Position numbers and translations under genes: made by a program. 64,000 nt of DNA from Octopus vulgaris (lineage: Eukaryota), in NCBI GenBank assembly GCA_951406725.2, contig OX597831.1, positions 27,404,001-27,468,000 on the forward strand. Direction: 5' to 3'. The notes beneath the pieces were generated by a model. The model was given only the letters and a program-made list of their open reading frames with translations, did not search any database and had not been told where the DNA came from. This document shows positions 1-64,000 of the stretch, in pieces (position 1 is the first letter of the stretch; every line of letters starts with the position of its first letter).

Positions 1-43
1 TGTCAAGTGATGTTGGGAGGGGGGACAAACACAGACACACACA

Positions 44-78
<35 letters not shown>

Positions 79-240
79 GACGGGCTTCTTTCAGTTTCCA
101 TCTACCAAATCCACTCACAAGGCATTGGTTGGCCCGAGGCTATAGTAGAAGACACTTGCCCAAGGTGCCACGCAGTGGGACTGAACCCGGAACCATGTGG
201 TTGGTAAACAAGCTACTTACCACACAGCCACTCCTGCGCC
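1..240 (-). mobile_element. tRNA-derived SINE family A, partial
   Basis: Head GGAGTGGCTGTGTGG...GGTTCAGTCCC (A/B boxes), CORE-like GGCACCTTGGGCAAGTG, internal (TA)n(TG)n. Confidence 0.85.
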
Positions 241-666
241 TATGTTGTGTAAAATGCCTTGTTTTGGATCTAAGTAACCAGGTAGGAGTGGGGAACTTGT
301 CTGTATCTAACCAACAAGGGGATACCTTGTGAAAAGAAATCCCCATAAGAAAATTTACAGGAAACTGCCTTTGTATTCTGCTTTGAAATTTCTGTGGCGA
401 ATACGTAGTATTTGTTAAGTGGAGGGCCATCTGCGGATGTTGGTTGGCATGATGGTGCAAGGAAGAATATGAAGAAGGACAGGTCTGGTGAGGAAGATAA
501 ACGGTTTAGAATGGAATCTAAGCAATGTGACAGCAGAAGGGTAATTGGAACAGAAGAGATGTGGATATGGATTGAGATGGGATGAAAATGATTACATATT
601 ACAAGCAGAGGCCATTATAGTAGCAATCAAAGAGACAACGAGAAGACACAGTATATTCGTGAATTA

Positions 667-697
<31 letters not shown>

Positions 698-1629
698 GTG
701 TTGGTAAGTGGGAATTTTTCCTCTGTTTGAAGTGATCAGCAATGTCTATGTGTGTAACAGGAATAGAGGCCAATGAATATGAATGGTACTTTAAGGTGAA
801 TGGCACAAAACTCTGCAAAAAGCCAGCACCCAATGGAAACTGAAGTGTTTCAAGATGCCCCAGCAAACATCCTCATTCTTCAATGCTTGTAACCAATCCA
901 AGCTGTGAGATAACAAGCAGCAAAGTCAAATATAATTTCCAAGAACTACATAAAGTATCAATCTCTATAAGTATGACAGAGCAGAAATAAATTTGTGGAA
1001 AACTCTTTTTCTATGTTCTGTGGTATAATGTGTTTCTTTTTTTTTTTCTTCTTTTTTTTCTTCTTTTTTTTTTTTATTCAGGAAATGGATAGTTGATCCA
1101 CCCCACGCATCCACACCCTCACTTAGTATATACAAACGCTCTAATTTATGCACACTCATTATAGTCAGTCTAGTGTAATTATAATGACTGTAATCCGGAT
1201 CCTATGTCAAGAGGGTCAAACACGCATACATACATACATACACGTGCATAAGTATACACTAACATACATGCTCATGTTTAAACCATTGTTGCAAAATCAC
1301 ACGTACAAAAAAAATACAAAGGAAAACCCATAGTAATCATTGTTTGGTTAAGAGTTCTTCTGTGCTTGTGCTCCGTCATATCATTTCTGTAGTAATTTTG
1401 TAATTCTTTGAACTAAGTGTGGGCAAGTCTCTTTGAAGTGGGCCTCATGAAACTTGATTCATCTTCAGGCGGGCTGAATAAGACATGGGTTATCCTCAGG
1501 CACGCCCACAGTACTAAAGTCCTTCAAAGTAATTATTTGTTCAGCGTGCCATCCAGGAAGTCATGAGGACCGCAGTTTATTCACGACTGCTTTAACTCTT
1601 TGGTATTCAGATTGCTTTGTCGAATCTAA

Positions 1630-2045
1630 TTCTTTTATTCTTTCACTTGTTTCAGTCATTTGACTGTAGCCTTGCCAGAGAAATCCCTTGAAGGGTTTTT
1701 GTTGAAGAATTTGAGCCCAGAACTTTTTTTTTTAAAGCCTAGAACTTATTTTATCCATCTATCTCTTTGTCGAATGCTAAGTTATGGGGATGTAAACACA
1801 CCAACACTGACTGTCAAGCATGATGAGAGGAGCCACACAGACACAAAGACACACACATAGATACACATTATACACACACACACACACACATGATGGGCTT
1901 CTTTCTGTTTCCATCAACCAAATCCACTCACAAGACTTTAATCAGGTTCAGGCTATAGAAGACACTTGCATAGGTTGCCACACAGTGGGACTGAACCAGG
2001 GACCATCTGGTTGGGAAACAAGCTTCTTACCACACAGCCACACCT
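1630..2045 (-). mobile_element. SINE family A, diverged
   Basis: Colinear with family A copies, many substitutions. Confidence 0.75.
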
Positions 2046-2549
2046 ACTTATTTATCAACATTGTTTTGAATTAATTGTGCGTTATTTCATAGCTTTGAGA
2101 CTTCAGTAATGTGTCTGTGTATCTCTAGAATGAGATTGTTGGGTAGGTGTGAGAGGCTGGATCTGGCCAGTTTGAACCTAAGACGGGTATAATACTTGGG
2201 CCTGATATGTTTGGTTTAAATACTAAAAGGGTTAAAATATCAAGAATTTAAACAGGAAGAATTTATTCACAACTTTTGTGATATTCCACCGTGTCATGAG
2301 AGTGTGACACAACATCATTAGATGCCACAGATTACATAAAATTAGAACAGCAGGAGGAAAGAAATGTGTTGTGGTTGAATCATTATCACTTGAACTACCG
2401 GCTTCAATAATTACCATAATTAATCAATTTGATAAAATAAATTGGCTGTTGGTTAAGTATGTGTCAATGACACGTTGTTTGCATCCCAACCACATACTTC
2501 CGGGTTCAGTCCCACTGCATGACACCTTGGGCAAGTGTCCTCTATTATA

Positions 2550-2786
2550 TATATTTCTTTACTACCCACAAGGGGCTAAACACAGAGGAGACAAACAAGG
2601 ACAGACAAACGAATTAAGTCGATTACATCGACCCCAGTGCGTAACTGGTACTTAATTTATCGACCCCAGAAGGATGAAAGGCAAAGTTGACCTCAGCGGA
2701 ATTTGAACTCGGAACGTAGCGGCAGACGAAATACGGCAACGCATTTCACCCGGCGTGCTAACGTTTCTGCCAGCTCGCCGCCTTCT
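2550..2786 (-). mobile_element. SINE family B monomer inserted in a family A head
   Basis: Head GGCGAGCTGGCAGAAACG, B box GAGTTCAAATTCC, central GCCTTTCATCCTT..GGGGTCGATAAA. 15-bp TSD GTGTCCTCTATTATA at 2535-2549 and 2787-2801. Confidence 0.88.
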
Positions 2787-2870
2787 GTGTCCTCTATTAT
2801 AGCCCCCAGCCAACTAATGCCATATGAGTGAGTTTGGTTGAGGGATACTGAAAAATGCACATGATATATA

Positions 2871-3430
2871 TCATCATCATCATTTAACATCCCTTTTCCA
2901 TGCTGGCATGAGTTGTATGGTTTGACAGGAGCCGACCAGTTGAAGGGCAGTTCAGGCTCCCTTTCTGTTTTGGCATGGTTTCTATGTCTGGATACCCTTC
3001 CTAATGCCAACCACTTTACAGAGTGCACTAGGTGCTTTTTATGTGGAACCAGTACCAGTGAGGTCTGCATTGGCATGGTTTCTATAGCTGGATGCCCTTC
3101 CTTATTCCAACCTCTTTACAGAGTGTACTGGGCGGTTTTATACTGCACTGGCATGGGTGCTTTTTACGTGACACCAGCACCTATGAGCCCACGAGATTAG
3201 TCGATGCTCAGCCAGAGAAGGTTGCAGGGGGCAAGCCTGTACACATGGGCAACCATGCTATTACTTAGCTTGATGTGTCTTTTCAAGCACAGCAAACCGC
3301 CAGGAGTCTTGGTCTCCTGTCATCCCTTCTGTGACTCCCATCGTTTGTAGATCCTCTCTCTCCACCATGTCCCACGTCTTTCCAGGACTACCACTTTCAC
3401 ATGTTCCCTTTACAATTAGAGATTAGTACC
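2871..3430 (-). mobile_element. RTE LINE 3' end (ORF C-terminus, 3'UTR, (ATG)n tail)
   Basis: Degenerate ...GTCESGSPGKTWD...DLQTMGVTEGMTGDQDSWRFAVLEKTHQAK*, then GGTTGGCATTAGGAAGGG tail and (GAT)n. Confidence 0.7.
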
Positions 3431-3434
3431 TCTT

Positions 3435-3849
3435 TTTTCTTTATTGCCCACAAGGGGCTAAACATAGAGGGGACAAACAAGGACAGACAAAGGGATTAAG
3501 TCGATTACATCGATCCCAGTACGTAACTGGTACTTAATTTATTGACCCTGAAAGGATGAAAGGCAAAGTCGACCTCGGTGGAATTTGAACTCAGAACGTA
3601 ACAGCAGACGAAATACCTATTTCTTTACTACCCACAAGGGGCTAAACACAGAGGGGACAAACAAGGACAGACAAACGGATTAAGTCGATTACATCGACCC
3701 CAGTGTGTAACTGGTACCTAATTTATCGACCCTGAAAGGATGAAAGGCAAAGTCGACCTTGGCGGAATTTGAACTCAGAATGTAACGGCAGACAAAATAC
3801 CGCTAAGCATTTCACCTGGTGTGCTAACGTTTCTGCCAGCTCGCCGCCT
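3435..3849 (-). mobile_element. SINE family B, head plus two tandem body units
   Basis: Two tandem bodies of about 184 nt behind one head; 12-bp TSD TTAGTACCTCTT at 3423-3434 and 3850-3861. Confidence 0.88.
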
Positions 3850-4329
3850 TTAGTACCTCTTAATGCAACTACCTTTGTCCACACACACACACACACACAC
3901 ACACATATGTATGTATATGCATATACTTGCTGAAAGATGCCTGTTGTATGTGTCTTTCTGTTTGTCTCCCAATACCGCTTGACAACTGGTGTTGGTGTGT
4001 TTACATCCCTGTAACAGTTCGGCAAAACAGACCAACAGAATAAATACTAGGCTTACCAAAAAAGAAATACTAGGGTCAATTCATTCAACCAAAATTTCTT
4101 CATGGTGGTGCTCCAGCATGGCTGCAGTCAAATGACTGAAACAAGTTAAAGATAAAAGATAAAGTCGTCTTTGCTATTTTAAAAGGTGTATTTAAAATGT
4201 AAATATTGCAATGTGTGGCGTAAATATTTTGTTTCTAAGAGGAATCGTGACCCCCTTCTCAACCCTCAGTGCCCCTTATTACATCCTTGACACTTGCTGC
4301 CCCTCTTTGATCTCAGCTAACACGCAGAC

Positions 4330-4530
4330 ACCGTAAAACTATGGAAAATGTGGAGAAAATGTTAAGTGTTTGGCTGGATTGTATGTCATGGCATCACTTG
4401 CTCTCCTCTCGAGTCATTGTCCTGCAAATGACATGAAAATTATGGAATCAGTTGATACAAGAAGAAACTGAGGAAGTCACTTAAGTGTTTGTTCTTTCTT
4501 GGAGGTGGTTTGAAAAGTTCAAGAGAACCA
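4330..4530 (+). mobile_element. Degenerate pogo/Tigger transposase fragment (CENP-B-type HTH)
   Basis: Reads MENVEKMLSVWLD...KLWNQLIQEE...LSWRWFEKFKR with stops; resembles Tigger MEKLLSVWIED...ASRGWFERFK. Confidence 0.6.
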
Positions 4531-4579
4531 GATTAATCACTATCATCATCATCATCATGATTTAACATCTAGTTTTCTG

Positions 4580-5107
4580 ACTGGCATCCGTGCTAGCGGG
4601 GTGCAAATAGCACCATACGAGCGTGATTGTTGACAGAGCGGCTAACTGGCTTCCGTGCCAGTGGCACATAAAAGCACCATTCGAGTGTGATCATTACCAG
4701 CGTCACCTTTCCGGCACTTGAGCCCCGTGCTGGTAGGGTGCTAAGAGCACCGTCCGAGCTTGATCGTTGCCAGAGCAGCTAACTGGCTTCCATGCCGGTG
4801 GCACGTAAAAGGCACCATTCGAGCGTGATCGTTACCAGCGTCGCCTTACTGGCACTTGTAAAAACATTCAAGCGAGGTCATTGCCAGTACCGCCTGACTG
4901 GCCCCCATGCCGGTGGCATGTAAAAGTACCCACTACACTCTCAGAGTGGTTGGCATTAGGAAGGGCTTCCAGCTGTAGAAACTCTGCCAGATCAAGATTG
5001 GAGCCTGGTGCAGCCATCTGGTTCGCCAGTCCTCAGTCAAATTGTCCAACCCATGCTGGCATGGAAAACAGACGTTAAACGATGCTGCTGCTGCTGATGA
5101 TGATGAT
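4580..5107 (+). mobile_element. RTE-type 3'UTR with internal hairpin repeat array
   Basis: Repeated GTGCCRGTGGCAC-TAAAAGCACC units, then AGTGGTTGGCATTAGGAAGGGC...CCAACCCATGC...(GAT)n. Confidence 0.75.
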
Positions 5108-5671
5108 TTTCCATGCTGGCATGGGTTTGACACTTTGACAGGATACAGCAAGCTGGAGGGCTGTGCTGAGCTCCAGTGTTAGCTTTGGCATGGTTGCAGT
5201 GACTGGATTCCCTTCCTAATGTCAACCACTTTACAGTGTCCCGTGGGTGCTTTTTTTCTTATGCCACTAGGATTAGTGAGATTTCTAAGTAAGTTGCAAG
5301 ACAGAAGAGCAAGAAAGAGAAAAACCCTAATGAAGTAGGGGAGCAGAGATGGAATTAAGAGGTGATAGGTAGCTTTGTCTAAGGTTCTCAGCTAATCTCT
5401 ATAATATTCAGATAAAAAAGAATTCAGTGAGTCTACTACTTTCCTTTCCCTTTTCTCCATACAATTCAATGTGTCCTACATTTTATATAAATTTGTGTGT
5501 GTATGTTTACATTCAAGCGCATGTTTACATTTAGTCTGCAACCCTTTAACTGTTTGTCTACCTGTTGTAACCTCTCACATTCTCCAACTGTCTGTCACTT
5601 ACTACCCTTGTTCCATTTGTACAGTTTTACATATATATTTGTACTATTATTTATACAGCCATGCCTGCACC

Positions 5672-5710
<39 letters not shown>

Positions 5711-6685
5711 CAAAAATTTAGATTCAAATTAATATGGTACGTCAGTTTTAAGCACCAGAATTTAGTACGGTATTATCCATACAATTTCAAAGTAAGGTGA
5801 TTAAAATCAAAATAAGCAACAAGAATATCCAGAGGTAATGCAGTAAGATCGTTTCATGCAATTCTATTTAATTGAACAATGCAATCATTTCATTACATCA
5901 ATTTAAAATGTAGAGCAATCCTCAGCTGCACAAAGAAAATAGAATTTAATTGCTTCTCAACCACATGGTTCATGATACAATCCAACCATGTGCATCCTAG
6001 ACCTATTGAGTGGATTCGGTAGAGGGAAAACTGAACCACGCCGTAGGCCTATATATCTGTATACGAGTCTTTGTGTTTGTTTCCAACCACTGCTTAACAC
6101 CCGGTGTAGGTTTGTTTATGTCCTCGTAACTTAGCAATTCAGAATTAGCGAGTAATAGAATAAGTACCAGGCTTTAATAAAAAAAAAATATATACTGGGG
6201 TAGATTCGTTCGACTAAAAAACCCTTCTAGGCGGTGCCCCAGCATGGCCGCATTTCAGTGACTGAAACAAGTAAAAGATAAAAAAAAAATAAATGATTAA
6301 AGTGATAATTTTTTTCCTGATTTCCCCCAACAGCAGATTAAATGTTAATGATAAACAGATATATTCGTAGAAACAGTTTCAAGATATAGAACAGGATCTA
6401 AATGTGTCTTCGTCTTCAGAGCCGCAAGCAATTACTTTGTCAAAAGTAGGTTATTTACAATAGACACGAGTATCAAAAAAAGTGAAAGCACTTTCCTATA
6501 AAATGAAACTATCAAAGAACAAAAGTAAAACAGAAAACAGTAAGGTAAACGGCTTGGTACTACAATGCAGGGGGTTCCACCCCCCCCCCCCAGCCGCGGA
6601 CCAGCAGGAGCGGCACGCACAAAAATAAAGTTTTATTTCTGTTTCTTTAACTATAGCAGTCTGCGGTGTGTTTTTGCGTCATATA

Positions 6686-6892
6686 TTACTCTTTTACTCT
6701 TTTACTTGTTTCAGTCATTTGACTGCGGCCATGCTGGAGCACCGCCTTTAGTCGAGTAACTCGATCCCGGGTCTTATTCTTTTTGTAAGCCCAGTACTTA
6801 TTCTATCGGGCTCTTTTTGCCGAACCGCTAAGTGACGGGGACGTAAACACACCAGCATCGGTTGTCAAGCAATGCTGGGGGAACAAACACAA

Positions 6893-6954
<62 letters not shown>

Positions 6955-7107
6955 GCTTCTTTCAGTTTCCGTCTACCAAATCCACTCACAAGGCATTGGT
7001 CGGCCTGGGGCTATGGCAGAAGACACTTGCCCAAGATGCCACGCAGTGGGACTGAACCCGGAACCATGTGGTTGGTTAACAAGCTACTTACCACACAGCC
7101 ACTCCTG
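6686..7107 (-). mobile_element. SINE family A, full length
   Basis: Complete head, core, microsatellite and tail ending in (GTAAAAGA)n; CpGs intact. Confidence 0.9.
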
Positions 7108-9136
7108 TAATATATATGTAATAATTAAATTATATTTTATGCAATTGATTGCGTTTAGTTAAGCCCCTGATACCCCGGTCCGTAGAAAAATTGCGTGGCA
7201 TGAGACCAGTCCGTTGTATATGAAAGCTAGGGGACCTCTGCTCTAAAACAGTCTCAGGTGATATTGTCATTATTGAAATTGGATCCACCTAAATATATTG
7301 ATTATATCCCTAGTTAACGTGAGCAAAAGCCTGGCTTTTAACTAACGAATGCTTAGTGACGAGAGAATTATTTAATACCAAATACATGAAACAGTTTTCG
7401 GCCAAATTATGGCTTTCACCTGAATCTGACCAGGTAAATGCATTCTCTTTCACGAAGCTCTGGAAACGTAGAAGCACCGAAAATATTTGACTGATAGGAA
7501 AGCCCATTATAAATAGATTGAGTTCTGTGTTTCTTTTTCCTTTCTGAATTCTCAAAAGCTGGCAGAATTATTGAGTGTCGAACGAAATATTTAGTTCCGG
7601 CTGCTTACATTGTGAGTTCAAATCCTGCCGAGGTCGACTTTGTTTTTCATCCTTTTGGGTTCAATAAAAATAAAGAAGCCCCGTTAAAATTATTACAGAT
7701 CTTTGGCTAAACAATCGCAAACAGGCTTCTCTTTATTGTTGTTATTTAGCTCCCAGGTCAAAAACCTTGATCGAATAACCATCCATGATCAAAGATATTC
7801 CAGCTGTGAACATTCTGTCTTTTATGAAGGAATATGGAGAACGACATTATCCAGTGCATTCTATTCCTTATTTAAGACTGTTTGGCACAGTTTCAGTAAG
7901 ATTTAGCAGCTGTTTCTAACAGAGCGAAAGTACAATTTTCTATATTGAATGATGGTTGTCTCTTAGTATTTTAAGGTCTCGAAGGTGAAAAACTTAGGAT
8001 CCAGCGGCGATAGAAATTCCAACTGTTATTTAAATAAAATATCAGTATAAAAAAATTAAATAATCAAAATAGAATAGTTTGGTTAACAGGGGGTTTGGGG
8101 GAGAAAAAGGAGACAGATAAGGGAGAAGTGGGAAGTATATTCAACTGATAGATCAATAATAATCACCGATTCACGAACGAAAGAATGAATGAATGGGAAA
8201 ATATGAATAAAAACGAAAGCGAGGGAGGTTGCAGCAGTCCGGTGCTAAAAACCCGGCATGTCTGTGTCGATAGTTGGAAATCAAATAATAATAACATATT
8301 TATATCGTTAATGATGTATTAATATGATTAGTGATGTATTAATATAGTTAATAATATAACTAGCCTTGCAATAGAATAATAAAGATGTTATTTCAAAGGA
8401 GTGATAAAGCTGAGATATTTTCAGTGGCTTACATGATCGGCGTTAGAGCCAACCGGCGTTAAAGAGGGGAGGCTGGACTTACTAGAAATAGCAGCCAAAC
8501 ATCCCTCGGATTACATATTACTGTTTTAAAAGGAAAGGAAAAAGGGAAGAAAAAAAAAAACGATTTCAATGAAGTAGTCCGAAATATCTGTGAAAAAAGG
8601 TGACAGAATAGTCAGGTTGGAACGCTTTTGATCACAGCCCCGTTCCACCTGGGGTTAAGCAACAACAAATATAGCTAGAACAAGCAAGAAAGTAGAATAG
8701 CAATGAATGGATTTTAATTTAATGGTAGTGATTCGGGTGAATAACGGTTAAATGGCTTCAAATGGAATTTGTTCATTTACCAATCAGTTGTATAGTATGA
8801 TCGGGAAACTAAAAGCTATCACACACACACACACACACATTTCAACTTATGTATGCAATTGGTTTAGTTCTAAGACATGACAACTCCAAAAACGACATAA
8901 CACGAAAAAACATTTTTGAAAATTTATTAGCTTATATTTGTTTGAATAAATGGTTCGTACTTATTTCCACATATATTTAATTCGAGTTTCCACTTTAGTA
9001 TTGGGTTTTTAAGTAATTTTAAAACAAATATTGTTTAATGCTTTTAAAGGTTCGCTGAGACACCGACATGAAATCGAAAAAGACACAACCCGAAACAACC
9101 TAAGTTCAGATATAATAGTGTGTGTGTGTGTCTGTC

Positions 9137-9186
<50 letters not shown>

Positions 9187-9355
9187 CATCCATCCATCCA
9201 TCCATCCATCCATCCATCCATCCATCCATCCATCCATCCATCCACCCACCCACCTACCTACCTACCTACCTATCTATCCATCCATCTAACACGTACATAC
9301 GCACAGGTATATGTAAATGTATGCTTACACACACTTCTGTTTACATACGGACATA

Positions 9356-9415
<60 letters not shown>

Positions 9416-9733
9416 TATATATGTATATACACATATATATATACACACACACAACAGTCCATTATATTAGCACCACAAACTAAGGCCGCTATATGCAACA
9501 GAAGTCTAAATACACAGACACAAACGTCATTAAATCTATTAAGGCAGGAAGACTTCAAATGTTAAGTTGTCGCCTTAACATTACGTATGTTTAACACTAT
9601 TTTTGAAACATTTAACATATATTAAATAAGAATAAAGTTGACTAATCCAGCATTATAGTACGAATAACAACACGAGATTGTTCTTCTAGACAAACAAATC
9701 CTACACACAACACACACACAAACTTATGTATAA

Positions 9734-9766
<33 letters not shown>

Positions 9767-10320
9767 AGCCCTTCACAGACTTCTTTGTATGTGCGCTTAC
9801 CAAAATTTTCCACTATATTGTGGGTTCCTTAATATTATTGTTATATATGTAAGACAGTGTGTGTATATATATGTGTGTGTACAAAACATTATTGCATACA
9901 TACATACATGTATACCACTATTTTACCTACACGTACACTGTGGCCATATCAGCAGAGTAGACCAAAAGACTGTCGGTCCAGAGTGTAAGGTCCGATATGA
10001 AAAATCAGATATTAATGAAAACAAATAAACCATTCGCAACGCGAAGATAACTGGAATCTGAAGACAGACTGTCGTGGAAGTATTGCAATAAATAATTTGA
10101 AACGAAAATATTGAACCAATTTATTATTTTAGACGTGGCATTGTCTACTACTAACTACTACTGCTGCTACTAAATTCTATGGTAACATATATATATATAT
10201 GTGTGTGAGTACGTGTATACACACACACATATATATAGGTGTATATATATATATAAACATAAATATGCACTCATATATACATATATAGCATATATACATG
10301 CACATATATATATATATACA

Positions 10321-10367
<47 letters not shown>

Positions 10368-11159
10368 GCACATATATATATACACGCACATATGTATATA
10401 CATATAAAGATATCTCTTTCAGTCATTTGACTGCGACCATGCTGGTGTAGCTGAACAAATCTACCCAGTGCTTGAGATTTTAGCCTGGCATATATTCTAT
10501 CGAACTGCAAAGTTACGGGGACGCAAACAAACCAGCGTCGGTTGCCATGCGGTTGTATGGTGGTGGTGGTGGAGGGGGGGCAAACTCACGGGTTTCTTCA
10601 AGTCGTATATATATATAGGCTTGGGGCTATAGCAGAAAGCACCTGTCAAAGCTGCTGCACAACGGGATTGAACCCAAAACTAAGTGGTTAGGAAGCAAAC
10701 TTGTTTCCACACAACCATGCCGGCGTCTCTCTCTCTCCCCCTTCTCTCTCGATATAATGAATATTTTATTCTTTTTATAAACTATAAATTTACTTTATTT
10801 ATATTTATTTTTCCTACATCATCTCTATTTAATTTATTTTTCTAGTTTTCTTTATTTTACTTCATCCCTAATCATATTCTAATCAATCTGTAAACCCTTC
10901 GCTCGAGCATATAATAATACAAATTATAAACCATAATATTTAGTCTACTGAAATGAACTGATAGGTCCCGCATATAACATCTTAAGGTACGTCTTTTTCT
11001 CTGATGGAATTATGCTCATGTTACATAAAAGCAAATTTAATGTACAAATCTGTAATTAAATTATTGAGCATTAATTGAAACAGGTGTAAGAAGTAAGGAT
11101 GACCAATTTGCTAATAATAAATAATTGTTAACTTTCTACTCCATTTTCATTTCATCACT

Positions 11160-11341
11160 TAACTGTGTGTGTATATATTCCCTTCTCTGGATCTTTCCTT
11201 CTCCTATGTTTCCGACGAAGAGCTCCGCTCGAAACGTTAAACCCTCCTTCTTCCCTTCCTTCCTGAGCGTCCAATAATACTATATTTGTTCCACGTCCTC
11301 GAGTTGTTGTGTTTTCTCTTTGTGTTTTCATGTTTGGATTA

Positions 11342-11345
<4 letters not shown>
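11160..11345 (+). mobile_element. Penelope-like terminal repeat fragment next to (TA)n
   Basis: Same sequence as the two copies at 12848-13152; contains CCGACGAAGAGCTCCGCTCGAAACGTT. Confidence 0.6.
11208..11242 (+). ncRNA. Putative minimal type I hammerhead ribozyme motif
   Basis: GUUU-CCGACGA-A-GAGC(UCC)GCUC-GAAAC-GUU-AAAC. Helix I GUUU/AAAC, helix II GAGC/GCUC, palindromic ACGU helix III. Confidence 0.45.
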
Positions 11346-11385
<40 letters not shown>

Positions 11386-12249
11386 AAAGTAAAAAATATA
11401 TACAAACGTGAAACATTTAGAAGACGACACAAAAAACACGGACGGGACATTCAAAGCCCTCAATCATCAGTCAAGAACCGGATCATCTTCGCAATTTCAG
11501 CTGATTAATCTTGAGATTGCTCCGATCTGGGCAGCCCCCAAGGGAAATCTAAGCCAAGCGCATTAGATTCCTTGGAAGAAAGCCTCGAATGTATACAACA
11601 CAGGGACGGAAAACGGACGATGTTATACGAATAAAAATACAAAAATACGTAAAAACAATAAGGAAAGCACGAATAAGAATACAAAATACGTAAAAACAAT
11701 AATGGTAAGGATAATCCCCGTGCCTATATATATATAGGTAGGTAGTTTTCGTAAATCTCAGTTGTTTCCTCTTCAATCACATCTACTTATTCCAATATTA
11801 CAATCAATACGTATCCATAGTTAGTGCTGTACGTAAATCAAAACACACATTAAAATTGAGAATTACGGAAAAACAAAAGCGGAAAATTACCAGTTTTTGA
11901 TATCATTTATTTTCCATTACAAGTATTTCATTTGCTAATAGGAATTACCAAGATTTATATTTTATATAGACATGTAAAGAATTTCCTATTTGAAAATTGT
12001 CGGACAGAGAAAATCTTTTATGAAAATGGAATGAATATATAGCAAATGAAACTCGTGCAATGGAGAATGACTAATACCAAATAGTTTCCATTTTCCCGTT
12101 TTGTCATAAATATATACATTTGTCTTCGGCTTTGCAGTCTGACGCGACGCTCATGAGGATAAGCCCTTTGTGGATGCGAAACCATTGGTCAATCTATGAC
12201 TGTACGTAGACTTAACACCATAATAAATATATATGTTTAGCAGAATTCC

Positions 12250-12720
12250 GAAGCAACTTCTTTTTGGCCAGTTATCAACAGAAAGGTCAGCTGGAAGGCC
12301 ACTCTTGCGCTTCAAAGACAAACTAAAAGAAAAATTCGAAGCGATGCAGTATTCTCTTTTCTTCTTGGGAAAAACAAAAACAAAGCATTAGAACTCAAAA
12401 CCTGGCGCCAGTCCTGCTTCTCCTCAGTTCAAAGATTTGAGCAAAGTCGACTCCAACATCGGGACCGACTTCGTGCAGCATGAAGGCACGCTGCCATGAC
12501 GCGGCTCCTCTCAATAGAAACTTTACTTGTCACTGCAATTTTGTGGCACGAAGCAAAACAGGCCTTGCCGTTCCTCTCAAGAAGACACATAGTAAATGAT
12601 CCACAAGCAAACTGAGTCCTCAACTTATTCCATTTGCCAAAAGGTTTGCAAGACACCAGCAGGCCCCTCAAGAGACACATTCGCGCCCATAGAACATGAT
12701 CACTCCTTTATTTTACTGAC
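12250..12720 (+). mobile_element. Degenerate RTE LINE ORF C-terminus with zinc-finger remnants
   Basis: FGQLSTERSAGRPLLRFKDKLK... FTCHCNFVARSKTGL... ICQKVCKTPAG/LKRHIRAH, with frameshifts. Confidence 0.7.
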
Positions 12721-12771
12721 CCTTCATTTGTCGTTCACAAGAGAATCCATCATATATATACATATACATAT

Positions 12772-13148
12772 GCAATACACAAAACTCTTGGTCCACGATG
12801 AGACCATAATCGAAACATTGCCTATATATATATATATATAAATAGTTAATCCAAACATGAAAGCACAAAAAAAACACAACAACGCGAGGACGTGGAACAA
12901 ATATAGTATTATTGGACGCTCAGGAAAGAAGGGAAGAAGGAGGGTTTGACGTTTCGAGCGGAGCTCTTCGTCGGAAACATAGGAGAAGGAAAGATCCAGA
13001 GAAGGGAAGACATAGGGAAAATTCCTTCTCCTATGTTTCCGACGAAGAGCTCCGCTCGAGACGTTAAACCCTCCTTCTTTCCTTTCCTGAGCGTCCAATA
13101 ATACTATATTTGTTCCACGTCCTCGCGTTGTTGTGTTTTCTTGTTTGG

Positions 13149-13204
<56 letters not shown>

Positions 13205-13253
13205 CAATGTTTCGATTATGGTCTCATCGTGGACCAAGAGCTTTGTGTATTGC
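12772..13253. repeat. Nested palindrome of about 480 bp
   Basis: Outer 53-bp arms (12772-12824 and 13201-13253, 1 mismatch), then (TA)n, then inverted Penelope-like arms (about 12848-12991 and 13022-13152). Confidence 0.9.
12944..12978 (-). ncRNA. Putative minimal hammerhead motif with GUC cleavage triplet
   Basis: Minus strand GUUUCCGACGAAGAGCUCCGCUCGAAACGUCAAAC. Confidence 0.5.
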
Positions 13254-13504
13254 CAAATATCAAACTATGCACACACATAGAACACTAACAGAAAGCGTAC
13301 ATATATCGATTATATACAGTGATTTCATTCATTGATTTAATCAGAGTAAGCAGTGGTTTTATTTTCTCAATTATAATTACTCGGCAATAATTAACTTTAG
13401 CCATCAACATCTAAAAGTTTTAATTCGTTAATTAAATAAATGTGTGTAAATATATCTAAGAAATTATTCAACAAATATCAATTTGGATTTTAAAAAAAAC
13501 ATGA

Positions 13505-13735
13505 AAAACACGCTCCATCATTCAGTCAGTCAGTCAGTCACACACACACACACCATTCTTTAGTTTCAGACACACAATTCTTCAGTCACACACATCATTC
13601 TTTAGTCTCATGCACACCTTCCTTCAGTCATACACATAATTCTTGAAGTACACACCAATCATCAGTCACATAAACCGTCTTTCAGTCACATCATTCTTCA
13701 GTCACACACTCACTCCGTTCTTTAGTCACTAAGTA
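13505..13735. repeat. Degenerate minisatellite, unit about 24 bp
   Basis: Repeated CTTCAGTCACACAC..CATTCTT. Confidence 0.7.
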
Positions 13736-16283
13736 CAATAGCTTCCTCCTTTATATTGTCATTAATCCTGTAGCTTTTGTGAGAACTTAAAAACGCCAAT
13801 AATTCCCTTAAAATATTATTGGTTTGGTGAAGAGAAACCCCATTTTATCTAAGTTCACATATAAATCAATGATGAAAAATCTGCATTGAATTCACAACAT
13901 CTTGACAACTTTTTTTTAAAAAAAGGTAATAAATCGAAAAATGAAGGAATACGTTTTGTGGACGGAGATCCACTGTCTAACTAAAAAATGCGAAGGTTAC
14001 GACTGGAACGTTTTTGATCACAGTTCTGCTGGATCAGGGCTGAGCTGGAGATAAAAGGAAATTAAACCGGTAACTTTGAATCATTCGCTGACATATCTCC
14101 GGATAGGTCTCAGTGAGTGTTTTTGTTGTTTTAGTTGAAAGGCTGTGTGTGGATATAGTTTAAACCAGTCATGAGCTAACAGTGACCCGAAGGACCTTCT
14201 GAATGGCACGACTAAACGAAAAATTACCTTGAATTCTTTAAGTAGTGCGGCTCGACTGATGATGAAGACGTTTGCCTATGCCAGATTTAAACGAAATGAC
14301 CTTCTGTATTTTTCTTCATTCAGTGAGAGCAAAGAGAAGAGAAGACATTGATTAATTGTTGCACATCTACGAAGAGTCGAGGGAGTTATTTCTCTCCTGA
14401 ACCTTCCTTCCCTATACATCCCCTTCAATCATCAGACGAAAGACCACAAATACGCAGAGGAAGTGGGGTTTCAGTCTATTAAATCGACTCCCTATTTTCA
14501 CCACAGATACGTGAAAAAAATCGATCCCGGCGTCATGTTTGAACTACGAATCTATGTAGTTAAATGTATCGATGCCTTAAGAATATCTAAACATTGCCTA
14601 AGACATTATCCTCGTTACAGTTAATTAATGATAATTACTATCCCTTTTCTGCTACGTTTCTCTGTTTAAATTCCTTTCAGGCTTCGTGGTAAAATCTTTA
14701 GATACATCTTTTGTGTGTGTGTGTATGTGTGTTGGCTGTTAGTCGCAAGGAATATGAAGTAGAAAGGAACTGATCACAATAAATGGCAAACTCAAACGAA
14801 AAACTGACCAGTATGAAAATAGCTTATCAAGTCATGCCAAAGCCATGATCAATCATAGCCACAACGATTAACTGCAAATAAATATTCATCCCTCCTACGT
14901 TTACCTTTTAAAATTCCTTTTAAGTTTCTTATCAAATCTTTAGGCCCGCCTTTCTTGTTATATGTCTGTATTGGCCGTTAGCCGCAATATATGTGTTTAT
15001 TATAGAATACTCTAGTTTGTTTAAACCATGTTCGTCAAGGCCAAGATAGAGCATCGGCACGGTACATCACTCGGTCACATCTAAGATTTACCCCCAAGAC
15101 CTGACTAGTATTTTTAATCTTATCGATCCCAGAAGGGTGGAAAGCAAAGTTTAACCTCAGTAGGATTTGAACGTAAAGGATGGAGCAGAAACTTGTAGGG
15201 TTTATCAGATTGATTAATAAAGAAATCAACTGAAAGAATAATGAATTCCTTTTCCTGATGCTGTTAAACAGTTAGTGCCTGATTCACGTAGAAGCCAAAC
15301 TAGCTATCCTCTAGCTTGGGGGCTTCCTAATCCGAAGGGGTCGGAAAATAATTGAAAGGCATACGTTTTTCAATTCATGTGAGATTTTCTGGTGTAATTT
15401 TTCAATAAGGAACCCCAAGCTTTATAGCTAAAATCCTCACTATTTGTAAATCTGGCACTGTTGTTAAGAACGGAGGAGACAAAATCGGTCTTGTTTAATT
15501 CCAGATCAGTTAATCTGATCAAACAGATCCAAGATTTTTCGAATTTAGAGTATCCACATCTGTATCACTCAATATGTCACTTCGTTTTGAAGCTAAGTAG
15601 GGTTTTTTTTAATTTGTTTGTTTGTTGGTTTTTCATGTGGAGTTGATTTAGTTGTTATTTAAAGCATGTCAAGCGATAGCGTAGAGCCTCGCGTTAGTTT
15701 AACTCCAGTATGTGAATGGTATTTTCGAAGTATGAAAAGCACTTATGTTTGACATTCTAACAGGTCAACTAAATAATAATAATAATAATTTTCGGAATTG
15801 TACTTGTTAAGCAAATGACTCCTTCATCTTCTGAGGTTGTGCGTTGAATTGGAGCGACGAAGAATCATTTTAGACATTAATAAAAAAAAAAAAACTAAAT
15901 GAAAAAAACAAAAAACAGAAACTGTTAAATTTTCTTGTAATGTCTCATTTGAGATATCAAAAATTTCGTCGCACCACTGCGGTTTGACCCCTTACACAGT
16001 TTCACTGCAACTATAGAGTCATTGACCTAGTCGCAGAGGTGCGACGAAAAGTTTCACTCCTCAAGAAATAACTCCTCCAAGTAGCAGTAGTATTAGTAGT
16101 AGTAGTATCAGCAGCAGCAGTAGTAGTCCTTTCTGCTATAGACACAGAGCCTGAAATTTAGGGGAGAGGGCTAGTCGGTTACATCGATCTTAATACTTGT
16201 TAAATACTTTATTTTATCGATTCAGGGAGGATGAAAGGCAAACCAACCTCGGTGGAATTTGATAGAATTTAATAATAATAATG

Positions 16284-16322
<39 letters not shown>

Positions 16323-17140
16323 TGGGCATACACGAGAAGCCACTTGAGATGGGAATGGGGTGGCAGAGTTTTAATCAGTTATTTTTAACCTCTACCCCGT
16401 TAACCCGTATTTGTTTTGCTGTCCTAACACTGAAAGCTTAAAATGTAAAATACAGCGAGATAGGTTTTAAATTCAGACACAGAGTGACGTGATTACGAAG
16501 AATTGTGATATTTTCACAACAATAATAATTATTAATAATAATAAATAATAAATATTTTTTTAATATATATTTCTTACAATTAACGCAATTGTAATGGAAA
16601 TGAGTAGAGTAAATTATATCGATCACGTACAAATGATTGCCAATTCGTAATGGTTCTATATCGGTCGGGTGGTTTCTAAGCTTAAGGTTGGTTGGAATGG
16701 AACTTGTGGCTCCATGAAAATAACCGAAGCCTTGAGATTGTTTTTAATATTTCACAAAAACACCATCCTCGGTATATTGAAATGATAATAACTATTATAT
16801 TTCTCTTCTTTAGGAAGTTTATTTTAAAATTTGTTTCAGGTTTCGTTGTCAAAACTTAAGGGCTACTTACTTATTTGCTTATATTGCGCTATTAGTCGTT
16901 CTCCTCTGTGTGAGTGTGTGTGTGTTTGTGTGTATATACATAGATACGGTACCTTGGTCTGTTTAAGCCACCCCAGTCAAACCAAGCTTGAGCAATGCCT
17001 TTATAGATATAAATTTTCATTTCGTAGAAAACATTTCAAGATGTGTGTATACGATCATCATAGTTTTATAGATTAAGCTGATGTGTGTATGTTACGGTTG
17101 CATGCAATTGTGATGTAGTGGCGTTCACGCCTTTACATCG

Positions 17141-17142
<2 letters not shown>

Positions 17143-17213
<71 letters not shown>

Positions 17214-17675
17214 CAAACACACACACATATATGTATACAAACACACACACACATATATATATACAAACACACACACACACATATATATATACAAACACAC
17301 ACACACACATATATATATACAAACACACACACATATATATATACAAACACACACACACATATATATACAAACACACACACACATATATATACACACACAC
17401 ACATATATATATATACAAACACACACATATATATATATATACAAACACATATATATACACACACAAACATATATATATACAAACACACACACACATATAT
17501 GTATATATACACGCATATACACACACACACACATATATACACACATATATATATATACAAACACACACACATATATATACACACACATATATACACACAC
17601 AAACACACACATATATATATATACGCACACACACACACACATATGTATGTACGTGTGTGTGTGTGTGTGTGTGTT
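17143..17675. repeat. Compound (CA)n/(TA)n microsatellite
   Basis: Seen directly; source of several spurious ORFs. Confidence 0.95.
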
Positions 17676-17801
17676 TCGTAGTCAAAACTTAAGGTCAACG
17701 CCGTTACAGTCTGTGTAACCGATTCGATGGGTGTGTGTTATGTTTCCGGGTGTTCGCCCCGTGATATTGTGGCTTTCATTCGTGATATTAAGGAGACCTA
17801 C

Positions 17802-17952
17802 CTTTAGCAGAGAGTCCCTTGAGGGTGAGGTATTTCGCCTGGGTATCCTTGTACAAGCCGCACCAGTCAATATTATCATTGTCATCATCAACATGAGTCT
17901 GTACCATCGTCACTACATCTCGGCCGTGCATTGTTGATGTTGTTGAGGCCAT
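17802..17952 (-). CDS. Probable first coding exon of a second gene (coiled-coil-like start, tentatively shootin-1-like)
   Basis: MASTTSTMHGRDVVTMVQTHVDDDNDNIDWCGLYKDTQAKYLTLKGLSAK followed by a strong donor AAAG|GTAGGT (phase 1). It is a unique-sequence island among microsatellites, inside a CpG-retaining domain. No downstream exon identified in the window. Confidence 0.5.
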
Positions 17953-18421
17953 GACAGATATGCCAGCAGTAGTACTAGTAGCAGCACGAGTGGTAGAGGT
18001 GGTGATGGTAGTGGTGGAGTGGTAGGTGTAGAAGTAGTAGTAGTGGCGGTGACGGCTGTGGTGGGTACAGAGAATAACGGTGATATAATATAATATAACA
18101 GTAATAATAGTAGTAGTAGTAGTAGTGACAGAGGATTAACGTATATAGTAGTAATAGTAGTAGTAGTAGTAGGTTAGAGTGAGAGCAGCAGCAGCAGCAG
18201 CAGAAGTAGTAGCAGTTGTGATGGTAGTGATGATGGAGGGGGTTGTAGTGGTGATGCTGGTGGTGTGGCGGTGATGGTGATGGTGATGGTAACACTGGGT
18301 GTGATGATGATGATGAATGTGATTAGGAAACGGCGATGGGGGAAATGTGATCTTTCTATTCTCTCTCTCCCTCTTTATATTTATAGATATATAGATATTT
18401 TTCTTTCTTTCTCTCTCTCTA

Positions 18422-18452
<31 letters not shown>

Positions 18453-18671
18453 ATGGATCTTTACATATATGTGTGGGTTTTCTTTTTCTATCTCTTTCTA
18501 TATACACATCCCATCTATGTATCTAGTCACCTACCTACCCGTAGAAACGAGGAACTCGGAGTAATAAGGAATTTTTTTAAGGTGCACTCACACACACACG
18601 CACACACACACACATGTATTTCGTAGACGGTAGTCTGCCTCTGTGTGTGTATGTGTGTGTGCTAAACTAGA

Positions 18672-18707
<36 letters not shown>

Positions 18708-19000
18708 TGTATCTGTCCATCGTCCGTCATTATTCCTTCACACACCCGTATTCACACATACACGCACGCACACACCTTCAGAGAGAAGCCTATATATATA
18801 TATATACATATATATATGTACCGACACATATACACAATCACAAGCAATTCACACGTTCTACAGCCACCCCACAACACACACACACATACATAGATGCACA
18901 CACGCACACATCGATCTATTTTGCCATCCGCCTCCAAATGAATTTTGTTCCGTAACCAGGTATCGGTGTTAGTCGGCTATGATCGGGTGCTATAGTCAAG

Positions 19001-19052
<52 letters not shown>

Positions 19053-19149
19053 ACATAAACACACGTACAAACGCATATATATATGATTGATTGATTCTAG
19101 TTTCAGCTCACGAGCTGTGGCCATGCTGGGGCACCGATATATTTCCTTT

Positions 19150-19917
19150 TTTTTTTATTTGTTTCAGTCATTTGACTGCGGCCATGCTGGAGCACCGCCT
19201 TTAGTCGAGCAAATCGACCCCGGGACTTATTCTTTGTAAGCCCAGTACTTATTCTATCGGTCTCTTTTGCCGAACCGCTAAGTGACGGGGACGTAAACAC
19301 ACCAGCATCGGTTGACAAGCAATGCTAGGGAGACAAACACAGACACACAAACACATATATATATATATATATACATATATACGACAGGCTTCTTTCAGTT
19401 TCCGTCTACCAAATCCACTCACAAGGCATTGGTCGGCCCGGGGCTATAGCAGAAGACACTTGCCCAAGATGCCACGCAGTGGGACTGAACCCGGATCCAT
19501 GTGGTTGGTTAGCAAGCTACTTACCACACAGCCACTCATATACTCTTTACTCTTTTACTCTTTTACTTGTTTCAGTCATTTTGACTGCGGCCATGCTGGA
19601 GCACCGCCTTTAATCGAACAACTCGACCCCGGGACTTATTCTTTGTAAGCCCAGTACTTATTCTATCGGTCTCTTTTGCCGAACCGCTAAGTGACGGGGA
19701 CGTAAACACACCAGCATCAGTTGACAAGCAATGCTAGGGAGACAAACACACACACACACATATATATATATACATATATACGACAGGCTTCTTTCAGTTT
19801 CCGTCTACCAAATCCACTCACAAGGCATTGGTCGGCCCGGGGCTATAGCAGAAGACACTTGCCCAAGATGCCACGCAGTGGGACTGAACCCGGATCCATG
19901 TGGTTGGTTAGCCACTC
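19150..19917 (-). mobile_element. Two head-to-tail SINE family A copies
   Basis: Copies at about 19150-19537 and 19541-19917 share private variants (CCCGGATCC; GTTGACAAGCAATGCTAGGGAG). Confidence 0.9.
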
Positions 19918-19933
19918 ATATATATATGAGACA

Positions 19934-19981
<48 letters not shown>

Positions 19982-20460
19982 TGTGCGTACATACATAAAC
20001 ATATACACTTGCACACTCACACACATTTACACGCACACACACACATATACGCACTCGTACCTACGAGTTTTTACTTGGTATCTTGACGTACTAGAAATAA
20101 CAGCCAAACTCCCTTCATGTCACATCCCACGTTTTTTTGTTTTTTTTAAGGAAACATTAAATAATATAACCCTAGATACACAATGCACGAAAACCAATGG
20201 AAGATGAAATGGACAGGTCGGAATGTCCTTTGGGCATACGTCTACTGGATCCAGGTTGACCTAGGGCTAAATGACCAGATCCATTCACTCAAACAGGCAA
20301 CAGTGATGCATACACATATATACACACATATACAGTACATAATCTACTCATTCATGCACTCACACATACATTCACACACATCCTTTCACCTTTATTCAGT
20401 TAATCAAAGTTGTTGAAGCCCAGCCACTAACAAATACAAAGATATATGCACATACATACA

Positions 20461-20867
20461 TACTCTTTACTCTTTTACTTGTTTCAGTCATTTGACTGCA
20501 GCCATGCTGGAGCACCGCCTTTAGTCGAGCAAATCGACCCCGGGACTTATTCTTTGTAAGCCTAGTACTTATTATATCAGTATCTTTTGCCGAACCACTA
20601 AGTTACGGTGACGTAAACACACCAGCATCGGTTGTCAAGCGATGTTGGGGGAACAAACACAGATACACAAACATATACACACACACACACACATATATAT
20701 ACATATATACAACGGGCTTCTTTCAGTTTCCGTCTACCAAATCCACTCACAAGGCTTTGGTTGACCCGAAGCTATAGTAGAAGACACTTGGCCAAGGTGG
20801 CACGCAGTGGGACTGAACCTGGAATCATGTGGTTGGTAAACAAGCTACTTACCACACAGCCACTCAT
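20461..20867 (-). mobile_element. SINE family A
   Basis: Full length, colinear with other copies. Confidence 0.88.
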
Positions 20868-20884
20868 ACACCTATCATACTTAC

Positions 20885-21480
20885 ATACATACATGATGGC
20901 TGCACCCTCATTATTAAGTATGGCCATTGCACGAAGCTTATTGGTGCTGTGATCGAATGTGACGTTTTAGCCCCGCTAAAGATCTACAATGTCTTGTACA
21001 GAATTGGCAACTAAAACTTTTACCGGTAATAGCCTGTTGTAGTTGTAACTGGGCTTCATGTACCTTTGCATGTCGTTTAAGTCCTCCTGCCAAATTACAC
21101 TCCCTTCTACATGCCTGACAGATATGATTAGTATGGTGTGTAACACCACCACCAGTGGCCTGGTTGTCAATCATCTGTCTCGCTTTATGACTACAAAGAT
21201 GACTCTTGAGTCCAGCTTTACTGAAGCAGGGTCTTGCACAGACACTGCATGTCAGCATCATAGGAAGACCCTTACCATCTGGAAGTGCAACCGCAATGCC
21301 CTTCCTGACATCCCTCCTTACTTTCTCATGTGCAACTCGAGATTTCTCAAAAGTAGTTGTCCCCTCATGCACAATCCTTCTCCACCTGCTACTGTCAATA
21401 GCTATGCCCTCGCATGTGTCAAGAGAGATGCAAGCATCTCTTAAGGAAGCCTTCAGCAAGTCCTTATACCTCTTTTTTGG
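20885..21480 (-). mobile_element. 5'-truncated RTE LINE: ORF C-terminus with three C2H2 zinc fingers
   Basis: KKRYKDLLKASLRDACISLDTCEGIAIDSSRWRRIVHEG (RTE/BovB-type end), then CSVC..HLCSH, CQAC..HAKVH, CQFC..HIRSQH; short 3'UTR and (ATGT)n tail. Confidence 0.85.
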
Positions 21481-21843
21481 TTTATGTAGAAGTCATACAT
21501 ACATACATACTGGGGCCACATATTGGGGCCCTGGGATATGTAACACACTGCCTAAATCTTGAGAAATTAGGCTTCACAAAACCAGAAGGGAGAAAGGTAA
21601 TTTGAAGACTACAGATCCAATCCATCACTGGAACTGTAAAAGTCTGTAAAACTTTTCAGAAGTTTATCATTTAAGTGTATACGAGCATGTCTAGATATGC
21701 AACTATATGCCTGAGAATACATACATAAAACAAAACATACAAATCTGCACATATACATACATACATATATATATATATATCTATTACATAAAATCTGTTC
21801 TGTCTGTCTGCGTGTGTGTCTTGTAGGATCTTGGGCATCCTCC

Positions 21844-22035
21844 ATCCGAGAGTTGCTGAAGCATGGAATAAACTGCCTGCGTCAGTTGTTGACTGCCATG
21901 ACACTGCATCTTTTAAGGCCCTCATGCTTTCCGAAATCCGCCGAAACTTCACCTGATTATATATACACTTTAGATGAGTTGTAGTGCACCTGAGCACTGT
22001 ACACAATTATTATTATTATTATTATTATTATTATT
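21844..22035 (+). mobile_element. CR1-group LINE 3' end
   Basis: RVAEAWNKLPASVVDCHDTASFKALMLSEIRRNFT*, 3'UTR and (ATT)n tail. Same tail on minus strand at about 35375-35485 and 38310-38440; old copy at about 45900-46260. Confidence 0.8.
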
Positions 22036-22219
22036 GCGCTCAAATTTGATATGTAGATACCAACGGTATCAGCGCATGTATAAGTCTTGAAAAAATTACA
22101 AAAATCGATTCCCGGTGAAACCCATGGGACGGTCGGACAAGTTGTTTCGAGAAAACTTGGTTTAAATGTTTGACAACTCAGCACCGTCCGTTGGTTGGAC
22201 GGGGGGGGGGCTTTTGCTC

Positions 22220-22265
<46 letters not shown>

Positions 22266-22545
22266 TACCTTCGAAACGTGGAGTAGGTGAAACAGGGAGA
22301 ACTGAAGAAGGGTATAATTCTTTATGTTGTATGTCTCCTTTCTCTGTTTTTTTTGTTGTTTGAAAAAAAAAAGTTTGTTTCTATGTTTTTGTTTTTATGT
22401 TTTCATTTCTCATTGTGTTCAAAGTTTTTTTGATGTCCTGTACCCATATAAGCATGTATATATACATATATATGTAGGTATGTACATATATGTATATATA
22501 TATGCATATATTTATATATTATTTATATTATTATTATTATATACC

Positions 22546-22586
<41 letters not shown>

Positions 22587-22641
22587 CCTACCTACCTACA
22601 TACATACATACATACATACATGTATATATATATATATATAT

Positions 22642-22942
22642 CACTGTGATCACCATGACCGACCAGGCTATCATGTTGCTACACATCGCTGGTCACAATG
22701 CGCTTCACATAGTTTTAGCCTTCAAATGATGCCACCCCACTGGCTAAGCGAGTAGATCAACAGAAGAAAGAGTGAGAGAAAGTTGTGGCAAAAGAGTACA
22801 GCAGGGATCGCCACCACCCCCTGCTGGAGCCTCGTGGAGCTTTAGGTGTTTTCGCTCAATAAACACAACGCCTGGTCTGGGAATCGAAACCGCGATCCTA
22901 CGACCATGAGTCCGCTGCCCTAACCACTGGGCCATTGCACTT

Positions 22943-22945
<3 letters not shown>
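22642..22945 (-). mobile_element. tRNA-headed SINE family C in (TA)n/(CA)n
   Basis: Head TGGCCCAGTGGTTAGGGC...GGTTTCGATTCCC; a second head-only copy is inverted at 23061-23148. Confidence 0.75.
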
Positions 22946-23029
<84 letters not shown>

Positions 23030-23144
23030 GTATGTATGTATGTATATGTATGTGTGTGTGTGGAAGTGCAATGGCCCAGTGGTTAGGGCGGTGGACTCGT
23101 GGTCGTAGGATCACAGTTTCAATTCCCAGACCAGGCGTTGTGTT

Positions 23145-23218
<74 letters not shown>

Positions 23219-23325
23219 CGGCACAATGCACCCCTTATTCCTTTGAAATTAGGAATATGCAGCCTTCGAAACATATGTCGAGAATAAAGGAATTTTGTTA
23301 AATCGTCGTTCAACTCCATTCTTTC

Positions 23326-23366
<41 letters not shown>

Positions 23367-24304
23367 AAAACACATTTATATATATTCATTTACTTGTTTC
23401 AATCATTGGTGTGCAATCATGATGGGACACAATTAGCAAGTTTTTTTTTTTGTCAATCATATCATCTCCGCCACCCACAATGATGCTTATTCTATCAATC
23501 TTTATCAAACCCCACTAGACACACACCCACTAAGCATCACCCTCCTCCTCCTCATCATCATCATCATCATTGTTGTCATCATCATCATCATTTAACTTCC
23601 ATTTCCCATGCTCAAATGGGCTGGATGGCTGGACAAGATTTGATGGGTTCGAGTACCACATCATGCTCCACTGTTTTGCTTTAGCATGGTTTCTATGTTC
23701 GGATGCCCTTCCTAATGCCAACCACTCGGCAGAATGTACTGGGTGCTTTTTTTCTTTTTGTGGAACCAGCACTAGTAAGGTTCCCATACAGCTTGTATGA
23801 CTATGGACCCTGAGGTGGTGGTGGTGGTGGTGGGCTTTAAATATATATTTTTTGGGGGCTGTAGTTTCAGCTCAAAGCTGCAGCCATGCTGATGCACCGC
23901 TGTTTGCGTGCTAACGATTCTTATTTCTTTATTGCTCACAAGGGGCTAAACATAGAGTGGACAAACAAGGACAGACAATGGGATTAAGTCGATTACATCG
24001 ACCCCAGTTCATAACTGGTAATTAATTTAACGACCCCGAAAGGATGAAAGGCAAAGTCAACCTCGGCGGAATTTGAACTCAGAATGTAATAGCAGATGAA
24101 ATACTGCTAAGCATTTTGCCCGGTGTGCTAACAATTCTGCCAGCTCGCCCCCAGTTCATAAACTGAAACTATTTTTCCCTTAAGAAATTCAAGAGAAGAT
24201 ACAACATATTCAAGTAAGGATGTGCACTGAGTGAAAGCTAGACAGTGACTGACACTCTGCCACTCATACTAAAAGATTCTAGCCAACTGTTGTTGCTGGC
24301 TTGT

Positions 24305-24548
24305 GTTAAGTTAAGTTAATTATTTGGCTCAAAAAGCAAAAAGCAAGGCCATGTAGGGGGACATGGAGTTATGTACAGGGTGGTGTTCATGCAAAGAGTT
24401 CAGGCCATTTGTGGTCAAGGGAGACTTTGAACCGAGCAGTCGTCGGCATCTTCACTATCTCGTCCGACAGCTTATTCCACGGATCCACAACCCGGACGGA
24501 GAAAGCCCCTCTCCTTCGATTGAGATGAAATCGTCGCAGATAGAGCTG
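24305..24548 (-). mobile_element. CR1-group LINE 3' end, second family
   Basis: LYLRRFHLNRRRGAFSVRVVDPWNKLSDEIVKMPTTARFKVSLDHKWPELFA*, then a (TTAAC)n tail. Confidence 0.8.
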
Positions 24549-25498
24549 TTTGCTATATTATTATTAATATATATATTATTATTATTATTATTATTATTAA
24601 TAATAATAATAATAATAATGACAAAAAAGAATGAATGAGACCTCAATATTATATAAAATAGAGGAATTTATCTATAAAAATAATATGTGAGTTTTATTAT
24701 GACAACCAACTAATTGTCACATATTGTGTATATATATATATATATATATGCCAGCCCAGTCAAACCGTCCAACCCATGCCAGCATGGACAACGAACGTTA
24801 AATGATGATGATGAGGATGATGATGATGATAGTTGACATGGGGATGAGAGTCCATAAAAATCAAATGTAAATAAAGTTGGAAAAGGCACAGAAGTATCTT
24901 GAGTTTAGATATAGGTACAAACTGTTTAACCCTACAAATATTGTTTTTTCTTCCTCTCTCTGACATCCCAAAGAATTCTTTCTAATATTTGATAAGAAGA
25001 ATACATTGAAACCGGTTTTATTTTAAATCACTCACTGTAACGAAAATATTAAACATTCCCTAAAATATACCTCTTATTTACTTTTTTAACTATATATATA
25101 TATCTTTGCCAGTATATATACATTGAAGCTTTACTATAGCGCTGTAAATGTATCGACTGCTATTTCTAGTAAACATTGATGCTTTGGCGTACCACTACTC
25201 TCTCTCTCTTTCTCTCTCTCTACCTTCAAAACGTAGAGTAGATGAAACCATGGCGACTGAAGAAGGGGTTTTTTCCTTGTGTTATTTGTCCTGTACTCTA
25301 TTTTTTTTTGTTGTTAAAGAAAAATGTCCAGTTCCTTGGGTTTGTGTCTATGTTTTCATTTCTCATTGTGTTCGACGTTTTTTTGGTGTCCTGTACTCAT
25401 ATATGCATGTGTATATACATGTAGAGGTAGGTGCATACATATATGTATATATATATGCATATGTTTTATTTATTAATATATTATATATATATATATAA

Positions 25499-25915
25499 AG
25501 GCGCAGGAGTGGCTGTGTGGTAAGTAGCTTGCTTACCAACCACATGGTTCCAGGTTCAGTCCCACTGCATGGCACCTTGGGCAAGTGTCTTCTACTTTAG
25601 CCTCAGACCGACCAAAGCCTTGTGAGTGGATTTGGTAGCTGGAAACTGAAAGAAGCCCGTCGTATATATGTATATGTATATGTATGTATATGTGTGTGTG
25701 TGTGTGTGTGTTTGTCCCCCCCCAACATCACTTGACAACCAATGCTGGTGTGTTTACATCCCCGTAACTTAGCGGTTCGGCAAAAGAGACCAACAAAATA
25801 AGTACTAGGCTTACAAAGAATAAGTCCTGGGGTTGATTTGCTCAACTAAGGGTGGTGCTCCAGCATGGCCGCAGTCAAAACGACTGAAACAAGTAAAAGA
25901 GTAAAAGAGTAAAAA
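25499..25915 (+). mobile_element. SINE family A, CpG-decayed
   Basis: Full length; many CG to TG/CA changes relative to the copy at 6686. Confidence 0.88.
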
Positions 25916-25973
25916 GAGATATATCCCACCCATACAGGCATGGAAAGCAGACTTTAAACGATGATGATGATAC

Positions 25974-26405
<432 letters not shown>

Positions 26406-26847
26406 ACATGTGGTTAGGTAGGTTACAGGATTGGGCTGGAAGAGGAGGGGGTTCTCATTTTCTCAAATTTCCTTCATGTATACCTTTTAAACCAGTCACT
26501 CTGTCGTCCTCACATGCTTTTCCCCTTTACTCATTTATGAGCAATTATGTGAGCAACTGAAGGTTCGATGTTCACACACCATGGACTGCCTCTCGAAAGT
26601 GATGGGTGATGTCTCACAACCATAGCTTCATTCCCAAGAGATATCGGCTGCCTAGAAATCCTTCGTCTGTTCTTCTCCTGAATGTGGATAATTTTTTTAC
26701 ATGAAAAACACACCCAGTAGACTTTGTAAAAATAGCTGGTGTTAGGAAGAACATCAAACCAGACACTGGTGCGTGATGCCATCCTCTTGACTCATCAGAC
26801 CCCTGCCAAACTGTCCAACCCATACTAGCACGGAAGACAGGCATTAA

Positions 26848-27044
26848 ATGATGAGGATGATTGATGATGATGATGGTGGTAGTGGTGGTGGTGATAGTGT
26901 TAGTGATGATGATGATGATGATGGTGGTGGTGAATACAATGATGCTGCTGCTGCTGATGGTGGTGGTAATGCTGGTGGTGGTGGTGATGCTAGTGGTGGT
27001 GGTGAGGATGATGGTGGTGTTGGTGATGGTGATGATGGTGGTGT

Positions 27045-27078
<34 letters not shown>

Positions 27079-27270
27079 GGTGATGGTGGTGGTGGTGATG
27101 ATGATGGTGGTGGTGGTGGTGATGATAGTGGTATTGGTGGTGGTGTTGGTGATGATGGTGGTAATGGTGGTGGTGATGATAGTGGTGGTGGTGTTGATGC
27201 TGCTGCTGATGGTGGTGATGATGGTGATGATAGTGGTGGTGGTGGTGATGATAGTGGTGTAGGTGGTGGA
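26848..27270. repeat. Cryptic GGT/GAT trinucleotide tract
   Basis: Continues the (GAT)n tail of an RTE-type element; similar tracts at 17980-18320, 38000-38320 and 53570-53765. Confidence 0.85.
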
Positions 27271-28351
27271 GTAAATTTATTTTTATTTTGATTAATTTAT
27301 ATATATATATATATACGACCAGTTTCTTTCAGTTTCTGTCTGCTAAGTCCACTTATAAGGTTTTGGTTGGCCTGAAGCTGTAGTAAAAGACACTTGCCCA
27401 AGGTGCCATGCAGTTGGACTGAACCTGGAACCATGTGGTTGGGAAGCAAGCTTCTTACCACCGAACCATGCCTTTATTGATTTTTATTTTTTTAAAGGTT
27501 GCTTTCTTGATTTCTGCAATGTCACGTGGTGAAGCTAAGCCACCCATTGTTGTCCTTCGTAGATCTGTCATTGACAGCATAAGCAGGGTTAAGTAAGTCA
27601 TCGTAATAATATGTAATATTTCCATTGGTTGCTGACAGCTACTTGTCTCTTTCTAGGTTTTATGACATCATTACACCTGAGGGGTGTTCGACTCAGTGTA
27701 CTGAAAAGCGTCGAGATGACTAATACACTGGGAGTGGAGTCTTACTGATAGGAAATGTGCACACACACACACACACATGCATGCGCATGCACATCCATGC
27801 ACACACAAACAAATGTGTGCGTATGTGTGTGTGTGATTGTCATGTACCTTTATGATTTGTAACTTAGCAATTCAAAAAGCAGAGTATCATCATCATTTAG
27901 CATCTGCTTTCCATGCTGGCATAGGTCAGACGGTTTGACTGGGACTGGCAAGCTGAAGAACTGTACAAGGTTCCATTCTGATTTCGATTGGTTTGTACAG
28001 CTTGATGTCCTTCCTAATGCCAACCACCCCAAGAGTGTAGTGGGTGTCTTTTACATGCTAGTGGTACAGGTGCCTTTTGTGTAAATGGCACGGGTGCCTT
28101 TTACGTATCAATGGCATGGGTGCCTTTTATGTGTGACCAGCTACTGGCCATGACAATATGACAATATAATAAATTCCAGACAGATACAAGAACTGAGGCC
28201 TATAATGAATGACCAAACCCTTGAAGGTAATATCCCAGCATGGCTGCAGTCCAATGATTTGAGCCTGTAAAACGATTCAATGATTCAAGATTGTACATAT
28301 ATATATATATATATGCACATCTCTTTCTCTCTCTCTATATATATATTTGTA

Positions 28352-28390
<39 letters not shown>

Positions 28391-29689
28391 ATCCAGCCAA
28401 TGCCAGTATGGAAAAATGAGCATAAAAAAATGACAATGATGATGATGCTGGTGATGATAATGATGATAACGGTGATGATGACGATGGTAATGATGTGTGT
28501 GTATATATACAGTATAAGCTTTATTCAATACAAAATCTACACAAAGGATATATTTTTTAATAAATACACAGCATTTTGCTCTCAGCCATGATTGCAGTGT
28601 TTCATAATTATAAACCGTTAAGTACAAAGTGCAGACAAAGCAAAACGTGAGGGTGGTGGAGATGGAGGGAGCAATAAATAATATAAAAAAAAAAACGAAC
28701 AACAAAAAAAAAAACAGATTTTCTTTCTCCCAATTAACTAAAGTAACAACTTATTGATCAGCAGCATTTATTGATTAATTATATATTTTTATGTTCCAGA
28801 CAAGGAAAACGGTACGCTTTTAATATATTTTTTCCGGTAGGGGGAGCTAGCTGGTGCTGCCCCTGCAGCATCAGTGGATGGTGTTGCAAGAGGCACAGAT
28901 CATCATCATCATCATCATCTGAATGTCCACTCTTCCATGCTTGAATGTGTTGGATGGAATTCATTAAGACTGATTTTCTACAGCTGGATGCCCTTCCTGT
29001 CATCAACCCTTACCCGTTTCCCTGTGACCAGACATGTTTTCAAGGAAGATTGCTCATGAAAGACTCTTGTTTACAACTATCATGTGATGTCAAGACAAGG
29101 AAATACAAACACTCACACATATATATGCGATAGGCTTCTTTAAGTTTCCGTCTACCAAATCCACTCAATAGGCTTTGGCCTGCAGTCAGAGACAGCTGCC
29201 CAAGGTTCCCACAGGAACCATGCAACTGGGAAGCAAACTTCTTACCACACAGCTACACCATGAGAGAATTTGAACTCAGAACATAAAGATGGACAAAATG
29301 CTGCCAAACATTTTACCTGGTGCACTAACGATTCTGCCAGCTCACCACCTTAGCATTATTGTATAATATTGGTTTCATATTTTGGCACAAAGTCACCAAT
29401 TTTAGGGATGGGGTTAAGTTGATTACATTAACCCCAGTACTCAACTGGTACTTATTTTATCAACCTCAAAAGGATTAAAGGCAAAGTCAACCACAGCAAA
29501 ATTTGAACTTAGAACATAAAGACAGACAAAATTCTGCTAAGTGTGCTAACGATTCTGTCAACTCACAGCCTAAGTATCAAATACATAATATTACTATGAA
29601 GAATTTTCAATCCTTTACTTCCCACATAACCCACATTATCAATATAACTATTATGATAGTGTTCTTGTTGACTGTTCATTCTACAACAT

Positions 29690-30335
29690 CAACCCTTTGG
29701 AAATATGCTGTGCTTGAGAAGACTCGGAAAACCAAGTGACACCATAACCTCATGGCCTATGCCAGGGGTGTAACCAGCCCACTTATGCATACCTTTCCTT
29801 CATTGGACACTAAACTCTGCTTGCAAAGACCTGTTGAGGCAAGTTAAATTGAAATCAAAATCAAATTCGATGACTAGCATCCGTGCTAGTGGAGCGCTAA
29901 GAGTACCATCCGAGCGTGATCGTTGCCAGAGCAACAAACTGGCTTCCGTGCCAGTGGCATGTAAAAAGCACCATTCGAGCGTGATCATTACCTGCGTCAC
30001 CTTACTGGCACTTGTGCTGGTGGCATGTGAAAACCATTCAAGCGGGGTCGTTGCTAGTGCTGCTGGACTGGCTCCTGTGCAGGTGGCACATAAAAAGCAC
30101 CATTTGAGTGTAGCTGTTGCCAGTACCGCCTGGCTATCCCTCGTGCCGGTGGCAGGTAAAAGCACCTACTACACTCTTGGAGTGGCTGGTGTTAGGAAAG
30201 GCATCCAGCTGTAGATTCTCTGCCAGATCAGATTAGAGCCTGGTGTAGCCATCTAGTTTGCTAGACCTCAGTCAAATCATCCAGCCCATGCTAGCATAGA
30301 AAGCGGACATTAAACGATGATAATGATGATGATGA
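29690..30335 (+). mobile_element. RTE LINE 3' end with long 3'UTR
   Basis: WKYAVLEKTRKTK*, then 3'UTR with GTGCC.GTGGCAC hairpin array and (GAT)n tail. Confidence 0.8.
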
Positions 30336-30546
30336 TATAAAGTATCTACCAAGAAAATAGAATTGGTATTTTCTGCAAGTCATGATGCCTCAATAAACTT
30401 GACATATCTCAGCAAAAAAATAGTTTCAGACCTGACATTCCTCAACTACAGATACATCTGTATTTAGAACTACTTTCTGCAGTTGAGGGTTATGAAATTT
30501 TGAGTGGACATATCTGATTTCTGCAGTGAAAGGGTTAATGTAAAAG

Positions 30547-30773
30547 AAACTTTTCTACTTTAGGCACAGGGCCCGAAATTTTGGGGGAGTGTGTGTGTGG
30601 GGTGGAGTCGATTAGATCAACCCCAGTATGCAACTGGTACTTAATTTATCGACCCCAAAAGGATGAAAGGCAAAGTTGACCTCAGTGGAATTTGAACTCA
30701 GAACGTAAAAACAGACGAAATACTGCTAAGCATTTTGCCTGGTGTGCTAACATTTCTGTCAGCTCGCCGCCTT
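30547..30773 (-). mobile_element. SINE family B, alternative tail type
   Basis: 14-bp TSD GGTTAATGTAAAAG at 30533-30546 and 30774-30787. Confidence 0.85.
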
Positions 30774-31032
30774 GGTTAATGTAAAAGTATGACATGATAT
30801 AGATGCGAGTAGTCTCCAGACCTCTGTTGAACATTTTACAGGTAATTACGTCAAAGGTAAATCAGAGAACATTTAAAAGCAAAAGATTTGTGGTAGTTAA
30901 GGACAAATGGTAGAAATTAGAGCCAATATTATAGAGAATTCTTTGACAAATTCCATGAAGAACAACAAAACAATATTTGCTATTATGTAAAAACAGAAGA
31001 ATAAAAACAATTTGAAAACAAAAACAGAACAT

Positions 31033-31038
31033 TTTATT
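31033..31038 (-). promoter_or_regulatory. Candidate polyadenylation signal of HPDL-like gene
   Basis: First AATAAA I could find on the minus strand downstream of the stop, about 950 nt away. Confidence 0.4.
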
Positions 31039-31229
31039 TTTTGGAAAATATTCTTTAGACATTGAGGTGCTGGTGGTGGTAGTGGTTGCTGTAATGATGG
31101 TGGTGTTGGCAGTGGTGTGTGACCCCTAAGTTAGCCTTCACTCAGGAGTCTTATGACAAGGTACATTGTGATAAAGTAATGAATGAAACAAACAATAAAA
31201 AAGATTAATAACTAAAACCACCCAAGCCC

Positions 31230-31890
31230 CACTCACACTCAGTTATATCACCCAATTCCTCAATACCTCCACTTACACTTAGTTACACCACCCAACTCTA
31301 CAACACCTCTCACTCACACTCAGTTATATCACCCAACTCTACAACACCTCTCACTCACACTAAGATATATCACCCAACTCTACAACACACCTCCACTCAT
31401 ACTCAGTTACACTACTCAATTCTTCAATGCCTCCACTCACACTCAGTTACACCACCCAACACTACAACATCTCTCACTCACATTCAGTTACATCACCAAA
31501 CTCCAGAACATTTCAACTCACACTCAGTTATACCACTCAACTCTGCAGCAAACCTCCACTTACACTCAGTTACAACACCACTCCACTCAGACTCAATTGC
31601 AATTCACAAACAGCATACCTCCACTCAGATTCAATTACAATTCACACACAGCATACCTCCACTCACACTCAGTTACAATTCACTCACACTGAATTACATC
31701 ACCAAACTCCAAAACACCTCCACTCACACTCAGTTATACCACCCAACTCCTGAACACCTCCACAACACATGTCCACTCATGCTCAGTTACACCACCTAAC
31801 TCCGCAACACCCTACCCCCTCTCACACTCAATTATATCACCCAACTTTGCAACACCTTTACTCACATTCAACTCACCTCCCCACTCACCC
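31230..31890. repeat. Minisatellite (unit about 40 bp) in putative HPDL 3'UTR
   Basis: Unit approximately CACTCACACTCAGTTACACCACCCAACTCTACAACACCTC, diverged copies. Confidence 0.9.
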
Positions 31891-31983
31891 AAGTATCTAT
31901 TTAGTTCTGCATCACCACCACCACAAGCAATAATATAGGCATGTGTGTGTGTTTGAGTGAAAGTGTGTGTGTGTATGTAAGTA

Positions 31984-32155
31984 TCACACATCATGTTGTT
32001 GTTGTTGTTGTTCTGTCTGTAGCAGAGCTTGTAGGGACCTCCAGAGCGCTATGATATTGTTGGCACCAAACCCTGTGGCTCCCATTCTTTGGATGATTTC
32101 AAAGAAGAATGTGTTCACCTCAAAGATTGGTTTCGTAAACTTCTGCAGCAGATAC
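31984..32155 (-). CDS. HPDL: HPDL-like exon 5 (last coding exon)
   Basis: Acceptor ttttgcAG, phase 2. Encodes (K)[63 protein letters not shown] has the Fe-ligand Glu; GATGFG.NI.ALW is HPDL-like. Total CDS 1362 nt = 453 aa plus stop. Confidence 0.93.
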
Positions 32156-32204
32156 CTGCAAAAACAAAGACAAACAAATAAATAAATAAATAAACAAACA
32201 AATA

Positions 32205-33486
32205 GGTGTTGGCATGGCTGTGTGGTAAAAAGTTTGCTTCCCAGCCATATGGTTCCAGGTTCAGTCCCACTGCTTGGCACCTTGGGCAGGCAAATGTCAC
32301 CTACTATAGCTTCAGATCAACCAAAGCCTTGTGAATGGATTTGATAAGCAGAAACTGAAAGAAGCCCCTTGCGTATATGCGTGTGCTTGTGTCTGTGTTT
32401 GTCCTCCACTCACTGCCTGGCGACTGGTGCGGGTGTGTTTATGTCCCCATAACTTAGTGATTTGGCAAAAGGGATCGATAGAATGAGTACTGGGGTTGAT
32501 TTATTTGACTAGAATTCTTCAAGGTGGTGCCCCAGTATGGCCACAATCTATTGACTGAAACAAGTAAAAGATAAAGCAAACAAACAAGTATATATATGTA
32601 AATAAAATTATATATATGTAAATAAAATATATATATAAAAAATAAAATATATATATAAAATCTATAAAATCATCATCATTGTTTAACGTCCATTTTCCAT
32701 GCTGGCATGGGTTGGACGGTTCAACTGGAATCTGGGAAGCCAGGAAGCTGCACCAGGCTCCAGTCTGATCTGGCAGTGTTTCTACAGTTGGATGCCCTTC
32801 TTAATGCCAACCACTCCATGAGTGTAGTGGGTTCTTTTTACATGCCACTGGCACGGGTATCTTAACTACAATTTCCAAAAAGAATAAAATATATATGTAA
32901 ATAAAATTAACACTTTGCTTGTCTTGTGTATCACATGTGACATACAGGACGTGTTTCCCTGATGTCCATGTTTCACATATGATACACATTTTCAATTATT
33001 TTCACCCACCAGAGTAACCTGGGACTTAAAGCTTTATATTACTCAAAACATATGAAAGAGGGCTTAACAAAAAGTCTGAAAACAAGCATAAAGATTTAAG
33101 GATTTAAGGTGCAGGAGTGGCTGTTTGCTTACCAACCACATGGTTCTGGGTTCATTCCCACTGCGTGACACCTTGGGCAAGTGTCTTCTACTGTAGCCTC
33201 GGGTCGACCAAAGCCTTGTGAGTGGATTTGGTAGATGGAAACTGAAAGAATCCAGTCATATATATATATATGTGTGTGTGTTTGTGTGTATTTGTCCCCC
33301 CAACATCGTATGACAACCGATGCTGGTGTGTTTATGTCCCTGTAACTTAGCAGTTCAGCAAAAGAGACCGATTGAATAAGTACTAGGTTTCCAAAGAATA
33401 AGTCCTGGGGTCGATTTGCTCGACTAAAGGCGGTGCTCCAGCATGGCTGCAGTCAAATGACTGAAACAAGTAAAAGAGTAAAAGAG
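32205..33486 (+). mobile_element. Two SINE family A copies (about 32205-32575 and 33108-33486) with an RTE tail between them
   Basis: Colinear with family consensus; within HPDL intron 4. Confidence 0.8.
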
Positions 33487-34289
33487 GCAAAAAGATTAAT
33501 TCTCTGTTTGTTATATTTCAGAAGAAATTTATCGAGTGTCCTTGTAATGTTTTCTCATTGTTGCCCCTGTGGCAAATAATAACTACTATTATTGATGTGG
33601 TTGTTTAACCCTTTGCCTGCCCTACATATCACATGGTGATAAGCAGAGAACACATTAAACCTACATAGTACCTATATAAATAGGACTAATTGAGCTGTTT
33701 CTCTGCAAATTGGAAAAATTATGAACAACAATAGATTTTCAAATCTTATTGGGATCTCATCAGAGGCATTTTGCATCAATCTGATCCATCCCAGAGAAAC
33801 AAGCAGCCAATCTGTTTATATATCAAACAATTGCAGTTGCTAGGGAAACCTGGGATTACTAACTTGCATACCATTAGTGTTAGCACTCTTTTTTAAACAT
33901 CAGGGGCCTGTCAATTCATTTTCACCCACCAGAGTAACTTGGGACTTAGGAAGAGAAAGCTTTATATTTATTGAGAACATATGAAACAAGAGCTAACTAA
34001 ACATGGACTTTTCGGACAAAAGTATGAAAATACTTTGGACAGGCAAAGGGTCAAATTAGATAAAAATATTCCCCAAAATCTGAGGTTTTGATTTTGTTGT
34101 AACAGTTGAGCTCTCTCTGGCAAAACAAAAGTAAAACAGACAAAAATAACATATTCAAAAATCCCGTGAGGTTTCAACTAGGGTTATACCAAAGCCCCCC
34201 CCCCCCACAGATGGGGTGTAAGGAGGGTGTTAACAATGCCAAGGAATCAAAAGACAGTTTTGGGAGGTTCACTGAATAGTAACAACAAT

Positions 34290-34513
34290 AATAATAGATT
34301 CTGATTTAAGCACAAGGCCAACAATTTTAAGAGTAGGGGATTTGTTGATACCATCAACCCCAGCACTTGACTGGAACCTTAATTTATTGATTGTTAAGGG
34401 ATGAAAGGTCAAGTTGACCTCAGCGGGATTTGAACACAAAATGCAGAGCTGAAATAAATACCACAAGGCATTATATCCGAATTTCTGATGATTCTGTCAA
34501 TTCACCTTCTTAT

Positions 34514-34557
<44 letters not shown>

Positions 34558-37325
34558 TTGAGCTGGCAGAAATGTTAGCACACTGGGCGAAATTCTTAGT
34601 GGTATTTCGTCTGTCTTTACGTTCTGAGTTCAAATTCCACTGAGGTCGACTTTGCCTTTCATCCTTTCGGGGTCAATAAATTAAGTATCAGTTGTGTACT
34701 GGGGTCAATCTAATCAACTGGCCTTCTCCCCAAAGATTTCAGGCCTTGTGCCTAGAGCAGAAAATAATAATATAAGTCGACCTTAGTGGAATTTGAACTC
34801 AGAGTGTAAAGCATATGGTGTGCTGAGAAGAAGAAAGAAGAACACTTTCCAATTTTTGCCAGCAGTTTTTTTTTAAAGATGGTTTCAGCAGGATTTGAAC
34901 TCAGAATGTTAGGAGCTAGAACAAATGTTAAGCATTTTGTCTGATGTGCTAACAATTCTGCCAGCTTAGTTTCTCACTTAGGCACAAAGCAACAAAATGT
35001 TTTTAAAGGACAGGCTTAAAGCTGGTGATATTGACCCCAGTATTTGACTGGTATCTATTTTATCAGCTTCAAAATTCAAGTTGCTACATGGTCACTAAAC
35101 TTGCTAGAAATAGCAGCTAAATCATGCTCATATCATACTTACAACCTTACAAATTAAAGCCGTTATATTATGTATTTTGGTGTACATGCCTAAAAGTAGA
35201 TGGGATGATCAAATCTGGAATATCTTTGATCATAAGTCTATTCTATCAAGGCTGATTTAGGATTAAAAAAGAAAAAAAAAAAACTAATAAATTTGAAAGA
35301 ATGAAATACAAAGGGAACCTCAGCAGAATTTGAACTTGGAACATGAAGGGAGATAACTCTATATCTCCCAGTATAATAATAATAATAATAATTGTGTACA
35401 GTGCTCAGGTGCACTACAACTCATCTAAAGTGTATATATAATCAGGTGTAGTTTCGGCGGATTTCGGAAAGCATGAGGGCCTTAAAAGGCGTGCTGGCAG
35501 AATCGTTAGCACGCCGGGCGAAATGCTTAGCGGTATTTCGTCTGCCGTTACGTTCTGAGTTCAAATTCCGCCGAGGTCGACTTTGCCTTTCATCCTTTTG
35601 GGGTCGATAAATTAAGTTCCAGTTACGCACTGGGGTCGATATAATCGACTTAATCCGTTTGTCTGTCCTTGTTTGTCCCCACTGTGTTTACCTCATTCTG
35701 GGTAGTAAAGAAATAGGTATTTCGTCTGTCTTTAAGTTCTGAGTTCAATTTCCGCCGAAGTCGACTTTGCCTTTCATCCTTTCGGGGTCGATAAATTAAG
35801 TACCAGTTACGTACTGGTGTCGATCTAATCGACTGGCCCCTCCCCCAAAATTTCGGGCCTTGTGCCTAGAGTAGAAAAGAATAATCTTAATTCTCTCTAA
35901 TTTTGGCACAAGGCCAGAATTTTTGAGGGAAGGGGCAAGGATAAAAGGCAAGGTTGATCTTGGCTGGATTTGAAATCTGAGCGTAAAGAGCTGGAATAAA
36001 TGTTGCTAAATATTTTGTCTATTGCTCTGAGAATTCTGCCAGTTCCTCACTCTAATAATAATAATAATAATAATAATTTCAAATTTTGGCCTAAGGCCAG
36101 TAAGTTTAGGAGAGGAATGAGTCAATTACATCGACCCCAATGTTTCACTGGTACTTATATTATTGACCCCCGAAAGGCTGAAAGACAAATTCAAACTCTG
36201 TGGAATTTGAACCCAGAATGTAAAGACTGATGAAGTGCTGGTAAGCATTTGACCGGGCATGCTAATGATTCTGCCAGTTTGCTGCCTTCATAATGGTCTC
36301 AGATTTAGGCACAAGTAATTTTAGGCCAGTAATTTTGGAGGAGGGGGTTAGTCAATTACATCGATCCCCAGTATTCAACTGGTACTTATTTTATCAATCC
36401 CAAAATGATGAAAGGCAGAGTCTACCAGTTCTGCTAGCTCACCACCTTTATAATAACAATAATTCCTTTTATTTCCACAAGGGTAATAAACTCCATAAAT
36501 TTATAGAAGCAGGGTATATATTTAAATACTTTTTTATATCTTGGTAGAACTAGAATATATATTTACTTAACTGCCTCTGTACTCTTTTCGTGTGGTACTC
36601 TGTATCGCTTCTATGTTCTGTTAGGTACTCTGTGTGCCTCTTCAACAACATTGTCATACCATCGGCAATATATGTGGCGGAAACATGGAAGACATTGGCA
36701 AAGATACTGCGAAGGCTCAATGTATTTCAACTGCAATACTTCTGGCGGATACTGTGAATATCATACGAGGACCACATCACCAACGATGAGATACATCGCT
36801 GAACTGATACCCATCTACTCCATGACGTTGTCACTGAGCACTGCTTACAATTCGCAGGCCATGTACTCCGATTACCATCTGGTCAAAGGAAACCTGCTCA
36901 ACAAATTCCATCTGATGCACACAAGCATGGAAATGTGAACATTAAAACAATGTCGATGAAGATGAAGAATTTAGTATAACAACTTTGTCCTTATTAAGCT
37001 GGTACTTATTTAATCAACCCTGAAAGGATGAAAGGCAAAGTTGACCTCAGCAGAATTTGAACTCAGAACATAGCTGCAGACGAAATACCTATTTCTTTAT
37101 TACCCACAAGGGGCTAAACATAGAGGGGACAAACAAGGACAGACATAGATATTAAGTCGATTACATCGACCCCAGTGTGTAACTGGTACTTAATTTATCG
37201 ACCCCGAAAGGATGAAAGGCAAAGTCGACCTCAGCAGAATTTGAACTCAGAACATAGCAGCAAACGCAATACCACTAAGCATTTCACCCGGCGTGCTAAA
37301 GATTCTGCCAGCTCACTGCCTTGAA
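34290..37325. mobile_element. Dense cluster of SINE family B copies in both orientations (HPDL intron 4)
   Basis: Plus: about 34560-34765 and 35488-35882. Minus: about 34300-34510, 36080-36290, 36300-36450 and 37000-37322. Confidence 0.85.
36630..36830 (+). mobile_element. Degenerate RTE LINE fragment
   Basis: FNNIVIPSAIYVAETWKTLAKILRRLNVFQLQYFWRIL*ISYEDHITNDEIHR, matching the RTE YGCETW...RRIL.I.W.D.ITNEEV region. Confidence 0.8.
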
Positions 37326-37482
37326 TGCCAACTCGCCACCAAGGCAATAAAATAAAGTACCACTCGAGTACTGGCGTCACTGTAATCGTCTCACCCTTCC
37401 CCTCAAAATAGCAGACCTTGTGCCAAAATCAGAACCATTATTTCTTGAAGTGTCAGTGATTGCATATGAGGCTGCCTTATCG

Positions 37483-37818
37483 GTTGTGGTGCTGTTGTGT
37501 TGTTGTTTAACCCTAGTACAGCCCTGATAGAGTAACCAGACCTATGACCAAAGACATCCCATTGTAATTGAGTGTGAGTGAAGGTATGCTGTGTGTGAAT
37601 TGTAATTGAATCTGAGTGGAGGTATGCTGTTTGTGAATTGTAATTGAGTCTGAGTGGAGTGGTGTTGTAACTGAGTGTAAGTGGAGGTTTGCTGCAGAGT
37701 TGGGTGGTATAACTGAGTGTGAGTTGAAATGTTCTGGAGTTGTGGTGCTGTTGTGTTGTTGTTTAACCCTAGTACAGCCCTGATAGAGTAACCAGACCTA
37801 TGACCAAAGACATCCCAT
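37483..37818. repeat. 80-bp perfect direct repeats enclosing an inverted copy of 31499-31679
   Basis: 37483-37562 is identical to 37739-37818; 37561-37741 is the reverse complement of 31499-31679 with 4 transitions. Confidence 0.95.
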
Positions 37819-37840
37819 ATAACTCAACAGCCATACTTAC

Positions 37841-37959
37841 TTTGCCTTTTTGTCACCGTGGGTTTTGTCATTACCATACTCAACATCAACCAAGATACCG
37901 AGGTCTTCCAGTCTTGAAACTGATTCCTTCATGTTTAAATCTTTCAACATTCCATTTAT
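37841..37959 (-). CDS. HPDL: HPDL-like exon 4 (not in the ORF track)
   Basis: Acceptor ttatattccAG, donor AA|GTAAGT. 119 nt, phase 0 to 2. Encodes INGMLKDLNMKESVSRLEDLGILVDVEYGNDKTHGDKKA, with the family GILVD motif. Confidence 0.9.
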
Positions 37960-38557
37960 CTGGAATATAAAATATTGTTTGTTGGTACCAGTAGTATCGG
38001 GTATTGGTGGTGGTTGTAAGGGTAGAAATGGTGAGGGTTGTTGTATTATATGTATGAGTAGTAGTAGTGTTAGTGGTAGTAGTCATTTTGGCGGGGAGGC
38101 AGTGGTGGTGGTGATAATGATGAAGATAGGTGGTGGTAGTAGTGGTGGTGGTGATGATAGCGATGGTGAAGGTAGTGGTAGTGGTGATTGTGATTGCAAT
38201 CTTGATGGTGATTATGATGTTGAGGATAGTGGTGGTGGTGGTAGTTGTGATTGTGATGATGGTTAGGATGAATATGGTGGTGGTGGTTGTGATTGCAATA
38301 ATGATGGTGATTATAATAATAATAATAATAATAAAACATTGTGTACAGTGCTCAGGTGCACTACAACTCATCTAAAGTGTATATATAATCAGGTGTAGTT
38401 TCGGCGGATTTCGGAAAGCATGAGGGCCTTAAAGGATGCATCATTATGATGATGAGGATAATGGTGGTGGTGGTTGTGATTGTTAATGAGATGATTATGA
38501 TGATGTAGTGACTGTGATGATGGTGGTGGTGGTGGTGGTAAATAAATTATAATCCAC

Positions 38558-38709
38558 CTCTTTGTAATAAGTATGTGGAGGGTCCACAAACTGTAGACCC
38601 TGTTGCTTCAGACGGCTGACAGTGTCGACTATGTTCCCTGTATGAAGGGCAACATGCTGGATCCCTGGACCTTTGTGATCCTTCAGAAATGTGTCCACTT
38701 GGTTTGGTT
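38558..38709 (-). CDS. HPDL: HPDL-like exon 3
   Basis: Acceptor tatcatttcAG. 152 nt, phase 1 to 0. Encodes (E)PNQVDTFLKDHKGPGIQHVALHTGNIVDTVSRLKQQGLQFVDPPHTYYKE; GPGIQHVAL has the second Fe-ligand His. Donor GAG|GTGGAT is weak. Confidence 0.92.
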
Positions 38710-38789
38710 CTGAAATGATAAACACGATAAGAAGTTTATCTACTGGAAATAGAAAAAAAAAAGCTATGTGTATATATGTACATACATAT

Positions 38790-39335
38790 ACCATCCGAAC
38801 GTGGCCGATGCCAGCGCCGCCTTGGCTGGCTTCCGTGCCGGTGGCACGTGAAAAGCACCAACCGATCGTGGCTGATGCCAGACTCCCCTGGCACCTGTGC
38901 CGGTGGCACGTAAAAAGCACCCACTACACTCGCGGAGTGGTTGGTGTTAAGAAGGGCATCCAGCTGTAGAAACACTGCCAGATCAGACTGGAGCCTGGCG
39001 CACATTCCTGGCTTCCCAGACCCCAGTCGAACCGTCCAACCTATGCTAGCATGGAAAACGGATGTTAAGCGATGATGATTTCGAGCCGGGTCGTCTGCTG
39101 CTGGAGAGGACCGACCAGGTAAAGGACCTGGGTATACTGGTGGATACTGGCACCTGTGCCAGTGGCACGTAAAAACACCCACTACACTCGCGGAGTGGTT
39201 GGTGTTAAGAAGGGCATCCAGCTGTAGAAACACTGCCAGATCAGACCGGAGCCTGGTGCAGCCCCTGGCTTCCCAGACCCCGGTCGAACCGTCCAACCCG
39301 TGCTAGCACGGAAAACGGACGTTAAGCGATGATGA
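38790..39335 (+). mobile_element. Tandem RTE-type tails separated by a short CR1-like RT fragment
   Basis: Tails at about 38888-39079 and 39147-39335; filler 39080-39147 reads EPGRLLLERTDQVKDLGILVD. Confidence 0.75.
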
Positions 39336-39685
39336 TATACATACACACACACATATATATATAAATTAATATAAACAGCTAGGTGCAATGTAATACCACA
39401 AAAGAAAATTTTAATTATCACCAAATGTAACTAAGGGTGCAAAAGCACCTACATTGCTAGAAATAAGAGTTAAAATACTCTTAATGCTGTAAGTTGAGTG
39501 CAATATATACATGGTCAAACTGAACATTACAAATAACAAAACAATAGTAAGACGCACATATGGAGGACATTCAGGAAAGATGCGAAAAAAAGAGTGGATT
39601 TTTTACTTTACAAGCATAGCTCTTCATCAAATGGAGAAAGGAAAGGTCCGAAGAAGGAAAAAGTCCACAAAAAGCACTTGTGTGG

Positions 39686-39725
<40 letters not shown>

Positions 39726-40297
39726 TCATCATCATCATTTAATGCCTGCTTTCCATGCTAGCATGGGTTGCACGATTTGACTGAGGGCTGGTGAACCAGA
39801 TGGCTGCACCAGGCTTCAATCTTGATTTGGCAGAGTTTCCACAGCTGGATGCCCTTCCTTACGCCAACCACTCCGAGAGTGTAGTGGGTGCTTTTATGTG
39901 CCACTGACATGAGGGCCAGTCAGGCAGTTCTGGCAACGACCTTGCTGAAATCTTTTACACATATAAAATTAGTGTACATTTAAACACAAAAGAGGCGACC
40001 CTTAACAGGCAGCCTTACATGCTAGAAGTAGCATGTAAGGCTGTTGAAACACTCCTGTCACAACCTGGGACCTTGAAGACTGCTTTAATGCAAGAAAGTA
40101 TACAAGTTCCTTAATATTTCATATTCAGTATTTCATCTATTCAATAAGACAATCAATAATTCATTTCATTTTACTACATATTCTATTTACACTATATATT
40201 CTATATTCTACATTAATATTATAAAGAATATAAATAAAACATAAAAAACAGACAGAATTGGAATTCCTTTGAATAATATATATATATATATATATAT

Positions 40298-40334
<37 letters not shown>

Positions 40335-40700
40335 CAAACAGATAGATAGATTGATAGAACCAGGCAAGGAGCAAGAAATGAAGTAGGCAGGGAGGGGGGG
40401 GGGGGTCAATGTCCCTGACCTTTGTTGGTCACAGTTCCAGATTGTAACATTTGCTCTAACATAGACTGTAATCAGACGAACTGCTAGAAATAGCAGCCAA
40501 ATCTCAAATCACATCCCATCATCTTAGATAAGCACATGCTGGATAATATAGGCCAGGGCTCCTTGCACATAAGGAAAAGATGGGATGATCAAAGTTGGAT
40601 TGTCACAGATCAAAGGTCTGCTTGATCAGGGCTGACCCAGGGTTAAAAAATAACAACAACAACAACAACAACAACAAAAATAACAATATATCATTTTTAC

Positions 40701-40912
40701 CTGAGTCTTTCAAGCTTTCAGCGATGACAAATAGCAATTTATTACATCCATCATCGTCATCATCATTGACACCCACATCACCATTGCTGTGATGGTGAAG
40801 TGTTGTGTTGGAGGAGACCCCTGTCTCAGCACACTTCCAGTACTCGAAGGCCTTCAAACGGAGGGCCATGTTTGGAAGGTTGATCACAAAGCCTTCTCCA
40901 TCATCTTCTGCA
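40701..40912 (-). CDS. HPDL: HPDL-like exon 2
   Basis: Acceptor ttatttgtcattgtAG, donor TCAG|GTAAAA. 212 nt, phase 2 to 1. Encodes (S)AEDDGEGFVINLPNMALRLKAFEYWKCAETG...KLLFVIAESLKDS. Confidence 0.9.
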
Positions 40913-41134
40913 CTACAATGACAAATAAGACAACTTCTTACATGAAGGGCACAGACGGAAGGGGTGGGACATTTATAGGAGAAAGGAGGAGGTGATAGTG
41001 GCTGAGGTACTCAAAACCACACACACACACTCACCCACATTTAATGACTGGTACTTTTCCACCATAGCAATATGAAAAGCAAAGTGAACTTCAGCAAGAT
41101 TTGAACTCAGAGCATAAAAAGTTGTAATATTCTG

Positions 41135-41177
<43 letters not shown>

Positions 41178-41190
41178 TAATAATAATAAC

Positions 41191-41560
41191 AACATGAGCA
41201 TTCAGAAAGCGCAAACCTCTGCCAAGGCAACACCAACGTCCTTTCAACGATTAGCCAGAGACGATTTTTAAAATGAGAATATCTGAAATAAACTCGATTG
41301 CTCTCACAAATGAAAATACTAAAAATGAACCCAACCACTCTCAAAATTTAAGTAAAAAACCCAGAAAAATAATCCAGAATCCTTGTTTGGTACTGGATCG
41401 ATCCCGAAATCTAATCAGTTCGTGCCAGTCATGAGGCCAAACATCCATGAAAGTTTCATCCAAATCTATCCAGCGGTTCTTGAGATATCTTGTCCACGGG
41501 CAAACAAGCAAACAAACGTAACTGAAAACAATACCTCCGCCTTCACTAAGACTGAGGTAA
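41191..41560 (+). mobile_element. Non-autonomous Helentron/DINE-like element
   Basis: 5' AACATGAGCATTCAGAAAGCGCAAACCTCTGCCAAGG, internal AAAGTTTCATCCAAATCTATCCAGC, (CAAA)n, 3' hairpin ACCTC...GAGGT; sits in an (AAT)n tract. Confidence 0.55.
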
Positions 41561-41798
41561 TAATAATAATAATAATAATAATAATTCTTTCTAATATAGG
41601 CACAAGGCCTGAAATTTTGGGGAAAGGGATAGTCATTACATCGACCCCAGTACTCAACTGGTATTTATTTTATTGACCCTGAAAGGATGAAAGGCAAAGC
41701 TGACCGCAGCAGAATTTGAACTGATAATATAAAGATAGACAAAAAAAAAACGCTAAGCATTTTTCCTGGTGCACAAACAATTCTGCTAACTCATCGCC

Positions 41799-41832
<34 letters not shown>

Positions 41833-42391
41833 TTAATTATAATCCTTTCTACTATAGGCACAAGGCCTGGAATTTGTGGGGAGCAGATAGTTGATTTCAT
41901 TGACTCCAGTACTTGACTGGTATTTATATTATTGACTCCAAAAGGATGAAAGGCAAAGTCGACCTTGGCAGAATTTGAACACAGAACATAAACACAGATG
42001 AAATGTTGCTAAGAGACCAAAAAATCAAAAGAGGGTTCAATAATTTTAAAAGATCTCTTTTGGATTTAAAAAATTTAAACAAGTAAAAAAAATTACAAAT
42101 TATTTATTTGATGGCGGTAAATATATTTTTAATTTTTAACTCCAGGCAGTTCAAGGAGCTCACAACGCTAGAGAGCCCCTGGGCCATGGCCCACACATAA
42201 ATCCAACCTTGTAAGGTACTTTGTCTGAAGCTGTAACCATTCTAGTAATCCACACTGTATAATTATTGGTTGCAAATTTTGGCACAAGGCCAGGAATTTT
42301 AGGGGAGGGGTAAGTCGAATACATTGACCCCAGTTCTCACCTGGTTCTATTTTATTGCCCCATCCCCAAAAGGATGAAAGGTAAAGTCGAC

Positions 42392-42800
42392 GAGCTGGCA
42401 GAAACGTTAGCACGCCGGGCGAAATGCTTAGCGGTATTTCGTCTGTCGTTACGTTCTGAGTTCAAATTCCGCCGAAGTTGACTTTGCCTTTCATCCTTTT
42501 GGGGTCGATAAATAAAGTACCAGTTACGCACTGGGATCGATGTAATCGACTTAATGCCTATGTCTGTCCTTGTTTGTCCCCTCTGTGTTTAGCCCCTTGT
42601 GGGTAATAAAGAAATAGGTATTTTGTCTGTCGTTACGTTCTGAGTTCAAATTCCGCCAAAGTCGACTTTGCCTTTCATCCTTTTGGGGTCGATAAATAAA
42701 GTACCAGTTACGCACTGGGGACGATGTAATCGACTTAATACCTATGTCTGTCCTTGTTTGTCCCCTCTATGTTTAGCCCCTTGTGGGTAATAAAGAAATA
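42392..42800 (+). mobile_element. SINE family B, head plus 2 x 184-nt units, nested in an opposite-strand family B copy
   Basis: Unit starts at 42433 and 42617. Host copy interrupted with a duplicated GGTAAAGTCRAC (about 42380-42391 and 42801-42812). Confidence 0.85.
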
Positions 42801-43639
42801 GGTAAAGTCAACCTCAGTAGAATTTGAACCCAGAACATGAAAACAGACAGAATGCTATTAAGCACTTTGCCCAGTATGGTAATGATTCTGCCAGCTTGCC
42901 ATTTTACACAATATAAAATATTGATAAATATAAATATGGGCCGACCAAATCCTTGGTAGACGGAAACTGAAAGAAGCCCATCGTATATATGTATATATAT
43001 GTATGTGTGTATATGTTTGTGTGTCTGTGTTTGTCCCCACCAACATCGCTTGACAACCGATGCTGGTGTGTTTACATCCCCATAACTTAGTGGTTCGGCA
43101 AAAGAGACCGATAGAATAAGTCCTGGGGTCGATTTGCTCGACTAAAGGCGGTGCTCCAGCATGGCCACAGTCAAATGACTGAAACGAATAAAAAAGTAAA
43201 AGATAATGAGGAGATTTGAAGTGAAATGAAAACAATAACAACAAAGGATTGAAGAGGAAGACGACTTCTTTTCATAGATCACATTTTCAATGCTTTTGTT
43301 GCTATTTCAGGTCAGCCTCGATCCAGCAGACCTGTGTTCCGGCCATGACCATCCGGTCTTTTATTTATATATAGTACATTTACTTAACTTAGATATACCT
43401 GAGGCTTTGGCCATTATTGGTCCAGGCTGTATGTCCTGCTTAGGATTGACACGTTTCTTTCTCTCTCTCCATCTGTTTACTCTCCTCACTTCTTTTAGTA
43501 GAAGAACATAGACTTGAAACATCAAAAACTTCTATTTTTCATGAGCATCAAACTATAATACAGCTTGTTTGTTGCTATTTCACCTGTTGCTATATTTTGT
43601 ATATTTTTGGACCATATCGTTTAATATACCTTTCCTTAA

Positions 43640-43800
43640 CAGCTGTGTGGTAAGTAGCTTGCTAACCAACCACATGGTTCCAGGTTCAGTCCCACTGCGT
43701 GGCACCTTGGGCAAGTGTCTTCTGCTATAGCCCCGGGCCAACCAATGCCTTGTGAGTGGATTTGGTAGACAGAAACTGAAAGAAGCCTGTCGTATATATG

Positions 43801-43833
<33 letters not shown>

Positions 43834-44043
43834 TTGTGTGTCTGTGTTTGTCCCCCTAGCATTGCTTGACAACCGATGTTGGTGTGTTTACGTCCCTGTC
43901 ACTTAGCGGTTCGGCAAAAGAGACCGATAGAATAAGTACTGGGCTTACAAAGAATAAGTCCCGGTGTCGATTTGCTCGACTAAAGGCGGTGCTCCAGCAT
44001 GGCCGCAGTCAAATGACTGAAACAAGTAAAAGAGTAAAAGAGA
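43640..44043 (+). mobile_element. SINE family A
   Basis: Full length, HPDL intron 1. Confidence 0.88.
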
Positions 44044-45043
44044 GCATCTCGTACAGATGTATAACAAAAGAAAACCATCCAGCAGCAGTGGTCGAATTGC
44101 TAAACCTAAATTTCTGCAACTTTCATCCTCATCAGTAGCAAATATTCACAAACAACTGCATGCTTAGACAAATTTAGCCTTTACTCATCATCATTATCGT
44201 TTAACGTCCGCTTTCCATGCTAGCATGGGTTGGACGATTTGACTGAGGACTGACAAACCAGATGGCTGCACCAGGCTCCAATCTTGATCTGGCAGAGTTT
44301 CTACAGCTGGATGCCCTTCCTAACACCAACCACTCCGAGAGTGTAGTGGGTGCTTTTACGTACCACCGGCACGAGGGCCAGTCAGGTGGTACTGGCAACA
44401 GCCATGGAAAATTTTTTTTTTTTTATGTGTCACCAGCACACAGGCACAAGTGCCAATAAGGCGACACTGATAACGATCATGCTTGAATGGTGCCTTTTAC
44501 ATGCCACAGATACGAACGCCAGTTAGCTGCTCTGGCAACAATCACACTAGGATGGTGCTCTTAGTGCTCCACTAGCACGGATGCCAGTCATCAAATTTGA
44601 TTTCGATTCCAATTTCCCTTGCCTTAACAGGTCTTCGCAAGCAGTGTCCAATGAAGGGAAGGTATGCATAACGAAAACTGATTAACAAATCACTGGGGTT
44701 GTAAATAACTGGCAGGTTTGTTAAAAATTCGTTATTAGGAACCGAAGCACTGTTAGTTCAAAATAGCATTCTGTATATCTTTCTTAAAGTGTATATAATG
44801 CAGAAAGCTATAAACCTGTGGTATTCATCTTGAGAAGGCACTGCGTATAGATGTACATAGTGTTAAACTGCATGCTTAGACAAATTTTGCCTTTACTGAT
44901 TTAAGAATGTCAGGTGTCATTTGAGAGACATTTGACTGTTCTATGTTCTTGTTGGCATTGATTAACCCAGGTTAGAGTTGATCCAGCAGACCTATAAGCA
45001 AATATGTTCTAACGATTCTGTCCTTTTTATTGAGAAATAATTA

Positions 45044-45458
45044 AGGCGGCGAGCTTTACAGAATCGTTAACACTTCGGGCAAAATGCTTAGCGGCATTTC
45101 CTCCGTCTGCACATTCCGAGTAATTTCTACTCTTCTCCTCTGGAAGCCACTTGCTCGCGATACCAGAGGGCGCACACTCTCCTACCCTGATGTAATCTCC
45201 AGGGATACAGGCATCCAGCAACAGGACCTCCGTAATGCTATGATGAACCGTGAAGTCTGGCGTAACATAGTAAGTTCCATTGTCTCGATCACGGTCGAAC
45301 AATGATGATGATTCCGAATTCAAATTTCACCGACGTCGACTTCGCCTTACGTCCTTTCGGAGATAGATAAAATAAATACCAGTTAAACAATGGGGGTCGA
45401 TGTAATCAACTCATCCCCTCCACCAAAATTGCTGCCCTTGTAGCAAAATTTGAAACCA
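45044..45458 (+). mobile_element. SINE family B with nested RTE-X-like LINE 3' end
   Basis: SINE TSD TTATTGAGAAATAATTA (45027-45043 and 45459-45475). Insert at about 45121-45310 reads ISTLLLWKP...RGRTLSYPDVISRDTG...LRNAMMNREVWRNIV, ends in (GAT)n, flanked by duplicated ATTCCGA. Confidence 0.85.
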
Positions 45459-48114
45459 TTATTGAGAAATAATTAGCGACAAACGACACCACACAACGTG
45501 ACCGTTCATTCACTGATTCAGTTTTGTTCTTGGAGAGTAAGTAGACCAACAGAGTTATCCCCCCTTAAGGTATGAGAGAACCAACAAGGAATGGTGCGAT
45601 TCCTCAACTGAACAGAAATATGGTTAAAGCCGTCAATGTCATTTGCCAGGTATGATAATTCTTTTAATTTCTTCCCCAACAAAAGCCCTACTCAAAACCT
45701 TAAAGTTTCCTACTCATCGACATATTCTGTCAATAATATTGTATGGGTAAATGTTTACTTTTCTTCTTTTCTTTTTTGTTTCGTTTTCAGAGTTTTTTTT
45801 TTTTCGACCGTGTCTAACGTTTATTACTTTTCTCTGGGATTCTACCTTCCAATTATTGTTTAGCCCCTAAGTCAATTATTTCACATTATCGAGGGCTGTG
45901 GTGAGATGGTAGGGTGTGATTTGAGGAAAATTTGGGTAGTATTTTTAGCAAACATCAGTGGTGACGTTTGTAAGTTACTTAAAAATAAGCAGACCCTTGT
46001 ATTACTTCCCTGGCCAAGTTTTGGACGTTTAGCAGCAAGATCATCCACTATCTTTTCTAACAATAAACTTCGGGCACTTTTGTGAATTCAAAACTTCATT
46101 TATGGACGTGTAGCACCCATGACTTTTGGAAACATTGTATCACAACCAGAATTGCCGATGTATGGATGGAATAAACTTCTCACGCCAGTTAATTGTCAGG
46201 ACACCTGAAACTTTCGAAAGTTACACGCTTTCTGAAGTTCACCAACACTGCTCTTGACTAGCCTATGCACCTTTCTTCTTTACGACCCTCTTAATATTCA
46301 CTTTTTTTTCTTGTGTTTTATTTTGTGTACTGTGTATGTACTTCTAGCTTTCACGGCTGCTTTCTGTTCCCTCTTTTAACCGTTTTCGATAAGTTGTATG
46401 CACGCGAGCACTGTATATGTTAAGTTCATTTATTAAGCATACCTAAACATTTGCACGCCACCCGACTTCATTTCCTCATAATTTCCAGAAAAATGGATAT
46501 TTTTTTAATGAAATTTTCTATAAACACGCTTCAAATGGTGTAGATTCCGATAATATCGGAATTTATAGTGGGAAGAAGAGTTTCGGAAAATTCCCACGTG
46601 TTGGCTTTCAGAAAAAATCGCTTGGCAACCGATGCTGGTGTGTTTACGTCCCCGTAACTTAGCGGTTCGGCAAAAGAGACCAATAGAATAAGTCCTGGGG
46701 TCGATTTGATCGACTAAAAGCGGTGCTCCAGCATGGCCAAAGTCAAATGACTGAAACAAGTAAAAGAAAGCAAAAAATTGTCTGGAAGTTATGATGCAAC
46801 AAATTCGGCGGGACCACGTGGAGGTATAGCCATTATTATTTAGTTTATTTTGTGTATCGGCTGATGATTGTGCTGGTTCAGGATGTGAATGTGCACCTTT
46901 GTGCAAAGGAGATATACCTAACAGCAGGTGTATTGACAGCACGTATAGTATGTATATTATCAGTTTTGTCTGTGCACGTATTTGTGTGTATTAATGCGTG
47001 CTGTATGTGTGTGTGTGTGTGTGTATGGAGGGACGTGCCTTTCTTATGAGTCAAGCAACAGTATAGCAACTCAGTTATCTAGGAAGACAAGGCTAGACGT
47101 AGTACAGTACTTACAGTAACAGATAACTATTACTGGGGTCGATATGACCAGCTATATACTCCGTCATAAACCTGTGATCTTGTACCTACATTAATGCTCA
47201 GACCATACCGAGCTCGATAAAAGCTGACAGAATCATTAGAGCATCGGATAAAAATGCTGTGCGGTATTCTTAACTCTTTACATTCTGAGTTCAGATCTTG
47301 CCCAGGTCAACTTTGCCTTTCATCCTTTCAGAGGCAATGAAATAAAGTAACTGCCAAGTACTTGGGGCGATATAATTGATTAATACCCCTCACCTACCTA
47401 AATCGAAACAAATTGTTTAAAAGGCGGATGAGCTGGCAGAATAATTTGCGTGCCGGACAAAATGCTTTGCGGCATTTCGTCCGTCTTTACGTTATGAGCT
47501 TAAATTCCGCCGAGGGCGACTTTGCCTTTCATCTTTTCGGAGTCGGCGAAATAAGTACCAGTTGGGGGTACTGGTTTCGATGTAATCGACTGACCCCTCC
47601 ACCAAAATGCCAGGCCTTGTACCTAGAGTAGGAAGAATTATGATTATTTAGGACAGTGGAGTAGTAGGTGTCGATAAAGAATCGTACAAAACGACTTGTG
47701 TATGTTATGTCTATGTTCTGCGTTCAAATCCCACTGGCTGAGTTAAAAATGATTTTAAATGCAAAATAAGTTGAAGCGGTTGATCCCCCATCTTCAAAAT
47801 GTTTAGCAACGGGTCTTTGGAGCTACGTGACTTCAATTGGTATTTATTTTATCAACTCTGAAAGTTTAAAAGGCATAGTCGACCTCAGCGGCATTTGAAC
47901 TCTGAACATAAAAAGCCAGAAGAAATGTCGGTAACACGAGCGTAGCGGGTGGTGGTGGGGACACTTTTCATTCTGTTGTAGGCTAAAAGCCAGAATAGAT
48001 AAATATTGAAATAATACGGTATGCGATAATTTCCGATATTATAAAAAATTACTGTCCTCTCGAATTAGGTTTTTGAGCAGAACTTTTTTTGGCGAAGTTT
48101 CGCATGTCGTAAAT

Positions 48115-48938
48115 CAGATTTCCGTCGATTTCCGTAAAAAACTTTTATTTTTTTACATAAGTAATGAGAGCGAAAGAGACTAAGAGGAAGCGATTTTACG
48201 ACGAGAAGGTTTCACTTTGAAGTCGGCCTGTGTGTGTTTGATGGGGTGTGGGAGACAGACAGTATGTTGTGTAAGTGAAGTGCTTCTGTTAGTGTGTGCG
48301 AAGAGACAGAGAGAGTAATGTGTGAAAGAGAGAGATAACTGATTTTTTACTCGGTGTATGTGTATAAGTATGTATGCATGTATGTGTGTGTGTGTGTATG
48401 TATCTATGTATGTTTGTGTGTGTAAGTATGTGTGTGTGTATGTATGTATGTATGTATGGCCGATTCATCGTAATTTTTTACTCGGTGTATGTGTATATGT
48501 ATGTCTGCATGTATGTGTGTGTGTGTATGTATCTATGTGTGTGTGTGTGTAAGTATGTGTGTGTGTATGTATGTATGTGTGTGTGTATGTATCTATGTGT
48601 GTGTGTGTGTGTGTAAGTATGTGTGTGTGTATGTATGTATGTATGTGTGTGTGTGTATGTATCTATGTATGTGTGTGTGTGTATGTATGTATGTATGGCC
48701 GATTCATAGTAATTTTTTACTCGGTGTATGTGTATATGTATGTCTGTCTCTTCACACACACTAACAGAAGCACTTCACTTACACAACATACTGTCTGTCT
48801 CCCACACCCCATCAAACACACACAGGCCGACTTCAAAGTGAAACCTTCTCGTCGTAAAATCGCTTCCTCTTAGTCTCTTTCGCTCTCATTACTTATGTAA
48901 AAAAATAAAAGTTTTTTACGGAAATCGACGGAAATCTG
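48115..48938. repeat. 196-bp near-perfect inverted repeat around a (TG/TATG) tandem block
   Basis: 48115-48310 versus 48743-48938, 1 mismatch; followed by a 20-bp tandem duplication TGCTACTACAACCGAAACTA. Confidence 0.93.
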
Positions 48939-48994
48939 TGCTACTACAACCGAAACTATGCTACTACAACCGAAACTATGCCCTTTTTTTAATA

Positions 48995-49381
48995 CTCTCT
49001 TTACTCTTTTACTTGTTTCAGTCATTTGACTGCGGCCATGCTGGAGCACCGCCTTTAGTCGAACAAATCGACCCCGGGACTTATTCTTTGTAAGCCCAGT
49101 ACTTATTCTATCGGGCTCTTTGCCAAACCGCTAAGTGACGGGGACGTAAACACACTAGCATCGGTTGTCAAGCAATGCTAGGGGGACAAACACATACACA
49201 CACACACACATATATATATACATATATACGACAGGCTTCTTTCAGTTTCCGTCTACCAAATGCACTCACAAGGCATTGGTCGGCCCGGGGCTATAGCAGA
49301 AGACACTTGCCCAAGATACCACGCAGTGGGACTGAACCCAGAACCATGTAGTTGGTTAGCAAGCTACTTACCACAGCCACT
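48995..49381 (-). mobile_element. SINE family A
   Basis: Full length, CpGs retained. Confidence 0.88.
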
Positions 49382-51372
49382 CGTGAACTTCTGTTGCTTT
49401 GTTTTCTGTCATATTGTTCTTTTTGAACGGACTGAGCTATTCTAATATACTAAAAATAACCATTCTGGAGATGTCTCTTTCAAATTTCTTTAGCTTTAAG
49501 TAACTAAGTGAAAACTCCAATTAAATGAAAGCTCTGACTTTCTCTTTCATTTACAAATGTACATTACGCATACACATACATTTAATGGGTTCACCCATTA
49601 TCTCCCTTGGTACAAACTTGTATTATTAATTATACATTTTTAGTAATTATATTTTTAAATTACAGAAGAGAAATGATGATGATAATAATAAACATAATAA
49701 TGATTCTCCTATTTTGCTACCACGGTGACGAACATTTGGGGAAATATTTTAGATGGTGGGTGGGGGACCTGAAATCAATTTCAAATTACCTCCGGGGGTA
49801 ACCAGAAAGCGAATTCAAGTTACGGGACGTGGGGGTGTTAATCTGAAATCGCTATACCGGCAAAGAGAAAGGAGCTATAGTTCTCTGTATTCATAGTCTT
49901 GGTAGACCTTCTAAGAACAGTGAGATCAATGTTGTTGATGCTCTGCAAGTTGGGGGTAGGAAGAACATAGACATTTTGAGATAGTGGAATTGGGAGTCAA
50001 TGATTATCACCGACTCCCAAACGGTGGACCTTCCATGTTAGCTTTCCATGAGGGGCTAGGGGTGGGGAAGCGCGACAACGTTCTAGGAGAAATTCTGGGA
50101 GTCGATGAGTCGAGGTAACAGGAGGCTAACTAGATCCCAGGTATTGCTTAATCTCTGGATGGCTCTGAATAGGTCGGGCTAAGATCAAAACAACTCCAAA
50201 TGCGTCTTAGTTATTACCCCGGATTTCGAAACGGATACTTCGAAAGAAAAAATCGGAAATTATCGACTGCACCAAAATCCGTAATTTCTTCAGATCTCTA
50301 CATTGTAAGTAGCATATATTACGAATCTGCAAATTTCTTTTTAGAAGTAGGCGAGAGACGCAACTCCACCTTTTCGTAAATTTTCAGTTTTGATTTTCCA
50401 TAGCAATTTTATTTTTCTCCAGATTTGAGTTTTAAACACCCCCGGATTAAGTTTTCCTTCGAAATAATGCATTACATTAAATCCAAAAATTCTTCGAAAA
50501 ATACAAGTCAGAGTAGAAAATTTACCGAAAAAAAAGAAAAAGGGTGGGTTGTCAAAATACTCCCACGCTTGGGTCTGTGGTGGAAGACACTTCCCCCAAA
50601 GTGCCGCGCAGTGGGACTGAACCCAATATCATTTGGTTGAGAAGGGAGCTTCTGACCACACAGCCACATCTGCGCTTACACACACACACACACAATACAG
50701 CAATCAGATTGTCTTCCAAAACTGAGTGGGTGCAATTGAGTTAAACATATCCTGCATCAATGATGTCCAAAAGCGATCAGTAATGATCTATAATGGCCAA
50801 ACCCTATCTAAGTTATTGTTCTTGTCCGTAGTTTCCAAATGAATTCTCCTTAAATAATAATTCAAAACGATAGACTTATATTTAATGATGTCAATAGGAT
50901 CAATAAAAAAAAATTGTAGTAACGAAAACTATTGATTCCAACCACGACCGTCCAATTTTAAACCACTTTATTTAACATAATTACAGAAGTGTGCTCGTAA
51001 TTTCCTTTACAATGGATGTTTTTTTAACGAATTTTTGAGGGTGTAGATTTACGAATTATCTTCTTAAAAACTGCATAGCTACACAATTGTGGGTGGAATT
51101 TTGCTTTAAGCATACCATATAACCCTTTATAATTTTTTTTTTTTTGGAATTTTCTGAAAATTTTTGCGGATTTGTGTTCATACGATTATGCAAAAATCAA
51201 AAAAAGAAAAAAATTATTTAAGGCCTAATTTGGCTGTTATTTTTAGTACATCTCACGACTACCTCATACTCTCCTCGTTTGTTTGTCACTGACATTGGTT
51301 TTTCCAATATCTTTCTCCTCATAAACACATTTAATGGTATGTTGCTGAGATTTAAACCAAAAATTCGGACTG

Positions 51373-52350
51373 TACTCTTTTACTTGTTTCAGTCATTTGA
51401 CTGCGGCCATGCTGGAGCACCGCCTTTAGTCGAGCAACTCGATCCCGGGACTTATTCTTTTGTAAGCCCAGTACTTATTCTATCGGTCTTTTTTGCCGAA
51501 CCGCTAAGTTACGGGGACGTAAACACACCAGCATCGGTTGTCAAGCAATGCTAGGGGGACAAACACACACACACACACATACATACACATATATACGACA
51601 GGCTTCTTTCAGTTTCTGTCTACCAAATCCACTCACAAGGCTTTGGTCGGCCCGAGGCTATAGTAGAAGAGACTTGCCCAAGGTGCCACGCAGTGGGACT
51701 GAACCCAGAACCATGCGGTTTGTAAACAAGCTACTTACCACACAGCCACTCACTATACGTGATTTAAAAAGAAAAATTCGAAAAATTAACCAAAAAAAAA
51801 ATTTTTTTCATAGTCGTGTGAATTCCCGTGCGTAGAATACAAATTCACAAAAGTTTTCTGAAAATTCCAAAAAATTTTCTAAAAAGTTATGTGGGGTTAT
51901 AGGGCGTGTTAATCCCCACCCGACTTTGTTTCCTTACAACTTTCAGAAAAATGGATATTTTTTTAATGAAACCTACATAAGCGTAGGTGTGGCTGTGTTG
52001 TAAGTAGCTTGCTTACCAACCACATCGTTCCGGGTTCAGTCCCACTGCGTGGCACCTTGGGCAAGTGTCTTCTACTATAGCCTCGGGCCGACCAAAGCCT
52101 TGTGAGTGGATTTGGTAGACGGAAACTGAAAGAAGCCCGTCGTATATATGTATATATATATGTGTTTGTGTGTCTGTGTTTGTCCCCTGAACATCGCTTG
52201 ACAACCGATACTGGTGTGTTTACGTCCCCGTAACTTAGCGGTTCGGCAAAAGTGACCGATAGAATAAGCACTAGGCTTACAAAAAATAAGTCCTGGGTCG
52301 ATTTGCTCGACTAAAGGCGATGCTCCAGCATGGTCACAGTCACATGACTG
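51373..52350. mobile_element. Head-to-head SINE family A pair (51373-51751 minus, 51980-52350 plus)
   Basis: Two near-consensus copies about 230 bp apart in HPDL intron 1. Confidence 0.88.
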
Positions 52351-53323
52351 GCTTCAGATTGTGTAAATTCCGTTTATATCGGAATTCGTTGTGAAAAAAA
52401 TTTTCAGAGGATGGGAGAGGAGTCTCGGAAAATTTACCCCCAAGACAGCTGTTTCCTCATAACTTGTATAGAAATGGGTATTTTTTCAACGAAGTTTTCT
52501 AAAAATATTTTTCAGATTGTGTAGATTACAATTATACTGGAATTTAATATAGAAATAAAGAAAAAAAAATTGGTGACCACACTCACATACCTATCTTTAG
52601 AAACTTTCATTAAATATAGACGAAGTCACGATTTTTTTCGTTCAACATAATTGTGATATACATCATCTAGAAGGTATCTCTGAAAGCATTCATTGCAAAA
52701 TATGTATTCTAAAGATGTTATGGGTAAACAAAATAGTGGTGATAGGGAACACATTTCTGTAGTGATTTGAGAGATTTAGCTGGTATTTCTAGCAGTCAGT
52801 AGTGACATGTAGAGACTATGAAAAATATCGAAAGGCGATCGTTATATAATACAGAAAATGAAACAAGTTGACAGAGATCGTCGTTTAGCGGTAACTCGAC
52901 AGTGAAACGAAAGAGGAAGAATACGAAAAACTCCTCAATTAAAGAATGATTACTGAAAACTGTCTTATGAAGAGCACCCTTTCTGTATGGCAACCCTCAT
53001 CTGAAGGTTATGTCATGTGTGGGTCATACATCCACCCCTTCAGATATTCCGTCGAGCTAGTAAATAATGGTATACAACTCGTTACAGTCGCTCTCTCGCT
53101 CGTTCAACCTGTTAGAAATGACAGCCAAAGTTGCCTCAAACGAATCTGTATTGTTTTAAAAATAGGATATTATAGTCTTCGACAGATTACATAAACTTAG
53201 ATAGGATCATCGCGTGTCTGTTAAAACAACTATTCCTTAGCATGCAGCGTTAATGTAGAGCTAAGGGCGGTTTCGCTGTTAGAAATCACAACCAAATCAC
53301 CCTTAAATTACACTACACTGACT

Positions 53324-53555
53324 GGTACGGTACTACTTAAGAAGAGCGGCCCCGGTGCGCGCACTCGTGCATCTAGTCATGACTAGTCGATCCTTTGTGT
53401 TTTATTTACTTTGCTTTAAAAAAATTATTATTTATTTTGTGTTTTATTTACTTTGCTAGGTAGTTTGTTGTACGATCGACTAGTCACTAGCTTGCTAGCG
53501 CAGATGCGCGAGTACGCGAGTGCGCGCACCGGGACCACTCTTCTTAAGTAGTACC
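53324..53555. mobile_element. MITE with GGTAC termini and 8-bp TSD (Merlin-like)
   Basis: TIR GGTACTACTTAAGAAGAGYGGYCCCGGTGCGCGCACTCG (about 39 bp, 2 mismatches); TSD CACTGACT at 53316-53323 and 53556-53563. Confidence 0.85.
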
Positions 53556-53786
53556 CACTGACTTTCACACGTCGCCCCCGACCATCTCCACCACCGCCAC
53601 CTCCTTCATCACCGTCACAACCACATCACCGTCATCACTTCAGTTACTATCATTATCACCAACTCCACCATATCCTCCATCACCATCGTCATAACCATAC
53701 CACCAGCATCACCATCTCCTCCTCATCATCATCATCATCATCACAACTACCGCCACAACCACCAATTATATAAGTCTTTTACTTAC

Positions 53787-54493
53787 CTATTCACATAAAA
53801 TCGTTTCATGCCGAACGCATTTTCATACCAAGCGATGATGTCCTGTGAAGTATCCACCTCAACGGCGAACGTAACGTGGTCAACATGTGTAATGCGATTC
53901 CTCGGTGGTGTCGGCGGTCGAATCTCGTCGTATCCATCGTCCGTTTTTACATCCTGTCGCCGGATCGACGTGAAACCGGGTAAGAAAAACCCGCTGTAGT
54001 GCTGTCGTTCGACTAACGTGTGCACGACGTTGCCGAGACACGATCTCACCATGGCTACTTTCACTTCTCCGTCGGCATCGGACAAAACCGTCACCGGTTT
54101 CTCCATCTTGGCACCACATCTCTCCAACCTTTCCACCTGTCGCTGGATGTCCTTCACAGTCAGACACACGTTGAACACGCTGTTTCTAACCGGCCTTCCA
54201 CCTTCATCCACGTCCTGGTCCCATAGAACTAAATAAGGGTCATTTGCTATCGCCTCGTCTCGTTGCTGGTCCGAGTGAGCGCAATTTTGTTGTTCTTGTT
54301 CCGGTGGTGAGCTGCGTATTTCGGTGACCAGCAACTGCACCCAATCGTTGGCTCTCACTAGCCATTGTCGACTGTGAACCGTCTCCCTGTAACCAGCTCG
54401 ATATAGCCCCAACTTCTTACAGAGTTCCAACACGAATTCCTCGCCGTTCTCACGTACTCCTATTTCTATGTGGTGGATGGAGTGTTGTAGCAT
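53787..54493 (-). CDS. HPDL: HPDL-like dioxygenase, coding exon 1 of 5
   Basis: ORF MLQHSIHHIEIGV...SVFNVCLTVKD...SCLGNVVHTLVERQHYSGFFLPGF...ITHVDHVTFAV...WYENAFGMKRFYVN, typical of the HPPD/HPDL family; DHVTF carries the first Fe-ligand His. In-frame TAG 9 nt upstream of the ATG. Donor AATAG|GTAAGT at 53787/53786, phase 2. Confidence 0.93.
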
Positions 54494-56054
54494 TATTGAC
54501 TAACTCACTGACTACCTCAGGCTCTCTCTCTCATTCCCTTTGTCTGTCTCTCTCCCTATCAACCTCTCTATCCTTTCTTATCCTCTTCTCTCTCTCAAAT
54601 GCACTCTCATTTATACGCGCGCATACACACTCACACACCCTCACATGTTCGCGCGCACAGACACACACACACGCTCTCTCTCTTTCACTCTATTTCCTTC
54701 TGTTCTGTGTATCGTCCTGTTGGTCTAACTGGTTACTTAGCGTACTAGCTGACTATATCATGCATACCTATTGTGGGCTAGGTTCTTTATTCATCTCCCT
54801 ATTCTATAACTAATAAATACCTACAATAGACTCAGTAGCGGGGGAGACTGAATTCATTAGCTTTAATGAATAAAAATAACCACCAAATCCCCTTTACTTT
54901 CTTTTTTTTTTTTTGCTTTTACAACTTCACTGCAAATTATCAAAAAATATTTAAGTTTTGCCACAAGTCCACAGCGACTTCCACAGTTCACTATACACGG
55001 CTTGTATTCAACTCTAGTTTCTATTTTATTTATTAGGTTGTTAAAGATGATTAACACTATTATATCGTATCTGTTTATGTATGCTGTCAGTAGTTCATTT
55101 ATCCGAAGAAGAAGCACGGGTCGGTCAGAGTGATCATCGGTTTCGCAGCTATAAAGCGCTTGGGTTGTATAGATGACTCGTCAGACTCAAATGACCGGAA
55201 TATATGTTTGTTTGTATTTGTGTTTCTCCGCCACCACCGCTTAACAACCGGTGCTGGTGTGTTTACGTCTCCGTAATCTAGCGTTTCGGCAAAGAGGGGT
55301 TTTTAAGTCCCAGGCTTTCAAAAAAGTAAAAATAAAAAAAAAGTCGTGGGATCGATTCGTTCGACTAAAATTTCTTCAGAGCGGTGCCCCAGCATGGTCG
55401 CAGTCTGATGAAGTGAAACGAGCAAAAGATAGAAAGATAGTATTTTCGTAAAAATCAATATTGTCACAAACGGCCTATCCTGCTATTATAAAGGTAAAAA
55501 CGAAAGACAGCTCCCCCTCCTTTCTCCATGAAAGTGGTGGTGGGCTGCGTCGGTAAAAAACAATACGAGAGCGATCAAAGAGAAAGAGAGGGGGGGAAGG
55601 AGGAGTGTATGGGTTCGATTGGTATATTTATTTAATTAAACAGTATTACATGTATTTCTAACATGATATCGTTAAACCACCGAAATAACCTTCGTAGGTT
55701 ATGCAACAGAACTTCTTTCCTTCAGGGTCCTTCTAGCCCACGTGATTATTTGACCGGGCTGACATTCACGAGATGCGTAAGGAGTACAATAGAGAGAGAG
55801 AGAGAGAGGAGTGACGAGGAGGGGGGAAGGAGTTTAAGTTAGTGCAGGGACATGTCTGTACGAAGGATTGCAAACGGATGTGAAGGAGTGTACCTTATAC
55901 TTGCGTGTCTGTGGTTGCGTGTGTGCATGTGTGAGTGGTTACATGAAAAAGCTGTCGATTTGTATTCGTATGTATGCACACACACACACGTACATATAAG
56001 CATGTCTGTATATGTACATATGTATGTGTACATATTGTATGCATGTGTGTGTGT

Positions 56055-56700
56055 ATACTCTTTTACTCTATTTGTCATTTGACTGTGGCCATGCTGGAGC
56101 ACAGCCTTTAGTCGAACAATCAATCCCAGAACTTATTCTTTGTAAACCTAGTACTTATTCTATCGGTCTATTTGGCCGAACCGTTAAGTTACAGGGACAT
56201 AAACACACCAGCATCGGCTGTCAAGCGATGGTGACTGGACACACACACACATTTATATAATACAGGCTTCTTTTCAGTTTCCGTCTCCCAAATCCACTTA
56301 CAAGGCTTTTGTCAGTCCGAAGTTATAGTAGAAGGCACTTGCCTAAGCTGCCACGTAGTGGGACTGAACCCAGAACCATGTAGTTGGTATGCAAGCTACT
56401 CCCCACACAACCACTTTATTTTATTTTCATTTTATTTAATTTTTTTCTTCTTTCTATTAATATTTATCTTTCACCAGATGGAGTACTTTTTTTGTTGAAT
56501 TTTTTATCATGGATCAGTACATTATATATATATATGTGGCTGTGTGGTATGTAGCTTGCTTACCAACCACATCATTCCGGGTTCAGTCCCCCTGCGTGGC
56601 ACCTTGAGCAAGTGTCTTCTACTGTAACCCCAGACCGACCAAAGCCTTGTTAGTGGATTTAGTAGATAGAAACTGAAAAAAGTCTGTTGTATATATATAT
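56055..56700. mobile_element. Inverted SINE family A pair upstream of HPDL
   Basis: 56055-56415 minus; 56535-56700 plus, partial. Confidence 0.75.
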
Positions 56701-56873
56701 CATCATCATCATTTAACGTCTGCTTCCCATGCCAGCATGGGTTGGATGATTTGACTGAGGACTGGCGAACCAGATGGCTGCACCAGGCTCCAATCTGATC
56801 TGGCAGAGTTTCTACAGCTAGATGCTCTTTCTAATGTCAACCACTCCGAGAGTGTAGTGGGTGCTTTTACGTG

Positions 56874-56904
<31 letters not shown>

Positions 56905-57069
56905 TTTGGGTATGGTAGATGAGTTCAGCAAAAATTTTGATTCAGATGAATATGGTACTTAAGTTGAGGCACAAGAATTTGGTACGGTATTATCCATACA
57001 ATTTCAAAGTAAGGTGATTAAAATGAAAATAAGCAACAAGGATACCCAGAGGTAATGTTGCTTATTTTG

Positions 57070-57106
<37 letters not shown>

Positions 57107-57231
57107 TTAAATAATGAGGGCGATAAATTGAATATTAATTTAATTAATATCAATTTAAAACCAGTAGCCTAGCATATAGAAAAATCAGAAAATTCAGAAA
57201 AATTGTAGTATATGCATATAATATTATACGC

Positions 57232-57272
<41 letters not shown>

Positions 57273-57984
57273 TGTTCTCCATGCTGGCTGGGCTGGGCGA
57301 TTTGACAAGAGCTGGTAAGCCAGAGGACTGCACCAGGCTTTACTGTCTGCTTTGGTGTGGTTTATGTATGTATGGTGTGAATGAACCATATCCTTAGCAA
57401 AAATTCAAAGTCACAGCTACAGAATTATAAATATTAGGATAATTTCAACAAATTAAAAATTTATCGCGTATCTTATATACCTTCAGTGGCCTATGTCATT
57501 CAGATACATACCACTGCCATGCTCAGTTGTTTCTCATAACATAATTTGATTGTGTTAATTATGAAAATTACCTTAAGCCATAAATGTGCTCTACATCAGA
57601 GTAAATGTCAGATTATAGCTGTGCTGAAGACAGCTATAGAAGCAGAAACACATGAATACAGCTATCCTCTTGGCTTTAGATACTCTGACTTTTTTACTTT
57701 TTATTAGTAGTATGTAAGTTCTAGGGAATCCTTGATTCTTGAGATTATGTTCCATTGTCATCTGGAGTTGGTCCCAGTTTCCATGTGCCAGTTGTTTTAC
57801 CTTTTCTCGAAGCAAAAGTGATGTTAATAAATCAAGAATCGATCTTGTAGAGTTCTCAATATATCTTCATTCATATGTTGTGTAAATTCATGCAACTGGC
57901 TACTCCGAGCTATTTCACTTAGTTCATTTGTGTGTATAGATAGATATACATGCATATATGTAGGCATCTGCATATGTTTCCATG

Positions 57985-58525
57985 CATAAACTCTGCTTGC
58001 GAAGACCTGTTCTGGCAAGTGAAATCGAAATCAAATTTGCTGATGTGGTCAATGACAGCACCACTTAACTGGCATCCATGGTAATGGAACGTTAAGAGCA
58101 CCACTTGAGTGTGATCATTGCCAGGGACGCTGACTGGCTCCCATGCTGGTGGCACGTAAAAAGCACCATCTGAGTGTGATCGTTACCAGCGTTGCCTTAC
58201 TGGCACTTGTGCCAGTGGCACATGAAAAACATTTGAGCGAGGTCATTGCCAGTGCCGCTTGACTGGCTCCTGTGCTGGTGGCACATAAAAAAACACCATT
58301 TAAGCATGGTCGTTGCCAGTACCATCTGACTGACCCTTGCGCCAGTGACACATAAAAGTACCCACTACACTCTTGGAGTGGTTGGCAATAGGAAGGGCAT
58401 CCAGCTGTAGAAACTCTGCCAGATCAGATTGTAGCCTGGTGCAGCCATCTGGCTCGCTAGTCCTCAGTCAAACCGTCCAACCCATGCCAGCATGGAAAGC
58501 AAACGTTAAACAATGATGATGATAT
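57985..58525 (+). mobile_element. RTE 3'UTR with hairpin array and (GAT)n tail
   Basis: Same family as 29690-30335. Confidence 0.8.
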
Positions 58526-58619
58526 AAATCTGAAAAGAAACAATGACACAAATTTTGGGAGAAAGTATTCATAATGTGTAAGTGCTTTCACTGTTTACAG
58601 TTTTTCAAACTCATGTGTT

Positions 58620-60420
58620 ATGGGATAATCTGTAGAGGTGAAGTTGTTCTTAACTATTGATAGTGTTGACTATTAAGTCATCTGTGTACAGGAATGTCCT
58701 CAGGTAACCAGTCTGAAGCCCTTCCCTTTCATTGTGACCTGGAGGACTAAAAGAAACAGCTGGGAACTGAGAACTGAATTTTGAGCCATCTTCTGGTGCA
58801 GCCATCTGGTTTGCCAGACCTCAGTCAAATTGTCCAACCCATGCTGGCATGGAAAGCGGACGTTAAACAATGATGATGATAATCTAACTGCATGTTAAAA
58901 TATTTATTTAACTCATTGCCAACTTTCACCTTGCTGGTGGTGACATCTCTGCACATGTCTTGCATGACTCTCAGTGTCAGCTATCTTTACATAGTTTTCA
59001 TAATGACCACCAGACTACAGAGTGTGAAACTGTGTCAAAGAATGCCAAGTATAGAATTTTTGTCCTTTGCTTCTGGGATTTCACTAGAAAAGAAAATGTC
59101 TGTTGTTGCCACTCATCACAAATCCCACCTGCATCGTATTTAAGTTAATTCCCTTCTTAATCAGTTGTGTTGTAACGATTTCTCTTGTTTTCATAACATG
59201 GTGAATCGATTTGATCTTTCTTGAGAATCTTTGCCTTCACAGCAGATGATACTGCTAGACCAGTCAATGGGTATCGACATCTCATTTTACCACCTTTGTC
59301 ACTTGGTGAATGAAAAAGCCCACCTAACTTTTCCTGGTAGTCTAAGCTGATTACTTTGACTTTATATCATTCATTGCACTTTCTACTATATCACTGTCAA
59401 TTCTAATAGCAGGTCTCGAACTGTCCACTCTGATAGCAGGTCTTGAGCAGTCAGTTTTAATGTCTGGATCCAAGCTGTCAACTTAAATAGCTAGTCCTCA
59501 GCTGTCAACTCGAATAGCTAGACCTCGGCTGTCCACTCAAATAGCTAGTCCTCAGCTGTCCTCTTGAATAGCTAAACCTTGGCTGTCCACTCCAATAGCT
59601 AGACCTCGGCTGTCCACTCCAATAGCTAGACCTCGGCTGTCCACTCCAATAGCTAGACATCAACTGTCCACTCAAATAGCTAGACCTCGGCTGTCCACTC
59701 TAATAGCTAGACCTCGGCTGTCCACTCCAATAGCTAGACCTCGGCTGTCCACTCCAAAAGCTAGACCTCGGCTGTCCACTCCAAAAGCTAGACCTCAGCT
59801 GTCTACTCGAATAGCTAGACCTCGACTGTCCATTTGAACAGCTAGACCTTGGCTGTTCACTTGAATAGTTGGTTCTTAACCACTGACTTTAGTAGCTCAT
59901 CTCTACCTTTCAGGTTTAATAGCTGGTTCCTCTATTAGACTTAGAGTAGTCTGTCTTTTTTCCATGTATTCTCTACATTTAACAATCTCCCAAAGCTGCA
60001 TTTCCTAGCCTTCTATTGTGTATTGGCAATTTTAAGTGAGCAGCTCTCATTCTAAACATTTTCTTTAAAGATGCCTTGATTTCTACTGCTTTGGCAGTGC
60101 AGGTGACTTTACATCTATGATCCTCTCATCACAGAACATTGGGGCAAATCTCATACTTTCATTTGTTCATCCCTGATGAACATGATATTATTCCCTAGTC
60201 TATCTTTACTTCAAGTCTTTCCTTCTCTAGTTTTAATGTTTTACCTGCATTGTCATTTCATCAATATTTTAGTGTTTGTTTGAGTGGAACTTTGCTCCCT
60301 CCACAGTTCTTGTCTATGTTTCAATTTGGGTTGCCTCATAGAAAACTCTCATTCCAATTGTTCTCTCTGTTACAAGTGTCAACCTCCTCTTCCCTCTCAG
60401 TATAAATGTCTTCTACAACC
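58620..60420 (-). mobile_element. Degenerate RTE LINE reverse-transcriptase region
   Basis: Minus-strand remnants ENTW...PAIRIDSDIVESAMNDIKS...DWSSSII...MQVGFV...LYLAFFD...SVVWWSL...SKVKVGNE...LQTGYLRTFLYTDDLIV (decayed YADD). Confidence 0.8.
59395..59935. repeat. 27-bp minisatellite (about 20 units) inside the RTE ORF
   Basis: Unit GGCTGTCCACTCCAATAGCTAGACCTC; homogeneous centre, diverged edges. Confidence 0.92.
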
Positions 60421-60959
60421 TTTTTGAATGCATGGCTCTGGTAAGAATCTTGCTTCCCAACCACATAGTTCTGGGTTCAATGCTACTGTGGCACCTTGGG
60501 CAAGTGTCTTCTACTATAGCCCCAGACCAATCAAAACCTTGTTAGTAGATTAGTTGACAGAAACTGAAAGAAGCCTGTTGTATACTGACCAAAGCCTTGT
60601 GAGTGAATTTGGTAGACGGAAACTGAAAGAAGCCTATCATATATATGTATGTGTTTCTTTGTGTCTGCATTTGTCTCCCACCACCTCTTGACAACCGGTG
60701 CTGGTGTGTTTGCATCCCTGTAACTTAGTGGTTTGGCAAAAGAGACTGATAGAATAACAGGCTTTAAAAAGTAAATACTAGGGACGATAAGTTCGATTAA
60801 AAATACAAGGCAGTGCCCCAGCATGGCCGTGGTCTGGTGACTAAAACAAGTAAAAGATCTCATTGTCCCTGTGTGGTTATCTTTCACATCTGAAGTTCTG
60901 GTACTCTCTCGGTCTTCCAGAGATCCCACTGTATCTACACTTATATATTCCAGTACATC

Positions 60960-61860
60960 TACGAGGTGGTATCAAAAGGTTCCCAGACTGGTTCTGTCGT
61001 GTGCCAACAGTACACAGTTGCATGTGCATTGAGTGCTAGCAGTGACGTTGCTGTGTTTACTTCGTAAGTTGTGAAATTTGTGTTTTTTGTGATCATGTGT
61101 ATTGCTGTAGTCAGCGATTTTTGTCATGGACAGGAGGATGGAACAAAGAGCCAACATGAAATTTTGCCTTAAACTTGGGAAGTCTGCTACAGAGTCATTG
61201 GGCATGCTTTGGCAAGCTTGTGGCGATGAGGCAATGGGTCATATGCAATGTTTCGAGTGGCACAGGTGCTTCAAAAGTGGCCGACAGAGCCGCAGCTCAT
61301 TCAAGAGAACGCTTATTTTTTTTTCAACATCCGCGGTATTGTGCATTGAGAATTCATCTCCTAGGGCCAGACCGTTCATCGAGAGTTCTACCGTGATGTT
61401 TTGAAGTGTTTCAGGGAAGACATTTTGTAGAAGCAACCAGATCTGTAGACTGTGAAGAATTGAATTCTTAACGAAGACAATGCAGCCTGTGACTGAGCTC
61501 TCCTCACTTTTGAGTTTCTCGCCAAAAACAACATGGTATCATTTCTGCACCCGCCCTATTCGCTTCGCCAGATGTATCACCTGCAGACTTCCTTCTCTCT
61601 CTCAAGAAGAAAATTCAGCTCAAGGGTCGCCACTTTAACACCGTTAACGAGGACAAGAGTGAATTGCAGAAGGTCTGCGACTCACTTATGGAAAACGACT
61701 CCTAGGTTGGATTCCAAAAGTGGCAGTAATGCTGAGAACAGTGTATTGCTACTTAAGGTGACTATTTCCAAGGAGATGATGTTAAAAACTTAGGTAAATA
61801 AGTTATTATTTTTTTTATTATGCATAACAAGTATAGGAACGTTTTTGATATCACTTCAGG
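60960..61860 (+). mobile_element. Internally deleted, degenerate mariner transposon
   Basis: TA then CGAGGTGGTATCAAAAGGTTCC, with inverse GGAACGTTTTTGATATCACTTC. MEQRANMKFCLKLGKSATES...FEWHRCFKSGR (HTH) is joined to FFNIRGIVH...EDNA...HPPYS.PD.SPADF, with stops and frameshifts. Confidence 0.88.
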
Positions 61861-63290
61861 TTACACCTGAAATTCTGGTACTCTCTCAGATTACCAGAGA
61901 TCCGACTATACTTATAATCATATACTCTCATTTACATCTATCACATCTGAAGCCTTGTTACTCTCTCTGTCTCCTAAAGATCCCTATGTACCAACAGCAA
62001 TATAATCCTGTATATCTATCACACCTGAAGTGCTGGTACTACCTGAGGCTGCTAAGAGCTTATTGTACCTTTTGTTGTATATTCTTGTACATGGATCACA
62101 TCTGATCTTAGCTGTTCCATCCTTGGCCATTCAGCTATTTTCTTATTGAGAATATTGCACCCAGTGTGTCCTTCCTGTTATAAACTGGTGTGATTTGGCT
62201 GCTATTTCCAATGCGCCAAAAGACATGTAATTAGTGCCACTGTGTAATTCGCTAGTTAGTTGTTGCTGAGGATGTTAATGAGCTGCCTATCACAAATGTT
62301 GGCTACAGTTTAATCAGTAACTTTCGACTCCACCTCAATCTCAGCCATTTGAGAAGGGTGGAGATGAATAAACCCGGATGAATTTTTAAGTAACAATGGA
62401 GCTAATCAGTTAGCGGGAATGCTTTTGTCCAGATTACCTGAAGGACCCCCTCGTGGGGTTTAATATTTACAGACTAAATACATTACAACTTTACAAGCAC
62501 AAGAGCCAGATAGAGTTACCTCCCTTGTTTCCAGCTGTGATTACAATAGAATAACGTCGTTAAGTTATTTCCCTCTACATGGTCGCATGATCTGCTAGAA
62601 ATAGCAGCTGCATCTCGCACCAATTACTCATTATTCAAATGGAAGGCGATATTTGTAACGTTTTTTTTATCATAAAAGCCTGTTGGATCACTACTGACGT
62701 CGAGTCCATCATTGATAAATAGGTCCCACTCTGTTCATCCACTTATTACATAATTAGAGAAAGCATCCATCTGGACTATAGTAAGTCATAGATGTTATTC
62801 ATTTATTTTAAAAATTGATTTCTGTATAAGGCACTATGTCACATATTGTTGATAATAGGGTCCCAGTAATTGACTGGGGCTTATTTTATCTGCCCCAAAG
62901 AGACGAAAGGTGAAGTCAACCCGGGCAGAAATTTGAACTCATGAAAACAGTTTCCATATTACACAAACCTTTTTTACATCATCATCATCATCGTTCTAAT
63001 GTCCACATTTCCATGCTCACATGGGGTGGGTGAAATTCGTTAAGGTGGATTTTCTATGGCTGGGTGCTGTTCCTGTTGCCAACCCTCACCTGTTTGCCAA
63101 GAAGGTAATATTTTCCCTTGACCAGATATGTTTTCATGGAAGATTGTTAACAGATGAAACAACTTGCATGGCAATGACACTCACAACTATGACATGGTGT
63201 GAAGGCAAGGAGACAGCAACACACACATGACCACTGTCAAATGACTGAAACCAGTAAAAGTATAAGAGTATACACACACAATATATATAT

Positions 63291-63349
<59 letters not shown>

Positions 63350-63519
63350 AACACATGACAGACTTACTGGCTTCTTTCAGTTTACATTTACTAAATCTAT
63401 CCACAAGGCTTTGGTTGACCTGAGGCTATAGTTGAAGACACTTGCCCCAGGTGCCATACAGTGGGACTGAGCCTAGAACCATATACTATATATGTGGCTT
63501 TTTACTCCAACTCCTTATA

Positions 63520-63822
63520 TCATCATCGTTTAACGTCCGTTTTCCGCGCTAGCACGGGTTGGACGGTTCGACCGGGGTCTGGGAAGCCAGGGGCTGCACC
63601 AGGCTCCAGTCTGATCTGGCAGTGTTTCTACAGCTGGATGCCCTTCCTAACGCCAACCACTCCGCGAGTGTAGTGGGTGCTTTTTATGTGCCACCTGCAC
63701 AGGTGCCAGAGTGGTCTGGCATTGGCCACGATCGGTTGGTGCTTTTTATGTGCCACCGGCACAGAAGCCAGTCGAGGTGGTGCTGGCATCGGCCACGTTC
63801 AGATGGTGCTTTTTATGTGCCA
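63520..63822 (-). mobile_element. RTE-type 3' tail with hairpin repeats
   Basis: Close to the copies at 38790-39335. Confidence 0.8.
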
Positions 63823-64000
63823 AAAGACCAAAAGATTGTTTCATGGGGTTTGCTGCCTTCGAGAATGTTCTTTTTTTTAATAAATGAGTGCATGGAAAAA
63901 AACTTATGAGAAACAGGGTGACTCATCAGCTTTGACTGAATACATATTTACACACACACATTTTATATTTCATGGTTGTTGACTAAATTTCTCACATGTA

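What the first reader, a model, noticed from the sequence alone, without database searches (positions are those of the whole stretch)
31499..37818. HPDL intron 4 carries an antisense copy of the gene's own putative 3'UTR: a built-in ~180-bp RNA duplex around the last exon
Seen: 37561-37741 is the reverse complement of 31499-31679 (181 nt, 4 differences, all transitions). It is flanked by two identical 80-bp direct repeats (37483-37562 and 37739-37818) with junction microhomology, and the structure starts about 22 nt from the exon 4 donor. The source lies 300-490 nt downstream of the stop and before the first AATAAA. Inference: a recent replication template switch (FoSTeS/MMBIR-like duplication plus inverted templated insertion) gave the pre-mRNA a gene-specific long-range duplex that loops out the last coding segment, which holds the Fe-ligand Glu. 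Coleoid cephalopods are known for extensive ADAR A-to-I editing, so this could act as a newly arisen editing-complementary sequence or affect intron 4 splicing and 3'-end choice. It could equally be neutral.
Basis: partly seen in the sequence, partly recalled or inferred. Interest (0 to 1): 0.75.

Follow-up and report, generated by a model that had tools for sequence, protein, structure and literature searches.

The report
Template-switch scar in octopus HPDL intron
A 181-base piece of repeat DNA from just behind the stop codon of an octopus HPDL-like gene sits copied backwards between two 80-base duplicates in the gene's last intron; its junctions occur in sequencing data from several samples, and it is likely an ordinary DNA-copying scar, with any effect on the RNA untested.

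Summary
Observation confirmed: 37561-37741 is the reverse complement of 31499-31679 (177/181), between identical 80-bp repeats, 22 nt from the exon 4 donor of a five-exon HPDL-like gene. The source is part of a locus-specific minisatellite; the own-genome search found no other close copy. It is not a misassembly: junction contigs occur in 3 of 4 DNA runs, from 3 studies and two organism labels, and the fourth run's contig ends imply it. It predates a 15-bp deletion in this haplotype. Best reading: one switch-and-return copying event (FoSTeS/MMBIR-like), probably near-neutral. The RNA claim is weak. No exon is paired, so it cannot direct recoding. The arms lie 5.9 kb apart in different gene segments, where human inverted Alus fall to background editing. 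It ranks 10th of 79 inverted pairs in this pre-mRNA. It is, however, the only duplex that brackets exon 5 before the first AATAAA. 3'UTR inclusion, editing and splicing remain untested. The scan noted similar scars in other genomes.

The parts
37561..37741 (-). 181-bp templated insert; on the pre-mRNA strand it is antisense to the 3' source
   Evidence: 177/181; records 23 (X4) and 31 (X5) with 0 other letters
37483..37562 (+). left copy of the duplicated 80-bp segment (piece of an old dispersed repeat)
37739..37818 (+). right copy of the duplicated segment, 22 nt from the exon 4 donor
37812..37813 (.). site where run X2 has 15 more bases; the window's haplotype likely carries a later microhomology-flanked deletion
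   Evidence: table 4; paralogues continue like the X2 allele; graph simulation
31499..31679 (+). source of the insert, 305-485 nt downstream of the stop codon; putative 3'UTR
31229..31870 (+). locus-specific 38-41-bp minisatellite holding the source; G-rich on the sense strand (GC skew 0.81)
31033..31038 (-). first AATAAA after the stop codon (use not shown)
31871..31879 (-). strong donor-like 9-mer (GAG/GTGAGT) 107 nt after the stop codon, between exon 5 and the source (use not shown)
   Evidence: ad hoc weight matrix with recalled frequencies: 7.0 versus 7.4, 4.0, 1.1, 5.6 for the four real donors
31984..32155 (-). exon 5 coding part, residues 397-453, with Glu416
37841..37959 (-). exon 4
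38558..38709 (-). exon 3 (His325)
40701..40912 (-). exon 2
53787..54493 (-). exon 1 coding part (His206)
35493..37312 (.). comparison duplex inside the same intron: inverted repeat pair 35493-35806 / 36999-37312, 314 nt, 88%, 1.2 kb apart

Best explanation
The last intron of this octopus HPDL-like gene holds a real inverted copy of 181 bp of the gene's own 3' minisatellite between two copies of an 80-bp segment, likely left by one switch-and-return event during DNA replication or repair, and likely near-neutral. Inferred path: a nascent strand copied the segment, jumped 5.9 kb to the minisatellite through a 3-4-nt core (about 13 nt imperfect) of homology, copied 181 nt of the other strand, then re-annealed through 3 nt at a point 81 nt behind where it left, so the segment was copied twice. 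A 15-bp deletion later shortened the right flank in this haplotype (inferred). The pre-mRNA could form a 181-bp duplex (predicted -334 kcal/mol), but only if the source is transcribed into it and only until intron 4 is spliced. It pairs no coding sequence and is expected to give at most low-level editing of non-coding adenosines.
For: Shown: anatomy. The source is in register with a 640-bp minisatellite, which fixes the direction of copying. In the 2.8-Gb genome only this locus matches the 181-mer (5 of 5 hits here), and the whole array has one other hit, at 69%. Junction contigs occur in X4 (234 nt, both junctions, 0 other letters), X5 (229 nt, both junctions, depth 2) and X1 (one contig per junction), i.e. 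3 of 4 runs, from 3 studies and 2 organism labels. Simulated k=31 graphs reproduce the listed contig ends of X1 and X2, and those of X4 to within 1 nt; an empty homozygote would give one 310-nt contig, seen in 0 of 4 runs. No poly(A) tail or mobile-element ends. Literature: templated insertions with microhomology and flanking duplication are signatures of FoSTeS/MMBIR (PMC5120786, passages) and exist as germline variants (PMC8421209, passages). Against function: no exon is paired; 79 inverted pairs of 80 nt or more lie in the transcription unit and this one ranks 10th by bit score; human Alu editability decays with an 800-bp scale and is weaker across intron/exon segments (PMC4066801, passages), which gives 0.002% above a 0.25% floor at 5.9 kb. 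The spliced five-exon frame is open and 446/453 identical to the O. sinensis record.
Against: It has the highest identity among the 40 top pairs printed (96.9%) and is the only duplex bracketing exon 5 before the first AATAAA. It is present or implied in 4 of 4 runs laid, so it is common or fixed rather than rare. In X4 the insert contig has 0 differences in 234 nt while the left flank has 4 in 182 (Fisher p 0.036; 0.083 counting substitutions only), a weak hint of constraint. Octopus has high hyper-editing (PMC5625713, passages) and squid 3'UTR repeats are often edited (PMC9068888, passages), so the human distance rule may not carry over. Only one junction of one run (X5, left) meets the tool's 31-letter bridging rule, and no listed contig spans the whole structure. 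The 5.9-kb jump is far beyond the 100-bp range used to define MMB-TIs.
Confidence: 0.7

Rival explanations
1. The copy works as a gene-specific long-range RNA structure: it pairs with the 3'UTR minisatellite while intron 4 is unspliced, loops out the exon 5 acceptor and coding part, and tunes last-intron splicing, poly(A) choice or back-splicing into a 279-nt exon 5 circle through the donor-like site at 31876.
For: Only duplex that brackets exon 5 before the first AATAAA, predicted -334 kcal/mol, 177 canonical pairs plus 1 G-U and 3 A-C. Present or implied in 4 of 4 runs. Donor-like site scoring 7.0 inside the loop. Conserved complementary regions lower inclusion of looped-out exons and are enriched outside circRNAs in human (PMC8052449, passages).
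Against: It arose in one mutational step, and no compensatory change is seen among the 4 differences. The arms are 5.9 kb apart. If transcription runs past 31038, several repeat pairs of 160-400 nt also bracket exon 5. The O. sinensis record has the same exon 4-5 join. No RNA evidence was obtained.
Confidence: 0.06
2. The duplex forms often enough to be hyper-edited by ADAR in the 3'UTR and intron arms, but this is a by-product with no consequence for HPDL.
For: Near-perfect duplex with 41 adenosines in the UTR arm and 66 in the intron arm, and three A-C mismatches. Coleoid ubiquitous edits lie mainly in 3'UTRs and introns over repeats (PMC9068888).
Against: Distance and the intron/exon split predict background editing in human data. 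No UAG triplet in the UTR arm. Not measured here.
Confidence: 0.2
3. The template was the gene's own RNA or the displaced sense strand of an R-loop: a 3' end primed on the G-rich sense sequence and was extended by a reverse transcriptase or repair polymerase (TSIP-like or L1-type templated insertion).
For: If priming began at the longer-homology junction, the template is the sense strand, which is G-skewed (0.71 in the source, -0.04 in intron 4). Source and target lie in one transcription unit.
Against: No poly(A) tail, no TTTT/A site, and an 80-bp duplication; class 1 TSIPs need the first two and class 2 lack duplications (PMC5110952, passages). The copy ends mid-array at microhomologies, and the opposite direction of synthesis fits equally well.
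Confidence: 0.12
4. The structure is an assembly artefact: a second allele of the minisatellite was placed between duplicated contig ends.
For: The flanking repeats are 100% identical while the insert differs at 4 sites, though this contrast is not significant (Fisher p 0.32). No listed contig spans the whole structure.
Against: Both junction sequences occur in runs of three studies, and X4 (another organism label) has all four insert-specific letters. At most one of these studies can be the assembly's source. The window has no N.
Confidence: 0.02

Closest known systems
FoSTeS/MMBIR templated insertions, including germline MMB-TI (PMC8421209; PMC5120786; passages read)
   Same: Inverted templated copy of nearby DNA, microhomology at both junctions, copy-number gain at the insertion site, inherited as a germline variant.
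   Different: The template is 5.9 kb away, not within 100 bp as in the MMBSearch definition; the event is far smaller than the clinical complex insertions; the template is a minisatellite in the same gene.
Four-point template-switch model (PMC5453318; passages read)
   Same: One switch-and-return with a reverse-complement middle fragment; returning behind the exit point explains the direct repeats.
   Different: The authors restrict the model to short-range switches and exclude long-range ones such as this.
Templated sequence insertion polymorphisms, classes 1 and 2 (PMC5110952; passages read)
   Same: Insertion templated from another genomic place; duplication at the site (class 1); microhomology (class 2).
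   Different: No poly(A) tract or L1 site; has a long duplication, which class 2 lacks; local source.
Inverted-repeat ADAR substrates (Alu pairs, PMC4066801) and conserved complementary regions (PMC8052449); passages read
   Same: Long, near-perfect intramolecular complementarity within one pre-mRNA, able in principle to loop out an exon.
   Different: Made from a locus-specific minisatellite, not a SINE family; 5.9 kb apart across an intron/3'UTR boundary; no deep conservation or editing shown.

Membership tests
FoSTeS/MMBIR-type templated insertion | Insert is templated from an identifiable genomic source | tested here: met
FoSTeS/MMBIR-type templated insertion | Microhomology at both junctions | tested here: met
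   2 and 3 nt in the window; 3 nt on the left on the longer allele; about 13 nt imperfect on the right. Such short homology is not unique to this pathway.
FoSTeS/MMBIR-type templated insertion | Copy-number gain at the insertion site (switch and return) | tested here: met
   80-bp direct repeats; the repeat forms its own contig at about twice flank depth in X1 and X2
FoSTeS/MMBIR-type templated insertion | Replicative origin (polymerase, fork collapse) shown directly | not testable with these tools
   inferred from junction anatomy only
MMB-TI as defined by MMBSearch | Inverted template within 100 bp | tested here: not met
   5882 nt apart; definition
Four-point template switch | Middle fragment copied in reverse complement | tested here: met
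   definition
Four-point template switch | Short-range switch | tested here: not met
   5.9 kb
TSIP class 1 (LINE-mediated) | Poly(A) tract, upstream AATAAA and TTTT/A site | tested here: not met
   sequence; definition
TSIP class 2 (break patch) | No target-site duplication | tested here: not met
   80-bp duplication; definition
Editing-complementary sequence for recoding (definition recalled) | Intronic sequence pairs with the edited exon | tested here: not met
   the five exons match the antisense of the unit only over 11-16 nt at E 0.03-1, plus 17-19 nt between the CAA tail of exon 5 and a GTT repeat in intron 2; none involves the insert
ADAR substrate duplex | Both arms in one transcript, with A-to-G clusters in RNA versus DNA | not tested
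   no RNA data were obtained
Conserved complementary region (PCCR) | Both arms conserved across species with compensatory change | tested here: inconclusive
   insert identical in X4 (organism B), but the source arm of X4 was not seen; none of the 4 differences is compensatory
HPDL (host gene) | Closest named relative is HPDL-like; His-His-Glu triad present | tested here: met
   P0013, named 4-hydroxyphenylpyruvate dioxygenase-like [Octopus sinensis], 446/453 identical; His206, His325, Glu416; Glu416 aligns with residue 349 of 1t47_A (its ligand role is recalled); triad described in PMC13111500. The name is automatic annotation; no tree against HPD was built.

The most novel reading that the evidence does not exclude
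A single copying accident gave an octopus lineage a private 181-bp antisense tether between the last intron and the 3'UTR of HPDL. It has spread through the population and now controls the fate of the catalytic last exon: slower terminal splicing, changed poly(A) choice, ADAR marking, or a 279-nt exon 5 circle made through the donor-like site at 31876. It would be a datable birth of a regulatory long-range RNA structure from a gene's own 3' end, possibly templated on its own R-loop.
Probability: 0.06. Interest if true: 0.6.

Novelty: new member of a known kind. Interest (0 to 1): 0.2.

Why it matters
As a DNA event it is a clean, read-supported invertebrate example of a known mutation class, locally uncommon (no second case in the other 1.6 Mb surveyed). 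It would matter more if RNA data showed an effect: cephalopod editing depends on duplexes whose origin is rarely traceable, and this one has a known source, known junctions and a rough order of events. It could also test whether the human 800-bp distance rule for editing holds in octopus. Nothing here shows such an effect.

Tried and rejected
RNA evidence: no RNA holder was listed on record. Thirteen runs guessed to be RNA held 0.31 of the sampled words. No RNA coverage of the 3' region was obtained; 3'UTR extent, editing and splicing stay open.

In X4 only the unbroken insert contig covers 37583-37743, with no source-like contig, and the simulation matches this only when source words are absent. 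This could mean the source arm is diverged or lost in organism B, but contigs show presence, not absence, so it is a lead only. Zygosity of X1 could not be settled: insert/insert and insert/empty give the same contig ends, and depths of 13 and 19 against 20-31 fit either. Source-type letters at 37641 and 37703 in X1 and X2 may be collapsed bubbles and were not read as alleles.

Rejected: dispersed-repeat origin of the insert (the search skips very common words, so this is not proof of uniqueness); LINE-type retrocopy; recoding ECS; dating by the 0/80 versus 4/181 contrast (p 0.32). The scan for acceptors below the source found none, but its 0.8 pyrimidine cut-off exceeds the real acceptors' 0.64-0.79, so it is uninformative. 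The survey (618 close direct repeats, 177 with a matching spacer; middle of the output cut) was dominated by tandem arrays and high-copy repeats in the rows seen and was replaced. A look-alike at C18:60.19 Mb proved to be an 884-bp inverted duplication. A paper search for 'HPDL' with 'octopus' gave 5 listings, none relevant by title; this is the only search behind 'not found in print'. Earlier scan notes near this place: none; the 8 same-genome notes shown concern hammerhead repeats and were not used.
Full report
OBSERVATION. The structure is as described. 37561-37741 is the reverse complement of 31499-31679 with four transitions, and 37483-37562 and 37739-37818 are identical. The insert overlaps the left repeat by 2 nt and the right by 3 nt; at the right junction an imperfect homology of about 13 nt extends the match to 191 nt. 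The window has no N.

HOST GENE. On the minus strand five exons (54493-53787, 40912-40701, 38709-38558, 37959-37841, 32155-31984) with GT/AG borders splice to an open 453-residue frame. It is 446/453 identical to a record named 4-hydroxyphenylpyruvate dioxygenase-like protein of Octopus sinensis; exons 1 and 3 give weak glyoxalase-superfamily hits in Pfam. Exon 5 aligns with HPPD structures and holds Glu416, consistent with the His-His-Glu triad described for HPDL (PMC13111500, passages). The right repeat starts 22 nt into intron 4. The source lies 305-485 nt after the stop codon and before the first AATAAA at 31038. That it is in the 3'UTR is inferred from position only.

WHAT THE PIECES ARE. 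The source is a slice of a 38-41-bp minisatellite spanning 31229-31870. Because it is in register with that array, copying went from the 3' region into the intron. In the 2.8-Gb own genome all 5 hits of the 181-mer are at this locus, and the whole array has one other hit, at 69%; the search skips very common words, so this is strong but not complete. The duplicated 80 bp is part of an old dispersed repeat: 11 of 13 hits lie elsewhere at 78-85%.

IS IT REAL? Of 24 listed runs, 20 held part of 37330-37990 and the best held 0.74 of the words. I laid 4 of them (X1, X2, X4, X5; three studies; all assembled contigs). X4, with a different organism label, has one 234-nt contig from 37534 to 37767 with no difference. 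X5 has a 229-nt contig at depth 2, and X1 has one contig over each junction. X2's junction contigs were not listed (about 80% of the run was read and the table was cut), but its repeat forms an 81-nt contig at about twice flank depth and its source-like contig breaks exactly at the insert's limits. Simulated k=31 graphs reproduce the listed contig ends of X1 and X2, and those of X4 to within 1 nt; a homozygous empty allele would give one 310-nt contig, seen in 0 of 4 runs. One study may be the assembly's source. Misassembly is still very unlikely.

ORDER OF EVENTS. X2 has 15 more bases after 37812. Paralogues of the repeat continue as X2 does, so the window's haplotype likely carries a later deletion between 6-nt repeats. 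All repeat copies in X2 and X4 run to 81-82 nt, so the insertion exists on the undeleted background; the original duplication was 81 bp with a 3-nt left microhomology (inferred). The event is therefore older than at least one later mutation and is shared between two organism labels. It cannot be dated more finely: 0/80 versus 4/181 differences is not significant.

MECHANISM. One switch-and-return explains everything: copy the segment, jump to the minisatellite, copy 181 nt of the opposite strand, re-anneal 81 nt behind the exit and copy the segment again. Templated insertions with microhomology and flanking duplication are described as FoSTeS/MMBIR signatures (PMC5120786, passages), and such insertions occur as germline variants (PMC8421209, passages). 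It works like those events but fails the 100-bp limit of MMB-TI and the short-range limit of the four-point model (PMC5453318, passages). It fits neither TSIP class (PMC5110952, passages). The sense strand of the source is strongly G-skewed, so an R-loop strand or the RNA itself could have been the template, but synthesis in the other direction fits equally. Frequency: in 1,664,000 bases from 7 blocks (window included), 311 near-identical pairs lay within 50 kb; 17 passed low-copy, complexity and 1-kb-gap filters (2 inverted, 15 direct); 8 direct rows in one tandem array were dropped; of the 9 left only this one has long flanking repeats. The filter misses events templated on high-copy repeats.

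RNA CONSEQUENCES. If both arms are in one transcript they could form a duplex of 177 canonical pairs, one G-U and three A-C mismatches, predicted at -334 kcal/mol. It is the only inverted pair that brackets exon 5 with its lower arm before the first AATAAA, and the most identical among the top 40 pairs printed. Against a role: no exon pairs with it, so it cannot direct recoding. The transcription unit holds 79 inverted pairs of 80 nt or more and this one ranks 10th by bit score, behind a 314-nt pair only 1.2 kb apart in the same intron. In human data editability decays with an 800-bp scale and is weaker when partners lie in different gene segments (PMC4066801, passages); the formula gives 0.002% above a 0.25% floor at 5.9 kb. 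That extrapolation may understate octopus, which has high hyper-editing and many near-perfect duplexes (PMC5625713, passages); squid UTR and intron repeats are commonly edited (PMC9068888, passages). This background also makes one more duplex unremarkable. A donor-like site at 31876, scored with a recalled matrix, leaves a 279-nt exon 5 circle possible; complementary regions are enriched around human circRNAs (PMC8052449, passages). In X4 the insert contig shows no difference while the flank shows 4 in 182 (p 0.036-0.083), a weak hint of constraint. No RNA data were obtained, so every RNA statement here is prediction.

SOURCES. All nine papers cited were seen as search-term passages only; no full texts or supplements were read, and supplements of the cephalopod editing papers may list edits at this gene. 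Earlier notes of this scan describe similar scars in other genomes; they are unchecked and serve only as leads.

VERDICT. A real, common-or-fixed template-switch scar of a known kind, with a plausible but unsupported RNA role. Interest 0.2. The functional reading has about 6% probability and would deserve 0.6.

Noticed in passing
window 48096-48310 and 48743-48957 (intron 1): 215-bp inverted arms, 96.7% identical, around a 433-nt (TGTA)n-type core: a fold-back, MITE-like element that is a much closer ADAR candidate than the finding.
   Followed up: partly
window 31865-31888, minus strand: Three GTGAGT donor-like motifs 100-120 nt after the stop codon, one scoring like the best real donor; U1 sites here could affect poly(A) use.
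   Followed up: partly
window 40610-40672: A second copy (76%) of the same old repeat that was duplicated in intron 4 lies about 30 nt after the exon 2 donor, in the opposite orientation.
   Followed up: no
window 31987-32010, minus strand: The protein ends in a CAA-coded Gln tract one residue longer than in the O. sinensis record; the gene has five coding exons, whereas human HPDL is single-exon (recalled).
   Followed up: no
L022:6401-6980 (G000:C18:27240401-27240980): About 580-bp palindromic element with telomere-type CCCTAA/TTAGGG runs inside both arms.
   Followed up: no
L042:7306 to L043:7059 (G000:C18:27505306-27515059): About 10-kb tandem array of a ~600-bp unit at 99-100% identity.
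   Followed up: no
L157:9471 to L158:5671 (G000:C18:60189471-60195671): 884-bp inverted pair, 92.5% identical, 4.5 kb apart.
   Followed up: partly
window 59340-59949: 27-bp minisatellite of about 15-23 copies.
   Followed up: no
window 37391, 37481, 37822: Single-base differences in public runs beside the structure: T>C in X1 and X2, C>T in X4, A>G in X2.
   Followed up: no
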